In this document: piece by piece, positions 1-64,000 of the stretch
Layout of the letters: each line of letters opens with the position of its first letter
Position numbering within the stretch: the first letter of the stretch is position 1
Assembly (NCBI GenBank): GCA_951406725.2
Contig: OX597823.1
Coordinates: 25,172,001-25,236,000 of the forward strand
Direction: 5' to 3'
Source of the DNA: Octopus vulgaris
Lineage: Eukaryota
DNA length: 64,000 nucleotides
Notes under the pieces: model-generated
Databases searched by the model: none
Told to the model about the DNA's origin: nothing
Seen by the model: only the letters and a program-made list of their open reading frames with translations
Translations under genes and position numbers: made by a program

Positions 1-613
1 CCATTTAGGTAAATAACATTCTGTGCATAATGAATATGTCATTCCTTTAAGAAACAGATTGGGTTTATTTACATTTGTGAAGAAAAAAAGATACCCTTCC
101 CCAACCCCTAACCCTAACCAACTCTAACCCTAAATCTAAAATAGATTGAAATGCAATAGATCGATATTAGGACCATAATTATGGGTGACATTTTCATTTG
201 ACACCAGTAGAAAAAGATCCCATTTTCCGTAGCGGTGTCGTATGAAATTGTCACCCATAATTATAACCCTAGTATCGATCTATTGCATTTCAATCTATTT
301 TAGATTTAGGGTTAGGGGTGGAGAAAGGGTATCTTTTTTCTTCACAAATGTAAATAAACCCAATCTGTTTCTTAAAGGAGGGACATATTCATTATGCACA
401 GAATGTTATTTACCTAAATGGACTCCAGTGATTGGTTAAAATTGCCGAAATGCAAGTAATTTCAGACGAAATATCTTACAAACTATAGAATTTTCTCAAT
501 AAAGCCAAGAGAAAATGATGTTTTATAAACACATTCTACCAGTATACGAAGTTTAAAACTTTTTAGTTACCTAGAAATTATGTTACAAAGTGTCGTTCAA
601 AAGGAACAGATCC
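1..613. mobile_element. Fold-back MITE (left end outside window), related to the GGATC-terminated Merlin-like MITEs
   Basis: 1-205 is a near-perfect inverted repeat of 233-421. 430-613 resembles the arms of the 2035-2420 element (ttttctcaataaagccaagagaaa...acacattctaccagtatacgaagttt) and ends in ...agatcc. Confidence 0.75.
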
Positions 614-686
614 GAAATCGGTTGGGTAGTTCTTGAGTTTTAGGGATTCACACACACATTCTCATCTTTATATATATATAGAAGAT
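614..686 (-). mobile_element. 5' end fragment of a non-autonomous Helitron
   Basis: ggttgggtagttcttgagttttaggga...cacattctcatctttatatatatatagaagat matches the Helitron 5' end at 26760-26840 (minus-strand A|TC start). Confidence 0.55.
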
Positions 687-699
687 ACGTGCATTCGAA

Positions 700-1450
700 C
701 GTAGCAGGGAACAGCTAGCCTTTGGCCGCTATTTGGGTCCCGTTGTGTCCACTACTCTGGTTGGTATTGGCGCAATTTGTCTCTTACTCTGTCGTGCCAA
801 CTCGCCGTGTATAACCAGTCGGACTAATCCCACGAGCACGTGGGATTAGTCTGTTTACCACCCTGTGGTAAGCCTACTGCTCCTTATAAAAACCCAACTT
901 CTCGTTCCGAAGTCTTTGGTTCCAGACCATTTAAGGTCTAACCACTGACCACAAAGACACAGCCAGTTCCAGCGATAATGTCAGACGACCCCAACACCAC
1001 CACAGCAACAGTTACGTTGAGATTCACCAGGTTCGTCCAACAGCATTACGGTAAACTCCGTCGTCGCCACCATCATATCCTTCTTAACGTTGTCAACATC
1101 ATCTCTCCACGTACACAGCTCAGCAAGCAATTCACCCAGGTTCTAACACTTCACTGTTCGTGAATTACTTCACCATGGATCAACAGCGAATATACAACCT
1201 GCATGAATTCCTGTACCAAGTGACCCAGGCAGCAGCATCACTGCCACGACCTCACGTACGACATGTACCCGTAACCGGCTCAGCATCATGGCTGCAACCT
1301 CTTGATTCAGTATTTCAACTACCGTGTACTATTGACTACGAACAGGTATTCATCTTTCTTGTGTCTATGAATTTACTTCTCACTTCGATGGCTATAGACT
1401 TTTGCACTGTCTCTTCTTCATTGCCATCCTTATATGTTCTTAACACGCGC
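700..1450 (+). mobile_element. GC-richer interspersed repeat, possibly an LTR/retroelement relic
   Basis: Abrupt GC/CpG-rich block with a hairpin (ggactaatcccacg...cgtgggattagtct, 821-851) and a TATA-like cttataaaaa at about 883. No recognisable protein. Confidence 0.3.
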
Positions 1451-2034
1451 ATACATCTATGCTTACATGCACACATACATGACGGCCTGTCTATTATTCT
1501 GTATACATGACGCACACACATGTTAACATATCAATAAATCTTTTCTTAATCATTCTGCGCGGTTGTGCCTCTCTTTTTCCAGCTGGCAAGTAAATGATTC
1601 TATCAATTTTTCTCTTTATTATATCGGCCGTGTGATGTACAAAAGTGCCATTCTCGTTACTCCACATCGCACGGCCCCTTACATGTTTCAACCCAGGTCA
1701 ACGTTGATTGAGCCGACCTAAAATGAAAGCCGTTCCAGCAGTGACCATCCCTAACGTGTATCCTTCCCATTTTAAAGATCATTTAGTATGATTTGAAGGA
1801 AATTTGGCTATAGCTCGAGCGACCACGCGAACAATGATAATTGGCTCCCTACTTTAGGGTATCTATTTGTCACTAGATGGAATGAATTATTTCAGAGTAA
1901 AGCATTTAGCGATCTTTCGAACTTTGCTCAGACATATAAGATGAAGGACAAAGTAAAACAAATGCACTGAATCAAAGTGACCGGTTAACAAATAATCGTT
2001 AACTATCGAAAATGCGTTTGCTTAAACATACACA

Positions 2035-2420
2035 GGCTCTTTTCGCTTTGACCGGCAGATTTTTAAAATAATTTCTAAATACTTTTAAACTTCGTATACT
2101 GGTAGAATGTGTTACATAAAACATCTTTTTCTCTTGGCTTTCTTGAGAAAATTCTGTAGTTTGTAAGCTATTTGTTGTTTAATTTCTTGCATTTCGGCAA
2201 TTTCAACCAATCAATGACGTCTATTGAGGTGAATACAATTTCTCCGGTTCTTTGTCAACAACATTTAAACAACAAATAGCTTACAAACTACAGAATTTTC
2301 TCAAGAAAGCCAAGAGAAAAAGATGTTTTATGTAACACATTCTACCAGTATACGGAGTTTAAAAGTGTTTAGTTACAAAGAAATTATTTTAAAAATCTAC
2401 CGGTCAAAGCGAAAAGATCC
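2035..2420. mobile_element. Merlin-like MITE with long TIRs and 8-bp TSD
   Basis: About 150-bp TIRs (ggctcttttcgctttgaccgg... / ...ccggtcaaagcgaaaagatcc) and a perfect 8-bp TSD catacaca at 2027-2034 and 2421-2428. GG termini plus an 8-bp TSD fit the Merlin superfamily. Confidence 0.85.
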
Positions 2421-3542
2421 CATACACAACTACACACAACCACATACACACACACACACACATGCGTTAATTACCTTGTGGTAATTATTCCGTCTCACTG
2501 CGCTCTGAGTTCAAATTCCGGTTTCGACGATTAATATTCAGTTGTTCGATCAGTTGAAATCTCTTGTAGAAGAAATTAACTGTAGTCAGATACGCAGCTT
2601 CGTCAGGTAAATTGCCCACTGTACGCACTATGTCACGCCAGTACCTCTTATACTTCATGAAGGAGTTAAAGACACAAGGCGAAGATATTGTAGACAGAAT
2701 CAGAAGTTTCATTAAAGGAAGTAATAATTCATTGATTTGTTTTGTTTGTGTAACAAATCATTGGTATCATGTAAACATGTCTTAGTCAGAAGAGAAAGAT
2801 GATGATCAAGAATCTTTTGAGGCTTCTGTGACTGGTTGAAAGAAGGGAGGAAGTTAGTCTCCAATTAGTGACCTGACCCAAATGCTCCGATAATGGCGGA
2901 CTAGATGTTGGTGGTAGATTGGGTGATGGTTTAAGTAGACTGGTTTTCTACTACGCAAAATAAATAAATAAAAATCTTTCTGCAATGGAGCCCATTAATA
3001 AAATTAACATATCCTCAAGTATTACACTCGACCATCCACTCAACTAAATGTATTTATGCTTTAGGAAGAAATTGTTAATTAAATGGATGAAATTTCAGAT
3101 GGTCTTAATTACCTCTTGAGAAAATGATTGTTATTTGAATACTGTAAGTAAAGTAAGTAAATAGATATACGTCAGTTTCGACGATGAATATTCAGTTGTT
3201 CGATCAATTGAAATCTCTGCTCATTGAATTAGTGGATATTCCACAAGGTGTGAGATGAAGTGTATGACAAAGCAGGATCTTTGAATAACAGGCTTCCAAA
3301 TAATTCCCACCTACTCGTACACGTATGTGTGTGTGTGCGCGCGCGTGTAGTATAGTACAGAAAAAAAAAACACAAATGAGTTCTGAATATTCGTGTTGGA
3401 TAGAGTAGATATATTTGTTATCAAAAGGCTTGATGGAGAGCTCATTTCGTTTCAGCGACTTTACACACACACGCGGTCTTCGGGTTGAATTTGACAGTTT
3501 GCATAAAAAAAGAAAAGAAAACACAATATCCCATCCAAAACT

Positions 3543-3785
3543 CTTTTACTCTTTTACTTGTTTCTGTCATTTGACTGTGGCCATGCTGGAGCACCGCCTT
3601 TAGTCGAGCAAATTGACCCCAGGACTTATTCTTTTAAGCCTAGTACTTATTCTATCGGTCTTTTACCGAACCGCTAAGTTACAGGGACGTAAACACACCA
3701 GCATCGGTTGTCAAGTTTCCGTCTACCAAATCCACTCACAAGGCTTTGGTCGGCCCGAAGCTATAGTAGAAGACACTTTCCCATT
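3543..3785 (-). mobile_element. SINE, 5'-truncated, with CR1-type 3' tail
   Basis: Near-identical to 16485-16840. Minus strand ends ggcggtgctccagcatggccacagtcaaatgacagaaacaa-(gtaaaaga)n. Confidence 0.85.
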
Positions 3786-3829
3786 TTAAAAATAAAATAA
3801 CATCAACTAGATTATGGCTGGGAGATAAC

Positions 3830-4520
3830 AGTTTACTCAAAGTTGCCACCTTCATATTCCATCACAGCCTCAAGACAGCTCTGGAGCCTGGTGCGTGCGT
3901 TCCTCACTGTGCCCCTGGGACAATCTTCGAATACATCGATCTTGGCCTCCAGCTTGGCCTTGGTGTTGCAAATAGAGCGGTTGGTGTCTTTCTCAACACA
4001 TTGTAACCCATGGGATTACAATCGGGAAAATTAGGATACTAGACGACCACCGTTGACGCTTTCCGAAGGCTTGGCATGGAGCTGAATTCTGCTGCTACAC
4101 ATTTCCTTCTGAAATCAACCTTCATCCATAGTTTGATTATAGACTCCTGTAGCTTCACATAGCCGTCTGAATTGAGCCTAAAGCCCTGTTCAAAGATACG
4201 TAACGGTTTGACATTACCATTACAAGAGTACTCCCCAAAGATCATCCCAGTTTGGGGTAGCTTGGTTTTCATGATACATGGGACATCACATGGATTGTAG
4301 GCAAAGCTACCTGTCGTTCTGAGTGTTGTGCAACTGGCCCTGGCAGAAGTTTTTGTTTTTATCATTTGAGAAGAACCAGATCATCCCTGGCGTAATCGGA
4401 CGCTTTAGATTGTTCAGGAGCTTCTTTGCCTTCGTCAAGTGGTTCTCCTTGGCCTTGGCTCTCAGATTTTGTCCCTTGTGTTTCTTGTACGAGCGGTAGC
4501 GAAGGTTCTTATTCAACGTT
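3830..4520 (-). pseudogene. Degenerate Tc1/mariner transposase, maT (DD37D)-like
   Basis: Frameshifted ORFs 4307-4516 and 4039-4365 read KAKKLLNNLK...WFFSNDKN-FCQGQLHNTQNDR and VPCIMKTKLPQTGMIFG...IFEQGFRLNSDGY, followed by a PDCNP motif. These match typical maT/mori transposase motifs. Confidence 0.8.
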
Positions 4521-5167
4521 TGCAGTTCTTTTGTCTCATGAAAACTATTTTTTCTTTAATGGAATGCTAATTCATTATTTTACCTTTATTTGTCTTTGAT
4601 GTTGAAATACATGCCACCGGCCACTGAGTTATTTCTGTTATCTAATTCTTGTTACAGACACACACATGCACACACGCACGCACGCACGCATACAGTCATT
4701 GTTGTAGACTTGATTGTTCTCTCATAGGTGTGCGAAGAAAAGGATTCTTCGATTACATTAAAACTTTGATCAAAACATTTTCAATATTTGAGCATCGTAG
4801 AAACCTCTCGTGTATACATAACTAATCAGTATAAATAAGTCAATAAATAAATATTTATGAAAATAGCCTTTCCTTCTCTTCTATGTGAACAGGGAGGGTC
4901 AGTGCGTCAATAATATACGCGTTTCCCACGGATAATTGGCGATAAAAAACAAAAACAAAAAAACCACAAAACATAACTTTTACTCTACTCTGAGCGGTCA
5001 TATTAATGAAGCCGAATGACATTTGACTGATTTTTTTTTATTTATATTTTGATGTGAGTTTTTTTTTATGCCGTTTTACTTTACTTCAATCACTGTTTGA
5101 TCAATCGAGACGCTATAAAATAGACGTGAAGTCTATTTCATAGCGCGCCTTGCCATTAATGTAATGT

Positions 5168-6375
5168 ATAGGAGGGTAATTAAAAAATCAAACGTACTCT
5201 TATTTCTGTATTTTAGTAAAACAAAAGCAGGGTCATTTTCGACACAGTCTCCTTGCTTTTCGATGCATTTCTTCTAGCGGTCCACAAGTTTGCTTATTCC
5301 ATCGGAGAAGGAGGTTTTCGGCTGATCGCGAAGTCATTTATGCACCACTTCCTGCGCTTCTTCGTCTGTACCAAATCGACGACTTCGTAAAAAGATGTTT
5401 GAGCGGTCTAAAGTGTTGATAGTAAGAAGGGGCGAGATCTGGACTGTATACAGATGTTCCAGCAACTCGAAACCCGATTTTTCAGGGATATCAACGATGT
5501 GGATGGCATTATGCGGGCATGCAACAATAACATTTGCGTTGACAACAGAAGTGTGTATGAGTGGATCGAGATGAGCAATATTTACGTTAACAATAGACCT
5601 CGGCGTTTGATGCCAATTGTTGGTTTCAGTTTGTTGGCCAGCATTTCACGGTAGCCTACGCTGGCGACTGTAGACTCTTTTCCCAGGCAGTGTTCAAGTA
5701 CAAGCCTTTTTGCATCCCAAAATACAATTACCATCACCTTATCTGTAGAAGGCTGAGTCTTGAATTTCGTTTTTGCTAGCGATTCTCGGTTCTTCTACTC
5801 CATACTTCACCTTTTGGATTCAAGCTCAAAGTGACACACCTAGGTCTCATCTCCTGTGGCTATCCGTCCCAAAAACACTTCGCTATCATCGTTGTAGCGG
5901 TCGAGTAAGCGTTGACAGATCGCCTCACGACTGTGTTTATTACCCTTCGTTAAGCTTTCTTGGCATCCATCTCGCAAAGACTTTACAGAAGCGAAGCTTG
6001 TCGTAGATGATTTCGTATGTAGAACTATGACTAATTTGCAGAGAGCATTCTACCGCATCGATGGTCATTTATCGGTTCACCAAAACCATCTCTCAAGATT
6101 GTTGAATCTTCGCATCCGTGCTGGAGGTTGATGGGCGTCCTGTTCCCTATTCGTGCTTCACGCTTGTCCGGCCATTTTGAAACTTCTCAATCCACTCATA
6201 CACATTGTCTTTGTACTATACTGAAAGCCTGCGATGGATTTCAGCTCCTGACATACCTTCAGACCATAGAGGATCACTAACCTCTGTCTTCCTTGGTGCG
6301 TATTGCCAGAAGAGCGGCCTTGTTTACTTTATCACAAGAAAGAAAACTGCAGCGGTTAAGGTGAAACCTCGGTTA
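5168..6375 (-). pseudogene. Degenerate mariner (DD34D) transposon
   Basis: Minus strand gives GDET-like, KFKTQPSTDKVMVIVFWD, YSPDLAPSYY and WLRDQPKTSFSDGISKLVDR motifs with stops and frameshifts. TIR-like end at about 5170. Confidence 0.85.
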
Positions 6376-6388
6376 CGCAACCACAAGA

Positions 6389-6393
<5 letters not shown>

Positions 6394-6438
<45 letters not shown>
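6394..6438. repeat. (TA)n microsatellite
   Basis: Direct reading. Confidence 0.95.
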
Positions 6439-6441
<3 letters not shown>

Positions 6442-6988
6442 AAAGTGAGGATATATAAACCTCAGAGGGATAAAAATATCCAAGATTAGACTGGTTGAAT
6501 TCCTAATAATATAAGCACACACATATATATTATTATTATAAAAACCAAGAGAGAAGATGGAGATAAGGTTAATAAAAATTTATTAATACATTGACAAGAC
6601 CTACAATTGTTTCAATTCATCGCTTATAGTATAAAATCAATCAAATTTAATTTAATTTAATGTAATCAATTTGGTTAATTATTACAAACCAGAATATCAC
6701 CAGGGAAGAACGTACAAAGAATTTATATATATCATATTTAAAACATAATGAAAACATTAAATGATCAAACAGGAAAAATACAGTGCACCATTAAAATTAA
6801 TACATAATATAAAATATATAAAGTTATAAAAATAGATACAGTTATAAAAATAGCTATTGCAATAAATTAATATAAAGAACAAATTAAATTGATTGATTTT
6901 ATACTATAATCGATGAAATGAAACAATTGTAGGTCTTATCAATGTATTAATAATTTTTTATTTATCTTATCTCCATCTTCTCTCTTGG

Positions 6989-6991
<3 letters not shown>
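6439..6991 (-). mobile_element. Penelope-like element relic with inverted pseudo-LTR arms
   Basis: 6543-6656 is inverted-repeated at about 6880-6991. The minus strand carries a hammerhead-like core (CTGGTGA...GAAACAATTGTA). The element sits between (TA)n and (CA)n tracts. Confidence 0.55.
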
Positions 6992-7033
<42 letters not shown>

Positions 7034-7252
7034 CGGCACATGTGCTTTTCTCAGACTATTCTTTTCCTTCTTTCCTTTCCGGAATTTTTCCCTCTATCTG
7101 ACGAAGGACTATGCACGAAACGTCGCACCCGTTCCATTTTTACATCTTAAACTTTCTCTGAGTGTCAGTCTAATGCATTCACTGTGTACGTCTTTTTGAC
7201 TTTTGTTGCTTTTCCAGTTTTCTTTTAAAATTTGCACGCACACATACGCTCG

Positions 7253-7306
<54 letters not shown>

Positions 7307-7608
7307 CTGAAGGGATTATAAGCCAAGCTGTGTCTTCGTGCACGTCTGCGTATTCCAGTTATCAAATACATGTAGATGTTTTATTCGAAATGAAAACATT
7401 CATGCATGTAAATTTAGTTGGTGAATTATACTTGCTGAGTAGGAATGTACTAAGACAATGATTAGTGTACGTATTACGTTTTTGATTCTGTTACACGTGT
7501 TTAATTACAATACGGGAAATACATTTTATGAATATAGATATTAATATTAATAATCCTTTCTGCTATAGTGAGCTGGAGTGAACTACTGCTCTCTCTAGCG
7601 GATGAGTA

Positions 7609-7660
7609 TCCACCACTGAAGATAACAACAAAGAGATCGAAACCGTACGGTCAGGGTGGA
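7609..7660 (+). ncRNA. Degenerate minimal type I hammerhead ribozyme motif
   Basis: tccacca-CTGAAGA-(16 nt)-GAAA-CCGTACGG-TC-agggtgga: both core boxes, a palindromic stem III, a GUC site and stem I tccacc/ggtgga. Stem II is decayed. Confidence 0.55.
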
Positions 7661-7868
7661 GGATGGTAGGGATCCACTCCCCTGATTGCAATATATATCG
7701 GGTGCAGATTGCATCGAATAACCATCTGGTAGAGGCGTCCTCCTGGAGTTAAAAATAGCAGTAACGGCGGTTCCTATGGAACAGCTCTATTTAAGTAGTG
7801 ACAAACATTACTTCTCAGTATAGTTACTGCTTTCATCTCCTACAGAGATTTTCTAACTGGCTAATTTG

Positions 7869-7870
<2 letters not shown>

Positions 7871-7933
<63 letters not shown>
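7871..7933. repeat. (TA)n microsatellite
   Basis: Direct reading. Confidence 0.95.
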
Positions 7934-7938
<5 letters not shown>

Positions 7939-8130
7939 ATCCAAACATGAAAGCACAAAAAAACACAACAAAGCGAGGACGTGGAACAAATATAGTATTA
8001 TTGGACGCCCAGGAAAGAAGGAGGGTTTAACGTTTCGAGCGGAGCTCTTCGTCGGAAACATAGGAGAAGGAAAGATCCAGAGAAGGGAAGACAGAGGAAG
8101 AAAAATCGCCAACGGTACACACGCGGTCGC
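7934..8130 (-). mobile_element. Penelope-like pseudo-LTR with minimal hammerhead-like motif
   Basis: Minus strand 8059-8025 reads gttt-CCGACGA-a-gagc-tcc-gctc-GAAAC-GTT-aaac. The element is flanked by (TA)n on both sides. Confidence 0.6.
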
Positions 8131-8143
8131 ATATATATATATC

Positions 8144-8390
8144 TGTAAATATAATATGTGACGATTATTCGGTAGCCATGATAAAACTCCGAGTTTCGGA
8201 TGTCGAGGCGGAACCCCACGCCGGCATCACTTCAGTTATCGGGCCATCGAAAAAAAAAAACAAAAAAACAATTCAATTTTTCATAGATTTTTCATAGCAT
8301 TTTTTTCGATGGCTCGACAACTGAGCCCCGACATCCGAAACTCGGAATTTTATCATGGCTACCGAATAATTGTCACATACCATGTTTACA
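8144..8390. repeat. Nested inverted repeat (fold-back), probably PLE- or MITE-derived
   Basis: atgtgacgattattcggtagccatgataaaactccgagtttcggatgtcg (8156-) pairs with cgacatccgaaactcggaattttatcatggctaccgaataattgtcacat (-8378). There is an inner IR, ccatcgaaaaaaa/tttttttcgatgg. Confidence 0.8.
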
Positions 8391-8497
8391 GATAAATTCC
8401 TCTATTTACATAATATCGAGGTCTCATTCTTTTGTTGTCTTGCCATTTCCATCAATATATATATATATGTATGTGTGTGTGTGTGTGAGTGTGTATG

Positions 8498-8529
<32 letters not shown>

Positions 8530-8532
8530 TGT

Positions 8533-8658
8533 ATGCGTAGCCGGGGGGGGGAGGGTCCGCCTCGGGCGACATTTTTAAAGGGGCGGCACTTTGGGGTCTG
8601 CTGTAGGCAATATGTGTTTTTTCGTGGGGTCCGGGGACGGCACACACTCTAGCTACGT
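8533..8658. mobile_element. Short GC-rich MITE-like insert in (TATG)n
   Basis: Terminal inverted gcgtagc...gctacgt around a GC-rich core inside a microsatellite. Confidence 0.45.
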
Positions 8659-10269
8659 ATGTATGTATATATACACAGGGGAAGAGAAAGAGGAAGAGAG
8701 AGAGAGAGAGAGAGATGGTGGAATATTTTCGTTATATACAACGAATGAATGTTGAGTAAGTTATCTTGCAAATTTAATTGACTAGGTTTCTATGTATGCA
8801 CAAAGTTCTAACACTGGTATTTCAAGTTATGTTCACATCCCAATACAAGTGTGACGAAATATTCATGCCTTGCGTCATGAAGAGAAAACCGAATTCCTAA
8901 AAGAATGAACGGAGACATGTTAATGGATACCATGTCTGTATGTTAAGTTCGCTTCACATGTAGTTATGAAGCAAACTTCTTAAGTAAGTGGTTTGGGGTT
9001 TGGATTCCTCTGAATAGCACCTTTCGCAAGTGCCTTTTGCCATAGCTTCTAGTCGACAAAAGCCTTATGTGCATAATTTGGTAGATAGAATCTATGTGGA
9101 AGCTTGTCCCAGTCCTTAGGTGGTAAACTTAATTTTATCGTTCATCATATCTCCGGTCTGAGGGCAACATTTTCCTTGCAGTCACGAAGACTATGACAAA
9201 GGTCATAGATGTTATCTTGTCACTTCTGACTATTCCTTTAATAAAAACGCACCGACGTTTGGTGCAATCGTCTGATTTAGAGACCATGTGTAGTTCTAAT
9301 TCATAGGTAACCAATGAAACCTAGTTTGATCGAAATTGTGTTTCTTCAAATGTCAGATCTGTGTGTTTCCCTTACAGGACTTTGACCCCCCAAATTATCG
9401 TTGTTGTTTAGTCCCATAACAGCTCTTATCGAGCAAGACCTATAATGAAAGACGTCCCTGTTGTGATAATGTCATCTTTTCAAGTATAGCATATCTAGGA
9501 TGTAATTCACCATATTTCCACCAGATCGGACGGCCGCATAGAAACTCCAAAGCAAAACTAGAAATACTTTCTTGCATATAACTAATTTATTATTCAAATA
9601 TTCTGTTGTTACTGACAAGAAACAGTTCAACAAAATGTTTCAGCTAAAGAAAAAAAAACAAACACCATTAGCCAAGTGAACACGCACGCGCGTGCGTGGT
9701 TGTGTGTGCCCTTAATAGTTTTTCCAGTCACTCGAATCATGTCTTTTACCACTTAAAGTTTACCAAAATTACTACTTAAACCAGCAAAAAAAAAAAAAAA
9801 ATCGCCCCTAAGAAGCAAAAAACAATAGTAAAAAGAATAGCTGCCAAATCTCCCTCTAATTATGCACAGCTGTGTTAAGTAATGAGAAGGTACATTTGAT
9901 AATGTAGTCCTTGGTACATTCTTTCTGAATAAAAGATGGGATGGTCATTGTTAAAACGTCTTTGATTATAGAAGCTTGGAACAGAGCTAACCAAAAAAGC
10001 GAAGGGTAAAAAAATTGTTGTCCTAGATCAGGGCTGCCCAACCTGAAGCCCACTGGCGGCTGGCGGTTCGCTTGATACTTTCTTGAAATGGCTTGATTTA
10101 AACAAACATTAAAAATTTTTTATCAAAAATTAAAGATTGTAATGAAAAGTAAGAAAAAAAAAAAGGTACTACTGTTTTTGCAACGATAATATTTCATGTT
10201 GAATCAACGATCATTCATTTATTATTGTAATAAAAGCAAAATGCTTACAATTCTGTCAACAGTGCTCCG

Positions 10270-10463
10270 GGATCTTTTCATTTTGAAGGCCAGATTTTCC
10301 TAGTTAACTAAACAATTTGAAACTTCGTATACTGGTAGATTGTGTCAAAAGAAAACATTATTGTAAACCAAAATGAAAACGGAATTGTAATTTCTAAGTT
10401 TAATTTCTAATTTCAAATTATTTAGTTAACTAGAAAAATCTGGCCTTCAAAATGAAAAGATCC
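10270..10463. mobile_element. Merlin-like MITE (short member of the GGATC family)
   Basis: TIR ggatcttttcattttgaaggccagatttt / aaaatctggccttcaaaatgaaaagatcc. Imperfect 8-bp TSD gtgctccg / gtgctcta. Shares aaacttcgtatactggtaga with 2035-2420. Confidence 0.8.
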
Positions 10464-13400
10464 GTGCTCTATTCTCGAAGCACGCGTATGTAGTTTGCAA
10501 GTGTTAATTGAACATCTTTTTCGCTATCTTTTAAAATTCATAAGTGGTAATAAAGTAATAGCCTACAATTTTATAATTTTAAACAAACGACAAGTATGAA
10601 AAATTCTTGATTCTGTAATTTGATTATTTGACTATAAGTGCATAAAGTATACAAGCAACCCTCAGAAAACTTTCTGTGATTAAACTGGTCCACAATGTAA
10701 TTCCAGTTGGCCAGGCCTGTCCCAGATACATTATGTCTATATGAAAGATAGGATGGGCACGGCCGAAACACGTGTTGATAGGTTTGTTTGATTAAGAGTG
10801 ACTACGGGCTAGCTGTGAAAAACAAGGACAAATTAGTTGATATAGTCTTAAATATATTGTGTGAATAAAAGACGAGATGGTTATCTCTTGGTACATCTGT
10901 CATTATAGAGATAGAATCGGAGAAAATAGATGATTCTGCACACTGGGGGGGGGGGGGGTTATTCACAGCCCCCCCCCCCCCAACAAAACATTTTCATTGG
11001 AAGGGCCCCGAGCGAAACGTCAGAAATCACCTCTCCATGAATGTTATTAGTTATAAACTTTAGGTATGTACATGTATATTCATGGTGATTGACAATCTAT
11101 GGCCGCAATGCTTCACTTCAGTCGCAGTACTGGACGATGTCACTGGCGGCAAAACACGAAAAATATTGGAAACACAATGGGGTACGGTAAACACCGAAGC
11201 CGAAAAGCATTTACATTTTAAGCGCGTACCAAATAACAACACAAACCCAAAGGCCAAATAAAGGCAGCATGTAACCTTATAACCAAAGACTGGCTAAAGG
11301 TAATATTAGTTAGAGACCAGCAGGCCTTTGAATACGATCCCCTCTACAAAGCCCTAAAGTATAGGAGTTAAAACTTAGTTGACAGTAAAAACATACATGC
11401 ATACGATGAAAATGGAACTATAATTGATGAAACAACAAAGCTAAAAGCGAGAACTTAGTAGTTATGTCTAGACTTAAACTGCAGGTTGTTACATATCTAC
11501 TACTACTATTACTAATACAACTACTACTTCCTAATGATGCGTCACACAGTTGCATTCCAACTCTAGTAAACTTCTCAGGGCTATTGTCTCACTCTCGTCA
11601 CTCCTACACTCGCCCACTCACTATAACCTCACTTCTATCCTCTCACGCGCTCTCTCCCTCTGAATACGCCCGTGCACACTCTCACACACACGCTCACACG
11701 CGCGCGCGCGTATGTATGTATGTATGTATGTACACACAATACCTTGTCGTCCTCTCATCTCCCTCCCTTCGTCTTTACCCAGCTCATTTCTCCTCATCAC
11801 TGAAAAACCATCTCCATCCTTGTTTATCTTTTAATCGTCTCTCTTTTCCCTCTCTCTATACTTTTCTTGCTATATCTATTTTTGGTTGCTTGCCCGTCAT
11901 TATTTTTAATTGTCTGTCTCTACCTCATACCTCAACTTTCTCTTTTCTCAAAGCTTTTTTGATCTGCCTCCTCTATTACAATTTTCTTTCTCTCTCACTA
12001 TTTTCTCTCCCCACTCTTTCCGTCTCCCTCTGTGTCAATTTTTACCTCTCTTTCTTTCCCTCTCTGCTTCTGTCTCAACTTCTTTCTCTTGTTTATCTCC
12101 CCCCACTAACTCTATTACACTGTTAATATAGACAATTGTTAGATTTAGTCATCTCCCTTTACGTAACTTCTATATTTTACTCTGTAGCTCTTCCTTATCC
12201 TCTTTCATTCAAACATTCACTGTTGTTTCTTTCTCTCTCTCTCTCTTCCGCTATATATACATAAACCAATCACTCTATCAAACGTTTCTTCGTCATACGC
12301 TTTTTCTTTCATTCTCTCATTACTTCATCAACTGCTTCTTTCGTGCGGGATACTCCACAACTTCTAGGCATAAAAATACATAATTCTGTATATATTATAT
12401 GTGCATTTGTATGTTGTAGTATGTTAAATAAGTGAAAGAATTTATACAAAAAAAAAAGGAAAAAAAAAAGATAATATAAATTATATATTGTCGACCGCCT
12501 GCTGCTGAAGCACGGGTGACCAAAATTTATGACAACAGAGATTAGTCATTTATCAAAAATTTCACTGCAGAACTATAGAACTCGGACCACCTTGCCGAGA
12601 GAATTTTGTTTCTCGCAATTATTACATCTTCCGAACTTCATAACTGAATGCCGTGATGCCAATACCCGTAATTAATGAGGGATAATTTACAATAATAATT
12701 ATTATATAGTATTATCATATGCCTTTAGTAGAAGGCATGAAACTCACTACTTCCAATCACTCCCACTCTCCTTTGAATTCAAGAGCGGAACCATCTATCT
12801 TACCAAAAGAAAACACGTGTGTGTAGATCGAACATAACTATTGACAAGAAAAGAGATCCCTTATTTATGTTTATAGATAATTCTATTTACTCGGATTTGT
12901 ACTTTTAAACAAGGAAGCTAAACTAGATTGTTTAATCAGTGGTAGTACACGGGATATGAAAACATTACGAAGAAATATTTAAGTACTGTGAAAGTATACT
13001 GCTCACGTAAGTTGTTTTCCTCTTAATCTTACCAATTAAATCGGTACACATTAAGTTTTTTGCACTAAACTTAAGTATATTAAGTATAAGATAAATGTTT
13101 AGATAAATAAGAAACATTATTTTATAATGATACATATAATTATGTATAATATTTTGCTCAACTTCCGAACCTCTGAATTATCAATATTTTCACCAATTTT
13201 CTAATTTACAAGGCGAAGTATTTTCCCTTACTTTAATCCCGGCCCTTGTTCAAGTTTGGTGTCCCAAACCAAAATATTGACTTCAAAATCATCATCTGGT
13301 GGTTTGCATCTCGTAATTGTATCTTCACTTATCTTATCCTTTATTCTTTCTCTTTGTCTCTTATTCCTAATATAGCCACCTCGGTTGCGCGTGTGTATAT

Positions 13401-16400
13401 GATTTCTTTGAATCGCCATTTAAAGGGGAGGGGGTATAAACGAGATTATGTGACATTCGTGCCTTTCTCACTGCTTCTTCGTAGAGTAGTGATTGAGAGA
13501 GTTGCCTTAGTCGACAAGCAAAAGATCAGCGGTTCGATTTTCGTGAGAGCGCAAGTTTTGATTTTCCAAAAATTTAATATTCATGATTTCTAGTTATAGC
13601 ACAAGTGTCACATTTTGGAAGAATAGTGTGGATTCTGTATGTGATATAAGTACATAGTTGCTTTGGGGCCGTACCATTCTCCGTTCTACTACTACTACTG
13701 TAGTAGTAATAATAATTCTTTCTTTAATTGCCTTATGTGAAAAGACGGAAAACATTACAATTTGTTTACAGTGCTATACGAATGAAAGGGATTTAGTTTT
13801 GGCCTTTAATACGTTTTGAATTTAAATTCCTCCTAACTCAATTTTGCCTTTCATCCTTCCGGAGGTCGATAAAAATAAGGTATCAGTCAAGTACTATGAT
13901 GAATTTATTATTCTTGTAAATAATCCTAAAGGCGAATGGAATTATAAAAGCAGACGCTTGGTGCAGTAAGAAGTTTTCTATCGACAAGCCAAGTTTTCGT
14001 TTCGATCCGCAACAAAAGTATTTCACTTACGTCTGTAATTCAATCGAGGAAATACAACACAACTTCCTTTTCCAAAATCAATAAGACTGGTATTTTCTCG
14101 TCTCAAAACATTAATTAGGGAAATTAACAACAGTGGGAATTGAACAAGGATTGGAGTAAGACCAACAAAATACTGTAATTGCTTTTATTCTAGTATCCTC
14201 CGTTTCTAATTAACTATCAACGACGGATAAACTAATCTGCGGTATTTAGTTAAATAGATTCTGATTTTGAATCCTGCCAAAATCGACTTCATTTTTCGTC
14301 CCTCTTGGCTAAGTAAAATAATTACTGGGTTCCATAAAAAATCGACTGTTCTTTTCCTTAGTTTGTGGCCGTGTGCCAATCTTGCAAACTATTACTATTA
14401 TTATTCGAGCGTTATCAAATTAGGCATTCGTTACACCAAAAACTTTTCTTATTCGAGTTAGGTTTTTTTTAAATTTCTCAAATGGACTTTCTGCAAAAAG
14501 TTTTATCAAAATACCATTATTAATTGGTACTATTCTTTGGGTTAACCTGTCTTAATTCCGTATGTGGCGTTGTTTAGCATTAGTTAATTAGACAACGCAT
14601 GTTAAAGTAAACAACGCAGGTTAGAATTTTTTTCCCCTTCAGGAATACGATGTTATCAATGAAGTGTCGCCTATCGCAAATTATCAAATTGAGACGGGTA
14701 AATGAAAGGTTAAATTAAATTAAAAATAAAACATCTAAACGTATATATCGGCACAAGACCACAAAATTTCAAGTTAACGATTATTTATTCCATTCAGATT
14801 GGAAGAAGGAATGCGATCTCGGTGTACTTTAAACTCAGAACGTGGATAGATGAGAATGTTATTAATCTTTGGCATTTATTCTATCGTCCACCCACCCCAC
14901 AGACAGTGATTTTTAACTGTGGGACTGGGTCATTTCGAAGGGGAGGGAAGAGTACAGCCAGCTGAATTCTCCATATAAAAGTAGACTACTAGATGCGAGG
15001 AAGAAATGGTGGGCTGTTTTGGTAAAATAATTTAAAAAAATAAATGTGTGCTTCGCGAAAGGAATTCCAAAATTCAAAAGGTGGAAATGTGAAAGACAGA
15101 CTGATGACCGAAAATGTTTCAGCTCTGACCATCCAGTCTTATTTTTAGGCATAATATATCTAGGAATATATTATTCTGTGCTTTTGGTTGCTATTTATTG
15201 CTAGTGGTTCACTTAACGTAGAAGTTTTTTTTCTTTTGCTCTATTTCTTTACATTATTTATACTTATTGAGCCCAGAGGTGTGGTATATTTAGAGATAAG
15301 TAAATAGTCTTTCACATTCTACAGTTTCAGCTATTGCATTGCTTTTTCTTTCTTTTTTCTTAAACGCAAATTTACAATTACGTGAAGAATTCAATGATAA
15401 AACTCGACAGACGGTAGCAAGAATTATTTTCCGTCTACTGACGTGGTATTTTGAGAATTTCTTTGATAGAAGCAGGCAAGGCAATAGACATTCTTTAATC
15501 TTTACCCTACCTATCATAAACAGATGCTACACGAACAAATGAAGGAGTTAATATAGTCGGGCGTAGAAGTAGTAGTCAAATCTATAAATTCAATCCCTAT
15601 TATCCCGAAAACGGGAAGGACACATGGTAGTTCGCGATACCATTAAAAATCAAAATCAATTTTGATTGAAACGTCTTTAAACATAGCCTGCTCAATCTGA
15701 GATGATCTGGGACTAAACAATAAATGTTTTTATTTCATTATGATTGCTTTTTTTTCTTATATATATTGACATCCATTTATAGATATCTATACGTATGAAA
15801 GTAAATTATTTATCCATTTCCTAACGGCACTTTGTTTATTCTCCAGATCAGGCCGAAAGATCGCCATCAGGCCTTGGTTGAGCAGACCTATGATCAAAGG
15901 CACTTCAGCTGTGGCCATCCCATCTATTTCTGCTAGAACTACGTTGATCAATATATTCCTTCATTTTAAGACGCAAAGTTGTGATTTGAGGGAGTTTAGC
16001 TTATTATTTCTAGCATATTGAGTGAGCGTGTAGACACTCGGCTGCTTACATTTATGCTTGCATCTATTTCTATTTTGGTAACTCTCTTTTATAGATTTTA
16101 TGGATTCCATATTTTAATTGATTTCTATTTTGTTTCTGCCTCCTCACTTGATACGTGTATATGTACTCTTGTGTGTGTATACAAACTGATAAGAAAACAC
16201 GGTGCGCGACACGCACGCCAGACACGAAAACTCACATACGTCATCATCATAGTCATTAGATAATATTCTTTTATTCGTTTCAGTCATTTGACTGCGGCTA
16301 TGCTGGAGTACCGCAACAAAAACTCAGATGGATCCCCAAGGGCTATATGGGCCTCAGGTTGAGAAACACTAGTTTAAACTGATACAAATTTCACACCACA

Positions 16401-16484
16401 TCTAGGTTGAAAGATCACAGAGTAAGAAATTCAACTCAAACAGTAGCCAAATATTTAGTTTAAATATATGCATGTGTGTATGCA

Positions 16485-16842
16485 TATTCTTTTATTTGTT
16501 TCAGTCATTTGACTGTGGCCATACTGGAGCACCGCCTTTAGTCGCAGAAATCGACCCCAGGATTTGTTCTTTGTAAGTCTAGTACTTATTCTATCGGTCT
16601 TTTTGCCGAACCACTAAGTTACGGGTATGTAAACACACCAACACCAGTTGTCAAGCGAGGGTGGGGGGACAAACACACACAGACAGACACACACACACAT
16701 ACATATATACGACGGGCTTCTTTCAGTTTCTGTCTACCAAAACCACTCACAAGGCTTTGGTTGGCTCGAGACTAAAGTAGAAAACACTTGCCCAAGGTGC
16801 CACACCGTGGGACTGAACCCGGAACCATGTTGTTGGTAAGCG
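16485..16842 (-). mobile_element. Near full-length tRNA-derived SINE
   Basis: Minus strand has a tRNA-like head with a B-box-like motif (ggttcagtccc), an internal (TG)n and the same 3' end as 3543-3785. Confidence 0.85.
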
Positions 16843-19389
16843 AGGAGAATTGGAAATTCTTTCGCTTTGTGATCACAAAAGAAAGTGTTAAAATATCGTA
16901 AGCAATTGGCATTAAAAAGATTTTTGAGAATCCTAATCTCTGTATTTTTAAATGTGAATTTGAAAGAATAACAAGGAAAATAAAAGTCAAAAGCAAAAAA
17001 TAAGGAAAGGGGAAATTTAAAATTTTGTAACTTTTTTGGAGGTTGGAAATCATAATTTCTTGGATCCAAAGAAATTTCCGAAGAAAGAAAGAAAGAAAAA
17101 AACCCAAAAAGTCAGGTGGCTGGCTGTTTAATGCATCTGCTTGGAGATCGCTAAATAGTGCCGGTATTCCCACTTTCATTTTGTGATAATAAAACGAAAG
17201 AATACTGTAGCAAAGTTTTCAAAATTTCTATGGGAAGTTGCCTACTGAATAGAATATGCTTACTGAAGAAGTCTAATAAGATCGAAGTATGATCATTACT
17301 TTTAGCGTTAAAGATATCCTCTCCTACATGTATTTATTTTCCAAATATTTCAATTAGCCAGTCTTATTGGAGTTATTTTCCTAGTATATTTTCAGATTTT
17401 AAACACCTGTAGAGAGGGATTTTTTCTACTAATTGCATGGATAATATCTGTTAAATGACGTTTTTCAGCTGATGTTACACATGCAAGACTATGTGCATAT
17501 AGTATACAGATGTTCACTGAAAGTATTATTCCCTGGCCATGTTGCTGATACAAAAATAACTGCTGTCAGATCTTTGAAAACAAGAAAACAAAATAAAACT
17601 CACATTACCCTCCAAAAATACTGTTCTTATTAGGAAAAGCAGAAACAACACAGCTTTCAATTTATTTTTTCGTAAAAATTCCCAACTCCATGCTTTTGTT
17701 AGAAGATTAAATAAGCTGTTATGAAAAGATAATTATTTTCAAACATTTGACTAATTTGTTAAAGTGAATAGAGCTGTCAGTTTTGTCTATGCACTTTAAA
17801 TCATCTAACTTAATTTACATCAGTCTCTCACTAAAATTGATAAAATGAGACTGTAGCTTTATAACACATTTCCTCATCTGATAATTTTCATTAATAAATA
17901 AAATACATTACACTAAAGAACTTTGTTTTTCTTTTGACCTAGAGAAAAGAGCTAAATTCATGGTCTTCACAGGCTGTCTGATATCAGAGATTGATGCGTC
18001 TAACATTCTTGTGATATTGCAAGTTGACAAACGCATTATATATAGGAAAGGAATTGTAGAGGGTTGATGTTCAGAGGTGGAAGGACTAAGTATAGTGGTT
18101 TGTGTGCAATAATGGTATTGGTAGAAAGAGGAAGAGAAATGAATGAATTGGAAATATTGGGTGAAGATTAGCATGAACTGACCAGTTCTGAGAAAGTAGA
18201 GGCTTCTAGTTGTGGTAGGAAAGGCAGAGAGGAGAAACAGTATATCTCTGGGTCAGAAGTTAGTGTTTGAGTGATCTCATGTTAATTCAGTAGGCTTTTT
18301 TTTTTTTTTTAGTGTAGTCTAGAATGCCTGTATGTGCAATAGCATACCATCCCAGAGGAAGGAGCACTATTCCATTATGAAGTACTTTTGAGTTTTATAT
18401 GTTGTTTAATAGTTGTTGGGAATGTTATGCAATTTTCTAGCTCTGAAGAGAAGGGTTTGCCTTTGTATGCAGTTTTTGCTATGTTAAGAACATGCATTTG
18501 CCAAGTGAGGTTCTCAGTGATAGTGAAGCATAGATTTGAAACTATTGTGAGGATTCTAGTTACATGCTATTCATATTTAGGGAAGGTGAAGTGTTATGTT
18601 TCCTTTATATGTATAGTAATTGTATCACTTTGTGGTTGAGAGAGACAATATTGGTATGCCCCACTGGAAAATGCTTCTATGGTCTCTATCCACAGTCAGT
18701 TTAGGTTTGGCATGAGATGTCTAGGTTGCAAGTGGGTGACACTTGGATGTGGAAAATTACAGAAGAATGTAGAGTTGTAAATTTGATGCAGTAGTGAGCA
18801 TTGTTGAAGGAGATAGCAAATAGGTTATTAGTGTATAAGAAGAGTATAGAGAACAAATGCTGAACTGTTGGGATACTAGAGTTGATAGTGTGGCTTAGAT
18901 AGAACTCTAAAAGCACAAGTTGTGATAATTTGATCTGAAAGGATTTGATGTAAAAGAAAGCACCTAAGATATGAAAGACTTAGTTATGTGCAGCACAAGG
19001 ATGGCAACGTACAGTGCTTTCAGTAGAATGGAATGTGATAGGTTTAAATCCACAATGTTACACTAGTGATTCACAAACTGCAAAGGGGAAGCATAGGAAG
19101 CTTTATCGGGAATATGGTAGAGATGTGTTAGAGAAAGAATCAAAGCTGAGAGCAAAAAACAAATCCTCAGCAAATAGTAAAACAGTTGAAGTTTTATTAA
19201 TTGCTTTCAGCTTTGGCACAATCTTTGCAACCACTGCAATTTTCCCTAGTTTAGTGTTTACATACCTGAACATTTTCTAGAAGCATCATTGTTACTTAGC
19301 ACTAAGTAGTTGTAATTTCCAATCAGCAGTTGACAAAGGGAATACCCTGCATTGTAAGCTGTGTATCTAATGTTTTATATATATAATTA

Positions 19390-19600
19390 TTTCTACTTTA
19401 GGCACAAGACCTGAAATTTTGGGGTTGTGTGGTAAGTCAATCAATCAACTGTAGTGCTCAGTTGGTACTTATTTTGTCAACCCCAAATAGATGAAAGTCA
19501 AAGTCAGCCTTAGTGGAATTTGAACTCAGAATGTAAAGCTGGAAGAAATATCACTTAGCATTTTGTCCAGTGTCTTAATGATTATGCCAGCTCACCACCC
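19390..19600 (-). mobile_element. tRNA-derived SINE, second family (gcctttcatcctttcggggtcgataaa core)
   Basis: Decayed reverse complement of 37005-37190 and 45420-45640. Further copies at about 13820, 22220, 31740-32090 and 46620. Confidence 0.7.
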
Positions 19601-19799
19601 TATGTTGTATATACATAATTGTAGCAATAAAAATATGATAGTGCTAATCATGATCCTTAACTAGAGTGAGCTAATAAGTATAGTACTCTGACTTTTCATG
19701 GAGGCTTCTGAGACTTGTAGGAGAAATGGAGAGGAAGGTTTCCTCATACCAAAGGTTCTGCCTGAATACTTGAAATAGAGTGGACTCAACTGAAGACAT

Positions 19800-20692
19800 C
19801 CAATGTGTCAAGTGATGGTTTTAAACTGAGTGATGGATTAAGTCTACTATCCATGTAGTACTCTTGATGACAAAATCTATGTTAGAATATCTAAGGCTAC
19901 AAATGCTTTTGGAAAATTTCCCCATCATTTGTACAATGAACACAGTGTCAGTCTGAAAACTAAAATAAGTGTATACAAATCTTATATTTTGAGCACACTT
20001 TTGTACGGGGCAGAAACATGGACTCTCTTTTACTACAGACGTATAAAAAAACATGAAACCCTTCACATGTGCTGTCTGTGTAATATCTGCAACATAAAAT
20101 GGCAAGATAAGATATCAAATGTCAGAATCTTACAAAAATGTGATATCTTCAGTATCCAAAGCATACTGCTTAGAATTCAGTGCAGATGGATAGGACATGT
20201 TGTTCAAATGAAAGACGACTGCTTTCCAAAAATTCTTTTGTATAGCCAACAAGTGGAGGGATACTGTGGTAAAGGAAGACCTGTCCTTAGGTATAAGGAT
20301 AAGTTGAAGTAATCACTATGATCTCTACATCTTGGGAAAGTCATTGTCTCGATCGATCTACAAAGCATAAAATGTGTCATGATGCATCAAAACAATTTGA
20401 GTTGAAGAAACAGAACTTTAAAAGAATTATATCCTACCATCAAGATACATTTGCCCAATCCCAGGCAAAATCAAAATCATCAGTGTCCTCATTGTGACTT
20501 CATAGCAAAATCTATACCTGGACTCAAATTACATTCATGCATCCATCACAAAAAGATGCAGCTTCTTTTGTTCTTTTCTTTTTAAGGTTGTTTTCTCTTT
20601 TTCCCACTTTTTCTTTTCTTTTTTCTTTAAGTCGTCTCTTTCAAACATTCATATGTAAAAATCAATGGGAGCGACCATCATTATTATTATTA
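19800..20692 (+). mobile_element. RTE-clade LINE 3' fragment
   Basis: ORF 19929-20312 reads TKISVYKSYILSTLLYGAETWT...RWIGHVVQM...PKILLYS...GRPVLRYKDKLK. A CPHC zinc finger follows at about 20485 and a (ATT)n tail at about 20680. Confidence 0.85.
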
Positions 20693-20799
20693 ATGTAAAA
20701 GATATGTATTAGCTGGCTTGGTAGGATGTCCTACAAAATGACCTCTCTTGATGGCACATCTGTTCATGGCTGCATGGCTCTCACTATCCATTCATCTCT

Positions 20800-21900
20800 A
20801 TCTAGTTTTCTCTGTGACCAACCGAATACAGGGTATTTACTGTACCTTGTTAAAAACCTCCAGACTGATAAATGCTAGTTATGGCAGTATTCTTAATTAA
20901 GAACTTCTATAGTTGTCGCATTAAGAAAAAGGCATCATTGATGCCCTTCTGGCAGTTGATGATGAGACTGCTACACCAATCATTGGATATGACACCTGAT
21001 GTACTACCTGTTTGACTATGCAAAGAATTAGCATTTATATGTCGTACTTCATTGGATATTTTCAGTATTCTCATTTATTATCCTTGATAGCCTAACTGCT
21101 TTCCCTGCCTTTATATCTTTAATCATGCTTTTCATCATATAGATGTCAAATTTAAGTGCTGCTCCCTCTGTTGAATATATGTGGGGTAAGTCCTTTTCTC
21201 TCTCATGCATTTCATTCACCAGCCTCTTATAGTAACACTTCCAAACCTGTATCTTTTTGGTGTCTATGAGACTAAGTTTGCTACTATTATTCAGTACCCA
21301 TTTTTGTTTCATCATAATGTCTTGATGTGCATTGACAGTATTTTACAGTACAGAATACCTCATATCTCTGATCTTCTTCTTGCAGAACCTTAGAAAATCT
21401 TTTACTTTGTATATTGAATATTGAGCTTATTTGCTATGTATACCTGATATCAATTTTATTTTCTCCCTGTCTGATAGTGTTTTTGCTTACTCTTTCTACC
21501 ATTCTTTCCAGTTTTATCTCTTAACTTTTCTGATTCTATTTAAGATTTCATTCATTCTGTCACCATATTATGTTCTGTTTTATTGGAACTTTGCTTTTCC
21601 TACAGCATCCATTTACTCATCTCTGCAATCTGGCAAGATCTATCTTTTATTATGCTAGCACTGATGGTGACAGCCTTGAAGTTTTGTATCTGACCAGAGG
21701 AAAGGGGTTTCCAGTGGTTTGTGAGTTGTTTTCCTGCTTCAGAAAGGAAGAGCGTTGTGCAATCATTTGATGATAGTTGATTCTCACAATTGGTCAACCC
21801 ATGATTGTGTGTCATACAAATATAAGTGTTAGTGCTATGTACACATTTAGGTTTTTTCATTGTATTTGTAACTATCATGATTTTGGCATAGTTTTATTGG
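20800..21900 (-). mobile_element. Highly degenerate LINE (RTE-like) ORF2 fragment
   Basis: Minus-strand remnants such as WKCYYKRLVNE and MIKDIKAGKA, with many stops. Confidence 0.55.
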
Positions 21901-22364
21901 CCTTTTGCCTTTCCTGTTGCGAACCACTTTACAATATAGATTAGATACATCTTATTGTGCTTCAAGCACTAGAGAGGTTGTCAAGTCAACCTAAAGTAAT
22001 TTCTCTATACTATTAGTTTTATTTGTTTTCATTCAGAGTTACTGTTCTCTTAGTGTACGGTCTTCATCTACTCCATCTAGAATTTCATTCAGTCATTGCT
22101 CTTCTAGTTAGATAGGGAGAATGCTATAAGAGAGGTCTGTACATAGAGGAGGTAACATGTTTGTAGACAAAAATAGATGCTAATAAATATGATGAAGATG
22201 ATGATGAGGATAATTGTTTTTAATTTAGGAACAAGGCCAGTAGTTTTGAGGAGATGGAATAGTTGATACCATTATACTCTAGTACTTGACCAACACTTTG
22301 TTTTATCAATCCTAAAAGGATGAAAAGCAAATTTTTATCTTAGCAGGATTTGAGCTCAGCGTTT

Positions 22365-22665
22365 GACCTTGCAAGTTGGGCCCAGTTAGAATTTTCTTTA
22401 AGTCAAGTAGCCAATCCCGTTCAAAAGGTCCCTGAATAAGGGTTGTTTAAGGATGTTGAACGAAACACTCATGTTTCCAGAGATGAATTATTCAAACCCC
22501 ATAGAATCCCTCTCAACACATGGCTATGATGCTCCCCCACTACTTCTGCTCATGATCAGAAATGCACATATTGTCAGCAACCAAGGGACATGCTGAACTG
22601 GTTAAGGTCAAATAACTGACAAGCAAATTTGTTGTATTGAACAGAATATTTACTGTAGCCCATTA
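22365..22665 (-). mobile_element. Interspersed repeat (SINE-like) inserted in an older SINE
   Basis: Discrete GC-richer block that interrupts a SINE copy at 22220-22360. Family not assigned. Confidence 0.45.
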
Positions 22666-22962
22666 TTATTATTTGTAATCCCTACTAGAAGGATTACAAA
22701 GATATGACAAAACAAAATCTGTCAAGAGTGAGTCACTCACAGCTGATTTAAAGTTATATTTGTTTTATTAGTCAGCTGGTGGTGGTGTTTACATCCTCAT
22801 GTGTTCTCAGTCATCGGTCAACCACGTCCATAACCCAGTTTCAAAGATTTCATTTAATTCATTTAGGCAGGACATGTTTCTTTCTTCACTTAACTAAATT
22901 TGTTTTCTAGACAACTGTCAGTGGGCTTGTTGCTTTTTTCTTTCTCAGATTGGTACTTTTAA

Positions 22963-23002
<40 letters not shown>

Positions 23003-23007
<5 letters not shown>

Positions 23008-23365
23008 ATATAAACGGCAGTTTGTCTGTGCGTGTTTCTGTGTGTCTGTTTGCTTGTACCCTCACCCTGACCACGGCTTTCAACCGATTCTGATGAAACT
23101 TGACACACACATAGCCCAATGTCATAATTCAAAACTAACGCAGCGAAAATTTTGAAAAGTTCCCCCAGTTCTGAAAAAAATCGATAAATTCGACATGGGG
23201 TCGAGAATCAGAAACATAAACCGTCTAGGGGACGCAACTCCACCTTTTTTTACTCTCAAAAAAAATTTACCATCATTTTTTTTCCATTTTTTGGCTATAA
23301 CTCTCTAAAAATGCTTTATAGTTATTTCCCTTACAAACCTGAGCAACGCCGGGCGATACTGCTAG
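23003..23365 (+). mobile_element. Non-autonomous Helitron
   Basis: Starts TC after A and ends with a hairpin (cctgagcaacgccggg) followed by CTAG|T. No TSD. The 3' part is homologous to 53090-53210. Confidence 0.85.
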
Positions 23366-24072
23366 TATATATATATATATGTATATGTATATACATAGAC
23401 ACACACACATAAATAGACAAACATGCATACACACACACACATACATAACACATATACTAAAGCTTGCTTACTATTTTTTATTATCATTATTATTATTACG
23501 TTCCTCATGTTCTCTTAGCACAACAAAGTACATGTATGAGTGTTTATGTCATCATTGTCTTATATGCATATTTTAGCAATATCTGAAAATTATTATAAAA
23601 ATTAAGCTACTTGTGAACAAACATGGAAGATGCCCTGACTTTTTGATGTGCCACCTTTTGACTTTCCCCATTTTTCTTTTTGATATACTGACACCAACAA
23701 CACTTTCAATTTAACAGGAAAAGAAAAGGTTCACTGTACTTGTAATTCTAGCCTCTAACTACAACAATTCAACTTCTTGAATGAGGTTGGGAAGAACATA
23801 TCTGTGGCCAAGAGAAGGAAATATTTTCAGTGATTAGATGTCAAGATGGTCATGTTCATCCTGTGAGTCCAGAACAGCATCAATGACAAACTATGATGGG
23901 TTGATGTGGTCCATTGGCAAAACAACTCAAGATGGCTGAGTATAAACATGTGAAACATGAGAATATTACATCCAAGGGCTACATGATGAGAGGAGGGTAT
24001 TTCATATATATATATATATCATCATCATCATCATCACCGTTTAACGTCCGCTTTCCATGCTAGCAATATATA

Positions 24073-24547
24073 CATTTCATTTTTCATTTTCATTTCATCT
24101 AGTTTCAGCTCACGAGCTGTGACCATGCTAGGGCACTGCCATTCGGTGTTGCTACATGATTTTACTTCACGAATGCTTTTTAGCATTTGACATTTGGTGC
24201 ATGAGAGAGTTTGTTGCAGCTGCCCTCATCTGCACCTCCTGCCGTGAAGTTGGTTCATCTGGGACACCTGACAAGTAGAGGTCCAACTTTACTTTGAAGA
24301 CATCTGCATCCACCCCATGCAGGTCTCTCAGGTCCTTCGGGAGGATATTGAAGAGTTGTGGACCTCTGAAGCCCAGGCTATCGCAGTATCTTGTCCTACA
24401 TCTTGATGGCAAATTTGGAGTTCTTGGTACTATGCAGTGACGCCCAGTTCTAGTATTTGTGTAACTCTCAATGCCAAAGTTTGGGACAAGTCCTTCCAGG
24501 ATCTTCCAGATGTATATTATGGCACATCTTTCTTGCCTACGCTCTAT
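24073..24547 (-). mobile_element. CR1-clade LINE 3' fragment
   Basis: ORF 24167-24598 core ERRQERCAIIYIWKILEGLVPN...RGPQLFNILPKDLRD...FKVKLDLYLSGVPDEP, then a 3' UTR and an (AAATG)n tail. Confidence 0.85.
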
Positions 24548-24623
24548 TATATATATATATATATATATATAATTATTATTTGAGGGAAAAAAATTCAATT
24601 TAGAAATAAAAAATTCAATTTAG

Positions 24624-24782
24624 AAATACTAAATCAAATTTCACACAATATAATATATATATATAAAAAATTAGAAAAAAAACCCCCTTTTATCAATTCA
24701 AAATGAACAATTAAATTACACCATCTCATATAATGTGTAATATAATTATACATTATATTGTGTGAAATTTGATTTAGTATTT
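24624..24782. repeat. 31-bp inverted repeat (fold-back relic)
   Basis: aaatactaaatcaaatttcacacaatataat pairs with attatattgtgtgaaatttgatttagtattt. Confidence 0.8.
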
Positions 24783-24794
24783 CAAAATTTTTTT

Positions 24795-24984
24795 TCCGGG
24801 ACGTCCTACGTCCCAGATATAAAGGTAAAGATAAAATATTTCCACATTGCAAGTTCGAGTCAAGTACTCCCTTGCACGCTCCGTTGACTCGAACCTTGCT
24901 TCTATTGTGGCGAATTTACCGCCTCTGATTAGATATCTTTCGTAGTCGCACCAAGACACTTTTCGAAGGTGCTTTCCTCCATGT
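24795..24984 (-). pseudogene. Fragment of a second, diverged L1/Tx1-type ORF1
   Basis: YLIRGGKFATIEARFESTERARE...FYL/PLYLGRRTSR (joined across frameshifts) aligns with YMTKGLEYGTITVQFKSEKAARN...FYLFPSYLNRRTTR of ORF 25379-26062. Confidence 0.7.
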
Positions 24985-26330
24985 AATTTCTTTATTACCC
25001 ACCAGGGGCTACGAAGAATGGCGGACATAACAAAACATGGGGGACATAGAACAATATGATTAAATTTATGAGCAAATGAAAATGAAAAAATGATAATATG
25101 AAAGCGATGCTAACGGCCCCCTCCGCCAGCATCACTTACCTGTCCTTTTGTTTTCACTGTCACCTGAATGTTCATTCCCAATACGAAGACCATCCATATC
25201 CATTCTTACTCCGAAACTGTCCTCCATATATTCCACGAATTCATCGCTCATTCTTGTATCTTTCACCTCCCAATTCTCCCTTTCACACCTCAACACAAAC
25301 TCATCTATATTCTTCTTTTCCAGCACTGTATATCTGGTCCCATCCATTTCATACCATTCATACTCCTCCATTACCCTTTTAAGAGCAGTAGGCTCTTATG
25401 TGACCCCTCAGGCCACACTTGTAGCACCTGGGCGCCCTACCCTCCACCCATACTCTCATAATAATATTTCCAGTTTTTATACTGTCCGTAAGCTTTTCTA
25501 TAACTTCCGCCTCCGTCTGTATGTTCATTACTAGTGTGGCACCTCTCACGCCTTCATATTTCATAATGGCGTGGAGGATGTCCACTTTATCTTCATTTCC
25601 TTTGATAACCGCAGCCGTTATTAATTCGCCCTCTAGGTGTGGAGGTATTCCTTCCACCCTAATTCTGGTGGTCCTTCTATTCAAATACGAGGGGAACAAG
25701 TAAAACTTTTCTGTACACACCACCTTGGCTGCTATATTCCTGGCTGCTTTCTCACTTTTAAATTGTACCGTTATGGTTCCATATTCTAATCCTTTTGTCA
25801 TGTACACAATTTCTTCTCCTGTCTGTTTGAGAGCCTCTTCAATTGCTTCCATGTTAATCACTTCCATTTTTCTACCTCCATTCATAACTACTTTATATTT
25901 AATGGTTCTACGATGGAACCAGTCTCCGCGCCCTGCTGGAGGCAGCAGCTCGACCTCTCCGTTCTCGTCCTCCTTCATGAACTCCTGGAAGCCCGTCAAC
26001 TTAGCCAGGTCTATCTCTTTTTCTGTTGACTTCTTCGTTACACCTGCGTAGGTGCTTTCCATTTTTTCACCGCCAACTCCTCCTCAGATGTCGACGAATT
26101 TTCAGAGAAATTTCTCCCTTCCATCTCATCCGTTTGGTAGAGGCGGCTCATAGTCGCCTCAGACCGAAAAACGGCCTCCCGAACAGAAAACGTGCGATGC
26201 ACAGAACCAGTGCGACGCGAAACCGCACCAACCGACGTTCCAATTCCGCAACCACAATTCACTTTTTGTTCTTTTTTCTTTTTTAACCGAATTTTACAGA
26301 GCGCAAGAAAAAACGCGACCTTTTTTCTCT
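24985..26330 (-). mobile_element. ORF1-only non-LTR retroelement (HAL1-like)
   Basis: L1-like 5' end (ggtcgcgttttttcttgcgctc), a gag-like ORF with a CCHC knuckle, no ORF2, and a 3' end gcccctggtgggtAATAAAGAAAtt. Confidence 0.65.
25379..26062 (-). CDS. Gag-like ORF1 protein with CCHC zinc knuckle (probably the central part of a frameshifted ~340-aa ORF, 26151-25132)
   Basis: 227-aa ORF with TYAGVTKK, RIRVEGIPPHL and CYKCGLRGHIRAYC (C-X2-C-X4-H-X4-C). Single-base shifts would join it to the upstream MSRLYQ...AVKK and the downstream MEEYEW... ORFs. Confidence 0.75.
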   Translation of the reverse strand: MESTYAGVTKKSTEKEIDLAKLTGFQEFMKEDENGEVELLPPAGRGDWFHRRTIKYKVVMNGGRKMEVINMEAIEEALKQTGEEIVYMTKGLEYGTITVQFKSEKAARNIAAKVVCTEKFYLFPSYLNRRTTRIRVEGIPPHLEGELITAAVIKGNEDKVDILHAIMKYEGVRGATLVMNIQTEAEVIEKLTDSIKTGNIIMRVWVEGRAPRCYKCGLRGHIRAYCS

Positions 26331-26334
26331 ACAT

Positions 26335-26839
26335 TGTATACTTTATAGACAATAGTTTTTTCTTTAATTTAATTTTTTATTATCCATCTGGACTATTCCA
26401 TTTCTGCATGCTAATTTTATTTTTAATTTATTCCCATTCATGTGAAACCACTTATTCAAGTTTAAATCATTGATGCAATTTTATACCAATTGCTATTTTT
26501 ACTTTTGTTATGTTACGATTATATTATACTTTAGTTTGATTTTAATTATTACTTACTACATATAATTCAATTGTTATTATTTTTATTGTTAAAGTGAAAT
26601 AGAGAAATATTTTTGTTTCACTTTTAACACGTAATACTGAAATAGTGGAGAAGATATGATATTGCTATGGGCTCGCTCTAGGCAAGAAGTTGAACATTTT
26701 TTTTTGCCCATGAAACTATACGGACCCTAAGTAAGGCATGTGTTAAATTTGAATGAAATTGGTTGTGTAGTTCTCAAGTTTTAGGGAAACACACAGACAG
26801 ACAGACAGACACACATTCTCAGTTTTATATATATAAAGA
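26335..26839 (-). mobile_element. Non-autonomous Helitron, 5' portion
   Basis: Minus strand starts A|TCtttatatatataaaactgagaatgtgtgtctgtctgtctg, the same start style as 23003 and 52812. No 3' CTAG end found. Confidence 0.65.
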
Positions 26840-26875
26840 TATATATATACATACACATGCACACACATACATTCA

Positions 26876-28987
26876 CAGAGGTGGATACTGTTAATTGAAA
26901 AGTTAACTTTGTTAATTGTTAATCTGTTAACTAAAAAGTTAATTTTGTTAATCCATTAAATCTTTGCAAATGTAATGGAAGTTAATGCTAATCCATTAAC
27001 ATTAACTTTTATTGAAAAACAGCATAACTACAGTTACCCCACCGACTTTGTTGCCTCATAACTTCCAGAAAAATGCATACTTTTTAACGAAACCTTCACC
27101 AAACAATTGCTTATATCCTGTAGATTGAGTGTATGAAAAAATTTGTCGGAAAAAATTTTCTGAAGGGTTGGGAAGAGGAGTTTCTGAAAATTCACAGGAC
27201 CCTACATTTTAGCTCCTCATAACTTACTGGAAAATAGGTCTTGTTTAATGAAATTTTATACAAATACCTTTTAGACAGTGTAGATTATGATTACAAAGAA
27301 ATTTGTAGGCAAATTTTTTGGAAGGGGTGGGGGTGGAGTTTCTGGAAAATGGAGTTTTGGATGGGACAACCCACATAAGTTGGAATTTCTCTGTTTTGTT
27401 GGGGATTTTTCCAATGTTGTCTCCACCAGTCATCAGAATGATGAAAGGCATCTTTTCATCTTTTCACAAAGAAAAAAAAAAGAAAAAAAATTTGAATGTT
27501 TTTTTTGTTGTTGCTATGCACTTAAAACCCATGAGAGAAACATTTTCCGTTTTAAAAAAAATTGTTAATAATTTCAGAGGAAAATGTATTAGTTAAGGGA
27601 GATCTGGCTCTTGTTTCTAGCACATCTCCAAACCTCCCTCCTCGTTTCTTATTCTCACATCTATTGATACTTTTCAATATTTTTCTCCCCATAAACAAAT
27701 TTTATGGAATGATAATGTCAAAGTAACATACGTCTAGTCCCAACTGAGTGAGGCCGTGTTATGTGCGTGTGTGTGTGTGTGTGTAAGAAAAAACACCTAG
27801 ACATCTTTAGTGTTCATATTAATCTGTCAAATGTAATACTAATTTGTTCATATTATTTTTAATTATTCAGGTTCAAGAGGGGTTTCCACAATATTTGCTT
27901 ATATCTTTCTAAATTTTTTACATAGAGATTTGAAATTTTGTCAGTGGGTGCTCACTGGTTTAGAGCTATGTAATTTTAGTTGATCTTGCTGAGTAAATTT
28001 GACTTTTATGGACAGGTAAATTTAACTAACAGGTATAAAAGCAATAACATGATGGATAAACACTAACATTAAAATTCTTAATGAATCTTACTTGTTTGAT
28101 TTGTTACTAAAATTATCCCAGATGGCAACCAACAAATATTTTGCCACTTTTCAAGATGAAGTACATTAATTTGAATCAATTAAAATACAGGTATAATTGG
28201 CACAAGATTTTATTCTTTTAGTAAATATTTTGTACCTCAGTGTGTAATAATTTTTTTCCACAATTTTTGCGGGTGCATTCAATATATCTCAACCACCAAA
28301 CCCACCACAAGCCACTTTTTTTTCCGGGAAAAGAAAGGTGGGAGGGGAAGTTTTGTTTTGCAGGTCTTTTTTTCTTTTCTAAGTTATTTTGTATGCTTTC
28401 AACAAATGTGATATCGAAATCACATTTGAATGACTCCTTTTTCCAGAATAGGAAAGATTTGGCTGCTATTTCTAGAATGCCCTGCTACCATGTAATAGCT
28501 ATTTGCTTTCACACTGAAATATTTACCAACTTTTTTTCTTCCATTTATTTTTTTCCACTTTATGGAAGTCAATATTTTCTCAAACATCCACCTCAGCGAG
28601 GTCATGGATCAAGTGGAAACACATCAATCACTGCTCCCTCTTGACAAGACAAAGAAATTTCCTGCTGTCTTTGCAAGCAACAAGCGGGTGGATTTGGTTT
28701 CAAATCCAGGCAGGGCCAAACGAGGTCCTACAAGTTATTTATAATAATAAGTGGCATTATATTGGGGTTGAAAGAACAACGCGTACAATATTGAATGTGC
28801 TAAGACAATCTGAAAACAATAGAAACTTTTAAAGGAAATTTTTGGGTTAATGGACTTGAGTTAAATGACGCTAAATGTAATGGAAGTTAATTAGTCTGAT
28901 AATGATTTTCAAAGTTAACTTTAAAAATTTAAATAGTTAATGAAAATGTTAACTTTGTTAATTAATGATTAATGGAATTACGCCCAG

Positions 28988-28992
<5 letters not shown>
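26876..28992. mobile_element. Non-autonomous DNA transposon (hAT-like termini)
   Basis: Termini cagaggtgg / ccagctctg, with arrays of gttaac/gttaat subterminal repeats at both ends (26890-27010 and 28870-28980). TSD obscured by flanking microsatellites. Confidence 0.6.
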
Positions 28993-29027
<35 letters not shown>

Positions 29028-30930
29028 TATACACACACCTCTGTGTGTGTAATGTGTATATTGAGGATATATGTTCAGATTTTCAAGTAAACAGCATAGG
29101 TAGTGGAAGAACCACTTTCAGACTGGTTAATGTTTGTTAATTTCAGCTTTTCTCTCCAGACATTCATTCTGTTGCAAGTCTATATTTTAAACATGTACAT
29201 TATACAAATCTATATAAAAAAAAAAAGATACTTCATCAGTTATCATGTAAAATAGTTTTTTCTTGTGTAAGCTAAGCAACATTAGGTCATGATATAATTC
29301 TGAAACAATGCAAGGACAAAATCTTTTTGAAATATTTGATAAAATATAAAATGTTCATGAATAAGTTATAGGTGAAACAAATCAAAGGTTAAGGATTATT
29401 TTTCCCTAGGAAATGTGAAAATATGTTAAATGTGTTCCATTATTATTTTATTTGATATTAAAGAAGGGACAACGAGGATTATTGATTTGTCAAAATAGGT
29501 CATGGTGACAAATGATTAAGAACTGTAGCTTTTAGCTATTTGTCTGCAGTCTGGCAAGGTTTAGAAGAAATTTAACAAACAATAACTGGTCTGGAACTTA
29601 TCTTTCTATACTCTTTAGCTGAGGATGTAAGATGTTTCTGTAAGATTCTCTTCATTGCAAAACTTACTTCTAAGATGATTTCTACCTTGTGGCCAATGAA
29701 GGTGTCTCTACAAAGTCACTTGACCTGACAGAAGTAGCTACCAAGTGTCCCTTAAGTCACAGTGTGCTGTCTTAAGAAAAGAACAGCAAGGAAACAGACA
29801 ATATTCTCTGTGATATACAAAATGACTGGAGGGTTATAACTGGAATGCCTTTTGCTGTATATCTGTTCAGTCAAAACTGACTTAGGACTAAACAAGAATA
29901 ATATACATGATATCATCATTGTTTCAATGCCTACTTTTCCATGCTCACATGGGTCAGATGGAATATGTTGAAGTGGATTTTCTATGGCTGGATGCCCTTC
30001 CTGTCACCAACCCTCACTTCTTTCCAAGTATAGTAACATTTCCCTGTGCAGTACACTGATGAACCTCAGTTATCACAAAAATCAAAGTAAGGAGACAGTA
30101 ACATACACACACACACACTCACACACACACATGATGGGCTTCTTTCAGTTTCTTTTTACTAAATCCATTCACAAGGCTTTTTATGTCTGTTTTTCCATTT
30201 TGGTATGATTTACATGAAACTTATTGAAGCATATTTTCACAACTGAATGCTATTTCTTTTGCCAACCTAGATTGGTTTTACAAGGTGTTTTTCATTCCAC
30301 TCGTTCTCACTTGTCCACTTAATTCTAGGATATTGTGTACTGAAGAGTGTAAACAATGTCACTGTATTTTTGCTCTGATGATGTTATATATGAAGACATA
30401 GAATTGACATTCACATACGTGTATGTGTGCTCACACACACCACACAAATACACAATAAACTTCCTACAGTTTCCATCTACCATTTGCACTCATGAAACAT
30501 TGTTTGGCCCAAGGCTTATAATAGAAGACACCTACCCAAGATGGGACTGAACCTGAAATCGCATGGTTGTGAAGTGAACTTTCTAACCATACAGCTTTAC
30601 CTGTGTGTATGTGTGTGTATATATCGTGATTACATGACTGACCAGACTATCATATGTTGTTACACATTGCTGATCACAATGCACTTCGCATCATTTAAGC
30701 CATCAAATGATGCCACTCCACTGGCCAGGTGAGCAGACTAACATTCCCCCTTGATCGAAAGAGGACTGGAGCAGTGTGAAATGAAATGTTTTGCTCAAGA
30801 ACACAATGCATGGCCCAATCTGGGAATTGAACTCATAATCACTAGACCATGAATGCAACAGCCTAACCGCTAAGCCACTTGCAGCTCAGTATACTAATTG
30901 TTTAGTTTTCATGCTGTATTTCATTTATAG

Positions 30931-30963
30931 AAAACAAGAGTCAAGAAAGAGAATCAAAAGCAA
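30931..30963 (+). other. Candidate 33-nt exon (5' UTR of the KLC gene or of a host gene)
   Basis: Branch-like actaat, pyrimidine-rich tract ...tcatttatAG, purine-rich 33 nt, then GTaact. Confidence 0.3.
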
Positions 30964-32194
30964 GTAACTATTGGGAATTGAACCAGCAACTGTTTTTTTC
31001 TTTTTTGTTTTGTCATCTGTTAATTGTATCTGCATAATGCTTTAAGCTCTGTATCCTAGATTATTCCTAAAGAAATAATTTACATTAGTTAAGCATGAAT
31101 GTTTTACAGTCAGCATTTGTCTATTTTTCTGTGCTGGCATGTGTTGGGTAGGTCTTCTCCAGTATGATGTCTTGTTACTTGTGATCTGTCATCTACTTCA
31201 TTTACTACATCTTCCCATATCTTATTTCATCTCCCTTCCCTGTAAACTCCTTTCAGTTGGTTTACATTTTCTTTTTACTGCTTTATGCATCACAAGTATG
31301 TACCAGTGAAGTCATTTCTATTATTGCATACTACAGCTAGTTTTTCTGATGTTCATTTTCTGTCACTTCAACTATGTTTTATCATTCATGCACATTGACT
31401 TTTAACATCCAGAGGAGCATTCTTGTCTCCTAAAATAAAAATGAATGCCATATGTTTAGTGTCAGTATAGTGTCTATAATATAATAAATGTAAAACAGAG
31501 TTGTTTCATTTCTACCCTTCACTAATACTCCATTAGTTCAAATTCCACCAAGGCTGAGTTTACTTGATGCAGTCTTCTGGCTTGCCAGTTCCTGTCAAAC
31601 TATCCAATCCATACCAGCATGGAAAACAGACATTAAATGATGATGATGTCAGTAAACTAAAGTCAAATTCTAAGGATTAATTTAATCAACTGATTCTGAT
31701 ATCTCTTAGACATCTCCTAGTAATAATAATAGTTTATAACATGGGCACAAGGCCACACACAATTCAAGAGTGATAGTCAATTAAATAAATACATGTTTTC
31801 CTTGACTGATACTTTATCAACCCCAGAAACCCAGAATGATGAGTCATAGATGACCTTATTAGAGTTTGAACCCAAAGTGTAAAAGCCAGAAAAATAACAC
31901 AAAGCATTGTTTGACACTACAATGTTTCTGCCTATTCAAATAATACTGATTTCTAATATAGGTACAAGACCAGAAATTAAGTGGAAGGGAAATGCTTGAT
32001 TATATTATACTAGGTGCTTTATTTTATTGACCCAGTTAGAATGAAAGCAAAGTTGAAGTCAACAAGATTTGAACTCAGAATGTAAAGAATTTTGTATGAG
32101 ACTTAAAATTCTGCCAATTTTTATAATATGCAATTGTGTATGTAATTGTATTTACCAAATAAAAAAAAAAAAGCAAACATTTTATGTACATGCT

Positions 32195-32221
32195 TGTAAC
32201 TTGTGTTTTTTTTTCTTCTAG
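32195..32221 (+). promoter_or_regulatory. Strong 3' splice acceptor upstream of the KLC ORF
   Basis: tgtaacttgtgtttttttttcttctAG, 298 nt before the ATG. Confidence 0.55.
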
Positions 32222-32519
32222 CTTGAAGATGCCCCCTCTTCTTTGAGGACACAAATTGACATGCAGAATACCATAGCCGAGCATTGTTATAATCATCAAC
32301 TTTGGAGATTACCTTATCTACCAGAATTGGGAACTAAAAGTTCTTTCCAGAGACGCAAACATTCCTACATAATTCTTTAAACTAACATGACCAGAATAGT
32401 TATTATTCTGTTTAAATTATAATTAAATTATTTAAGTTCTAATTATGACAATGCAAATATTTAAAGAAGCTTAAGCAATTCCTACTACTTTCGAGGGAAA
32501 ATACTATTAGAGAATAAAA

Positions 32520-33971
32520 ATGGAGAAAAGTGACTTAGATGAGAATTTTACATACCAAGATGATATCATTCGTCGCACACGGAAAGCAATCCGTGATTTG
32601 CATACACTTCGTAATGAACACCTCAGCATCATCAATAATATCAAAATGAATTTCAAAAGCAATGTAGTTGATACAAATGATATAACAGTAGAAAAACTTG
32701 ATGTTTTGAAACATTCCCAAGAAGCAATAGACTTGGCTTTGGAAGAAGCAGAAATAACAATGCTTTTGACAAAACATTTGCAGTATCTTGAAGGAGAGAA
32801 CTTGAAACTGCGTACTGAGGTGTCACTTCTGAGAAAAGAGAATGATTGGTTAAGAAGTGAATTGTTAGATGCTCAGACCAAATTGCAAAACTGTCAAGAA
32901 TCTCTTGTAGTTGCTGAGGAGAAAATAAAGCACTTTGAGTTCATGAAAGAGTTAAATTTTGATGAGAATGAAGAAAAAACTGATTATGATAGTGAGGGCA
33001 AATGCCGCCCTTCATCTTTTGATTTGAGTTTCTTGGATGACATTGTAGAAGATGCAGAAAGTCCTGGCTATGAAATTCCTGCTCGATTCCGATCGTTGTA
33101 TGACTTAATAACACAGTATGTTATGCAAGGTCGACATCAGGTGGCATTAACTTTATGCAAGCAAACAATACAGAATTTAGAAAAAACTAGTCGGTTTAAC
33201 CCTGAAGAAGCTATAGTCCTACATATGCAGGCTCGCATCTATAAAGATATGGGCAACATGCAAGAAGCTGTCAGAGTGTTAAAAGCTGCTCTTTTAATAA
33301 GAGAAAACACTGTAGGTCATGAACATCCTTCTGTGGCAGCAGTTCTAAATAACCTTGCTGTGATGTATGGAAAAAGTGGTAATTTCAAAGATGCTGAAAA
33401 AATGTGTAAGAGAGCTCTGGAAATAAAAGAGAAAATTCATGGTACTTATCATCCTTCGGTGGCAAAATTATTCAATAATCTGGCACTTCTCTGTCAAAAT
33501 CAAAACAAATATGAACAAGCAGAGTACTATTACAATCAGTCTTTGGAAATATATAAATCTATGTTTGGAAATGATCATATGTCGGTAATGAAAAGTAAAA
33601 ATAACCATGCTTCTTTATATCTTCGGCAAGGAAAGTATCGGCAAGCTCAGGATATCTACAGAGAGGTTCTTATACAGTTTTGTGAAAAGAAATACGGTAG
33701 CATCGATGATGACAGTGGGCATACTTTAACTCCTCAGGAACAAGAAAATGGTGGCTTGTTAATCTATTATATAAAAAAAATATGCGAACGGAGTAAAATG
33801 GGTTTGAACGTTTTTAAGAATCCTGCATTGATCACAACTTTGGTGAACATGGGTATACTTCATAGACTTATTGGTAAAAACAAAGAAGCTTCTCTCTTTG
33901 AAGAGAGTGTCTTTAGAATGAAAAAGACTAACAGCCGCTATAAACTAGTAGCAGTTCCTGAAGAAAATTGA
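32520..33971 (+). CDS. KLC: Kinesin light chain, intronless and diverged (probable retrogene)
   Basis: 483-aa uninterrupted ORF. N-terminal heptad region (LRTEVSLLRKENDWLRSEL), GYEIPARFRSL, and KLC-type TPRs (HPSVAAVLNNLAVMYGKSG, CKRALEIKEK, VAKLFNNLALLCQNQNKY). Confidence 0.95.
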   Translation: MEKSDLDENFTYQDDIIRRTRKAIRDLHTLRNEHLSIINNIKMNFKSNVVDTNDITVEKLDVLKHSQEAIDLALEEAEITMLLTKHLQYLEGENLKLRTEVSLLRKENDWLRSELLDAQTKLQNCQESLVVAEEKIKHFEFMKELNFDENEEKTDYDSEGKCRPSSFDLSFLDDIVEDAESPGYEIPARFRSLYDLITQYVMQGRHQVALTLCKQTIQNLEKTSRFNPEEAIVLHMQARIYKDMGNMQEAVRVLKAALLIRENTVGHEHPSVAAVLNNLAVMYGKSGNFKDAEKMCKRALEIKEKIHGTYHPSVAKLFNNLALLCQNQNKYEQAEYYYNQSLEIYKSMFGNDHMSVMKSKNNHASLYLRQGKYRQAQDIYREVLIQFCEKKYGSIDDDSGHTLTPQEQENGGLLIYYIKKICERSKMGLNVFKNPALITTLVNMGILHRLIGKNKEASLFEESVFRMKKTNSRYKLVAVPEEN

Positions 33972-34037
33972 TTTATACTGTATACATACATACACACATA
34001 CTGTTCTACACTACTACAACTCAGTTTATCACATCAC

Positions 34038-34043
34038 AATAAA
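34038..34043 (+). terminator. Candidate polyadenylation signal for KLC
   Basis: AATAAA about 67 nt after the stop codon. A second one at about 34247. Confidence 0.4.
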
Positions 34044-37004
34044 TTATTGTGTAATTAAGGTGCTGCACTCATAATGAATGCCTATACACACTGTTCAAGT
34101 CATACAACATAAATTCTACTGCATCATTTATGGATCACATGCACTTCAATCTTTGTACTTCAAACTCAAATAGAAAGTACAAGACTCTTAATGTTTGATA
34201 TATAATTGTAGTCAAGCAGGCACGTTACTCTGCACACTCTATTGGGAATAAATTTCACTTTGCATGTAAGCTGCATTGATGTTTACTCAGAGTGGAATTA
34301 AGGTACTGTTTACATTTTTTTTCACCTGACACTCTACTTTCCTTGGTGTCTACCACTTCCACTGTTTAAGATAAAGGGCAATAAAATTTAAGACTCCAAC
34401 TCCACCAAGTGAAAATTTATAAACTTCCATACCCGTCCAAACCTGAAAGTCAAAAATAAAATACAGAACAAAAAAGTAACACTAAAATCTATAATATCAG
34501 ACCTGATTTGTTATAAATTATCAGAACGGTAAACATAATGAATACTTCTGAATGAATTAGGAATTCTAAAATTTTAAAACATTTCCTGTGATCTTTTTAC
34601 ACCTTGTTTGTTTACTACTGTTATGATAACTTTCATGCACTTAATTTATTTCAGGCTAACTTCAGAAATATTTAACATTTTCAACTCCATTACTGACAGC
34701 AGCTTAATATATATGCATTTTGGTATACAGACAGGGGAAAGTGCTCAGAACATGTACACTATTTGTTTGAAACTGGTAATTTAATTCTTTGCTCTTCAAG
34801 TTTTTGCCAGGTGCAATTCTTCAGATGACAAAAAGAGGAAACATTGACTGTGGCAAGTGATGGAATGAATCATTGGATTTGAAAAACTATACATATATAC
34901 ATATATATAGTTAAACTTTCATTGTCTAAATTTAGATGGGTAGGGTATATTTGTTCAGATAACTGATCTGAACAAAAGACATCATATTGAACAAAATTAC
35001 AAAACCTTGAAATATTGTTCTAATAATCTGAAATATGTACAATGTTATGTTCAATTGTACTTTATTACATTTAGCCAAATCATTAATGAGCTCTCTACAG
35101 TAAAAACATGTAAATGAAGCTATCCCCTATGGTAATAGTTTATTTTCTGATTGCTGTATATACAACAGCTGAATATTCTATGCTGTTGATTGGGGAACAA
35201 GATTGGGTATGTCTTTTCTGAGGAGTGGTTGACAAATTGTGAAATGTGGGACTCCCCCATCCTTTTATTTCATGTAAAGAAAGCATAAAATGAATGTTTA
35301 CTTTCTAATAGTTCAATATCATAGCTAAAGCCTTGTAATATTTAAATATGTGTCTGTGTGTGTGTGTATGTATGGTATGAAATTAATGGTGATATATATA
35401 TATATATATATATATATAAGTAAAGAATGGCTGAATGGCCAAGCTTGCTTCACAGTTATGAGGTTTTGGGTTCAATTGCATTGTGTGGAATCTTTGGCAA
35501 GTGCCTTTACCATAGTCCTGGGTCACCTCAAGTTTTGTTAGTGAAATTGGGTAGACAGATGAACTGTACCAATAACTTTAAGTGCAACCTTCTCAAACTG
35601 TGTCATGCTAGTAGTATTTCAGAATTATGTTAAAGATACAAGTGTCTGTGAAATATTCAACCACTTTGCGTGCTAATTCAGTAAGTTGGTTATTGAGTTG
35701 ATTGAATTGCTGGATGCGCAATCAATCATAATCAGTAGGTTAGTTAAATTAGTTAAGTATAACCATTGCATCATGTCTTTTTATTGGTAGAATAATGCTT
35801 CCAAAACATACCTGTTTCAACTCCAATTTTCACATCAAGGCTTGGAATGTGTGTGTGTGTGTATACACACATATGCGTATTTATTGAATCTGTGGCATAT
35901 TGAAGGTTCCCTCTGCTTGGTTTGGTGATCCCTTGTCTCCTTTTGTTACAACTCTGATATATATGAATAAATGTGTATTTATATTATCAAAAGGATGAAA
36001 CAGCAGAAAACCAAGAAAGGAAAAGAAAATGAGAAATTCTGCTTGTATAATGTGTGTAGTAAGAAGAAAAATATTTACAAACACATTTCTTTTATCTTTC
36101 ATTGCAAATTTCCTATTAAATTCTGATTTTATGGTATGGAGTACCTAGTCAATTGTAATCATTGCAAAACTCTAAAGTAATACTTTAATGAAGAAAAGAT
36201 GTATGCAAATATATGCTGACTGAATAGAGATCTGATGGAACTAGGTATAAATAGTGAGGGAATTTTGCTTGTCAGACATGAAATTTGAGTAGCTGTTAGT
36301 TGTGTTTGGACTTGAAAATGTTAACATTGTTATTCATTTTTCTTACTATTAAACAACATTGGTGTAACAAATACAATTTATTTATTGAACAATGCATTGT
36401 TATATCATATGGACTGAGGAAAAAAAAAAAACCTAATATAATATGATCAAATATAAATCTCAATTATTTTTTACAAATTAAATTGTTGAATTATGGCTTT
36501 TATTGTATTAGTTTTTGTTTCTTGTAACATCTGCCAGATAGCAACTATTTACCTGATTCATATTACACTCTGCTTGTCTTTCTGCATGCCTGTTTCTCTT
36601 AAATACATTGTCTCACTAACTTTTTCTTGTTGTTCACTTTCACCAATATTAGTTCTTTTCTTTTGCTACTTCCATTCTCTCTCCCTCTGTTTCTTTTCTC
36701 TCTATACTGTCACTCTTTATTCCCTTTCTTTTTTCCTATTCTTTCCATTGTCCCTGTTTAACCCTGTTCTCCCTCACTCAATCAGTCTTTATACTTTCCT
36801 TCTTTCCTCTTTCACATTTTCACCAGCTGCTACCTTCTAGTGTTTTAGACCTACTTGCAAAAATTTACAAAAACAAGAAATGGCCCTCACATGATTGGTT
36901 TTCTAATGAACAACTACAGTATTTTGTTAAATCCTAAAAAATAAATAATCTTCAATAATGTTGATGAGGATTTTTAAAAGCTTGCCATTATTTTAAATCT
37001 CTCT

Positions 37005-37190
37005 AAGGCAGTGAGCTAGCAGAATCGTTAGCATGCTAGACAAAATGATCAAATTCTGCTGAGGTCGACTTTGCCTTTCATCCTTTTGGGGTTGATAAAT
37101 TAAGTACCAGTTGAGTACTGGGGTTTATGTAATCGACTGTCACCCTCTCCCAAATTTCAGGCCTTGTGCCTATAGTAGAAAGGATTATTT
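37005..37190 (+). mobile_element. tRNA-derived SINE (second family)
   Basis: aggcagtgagctagcagaatcgttagc...gtcgactttgcctttcatccttttggggttgataaattaagtaccag...gtgcctatagtagaaaggattatt. Confidence 0.8.
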
Positions 37191-37407
37191 TAAATCTTTC
37201 CCTGAACAGACTTTACAAATTGACCAAGATAGTGAAACAAATGACTTACAGTTGTCCTAATTAAGACATGACCCAGTAAGTGTGTGTGTATTTATATGTA
37301 CCTACATACCTGAGAAATATATATATATACATAGAGAGCTATATAAAGACCAATGAATATCTTGCTGAATTCTGCAAAAGATGTAGAAACTTCCACATTT
37401 CATATGA

Positions 37408-37760
37408 TTGTGCTGGTGGCACATAAAACGCTCTATCCAAATGTGATTGAGGCCAAGCCTGCCTGACTGGCTCCCATGCTGGTATAAAGCACCATCCGAA
37501 TGTGGCTGATGCCAGTACCCACTGACTGGTTCCTGTGCCAGTGACACGTAAAAAGACCTTTCTGAATGTGGTTGATGCCAGGCCTGCCTGACTGGCTCCT
37601 GTGTCAGTAGCATGTAAAAAGCACCATCTGAACAAGGCCATACCAGTACTCCCTGGCTGGTTCCCATGCCAGTGGCGTGTAAAAAGCACTATCTGAATGT
37701 GATCAGTGCCAGGCCTATCTGACTGGCTCCTGTGGCGGCGGCACGTAAAAAGCATCCACT
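37408..37760 (+). repeat. Tandem repeat of about six copies of a ~59-bp unit at the 5' side of a retroposon
   Basis: Unit approximates ctgactggctcctgtgccagtggcacgtaaaaagcaccatctgaatgtggttgatgccaggcctgc. Confidence 0.85.
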
Positions 37761-37915
37761 ATACTCTCGGAGTAGTTGGCGTTAGGAAGAGCATCCAGCT
37801 GTAGAAACATCGCCAGATCAGATTGGTGCCTGGTGCAGCTACTGGCTCTCCAGACCTCAGTCAAACCGTCCAACCCATGCCAGCATGGAAAATGGATGTT
37901 AAATGATGATGATGA
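37760..37915 (+). mobile_element. SINE/RTE-type 3' tail ending in (GAT)n
   Basis: ...aaaccgtccaacccatgccagcatggaaaatggatgttaaatgatgatgat. The same tail occurs at 31590-31650 and 46260-46340, and reversed at 24020-24065. Confidence 0.75.
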
Positions 37916-38190
37916 TATATATATAACATTCATTTACAACATTATGCAATGTGAAGACAAGGCCATACACACACATACATATCTTATCTGAAATATATAT
38001 TGGCTAACTCTGAGTATAATGTTAAGTAATTGGATTGTTACATAAAACTCCATTGTATTCCTTGCGCAAAACCAATTGGTAAGATCAGTTGTGATGAATA
38101 TATAATACAAAATATTTTGGATAATATACCCACTCTATTGACAGATATACAAGTGCATCTCCCTGGCTTATGGTTTCTTAAATGACTCGC

Positions 38191-38237
<47 letters not shown>

Positions 38238-38250
38238 CACACACACACAC

Positions 38251-38299
<49 letters not shown>

Positions 38300-39403
38300 T
38301 ATGTATGTGTGAGTGTGTGTATGCTCGTGTCTCCATGTCTTCACATTATGTAATGCTGTAAATGGATCTTCTTCATTTTCAATATTCTGTGAAAACATGT
38401 TTGGTCATAGGGAAATATTACCTTGCTTGGAAGTAGGTAAGGGTTGGCAAAAGGAAGGGTATCTGGCTGCCAAAAATCTGCCTCACTAAACTCTGACCCA
38501 TGAAAATGATGATGATGATTTGTGTGTGTATGTGTGTGGTTAAGACTACAGAAAGTGGACACAAGCTAAGACGCAATGAAACAGAAATTATGAACTTTTT
38601 TGTGGGGAAAGACAGGAAGATTTCAGAACCTGTCACTGTGGCACTTTAACCTTAAGTTTATTTTAAAACAAAGCAAACCAGTATAGAATGTTTTCTCTGT
38701 TTGTCTGTCTGTCTCTCTCTCTTTCACACACACACACACACACATTTATATACATGTATATGTGCATGCAGTCACACTGGCCAGTTTGTTTGAAAAAAGA
38801 TAAAGTAATGATAAATCATGCTAAGCTTAAAAACCTTAATTTTTGGAAATAACGTGCGCGCGTGCACACACACACACACACTATCAAACTAAAATTCCTA
38901 ATTTATCTTTTCCATTTTAAATGTTATTATTCTATTCATCTGTCTGTCTCTCCTTTTTTCTCTCTCTGAACAGCTGTACAGAATAGAATCTGTTATCTAA
39001 CTGGAAAGTACATATATTGTGGTTATCTGTGGTGGTTGTTAGTATTGTATGACTGACCTCATTCACTCTTTTTTCAGTGGATCTGTACGAATGATGATTA
39101 ACTTTAAATGAATATATCTACCCCTAGATATGTTGAGAGGGGAAATTAACCTCACCCCTGCAAGATAACATAATACTCAATGTCACTCTGCTACAGTATT
39201 GAAATATACCAATGTCTAATACTTACCTGAAGTAATGGATTGTGCCACTGAGAGGTACCTACTTGATGTGGTTGGTTATATTATGCATGACCAGCATTCA
39301 ACAGTGAGTTATGTCTGTGTGGAACCTACTTACTGCTGTGAGTTATATCACCATGTGGGACCTATTTACAGCATATGGTACATACAGTAATGAGATATAC
39401 TAC

Positions 39404-40253
39404 TATGTTGAGTCAAAAGTTTGCAATATTTTGGTAACTTATTTGATTTATTCATTAAGTCACAACAAAAGCAGCTTAGCATTCAAAGTAGAGGCCATCA
39501 TTTTACACCATATGAAGCCACCTGTTTGCCAGTTCTTTGATCCTATGCTGACACCAGTTCTTGTCCTTCGAGACAACTTCTTCATAGAAGCTTCCACTTC
39601 CTCTTGGTTGATGAAGTGTTGCAAAGGCAGGAATTAAGCCATGGATCAGAACAAGTAATAATGCAAGGAAGATATCTTTCCACAATACTAATGTGCATGA
39701 GCAGAAATTAAGCAAAGACCAGCTTTCGGAACCTGTTGCCAAACATGAGTTTCAAACACAGGAGATGCTCTGCACCTGGTGGAATTATGAGGTGATAATT
39801 CACTATAAGTTTTTCAGACAGTCAAACCATTGATGCCAACCCGTATTTCGAACAGCTGGAGTGGATGTATGCCATTTTGCAGCAAAACTACCCAACATTG
39901 GTTAACAGAAAATGACTCCAGAATAAACTCCAGGAACTTGAGGGGATCAAACTGATTCTAAACCCAATATATATTCTGGACCTAGCTCCCTCAGATTATT
40001 ACTTATGATCCATGGCTCACTTCCTCTGCTTGTGATGCTTCATCAACCAAGAGGAGGTAGAAGCTTCAGTGAAGGTCTTCACTCTGAAGGACAAGTACTG
40101 GTATCAATGTAGGATCAAAGAACTAGCAGAGAGGTGGCTTCAGATGGTACAGCATGATGGCCTTTACATTGAATGTTAGGCTGCTTTTGTTGCAACTTGA
40201 TGAATAGAGCAAATAAGTTGCAAAAATATTGCAAAACGTTTGACTACACAATA
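39404..40253 (+). pseudogene. Internally deleted mariner transposon
   Basis: TIRs tatgttgagtcaaaagtttgcaatattt / aatattgcaaaacgtttgactacacaata. Decayed WWNY, YPTLVNRK, DLAPSDYYL and IKELAERW motifs. Confidence 0.85.
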
Positions 40254-40675
40254 TCCCTTGATACCCTATATATATCAGGGAGATATACCAATCTGTGCTA
40301 CCTCCTACTGCAGTGAAATATAGTCAAATAAGATACAGGGCTACATACAGCAGTGGGATGTACCACCATGTAGTATACATTTGGAGCACTCTTCCTTGAA
40401 AATGTATGGCTTAGTTGTCAGGCTCATTCCAGTGGTTCTACTTTACAATCTGTCTATTAGTAGTTAGTTCTACACTATGACTGACTACTTGAAACCTGAT
40501 GAGACTCAACAGTTTAAAGAGCCAGTAATTTTTGTTGCTATTTTTATCCTGAAAATTTGTGATTATGTTCTTAGATATTATTGAATGGATGATTTCTGAG
40601 ATCAGGAGTTCAAATCCAAGACTAAGTACTTATTTTGGGCTAGGATCTTACACATGAACATGACAAGTGTTTATA

Positions 40676-40798
40676 CGAGGGGTGTGTGAAAAGTCTTGAG
40701 CCTCAAAAAAACAAAACATGGTACAAAACTGCTGATGAAGGTACAAGACTTCAAGTCTCAAAGGCCTTGAAGACTCAAAACTTTTCATACACTCCTCA
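40676..40798. mobile_element. Mariner-derived MITE
   Basis: TA|cgaggggtgtgtgaaaagtcttgag...ctcaaaacttttcatacactcctca|TA. Confidence 0.75.
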
Positions 40799-40984
40799 TA
40801 TATGTGTGTGTATGTATAAAAGCAAACAACCCAACAACTGTTTAAATTATTTTAGTTTCTGAAATGGTGAAATGTAAGTAATTTAGTATAATTAGTTTTA
40901 TAAACTAATTTCCATTTTGTCACTATTTAGATGTTCCCATTTTCCTCAAGGATTAAACAAAGACTGACTGAATTATCCCCTTAA

Positions 40985-41202
40985 CTCTTTAGCATTCAGA
41001 TTAATCTGACAAATATAGTAATTATTTACTTGCATTGTTTTGAATTAATCAGGCATTATCTCATAGCTTTGAGATTTTGATGAAGTGTTTGTTTATTTTT
41101 AGAACACCATCATTGCGTATGTTTCAGAGGTCAGATCTGGTTGGTTTGAACATAAAACAAAGAACATATGGGCCAGATATAGCCAGTTTAAATACTAAAG
41201 TG
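40985..41202. mobile_element. piggyBac-like MITE
   Basis: TTAA|ctctttagcatt...aatactaaagtg|TTAA. A related fragment lies at about 27800-27870. Confidence 0.7.
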
Positions 41203-42399
41203 TTAAAGAATAAGTTATTCTTATTACCATCCTGTCCAAAGGAAAATACCATTTTCACTACCATTATGCCTGAAAAAATGGTCATGTTTGAAATATCTTG
41301 ATCAAGGCTGACATGAGTCTGAACTACAAGTATCCACATCTCTGTTCATTATCACTCTTTATTGTTGTGACTTAGGCACCAGGGCCAGTGTGTATTCTTA
41401 ATGACATATTTCAAAAACAACTGTGCCTTATCCATCATAAGCATACATATGCCTGCATACATACGCCTGCATACACACATTCACATACATGTACACACAT
41501 ACATATACACATGAAGGAAAGCCAAGGAGGGAACCTCTACCTGGTTACTCAACCTACTAGAAATAGCAGTCAAATTTTCTTTTGAATTGCACTTGATCAT
41601 CTTTAAGAAGAGAAAATTCATATAATGTAATTTGAGATTGACTGGAAAAGAAAAGAAAATAATTATAGCAGGCATGGCTGTGTGGCTGTGAAGCTTGCTT
41701 CCCAATCATGTGGTTTCAGGTTCAGTACCTTTGTATGGCACTTTGGGCAAGTGCCTTCTATTATAGTTCCACAACAACCAAAGCCATATGAAGGGATTTT
41801 GTAGATGGAAACTGAAGGGTACCTGTTTTCTTTATGTGAACAAATTCATATTTTTCATGTCTTCATGCGTGTTTGTCAGTTGTAAACATTGGCATAGCAT
41901 TGCAAATGGTGTTGTTTGCAGTCACTGCAAAAGTATGGTTGGGTTTCTTGGTATGTGTTGCTTAATCTTTGTAAACAAAAGGCTCATTTGTGCAATGTCA
42001 TTCATTTCCAGTTCTCCACTTAACCATGCCTGGGTTGTTTGTTGCTCAAGAAAGTAGGGGATCATTATCTTGTTCGGAAACAGGTGAGGATTGGCATCAC
42101 ATAAAGTATTTTGCCTTAGAAACCAGTTCACTTTCCATTCAAGGAATCGAAAAGTGGATGTTAAAATGATATTGGTGCTGATGGGTGGAATTAATGCTGA
42201 CCTAAGGTTAATCAGTACCACAACCACCACACTGCTACAGTATCAACCTACGAAGGAACAGATGGGTAGACTGACTGATATAACAAAGTGTCAACAATTA
42301 AGGAAGTAGGCACCAGAGACCTAATCAGAGTAATTAACAGTGATTTATTTAAAATTAAATTTAGTCCTACTTGATATCATTATCACTTATTGGTGATAA

Positions 42400-42778
42400 T
42401 GTTCATTATCATCATCATTGCCATTGTCACTTTTAGTACTTTTACTATCATCATCATCGTCATTGCAATCCCATCACTGTCAGAACTTCTAATACCACTG
42501 TCAATACTACCATTACTGCCACTACTAACATTGCCAACACTACTGTCACACTAACACCACTGCCAACACTACTACCACAAATACTACCACTGTCAACAGT
42601 GCCACTATTACCACTGCAGATACAACTTCCACTGTCACCATTGTCAACACTACAACCATTGCCATCACTATCACTACAGCCACTAACTTTCACGCTACCT
42701 TTATTACTATCACTGCTACCATGATTACCACTACCACTGACACCACCACCATTGCTATCACCACTACCATCATAATTA
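42400..42778. repeat. Degenerate trinucleotide repeat (CAT/CAC/TAC)n
   Basis: Direct reading. Explains the Gly/Ser-rich minus-strand ORF. Confidence 0.85.
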
Positions 42779-44059
42779 TATAACTTCCTCCTAGACTGAA
42801 AACAATGATGTTTAAATTTAACATAGATTTTCATTAGACGAAAACTTGTAGTTATTGCTGTAATGCTATGATTCAGTAAGAAACTATGCTGCTGCCAGCT
42901 TGTCAAATCAAGTTTTCATATCAGTTCATATCTTTAAAATGTGATTCATTTTGATTAAACATCAGCTGGCCCAGTCAGTTGTCAGTCAAGGTTTGAAGGA
43001 AAAACTGGCACACCTCTTTCCTCAATTTCACATGGCTTTGTGTGTGGGTGGGGCACTGTCCTCTTTTATTCATTAGTCATAATACACACACACATAGTTA
43101 CATATACCCACATATACATATGATTACATATACACATACACACATAAAACTATGCATTCTCTCTCTCTCTTTCAAACACACACACTACACTCTCATGCAC
43201 AAACAAACATGCACCACTCTCTCTGATAAATTGTGAACTATTTCATTTATTCATTTTGATATCAACCTGCCTCAAGCTACCCCTGGTTCTATGGTTCTCT
43301 AATCTAAAAATTTCCATCAAATTTTCATGTTAATTTATGTTCTAAGCACCAGCTTGATAATGTGAAGTTACTTATTTTGCTAACTTCTTTATTACTTTCA
43401 AAATTAGTTGCAACAGATGTAGGATATTTCAACAAAAATATAGCACCAGAAAATTTCTTTTGCTAAATTTCTTTTTCTAAAGAACAATCTGTGATGATGT
43501 GTGTTAGCAAAAACATTTAATAAAATTTGTAAAATAAGTTTGTGTGGCATATCTTCTCAACATAGACCAATTCAGTAAATTCCTCCTTCTCCATACTTTT
43601 GCCTACCAAGCACTTAATCAAGTCCTTCTTCCCCATAACTACACATGTTCAAACTGAACAGTAATAATGTCAACAGTCTATGAAAATCTGCACAGGTCAT
43701 CTAAGTATAAAAACAAAAAAGTGAAATTTTGATTTTAAGGTAGGTGCTAAATGAACTGTATAAATGGAAGGAGTCTATTCTGAATCTTAAGAACTCACTT
43801 ATGATACAAAATTATTTAAATATTCTTCATGGATTTTTTAATGTTAAGGTTGCTTTTTTAATGATTACCTAGACATCATCAAACATGTTCTTCCTTGCTT
43901 CACATACCATGCCTGTTGGCATCTATTAGGCCTTAGTCTGAAATTTCATGACTTTTCATGGAAAAGGCACAGCTGTAATTTCTTGTTGCCTTTTGTCAGT
44001 TTATTTGCAGTTTACTTTGTTAGACTCTCCTCAGTAGCACTTTTATTCTTTATAATTCT

Positions 44060-44220
44060 TGAGGTTTTATATAATAAATGAGTTTTGGACCCTCCATAGA
44101 AATTTTTGTTTGCTGATGACCAGGTTCTTGCAGAGTCTATTGAAAAGTTGCAGAGAAAGTTCCATACTTGGAAGCATGGCTTAGAGTCCAAAGATCTCAA
44201 GTTCAACATGTGGAGGATGG
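44060..44220 (+). mobile_element. Short RTE-type reverse transcriptase fragment
   Basis: Reads roughly FADDQVLAESIEKLQRKFHTWKHGLESKDLKFN (YADD-box region). Confidence 0.6.
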
Positions 44221-47200
44221 AAAGAAATAAAGTGACTGACCTATGATTAGAGCATTCCAACCATGACCATCCCATCTTTTCTTATGAGCAGACAACTCAA
44301 GATCGCATTATCCTAGGTCCTTTAAAAAATAAAAATAAACACTAGGATGTGATTTGAGAGAGCTTTGACTGCTATTTTTAGCAGGTCAAACGACCACAAA
44401 GCGACTCCTTCATTGACTTAATGATGATGGTGGTGATGAAAAATATGTATGATTAGACAAGAATTTAATTCAAATTCTTTGAATGATTTGCTTTGCATAA
44501 AATTTCTGATAAAATTCTTGGAAAACTGCCAATAAAACTTCACATTGCTCAAGAAACTTACTGTGATAATCTTATGTATGAACTTTTTGTAAAGTTATAT
44601 TCTAAACACTAGTTTAATAACAACACTAGTTATTTTATTAAAACTCCCCAAATTCTTGATTAGTTTCAAGATTAATTGAAAGACATAAGTGGTATATACC
44701 ATTAGAAAATTGGTTTTAAAAGAGTAAAATGGTTCTGTTTAGTTAACTGTAATTAAGAACCAGAACATAATGTTGTTTAGAATTGTAAGTAGTAGAGGCT
44801 CTGTGTAAATAATGATTATTTTATTAGGTTGTAGTACTGAATTCAAAACCTAGCACCAGGATAATTTGGAAGAAGGGAACCAACAGCTAGCTTGATACAC
44901 TGGAAAATACATGTCAAAGAAATACTTCATAGTAAAATTGAGAAGAAAATCTTTCTATGAACATTTAGATATAATTACTGAAAAAAATTGTTTTATATTT
45001 ATTACAAAAATAACTATAAATGTTTAGTTTTTTTAAAATTAATTTTGTTTTATGCCAGAACATAAAGAAAAGCATTGCAAGTGAGAGGTATCTACCATCA
45101 AAACTGACCATAGTTTGAGATTGCAGTTATGATTAAAAAAACAACGTAATTTCTTTAATAATATGTTGTCAAACGTAGGTCTTGTATATGTCATAACTTC
45201 CTAGTTAGAGGAAGTTTATAATTATAGCTTTTGATTATTCATACCATTTTGGACAACGATGCCAACCTTTTATAAAGAAATGGTGGCAACAAGATAAAAT
45301 AATGGTGTTTTAAGGGTAGTATTATTTTTTTGTTTTTCTGTTACTTTATATTTTATTATGTGAGAAATTTTAATTAGTGGCTTTGTCAGAAATCATTGTA
45401 AAATAATTACTATTATTATTAATGGCTGTAAGCTTGCAGAATTATTAGTATGCTGGACAAAATGCTTAGCAGAAATTTGTCCATCTTTACAATCTGGTTC
45501 AAATTCTGCCAAGGTTGGCTTTGTCTTTCATCCTTTCGGGATCAATAAAATAAGTACCAGTCAAGTACAGGGGTCAATGTAATTGATTAACTCTTTCCTC
45601 TCAAAATTTCAGGTCTTGTGCCTAAAGAAGAAAAGGTTATTATTAGAGCAGTGGCGTGCAGTAGTGGACTGACAGAATTGATAGAATAGCAGACAAAATA
45701 CTAAGTGTTTACATAAAGGTAAACTGATTGTATACCTTTATAGTCTGAGTTTAAACCCCAATGATGTCAACTTTATCTTTCATAGGTCAAGTAATGAAGC
45801 CAATATAACTACCATTTTGAAACCTTGTGTCTAAGTTTGAAATTATTACAGCAGCATTGATTATAATAATAAGCATTGAAGATTATTATACAGAGTAAAC
45901 TCCAATAATCTGTGAGCTTCCTCATTGTAGCTATATTATTATGTAACAACCATAATGTCAATGTTTCATTTTTTTAAACCTATTTTTACTAGTTTTTTAA
46001 CTTGTTCTAAAATTATAATCTTCATGTTCACATTGGGAAAAACATAGAAAAAGTACTCCAACATAAGATTATGATTTTTTTTACAAATATGCAAATCTTT
46101 AGATCTCCAACCATCATTAGTATTTTATTCCTGAGGATGAATATTATCTGAGACTAGTTGCAAACTATAAATCTGGAAATAAACACCTGATGATGATCAA
46201 AAATGAAACTGGTTAAAATGTTGTGTAGATTTAGATATATTGTAATGGTGCAGGCTCTTGTCTTGCCAGCTCCTGTCTCACTATCCAACCCATGCCAGCA
46301 TGGAAGGAGGATATTAAACGATGATGATGATGATGATGGTGATGATGGTGAAAGATGTGTTTAACTGTTGAGAAAAATATAAATTCTATTAAAACTTATC
46401 TCAAACATTTATGTTCATTAATTCCAACACATTTGCCTGGAATACTATTACAAAACCAATAGAAAATATATAAGAAAGAGAATAGGATGATTATGAAAAA
46501 AGAAATATACACAAACTCCTTCCCTTAAAGAAGAATGTAGAGTAGTTGATCTTTTCCATTACTTTTCTTACAAACAAAAATCATGTTTTGGTTATAAAGA
46601 AAGTAATGAGGTGACAAAATGGCAGAGTTATTGTATTGTCAGATAGAATACTTCATGATATTTGTTCAAATCTTTGTGCTTTGAGTTCAAATTTTGCCAA
46701 GGTCAACTTTGTCTTTCATTTTTTTAATGTTGGTAACTAAAATACTAGAATGTGAAAATGTTGGACAAAAGGTCTATGGTATTTGTTCCAATTATCTGTG
46801 ATTTGACTTTAAATCCTACCACAGGGTGTAGACTAATCCATTATCTGATTTAACACTAAAACTTGGCACCTTGGTTATTTTATCAGAGTCCATTCTAATG
46901 CAAGCATTTCAGCCAGATCTCTAGTTTAAGGATACTTTTCTCTCTACTTCTCATTGATCTTTGAGGCCTTGTAATGAGTTACAAGCCATCGCCGTTCCTG
47001 CTGGTTAAAAGATTAAAGAGTCCACCAGAGATACAATGTAATATATAGTAAACTGACTGACTAAGGGACTTATGAAGATGATAGTTGCACAGGTGTATTT
47101 GTAAGTGGAAGCACCAATGATATGCTGGGAGGGTTCACCAGACAATAGTTTCCACCAGGTGAGTGAGCCAAGTTGTACTGCAGGCTGTTATATTAAAAGC

Positions 47201-47682
47201 ATAATATCTAGTGTAAGGAAGGAATGGTGTTCTGGTAATACTGAGAATTCCTATTTAATTGACTGCAATACAAGGAAAACAACCACATATCTCTCCAATC
47301 AGAACAAATTATAAGTCTTTAAAAAATATCTCATGATGTTATCCAAAATACACCATATCCTGATCATAAGACTGTTTATTCAGGGTTAATCTGGGGTTAG
47401 ACAACAACAGCAAAGAGTTTCTTAATGAAAAAGGAAAACTGTTAAGAAGGATGTTTAAAAATCTTATTGTATGGTAGGAGACATGAATGTTGAATAAGAA
47501 GATCTCCAGGAGTAGAAGAGAAATATAATGGATACAATCTTATTAGACAAATACACTGAGAGAGTGGCTGGGCAAGGCAGAGTAGATATTAGTTGAAATG
47601 AGCATTGAAAACAATACCATTGGTAATGTGATATAATCCTACTTACCTACATATCTACCTACCTACTTATGCATCTAACTAA

Positions 47683-47729
<47 letters not shown>

Positions 47730-49359
47730 GCTACCTAGCTATCTGTCTATCTGCCTGCCTGTCTGTCTGTCATGATAAATAGATATATAGCTAGCTAGCT
47801 AGATAGTTTGATAGATAGATAGATAAATAGATAGATAGATAGGTGGATTACTGGGAAACTGTCCAGAAGTAAGAGAGGAATGCATTGGACACGATCATAT
47901 TACACAAATGAACTGAGAGAGTGACAGAACATGAAAGATATTAATTGAAGTGGTTAGTAGAGACAACACTGTTGGTACAGACAAAGATGATTCCTAGTTG
48001 AAGATGTTTTGGGGACTTCAGGTGGAAAGAACCCACGGCAAAAAAAAAAAATATCAAGAAAAACAATTGTTTAGCCTGAAATCAGCCCTGATCGAGCAAT
48101 GAGATCCAATATCGAAAGCAATCCATCCATGACAATCACCTTTGTTTTCAGGTATAGTGGAGAAAAACCTAAAATAAATGATGTTATGGGAGATTTGATT
48201 GCTATTTCTAGCATTTCGTACAACATTATACGGGCTGTATTTTTGGCTCATGAGGAGATTTGTTACGGAAGATATGAGGAAGAAATGATAACTTTGAAGC
48301 AAATGGTAATATGCAGTACATTCAATCTAAATTAATACGAAACGGTTCTAATCTAAGGGAAATAAATCCTATGCATGGGAGGTAACTCGGTCTAATCCTA
48401 ACATTTTCCGATGCTTTACAGCATATTTCAAGCGAAGTGCATTGAGGTTACGAGTCATAGAAAATCTTCTTAAAGAAGTTAACGAGGCATATGTAATGAA
48501 TGATTCAGACGGAGTTTATCTATACATGACACTCAGTGTTATTAACATTTTATATAATGAATGAAATGACAAAACAGTTCTGTTTCCTAAAACTGCTTTT
48601 TCAATGTAAAAACCAGGTAAGCAATTTTAGCTATTATACGTTAAAAGCTTTTAATATTTCTTCCGTGTATTTGTTTGAAAATTCATTTGAAATGAGATCG
48701 TGGTGTGTCGAAACTAGAAAAAAAAACAGAAGAAAAGAAACAAAACAAAAAAGATGTATTCTGAAAATATTTCATTTTGCATTTTCGTATTTTATTACAT
48801 AGTAGGAATAGAGTGGAATTTCCACGGATATTTTGAAAATTGTAAGATGTAATTCGATATTTTTCTGAACTATTTGACGTTTGAGATTGCATAAAAGACA
48901 ACATAGATAAAACTAAAAGTGGAATCCGAAGAAACAAGGTCTCTATACTTTCTATATTCTAGTGTGTTTTACTTTGTAAGTTTTATCTATCAATTTTCGC
49001 TTTATGTAAAGAAGTAAACTATCTTTAAAAGAGAATAACATTGAAAATATCATTTATAATATTCTCTAACTATATGTTGCTAAAGCTTTTACAGAACTTT
49101 GTACATTTATTTGATGAAAAAAACCCACTAAAACCACCTTACTTAAAACGTTGTCACTCTTTCTCTTTACGTCAATTGTCGTCCATATTTGTCTATTTGA
49201 GCAGACGACAATTGATTGTGCAAACGCGCATGCGTTAAATGATAGCCGATAAAAACCAGACAGAAAACGACCCTTCACTGTCCAACCGCCACGTCCATAA
49301 TCGAATATTCCTTGTAATTACTATTAGCACCCACTTCATTATCTATCCATCTATCTATG

Positions 49360-49605
<246 letters not shown>

Positions 49606-49769
49606 TGTCAGTTAGTTTGATAGATAGATAGATAGATAGATAAATAAATTAATAGATAAATAGGCACTGATCTATCTACCAGTATATATAACCGCGCCAC
49701 CATCTATCAGTCGGTCCACCTGTTCATCCGCCCGTCTTTTCATCAATCTCTTGTTTTTTCCATGAAGAA

Positions 49770-50230
49770 GGAAACAGCTGCCATTTTCTACCCCTCCACC
49801 CACGATAAAGCAGCCTTATGACCATGTTTATCAAATGGCGTGTCTTGCATTATATGATATGTATTCTTTAAGATTTCATCTATAATTAGAGGATTATGCA
49901 GATGTTCTTCCCAGTAAAGCAGTCGCCCACATACAGGAGTCTATTGTTACTAGATACGACTTTCCTTCATTACACTAAACTGTATGTATTCTCTACAGCT
50001 ACCTGTTGTACTAATAGGGCCATTTATTTAATAAAACTATTGACTATGTCTGGTGAACACTTAAAGCAGTACATGCACTTCCTTTCGTTGATGCTTCAAC
50101 TTACAGCTGCTTCTGTGTAATTATCCACTTCATATAAAGTCCTCAGTTTGTTAGTTCACGATATATTTATCACATTGCTTTTCTTGTGGTGTTTTAAAAA
50201 CTTTTAGACAGGAAAAAAGCTCTGGCTGAT
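49770..50230 (-). repeat. Inverted copy of part of the duplication unit
   Basis: Reverse complement of about 61450-61880 (and 57520-57690), for example ttatcaaatggcgtgtc vs gacacgccatttgataa. Confidence 0.85.
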
Positions 50231-50395
50231 GGATGGAGGACGGATGGATAGATGGAAAGACGGGTGGATGGATTGAGAGACCGACAGACAGACGGATTGT
50301 TGAAAAAACGGGGACGGATTGATCGATGGGTAAAAAGACAGGTGGACGGACTGATCGATGGAGGGGCGCATATATATTTTAGTAGGAAGATCACA

Positions 50396-50475
<80 letters not shown>

Positions 50476-50491
50476 GTCTGTCTGTCTGTCT

Positions 50492-51468
50492 GACGACGAG
50501 CTCGGGGCGAACCTGGACGTCGACGAGGAGTACCTGACCCGCCTGTTCAGGACGACTTTCGGGCCAGGGCCCATGGACAACTTCCAGAGATCCCTGGCCT
50601 GGCAGTGCTACCGAGAAGCGCTACCCGTTCGGGATAAGCTCTACAGACACGGCTCGAGAAACACGGGGCCGACCTGCCCGAGATGCGGTCAGAGCGACGA
50701 AACCGTTCTGCACGCACTCGTTCAGTGTCCAACAATTTCCGACCTGTGGGCTTATGTCGAACAACTGCTGTCACGTGTGGGACGAGTCGGTTTATCAGCT
50801 GAGTCTATCGTCAATATTGTCACGCCTCCTTCCTTCAAACGGGAAGGAAGAGCTATTTTCATCATCCTTGTGGCTATGGCGAAAGAATGTATCTGGTGGA
50901 CGCGTCTGAAAGGATTGGAGACAAACACTTTCCTCTCTGGTCAATCTCTCATCAACTTCTTCAAGTACCACTTGAAAAGGAAAGTGAGAGTAGAGAGGCA
51001 AGTTTTGTCTAGCGAATGTTTTAAAAAAAGATGGGTGAATGTAGCAAGAATGGCACGTATGAATGTCGAAGCCACCTTGAGCATAGTCCTATGAACCCAG
51101 AAATCGAAAACAGAGAGTTGCTTATTTGCAAAAAAAAAAAAAAGAAATATAAAATGTGACATCATTGACCGAGGTTACCGTGGTCTTTTCCGTAGGCTTT
51201 TCTTTGCACGGGTAAACCTCACCTGTCCTCCCCTTTACACTTCATATTGACATTTCTGTGATAACGATCCCTATTGATCAATTTTTTTCCTCCCCCCTTT
51301 TTTTAACCCCCCTTTTTTTTGTCCTCTTTCTCTCCTTTTACGATCCCTTTTGATCGAAACTCCCCCTTCCTTTTTTTTTTTTTTCTCTTTCTTAAACCTT
51401 CAAAAGAAAAGCTCTACCTTGTAATTTGTTCTATCTGTGTGCAGCCCTGTGTGGCTAATAAAGAAACA
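50492..51468 (+). mobile_element. Tx1/L1-like LINE copy B (ORF2 C-terminus plus 3' UTR) in (CTAT)n(CTGT)n
   Basis: Open frame to the stop at 51094 with a zf-RVT-type CPRCGQSDETVLHALVQC motif. Both junctions lie in microsatellite. Confidence 0.9.
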
Positions 51469-51542
<74 letters not shown>

Positions 51543-51555
51543 GCTAGCTAGCTAG

Positions 51556-51586
<31 letters not shown>

Positions 51587-51688
51587 GCTAGCTATCTGTC
51601 TATCTGCCTGCCTATCTGTCTGTCATGATAAATAGACATATAGCTAGCTAGCTAGCTAGATAGTTAGATAGATAGATAGATAGATAGT

Positions 51689-51746
<58 letters not shown>

Positions 51747-51747
<1 letters not shown>

Positions 51748-52340
51748 GTTTCTTTATTGGCCACACAGGGCTTCACACAGATGGGACAAGTTACTAGGTA
51801 GAGCTTTTCTTTTGGGGGATGAAAAAAACAAAAAACAAAAGAAAAAAAGAAAGAAAAAGGGGTGGCGTAAGTTTTCGATCAAGAGGAATCGTAAAAGGGA
51901 AGAAAAGAACAAAAAAATTAAATAAATAAAATAAAAAATAAAAAGAATAATAAGAAAAGAAAAGAAAAGGAAAAGGAACAAAAGAAAAGAGAAATGAAAA
52001 AAGAAGAAAAAAGGGGGAAAAAAAAGGGGAAGAGGAAAAAAAGAACGATCAATAGGGATCGTGTATCATAGTGTTATGATATATGGTGTAAAGGGGAAAG
52101 CAAGTAAGGTTTATCCGTGGGAAGAAAAGTTACGAAAAAGACCACGGTAACCTTGGTCAATATTGTTATATGTTACCACATTTGTTTGCAAGTGGGTAAC
52201 CCTCTGTTTTCAATTTCTGGGTTCACAGGATTATGCTCAAGGTGGCTTCGTCATTCATACGTGCCATCCTTGCTACATTCACCCATCTTTTTTTAAAACA
52301 TTCGCTAGACAAAACTTGCCTCTCTACTCTCACTTTCTTT
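51747..52340 (-). mobile_element. Tx1/L1-like LINE copy C in (GATA)n
   Basis: Reverse complement of the ORF2 end and 3' UTR, flanked on both sides by (GATA)n. The empty paralogous site is at about 47800-47841. Confidence 0.9.
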
Positions 52341-52811
52341 AGATAGATAGGTGGATTACTGGGAAGATGTCCATAAGTAAGAGAGGAATGCATTGGACGC
52401 GATCATATTACGCAAATGAACTGAGAGAGTGACAGAACATGAAAGATATTAATTGAAGTGGTTAGTAGAGACAATACTGTTGGTACAGACAAAGATGTTT
52501 CCTAGTTGAAGATGTATTGGGGACTTCAGATGGAAAGAACCCACGGCAAAAAAATATATAAAAAAAAATTGTTTAGCCTGAAATCAGGCCTGATCGAGCA
52601 ATGAGATCCAATATTGAAAGCAATCCATCCATGACAATCACCTTTGTTTTCAGGTATAGTGGAGAAAAACCTAAAATAAATGATGTTATAGGAGATTTTA
52701 TTGCTATTTCTAGCAGTTCGTACAACATTATACAGGCTCTATTTTTGGCTCATGAGGAGATTTGTTACGGAAGAAATGATAACTTTGAGGCGAATGGTAA
52801 TATGCAGTACA

Positions 52812-53210
52812 TCTTTATATATAAAAGTCAAGTTGTGTGTCTGTCTCCTACGATTTAGATTCCTAACTACTCCCACATTTTGCGGTGCAGTTTAACCAAA
52901 ATCGGGTATCTTATAGTTGTAATTCATATCGAGCCCTTCTGGGCATTAGCGCGCGTCTACGATGAGTCTACGATTTAAAAAAAAAATTAACCATCAATTT
53001 TTTTCCATTGTAATGCATTTTTTTCGCAATTATATAAGGGAAGTAACTCTCTAAAAATGTCTACGATCAATCAACGATTAAAAAAAAAATTACCATAGTT
53101 TATTTTCCATTTTTAATGCATTTTTTGCTATAATTTGGCTATAAGTCTCTAAAAATGCATATATAGTTATTTCCCTTACAAATCCGAGCAACGCCGGGCG
53201 ATACAGCTTG
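52812..53210 (+). mobile_element. Non-autonomous Helitron with an empty-site paralog
   Basis: gcagtacA|TC...hairpin...CTTG|Ttcaatct. The paralog at 48313-48330 reads gcagtacattcaatct, so insertion was between A and T with no TSD. Confidence 0.9.
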
Positions 53211-54165
53211 TTCAATCTAAATTAATATGAAACGGTTCTAATCTAAGGGAAATAAATCCTATAAACGGGAGGTAACTCGGTCTAATCGTAACATTTTCCG
53301 ATGCTTTACAGCAAATTTCAAGCGAAGTGCATTGAGGTTACGAGTCATAGAAAATCTTCTTAAAGAAGTTAACGAGGCATATGTAATGAATGATTCAGAC
53401 GGAGTTTATCTATACATGACACTCAGTGTTATTAACATGTCATATAATGAATGAAATGACAAAACAGTTCTGTTTCCTAAAACTGCTTTTTCAAAGTAAA
53501 AACCAGGTAAGCAATTTAAGCTATTATACGTTAAAAGCTTTTAATATTTCGTCCGCGTATTTGTCTGGAAATTCATTTGAAATGAGATCGTGGTGTGTCG
53601 AAACTAGAAAAAAAAACAGAAGAAAAGAAACAAAACAAAAAAGATGTATTCTGAAAATATTTCATTTTGCATTTTCGTATTTTATTACATAGTAGGAATA
53701 GAGTGGAATTTCCACGGATATTTTGAAAATTGTAAGATGTAATTCGATATTTTTCTGAACTATTTGACGTTTGAGATTGCATAAAAGACAACATAGATAA
53801 AAGTAAAGGTGGAATCCGAAGAAACAAGGTCTCTATACTTTCTATATTCTAGTGTGTTTTACTTTGTAAGTTTTATCTATCAATTTTCGCTTTAGGTAAA
53901 GAAGTAACCTATCTTTAAAAGAGAATGACATTGAAAATATTATTTATAATATTCTCTAACTGTATGTTGCTAAAGCTTTTACAGAACTGTGTACATTTAT
54001 TTGATGAAAAAACCCCTCTAAAAACACCGTACTTAAAACGTTGTCACTTTCTCTTTACGTCAATTGTCGTCCATATTTGTCTATTTGAGCAGACGACAAT
54101 TGATTGTGCAAACGCGCATGCGTTAAATGATAGCCGATGTTACTATTACTATTAGCATCCCATTC

Positions 54166-54288
<123 letters not shown>

Positions 54289-55209
54289 TTCCTGTTCTGT
54301 CACTCGGAGTTTATCTATACATGACACTCAGTGTTGTTAACTTGATATATAATGTATGAAATGACAAAACAGTTTTGCTTCCTAAAACTACTTTTTCAAA
54401 ATAGAATTCAGGTAAGCAATTTTAACTTTTATACGTTAAAAACTAAATATTTCTTTTTAGCGCATTTAAATATTTGTTTTGTTGACAATTCACTTGGTAT
54501 GAGATTGTGGTGTGTTGAAGCTAAAGGAAAAAAAATGTATCGTGGTAGTATTTTCTTTGATATTTTATTACATAGTAGGAATAGAGTGGAATTTCCACGG
54601 ATATTTTGGAAATTGTAAGATGAAATTCTATATTTTTCTGAACTATTTGAGTTTTGAGATTGTATAAAAGACAACATAGATAGAACTAAAGGAGAAATCT
54701 GAACGAGGCATATCTAATGAATGTTTCAGACGGAGTTTATCTATACATGGCAATCAGAGTTATTAACATGTCATATAATGTATGTAGATAGAACTAAAGG
54801 AGAAATCTGAAGAAACAATGTTTCTGACTGCTATATTCTAGCATGTTTTGTGAGTTTTATCTATCATTTTTCACTTTATGTAAAGAAGTAAGCAATCTTA
54901 AAACTTGAACAATATTGAAAATATCATTTATCGCAATATTCAGTAACTGTATGCTAGTAAAGTTTTTACAGAATTTTGTACGGTTACTTGAAAGAAAAAC
55001 AAATGACAAAAAATCGTAATAACACCGTACTTAAAACCTTGCCACTTTTTCTCTTACGTCAGCTGTTGTCCCTTTTTGACTATTTGAGCAGACGACAATC
55101 GATTGTGCTAACGCGCATGCGTTAAATATAAAAGGTAATGAAGAAGTAAACCATTCTTTTCGCTGGTCGTAACCAAATAATCTCTGCTAATATCACCACC
55201 ACCATCACT

Positions 55210-56847
55210 GAGCGTGCCTGCATACGTGGACGACGTCACTGTCATAGTGTCTAGCCACGAGCTCATCGAGCAGGTCGGCGAGACACTGAAAGACTACGAA
55301 GCGGTGACAGGAGCGAAAATCAACCGGGAAAAGTCAGTGGGCTTGCGACTAGGCACCTGGTGAAGCAAGCCCATGCCGTCCACCAGCGCCTCCGTCGTGG
55401 GACGCATGACCGACGGCCCGGACGATTTGCTCGGGGTCTGGTTTGGTCCGGACCTCCAAGTGGAGAAGAACTGGAACGAGTTAACGAGTAGGGTGGTCAC
55501 TCTCGCTCGGCAATGAGCCGAGAGGAAACTGTCCCTAAAAGGTCAGGCGGAGGTGGCAAACACGTACATCGCATCCGTCATCTACTACCGCCTGACCGTC
55601 GTGCCTTGTCTCGACCCTACCATCACCAAACTAGAACGCATTCTCTTTCGCTTCTTGTGGAAAGGATGCGTCCCGATGGTCAGGCGATCCATTTGCTGTC
55701 AACACCCGTTAAAAGGAGGACTGGGCATGCCGTGGTTGATGATGCGCAGACACGCGCTGAGACTGCGACATCTCAGGCTCTACGTAGACGACGGTGAACA
55801 GGTGTGGTCGCCGTTTGTGAGGCACGCTTTCCCGCAGCTCGTCTCCATGCCCGAACTGCAGTCGTGGATCAAAAAGAGGACTCCATCACAACCAAAGCAT
55901 TCTATAGGGGATTAGTGGAGGGGAGGTACGACGACGATCTTGCGGCGAACCTGGACGTCGACTCGGAATACCTAACCCGCCTGTTCGGGACGACTTTCCG
56001 GCGAGGGCCCATGGACAACTTCCAGAGATCCCTGGCCTGACAGTGCTACCGAGAAGCGCTACCCGTTCGGGATAAGCTCTACAGACACGGCTCGAGAAAC
56101 ACTGGGCCGACCTGCTCGAGATGCGGTCAGAGCGACGAAACCGTTCTGCACGCACTCGTGCAGTGTCCAACAATTTCGGACCTGTGGGCTTATGTCGAAC
56201 AACTGCTGTCACGTGTGGGACGAGTCGGTTTATCAGCTGAGTCTATTGTGAATATTGTCACGCCTCCTTCCTTCAAACGGGAAGGAAGAGCTATTTTTAT
56301 CATCCTTGTGGATATGGCGAAAGAATGTATCTGGTGGACGCGTCTGAAAGGTCTAGAGACAAACACTTTCCTCTCTGGTCAATCTCTCACCAACTTCTTC
56401 AAGTATCACCTGAAGAGAAAGGTGAGGGTAGAGAAGGAAGGTTTGTCTAGTGAATGTTTCAAATAAAGATGGGTGAAAGTAGCAAGGATGGCACGTGTGA
56501 ATGACGGAGCCAGCTTGAGCATAATCCTAGGACCCCCCCCCCAAAAAAAAGAAAAGAGGAAAAAAGAGAGACTCTGCAATGTGTTTTTTTTTTTGCATGA
56601 CATTATTGCCCAAGGTTATGGTGGTCTTTTCCGTAGGCTTTTCTTTCCACGGATAAATCTAATCTGTTTTCCATTTTTACATTGACATTTCTGTGATACA
56701 CGATCCCTATTGATCGGCTATTTTTTTTCGAAGATCCATTTTGATCGAAATTCGACCCACTTTTTTTTCTCTTCTTCCCAAAAAGAAAAGCTCTACTTTG
56801 TATTTTGTCCCCTCTGTGTTCAGCCCTGTGTGACCAATAAAGAAACA
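55210..56847 (+). mobile_element. Tx1/L1-like LINE copy D (RT C-terminal half, zf-RVT, 3' UTR), disrupted
   Basis: Starts at AYVDDVTVIV (YADD box), then KINREKSVGLRLGTW, LGVWFGPDLQVEKNW and RKLSLKG. Contains stops and an internal deletion at about 55880. Ends AATAAAGAAAca-TATC. Confidence 0.9.
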
Positions 56848-56932
<85 letters not shown>

Positions 56933-57012
56933 GTCTGTCTGTTTGTGTATGTGTGTGTGTGTATGTGTGTGTGTGTGTATGTGTGTGTGTGTGTGTGCAT
57001 GTCTGTTTGTTT

Positions 57013-57046
<34 letters not shown>

Positions 57047-58958
57047 TGTGTGTCTGTGTGTCTGCTTACGTATCGAACTACATAACTGTTTGCCTGCCTA
57101 CATGTCTACGGCTACTGTACGTTGGTAAAATTTTCACAAATACGCCAGTGAAAAAAAAAAAGGGGTAAATAAAATGAATTAATCAAAATAGATCCGTAAT
57201 CATTCTTTCTCTTGATGTGTTTCTCTTGCGTGCCTACATATCTAAGGCTAAAGTAAGCTGGTAAAGTTTGTTCAATACGGCTGTGAAAATTAAATAAATA
57301 CATAAGTTAATTAATTAAAATAAGTTAATTAACTAAAATGTGCCCGTACTCACGCTTTCTCTTGACGTTTAATGTTAACAATATGTTATAAACAAATGAA
57401 TATAAGTTACGATTGAGCAGACGACGATTAATTGCATGAACGTACATGCATTAAATGAAGGGCAATATTTAAAGATAGTACCTTTTCACTGACCAATCAC
57501 TATCTAGGCATCTTAAGCTTGTATGTGGGCGACTGGTTTACTAGGAAGAGCATCCACATAATCCTCTGATTACAGATGAAGTCTTAAAAAATACATCACA
57601 TATAATCCCAGACACGCCATTTGATAAACATGATCATAAAGTTGTTTTCTCAGAGGTGACAAGGGGTAGAAAATGGCAGCTGTTTCTTTCCCAACAGAAA
57701 AAGACAAATCTATGTTGAAACATTTAAACAAATATAAAGGAAATCATACGTGGGTTAACGGGAAGATGTCCAGAAGTAAGAGGGCAATGCATTGGATACG
57801 ATCATATTACACAAATGAACTGAGAGAGTGACAGAACATGAAAGATATTAACTAAAATGGCTAGCGGAGACAATATTGTTACTACAGATAAAGATGGGTG
57901 TTAGTTAAAGATGCATTGGTGGAAAGAATCCACGGCAATGAAATATAAAAAAAAAAAGCAGTTCTTTAGTTTGAAGTCATACCTGATCGAGCGATGAGAT
58001 CCAATATGAAAGGCAATTCATTCATGACAATCACCTTTGTTTTCAGGTATAGTGTACTTTGGAGAAAATCCTAAAATAAATGATGTAATGTTAAGGGAGA
58101 TTTCATTGCTATTTCTAGCATTTTGTGCAAAATTATACCGGCTCTATTTTTGGCTCATGGGGAGATTTGTTACGAGAGATATGAGGAAGAAATGGTGATG
58201 TTAGCTTTCAGGATGTTGTTAATCACAAAAGAGATGACAAAAGATGAGGGGCGAATGGTAATATATAATACGTTCAATCTGAATCAGAATGAAATGGTTC
58301 TGGTCTAAGGGAAATAAATCCTACGCACGGGAGGCAACTGGGTCCAATCGTAACATTTTCCGATGCTTTACAGCATATTTCAAGCGAAGTGCGTTGAGGT
58401 TACGAGGCATAGAAAATCTTCTTAAAGGAGTTAACGAGGCATATGTAACGAATGCTTCAGACGGAGTTTATCTATACATGACACTCAGTGTTATTAACAT
58501 GTTATATAATGTATGTAGATAGAACTAAAGGAGAAATCTGAAGAAACAATGTTTCTGATTGCTATATTCTAGCATGTTTTACTTTGTGAGTTTTATCTAT
58601 CATTTTTCACTTTATGTAAAGAAGTAAGCAATCTTAAAACTCGAACAATATTGAAAATATCATTTATCGCAATATTCAGTAACTGTATGCAAGTAAAGTT
58701 TTTACAGAATTTTGTACGGCTTTTTGAAAGAAAAACAAATGAAAAAAAAATCGTAATAACACCGTACTTAAAACCTTTCCACCTTTTCTCTTAACGTCAG
58801 CTGTTGTCCATATTTGAGTATTTGAGCAGACGACAATCGATTGTGCTAACGCGCATGCGTTAAATATAAAAAATAATGAAAAAATAAACCATTCTTTTCG
58901 CTGTCCAAATACTACGTCCGTAACCAAATAATCTCTGCTAATATCACCACCACCATCA

Positions 58959-59038
<80 letters not shown>

Positions 59039-59049
59039 TTATCTATCTA

Positions 59050-59130
<81 letters not shown>

Positions 59131-59160
59131 GTATCTGTCTTTCTGTCTGTCTGTCTGTCT

Positions 59161-60721
59161 GCCTTGCGGCTCGGTACCTGGAGAAGCAAGCCCATGCCAT
59201 CCACCAGCACCCCCGTCGTGGGACGCTGGACCGACGGTCCGGTCGAGTTGCTCGGGGTCTAGTTTGGTCCGGACTTCAAACGGAGGAGAACTGGAACAAG
59301 ATAACGAGTAGGGTGGTCACTCTCGCCCGGCAATGGGCCGAGAGGAAACTGTCCCTAAAAGGTCGGACGGAGGTGGCGAACACGTACATCGCGTCCGTCA
59401 TCTACTACCGCCTGACCGTCGTGCCTCGTCCTGACCCTACCATTACCAAACTAGAACGCATTCCCTTTCGCTTCCATTTGCTGTCAACACCCGTTAAAAG
59501 GAGGACTGGGCATGCTGTGGATGATGATGCGCAGACTCGCGCTGAGACTGCAACATCTCAGGCTGTACGTAGACGGTAGTGAACAGGTGTGGTCGCCGTT
59601 TGTGAGGCACGCTTTCCCGCAGCTCGTCTCTATTACCGAACTGCAGTCGTGGATTAAAAACTCGCCGAGGAAGGGCGAATGGCATCGCGAGTGTCGCGTT
59701 GCTCTCAAGCAACTATGCCGTCCCGGGTCGACCTTGAGTGACTTCAACACAACCAAAGCATTCTATAGGGGATTAGTGGAGGGGAGGTACGACGACGAGC
59801 TCGGGGCGAACCTGGACGTCGACTCGGAATACCTAACCCGCCTGTTCAGGACGATTTTCAGGCCAGGGCCCATGGACAACTTCCAGCGATCCCTGGCCTG
59901 GCAGTGCTACCGAGAAGCGCTACCTGTTCGGGATAAGCTCTACAGACACGGCTCGAGAAACACGGGGTCGACCTGCCCGAGATGCGGTCAGAGCGACGAA
60001 ACCATTCTGCACGCACTCGTGCAGTGTCCAACAATTTCGGACCTGTGGGCTTATGTCAAACGACTGCTGTCACGTGTGGGACGAGTCGGTTTATCAACCG
60101 AGTCTATCGTGAATATTGTCACACCTCCTTCCTTCAAACGGGAAGGAAGAGCTATTTTCATCATTCTTGTGGCTATGGTGAAAGAATGTATCTGGTGGAC
60201 GCGTCTGAAAGGATTGGAGACAAACACTTTTCTCTCTGGTCAATCTCTCAACCTCTTCAAGTATCACTTGAAAAGGAAAGTGAGAGTAGAGAGGCAAGTT
60301 TTATCTAACGAATGTTTAAAAAAAAGATGGGTGAATGTAGCAAGGATGGCACGTATGAATGACGAAGCCACCTTGAGCATCATCCTATGAACCCGGAAAA
60401 ATTTAAAACATAGGGTTACCTACTTGCAGACACATGTGGTAACATGTAATATTATTGACCGAGGTTACGGTGGTATTTTCCGTAGGCTTTTCTTTCTACG
60501 AATAAACCTTATTTGCTTCTCCCTTTACATTTTACATCATGGCATTTCTGTGATACACGATCCCTATTGATCGTTTTTTTTCTTTTTTTCTTTTTTTTCT
60601 TTCCCTTTTACGACCCCTTTTGATCTAAACCTGCCACACTTTTTTTTCTCCCCAAAAAGAAAAGGTCTACTTTGTAATCCGTCCCGTCAGTGTGCAGCCC
60701 TGTGTGGCTAATACTGAAACA
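59161..60721 (+). mobile_element. Tx1/L1-like LINE copy E
   Basis: ORFs 59313-59579 and 59512-60390 (292 aa, CPRC...H...C motif). 5' junction in (CTGT)n, 3' junction in (TATC)n. Confidence 0.9.
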
Positions 60722-60808
<87 letters not shown>

Positions 60809-60866
60809 TTATCTATCTGTCTGTCTGTTTGTGTATGTGTGTGTGTGTGTGTGTGTGTCTGCATGT

Positions 60867-60907
<41 letters not shown>

Positions 60908-62422
60908 TCTGTGTGTGTGTGTGTGTGTGTGTGTGTACGTCTGTGTGTCTGCTTACGTATCGAACTACATAACTGCTTGCCTGCCTACATGTTTACGGCT
61001 ACTGTACGTTGGTAAAGTTTTTACAAATATGGCAGGGGAAAAAAAAAGAAGAGCAAATAAATAAATTAATCAAAATACACCCGTGATCATCCTTTCTCTT
61101 GACGTCTTTCTCTTGCGTGCCTACATATCTATGGCTATAGTAAGTTGGTAAAGTTTGTACAATACGGCTGTGAAAAAATGAATAAGTAAATACTTAAATA
61201 AGTTAATTAATTAACTAAAATGTACCCGTACTCACTCTTTCTCTTGACGTTTAATGTTGACCATATGTTATAAATAAATGAATATAAGTTACGAGTGAGC
61301 AGAGGACAATTTATTGCATGAATGCACATGCATTAAGTGATGGGCAACATTTAAAAAAAAGTACCCTTTCGCTGACCAATCACTAACTATGCATCCTTAA
61401 GCCAATACAACCACCGTCCGTCCGTCTGCTCATCCTCCCTTTCCTCCATCAACCAGCCACTGCCTTCTTGACTAAAGGTTTTTAAAAAATCCACAAGAAA
61501 TGCAGTGTGGTGTATAGTGAACTAACAAAGTGAGGACATCATATGAAGGTGATAGTTACACAGAAACAGTTGTAAGTCGAAGCATCAATGAAATGAAGTA
61601 CATGTACTGCTTTAAGTATTCACCGAACATAATGGTTTTACGTAGCTGTAGAGAATACATAAAATTTGGTGTAATGAAGGAGAGTCGTGTCTGGTAGCAA
61701 TTGACGCTTGTATGTGGGCGACTGCTATATTAGGAAGAGCATCCACATAATCCTCTAATTACAGATGAAATCTTAAAGAAACACATCTCATATAATCCAA
61801 GACACGCCATTTGATAAACACGATCATAAGGCTGATTTTTCAGGGTTGACAGTGGTTAGAAAATGGCAACTGTTTCTTTCTCAACAGAAAAGACAGGTCT
61901 ATCATGAAACATTTTCAAAAATATGGTAGGAAACAGGAGTGATGAATGACAAGTGGTAAGAGAGGAATGCGTTGGATAGGATCATATTACATAACTCAAC
62001 TGAGTGAGTGACAGAACATGAAAGATATTAATTGAAGTGGTTAGTAGAAACAATACTGTTGGTACAGACATATATGTGATATAATCAAAGATGGTGTTGA
62101 TTAAAATGTGTTGCAAGCTGAAGGTGGGAAGTATGTAAGGCAGAGGAATATGAAGAAAAGCGTTGCAGTTGTTTCGCATGAAGTTGGCCCAGATCGAAGA
62201 ATGAGTTTTCATATTGAAAGCATTCTATCCACGGCAATCACTATTGTTGTCAGGTATAGAATACTTTGGTGAAAATCTCCGAGCAAATTAATAACGTCTT
62301 TATTTAGAGTATAATTTATGGGAGATTTAACTGCTATTTCTAGCATGTCGTGCGACAACATAGAGTCCCTATTTCTGCTCCGTGAGGGACACTTTTTCAA
62401 AGAAGATCTAAGGATGTTGACT

Positions 62423-62820
62423 GTAGTTTTGTCCGTCAATGCGATGAAGACCATCTAGTCATCCTTGGGTGGGGGTGGGATTGTTTAGTGAGGCCAATCT
62501 GCGCCCGAAAGAGTCTTTGACAGTGTGGACAGGGAATGGTAGCGCCTGCTACCGGGTTGTTAGCTCTGTTCTTCCTGGCTTGTCTGCGGTATTTTGCAGC
62601 AGCGATCCTATTGGTCTCGCATGTGTTGGCACCCTTGTGGACAGCTGATCGCCACCCTTCTCTGTCTAGAGCAGACTGCTCCCAAGTGTCATGGTCGATG
62701 TTGAAGGCTTTCAGTGAGGCTTTCAGTGTGTTCTTAAAGCACTTCTTCTGGCTGCCTTGTGAGCGCTTTCCCTTTTGCAGCTCGCTAAAGAGCAATCATT
62801 TTGGTAATCGATCGTCTGAC
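62423..62820 (-). mobile_element. RTE-clade LINE 3' fragment with 9-bp TSD
   Basis: ORF 62436-62795 reads ELQKGKRSQGSQKKCFKNTLK...WEQSALDREGWR...CPHCQRLFRAQIGL. TSD atgttgact at 62414-62422 and 62821-62829. Confidence 0.9.
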
Positions 62821-63677
62821 ATGTTGACTACTATGAAGATGGCGATGTAAGCTTTCAGGATGCTGGTCATCACAATAGAAATGACAAAGGAGAAGAAAAG
62901 AATAGTAATATGATAAACAATCCAATCTAAAATGAGATGGTTCTGATGTAAGGGAAATTATTTCAGAGGCACGGGAGGTAAATCTGTTTAATCGTAATAT
63001 TTTTCGAAGCATATTTCAAGCTTAGTGCATTGAGACTAGACATTGAAAATCTTCTTGAAGAGATTAACGAAGTATACAAAATTAATGTATCAGACGGAAT
63101 TTAGCTGTAAATGAAATCCAGTCATATAACTTATGAAACGACATAAAACAGTTTTGTTCCCTAATAGCTATTTCATATATAAAACCATGCAAGCTATTTT
63201 AGCTGTTATATTTAGATATGGACCAAAGTCGAATATTCCAGACAAAGTCTCTCCACAATTGTGTGTTTGTTTTTCAGCTGCTAATTTGAAGAGAGGGTGC
63301 AACTTTTTCTGTAATTCTCTGTATATTAAAGCTTGTGTTCCTGTCCATTGTCAAAAGAGATGAACATCTTCACAGCCATAATATCCTCCTACCAATACAC
63401 CAGTTTAGCTATTACTGCGTTGCAAATTTTAAATATCTCTCTAGTGTATTTGTCTGACAAAGCAATTCATATGAAATCATATTGAATTAAATCTAAAAGA
63501 AGAATTTTAAAAAATTAAGAAGTAAATGTATCATGGTGGAAGTCTGTTTGCTATTTTGTAAACTGTTAAATAGTTAACACAAATGTATCATATATTTTCT
63601 ATAAATTATGCAACTGCAGATTGCGAAGGAATAAAAAAAACAATCATGCAATGCTTATCTTGCTTTATTATGTAAAC

Positions 63678-63708
63678 ATACATACATATATACATATATA
63701 TACATACA

Positions 63709-63784
<76 letters not shown>
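63678..63784. repeat. (TACA)n(TA)n microsatellite
   Basis: Direct reading. Confidence 0.95.
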
Positions 63785-63789
<5 letters not shown>

Positions 63790-64000
63790 GTGAATGAATT
63801 ATCCTATGTTTATCGTCAGCATGGAAAATTTGTTTAACCGAAACCTGGGTAGCAAATTCACGTCAGAAACACGGTTGAAGCGACCTGTCCAAGGGTAGAA
63901 ACTCCGGGTTCATGTGCAGAAATTTGTGTGTTGTATATGAATAAATGAAAGAATGGAGTCGAACGAAGATCTTAGCAAAATTCAACGTACCCTTCCCTCT

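Follow-up and report, generated by a model that had tools for sequence, protein, structure and literature searches.

An ORF1-only LINE element inserted into an older ORF1 of Octopus vulgaris, a candidate HAL1-like non-autonomous element

The 64,000 nucleotides of Octopus vulgaris DNA analysed here (the window) are AT-rich and contain a LINE-like element that lies as a discrete insertion within an older ORF1, which differs from its own and runs in the same direction. The element comprises, in this order, a 169-nt CpG-rich 5' leader, a LINE ORF1 and a 145-nt 3' UTR; ORF2 was not detected. Its ORF1-only layout, together with a full 5' end and a LINE-type terminus at an independently fixed junction, makes mobilisation in trans likely, as the original prediction had proposed. 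We favor, at about even confidence, the explanation that the element is a HAL1-like ORF1-only copy, reverse-transcribed in trans by a LINE of the L1/Tx1 type other than the GATA-targeting LINE whose copies are found in the same window. The features on which the analysis is based are collected in Table 1.

Table 1 Features of the element, of the ORF1 that it interrupts and of the LINE copies used for comparison (positions in the window).
Feature	Position	Strand	Basis or remark
Whole ORF1-only element	24987..26320	minus	1,334 nt; ends defined by the flanking ORF1 halves
CpG-rich 5' leader	26152..26320	minus	CpG count
ORF1 start and acidic N-terminal segment	26069..26151	minus	translation; frame differs from core
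ORF1 core with an N-terminal helix/hairpin, a pair of RRM-fold domains and a single CCHC knuckle	25382..26068	minus	
82 open codons and stop, in the frame of the ATG	25132..25380	minus	coding-like
3' UTR (145 nt) with a T-rich tract, a tandem duplication of 19 nt at 25011-25048 and a stem-loop at its end	24987..25131	minus	
Predicted terminal stem-loop ending in AATAAAGAAA	24987..25020	minus	fold -8.4 kcal/mol
5' half of interrupted older ORF1	26321..26377	minus	family columns 53-71
3' half of interrupted older ORF1	24790..24986	minus	family columns 76 to about 140; tblastn, HMM
Comparison LINE 3' pieces, 5'-truncated, L1/Tx1-type	about 49365-49478; 50492-51466; 51749-52340	plus; plus; minus	zf-RVT
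Further comparison LINE 3' pieces, 5'-truncated, L1/Tx1-type	about 55210-56845; 59161-60719	plus; plus	zf-RVT

The ends of the element can be read from its flanks. The 57 nt outside the 5' end match columns 53-71 of the ORF1 family better than any other place in the window does (1 of 127,882 positions in six frames), and the DNA just beyond the 3' decamer yields columns 76-92 and 93-129. When the two flanking pieces are joined, a junction gap of exactly four codons is best with 27.1 bits, a score that was reached by none of 1,000 shuffled upstream pieces, whereas gaps of 0-3 or 5-7 codons give 19-22.5 bits. The flanks are two halves of one older ORF1, and it follows that the element is discrete and that its terminus lies exactly at the junction. 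The extent originally given, 24985..26330, had to be revised accordingly to 26320-24987, as the stretch 26377-26321 is part of the interrupted ORF1. The latter shares 21 of 73 residues with the ORF1 of the element and is 44% identical to relative P0020; in a tree built from 77 columns and 60 rows, whose deep forks are weakly supported, the two ORF1s fall into different groups and the branch of the element is long (1.17). The 3' half of the older ORF1 carries frameshifts of its own and is cut off at an AT-rich inverted repeat. This repeat (24608-24795) has 49-nt arms with 92% complementarity and starts where the older ORF1 ends. A target-site duplication was considered and rejected, as the longest match between the junctions, AGAAA, is with 5 nt too short to accept. 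If the terminal decamer belongs wholly to the element, about 8 nt of the target are missing, and target truncation is among the insertion outcomes described in PMC4494074.

The open reading frame of the element is a type I LINE ORF1 with the domain order RRM-RRM-CCHC. ORF1s of this type are defined in PMC4120745 and PMC5203782, and the former places them in many clades. The original description as a gag-like CCHC ORF was thus right about the knuckle and too vague in its first term. The middle frame spans 234 codons and ends in C-x2-C-x4-H-x4-C; in the element copy, the stop in the core frame comes one codon past this knuckle. A HMMER search among 1.84 billion representatives returned 188 relatives of the core at E<=0.001, and these correspond to 188 clusters at 50% identity, so that the family is very diverse. 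The best relative is 58% identical over 116 residues. An AlphaFold2 model of the core, calculated from a 93-row alignment, reached a pLDDT of 91; its top matches in Foldseek are tandem-RRM proteins, and VIA-align comparison with RRM domains gave Z values of about 8-9. By Atlas features, the ORF1 matches (0.90) a cluster annotated with RBD_ZCCHC3_1st, RBD_ZCCHC3_2nd and zf-CCHC, while Pfam searches returned no direct match to these domains. Pfam also returned no match to Transposase_22 for the element or for 150 relatives. A word-index search found no ORF1 relative of similar length among 528 candidates; this search is insensitive and is contradicted by the HMMER scan. A scan of prokaryotic genomes gave 88 pattern matches, none of which was confirmed.

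From the ATG at 26151 to the end of the stop at 25132, the reading covers 340 codons and changes frame twice. The first of these changes resides near 26068 within an A-run, and no relative was found to align across it; the second is located near 25380, one codon after the knuckle. With two frame changes, this copy is probably dead. The ATG, the stop and the two frame changes agree with the earlier notion of a protein of about 340 residues restored by two corrections; that there was one such protein is possible and unproven.

Similarity to all ORF1 relatives stops at the second frame change, which may therefore be a deletion junction. This counts against the HAL1-like reading, as do the occurrence of a single copy in the window and the modest identity of the nearest relative (58%). 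The relatives typically run on past the knuckle into a long low-complexity linker, which the best relative also carries and the element lacks. At least 11 of 150 relatives are closed by a shared C-terminal domain. This conserved domain is characterized by an 'LK..FP.DV'-like motif and lies outside every Pfam family. In the element, the 82 codons after the knuckle have the appearance of coding sequence, with no stop in the frame of the ATG compared with six and nine in the other two frames, and only 0.035% of base shuffles keep this frame open. The 40 residues following the second frame change are 38% hydrophobic, compared with a maximum of 25% in 37 relatives, a change of the kind expected at a deletion junction. 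Neither Pfam nor Atlas nor PDB sequence searches gave a significant match for this tail. A low-confidence model of it (pLDDT 59) is beta-rich and found no match in Foldseek. Resemblances seen by eye to the family C-terminal domain and to ORF2 ends were dropped on shuffle tests. For the family C-terminal domain, 258 of 933, 58 of 923 and 16 of 200 shuffles were as good as the real tail; for the ORF2 C-terminus, the numbers were 1,274 of 2,000 (HMM) and 73 of 200 (hhalign), the comparison set in this case being five C-termini that all stem from one lineage other than that of the element. The tail may be a diverged ORF1 C-terminal domain or an ORF2 end.

The element has kept both a LINE 5' end, i.e., a CpG-rich leader followed by an ATG, and a LINE-like 3' terminus; its parent LINE was not found. 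Seventeen CpG dinucleotides are present in 26152-26330, which corresponds to an observed/expected ratio of 1.91 as compared to 0.6 for the window, and the next 300 nt upstream of the leader contain a single CpG. From its composition, the leader is likely a 5' UTR with an internal promoter. The predicted L1-type 5' end was examined as CpG richness, and the 5' boundary itself moved to 26320. As had been stated from the outset, no endonuclease or reverse transcriptase was detected in the element, either by Pfam or by comparison with an ORF2 C-terminal profile; a short diverged ORF2 end may be present. What follows the knuckle amounts to 249 nt of coding sequence and 145 nt of UTR. Likewise, none of the 150 ORF1 relatives is fused to an endonuclease or reverse transcriptase, and a weak search among proteins of 1,508-4,305 residues revealed no long ORF1-ORF2 fusion. 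The pairing of this ORF1 family with a Tx1-type ORF2 therefore depends on the tail. Neither blastn nor profile searches found a further copy of the element in the 64-kb window.

The 3' UTR, predicted at about 150 nt, agrees in length with that expectation. The decamer AATAAAGAAA with which it ends is present five times in the window, at four LINE ends and in the element, and the fifth LINE end carries a variant of it. Similar interrupted stem-loops, with the decamer as one of their parts, are predicted for all six 34-nt termini, those of the element and of the five LINE copies; in the inner stem, the element has a C-G pair in place of the G-C pair of the LINE ends. A shared stem, as anticipated for element and LINE, was predicted in all six termini, and the exact decamer is present in four of the five LINE ends. 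Two observations favor the assignment of the decamer to the element: It pairs with the element's own upstream bases, and when read in register as target it encodes a stop and Arg at positions occupied in the family by K/R (51 of 59) and I/L/V (52 of 62). Taken by itself, the decamer is weak evidence, as 0.6-1.6 occurrences are expected per 94 kb by chance, although the chance of one falling no more than 300 nt from a given stop is 0.2-0.5%.

In the 40 nt preceding the decamer, none of 6,000 random sites comes as close to the five LINE ends as the element does; for the 15 and 20 nt before the decamer, 11 and 20 of 6,000 random sites did better. Dinucleotide shuffles of 15, 20 and 40 nt were as good in 52, 90 and 9 of 1,000 cases, with one LINE end 9 nt out of register. 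In a blind scan with a covariance model built from the five LINE ends, the element was found at 24987-25029 with an E value of 2.6, as the 10th of 31 non-training matches. The similarity of the 3' ends, for which chance had been named as the counter-case, thus exceeds chance at the fixed junction and does not do so in the blind scan; we consider it significant only because the junction sets its position independently. Note that the LINE-end hairpins are no more stable than shuffled sequences and that covariation among the five LINE ends, with 92% of cells paired and one compensatory pair, is not significant (107 of 500 shuffles as high). In the LINE end at 60678-60719 (plus strand), which bears the variant decamer, the opposite arm is altered to match, so that a compensatory pair forms and the stem is stronger (-13.1 kcal/mol). 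Two weak miRNA matches in Rfam were discarded, as they fall on simple repeats outside the element. Judged by sequence comparison, the tail reads as real but distant homology to the LINE ends, and the predicted stem-loop is likely a signal for recognition by the reverse transcriptase. According to PMC3747384, LINEs that recognise their RNA stringently typically have 3' stem-loops of this kind.

The LINE pieces in the window are 58-64% identical to reverse transcriptase proteins, one of them from Argonauta hians, and a gene model of Octopus bimaculoides contains a piece of the same ORF2. A 63%-identical relative of the LINE matches human L1 ORF2p with an E value of about 1e-50 as compared to 1e-24 for R2. 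On similarity, the LINE belongs to the L1 group, and its assignment to Tx1 is provisional. The five copies are 5'-truncated at about 0.1-1.6 kb, and all five 3' ends enter (TATC)n two bases past the terminus; TATC or TCTG repeats are also present on the 5' side of four of the five. In contrast, there is no TATC run at either junction of the element, and (TATC)3 is absent from positions 1-47,000 of the window. The 3' UTRs also differ in length, with 145 nt in the element versus 329 and 372 nt in the LINE, and blastn between them found nothing beyond 22 nt at an E value of 0.34. According to PMC4494074, the endonuclease is the main determinant of the target, and shared targets have been used to assign Tx1 partners. 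Since the element, known from one copy, has no TATC and inserted into an ORF1, its enzymes were probably not supplied by the GATA-targeting LINE, and this part of the original prediction found no support. More likely, the partner is a sister family that shares the ancestral tail. As 13 recently active L1-Tx1 families have been reported for Octopus vulgaris (PMC13282606), other partners are plausible.

In the region 47800-63200, a unit of roughly 4-5 kb is locally duplicated, with 70-97% identity. Two of the LINE copies, at 55.2k and 59.1k, occupy paralogous sites with shared 3' flanks and different 5' ends. Because some copies share flanks through local duplication, the five LINE ends are not independent events. 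At 51314-51917, two LINE 3' ends point at each other from either side of (TATC)n/(GATA)n arrays and form a 600-nt imperfect palindrome. Elsewhere in the window, an open frame at 24170-24530 (minus strand) without a Pfam match presumably resembles the C-terminal end of a CR1/L2-type ORF2. An uninterrupted frame of 486 codons at 32511-33971 (plus strand), present once in the window, encodes TPR repeats behind an N-terminal coiled-coil-like part; we take it to resemble an intronless kinesin light chain, and it is possibly a retrogene. Palindromic or inverted-repeat elements with 250-420 nt arms or length at 1-421, 2035-2420 and 39411-40245 are possibly foldback or MITE-like.

If the element was mobilised in the HAL1-like manner that we favor, its CpG-rich leader would drive a polymerase II transcript, and the ORF1p translated from it would coat its own RNA in cis. 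The borrowed ORF2p of the partner would recognise the conserved 3' stem-loop, nick the target and prime reverse transcription on an RNA short enough for copying through to the 5' end. The complete 5' end of the element, compared with the truncation of all five LINE copies, favors such a short template. Either the roughly 8 nt of target would have been lost in this process or part of the A-rich decamer would have acted as microhomology.

In principle, the same structure could have arisen if an autonomous LINE of the L1/Tx1 type had undergone a single internal deletion, during reverse transcription or later in DNA, an explanation that we hold to be possible and less probable than the HAL1-like one. 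The ORF1 knuckle would then have been joined to the last 82 codons of ORF2 with its normal stop and the 3' UTR, and neither a family nor a 340-residue protein would exist. A single such event would account for the missing linker, for the frame change one codon past the knuckle and for an open frame that stops 145 nt short of the terminus, and the presence of a single copy in the window fits as well. On the other hand, the tail is unlike the five ORF2 C-termini with which it was compared, albeit these represent one other lineage. L1 ORF2 C-terminal ends are helical, whereas the low-confidence model of the tail is beta-rich. The deletion would furthermore presuppose insertion at full length or a template jump, which is rare, in a region where every LINE copy is 5'-truncated. 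The HAL1-like reading and the one-off deletion can be separated only by genome-wide copy number.

It is also conceivable, though we regard it as improbable, that the element belongs to an ORF1-only family mobilised by the (TATC)n-targeting LINE and that this copy went off target, perhaps by A-rich microhomology priming. The identical decamer and the similar stem-loop layout speak for this, and dependants may prefer the target less than their partner does, as exemplified by 13-23% in two SINEU families in PMC4494074. However, TATC is missing at both junctions, the similarity is confined to about 40 nt with an exchanged pair in the inner stem, the 3' UTRs are of different length and barely alignable, and the other active L1-Tx1 families of the species offer alternative partners (PMC13282606). 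Least probable in our view is a chance likeness of the tails, with the decamer mostly representing target and the insert being a 3'-truncated ORF1 transcript or a retrocopy of a domesticated ORF1 of the ZCCHC3 or L1TD1 kind. The chance expectation for the decamer alone and the E value of the blind covariance scan are compatible with this, and the four missing target codons could partly lie within the decamer. Yet the 40 nt that precede the decamer, and that are too far inside the insert to be target, surpassed every random site, the insert has no poly(A) tail, and the two frame changes speak against a working host gene at this locus.

Several known systems invite comparison. HAL1 elements of mammals are non-autonomous, encode only ORF1p and arose from L1 several times (PMC5753468), and the octopus element, too, consists of a 5' end, an ORF1 and a 3' end. 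Mammalian L1 ORF1 is of type II with a coiled coil, one RRM and a CTD (PMC5203782), whereas the element encodes a type I protein with two RRMs and a CCHC knuckle. Because of this different ORF1 type it is not a HAL1 in the strict sense, but by analogy it would work like one. It further differs in lacking poly(A), in ending with a stem-loop and decamer and in being known from one copy. Bipartite non-autonomous LINEs that carry ORF1 are an established class in the L1, Jockey and CR1 clades, and HeT-A (Jockey clade) and Ag-Sponge (CR1 clade) are alike in this respect (PMC5786205). ORF1s of the Jockey lineage are type I, and those listed in PMC4120745 have three CCHC knuckles compared with one in the element. 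Clades and hosts differ as well. HeT-A is telomeric, while the element does not reside in a telomeric context. Target-preferring LINEs of the Tx1 clade and their dependants (Tx1, Kibi, Koshi, Tx1-Mar, SINEU) resemble the (TATC)n LINE of the window in targeting microsatellites, and some Tx1 families insert into other transposons (PMC4494074). The element differs from the Tx1-clade LINEs in lacking ORF2 and in having another ORF1 as its target, and from SINEUs, which are non-coding, in carrying an ORF1. ZCCHC3 is described as a chordate host gene that restricts L1 (PMC10351740); its likeness to the element consists of the Atlas cluster match, which is a lead. Literature searches found no ORF1-only Tx1-type element; Repbase or the octopus repeat library of PMC13282606 may contain one.

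One extension of the HAL1-like reading, which we consider unlikely, is a hyperparasite: a family of Tx1-type, ORF1-only elements in octopods whose ORF1 lacks the linker and has a new C-terminal domain, and which move by means of a structured non-poly(A) tail and target the ORF1 of other LINEs. If it were true, the ORF1 of rival elements would be knocked out while the element supplies its own. The nested insertion provides exact element ends for a search of the genome. Should the element prove to be single-copy, it is an ordinary deleted LINE. If it is multi-copy, ORF1-only non-autonomous LINEs would extend to type I ORF1, to the L1/Tx1-type lineage and to cephalopods, with an origin that is likely independent of mammalian HAL1, HeT-A and Ag-Sponge. 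Such a family would test whether reverse transcriptases of the Tx1 type recognise a 3' stem-loop rather than poly(A), and it would offer a natural test of why such parasites retain ORF1.
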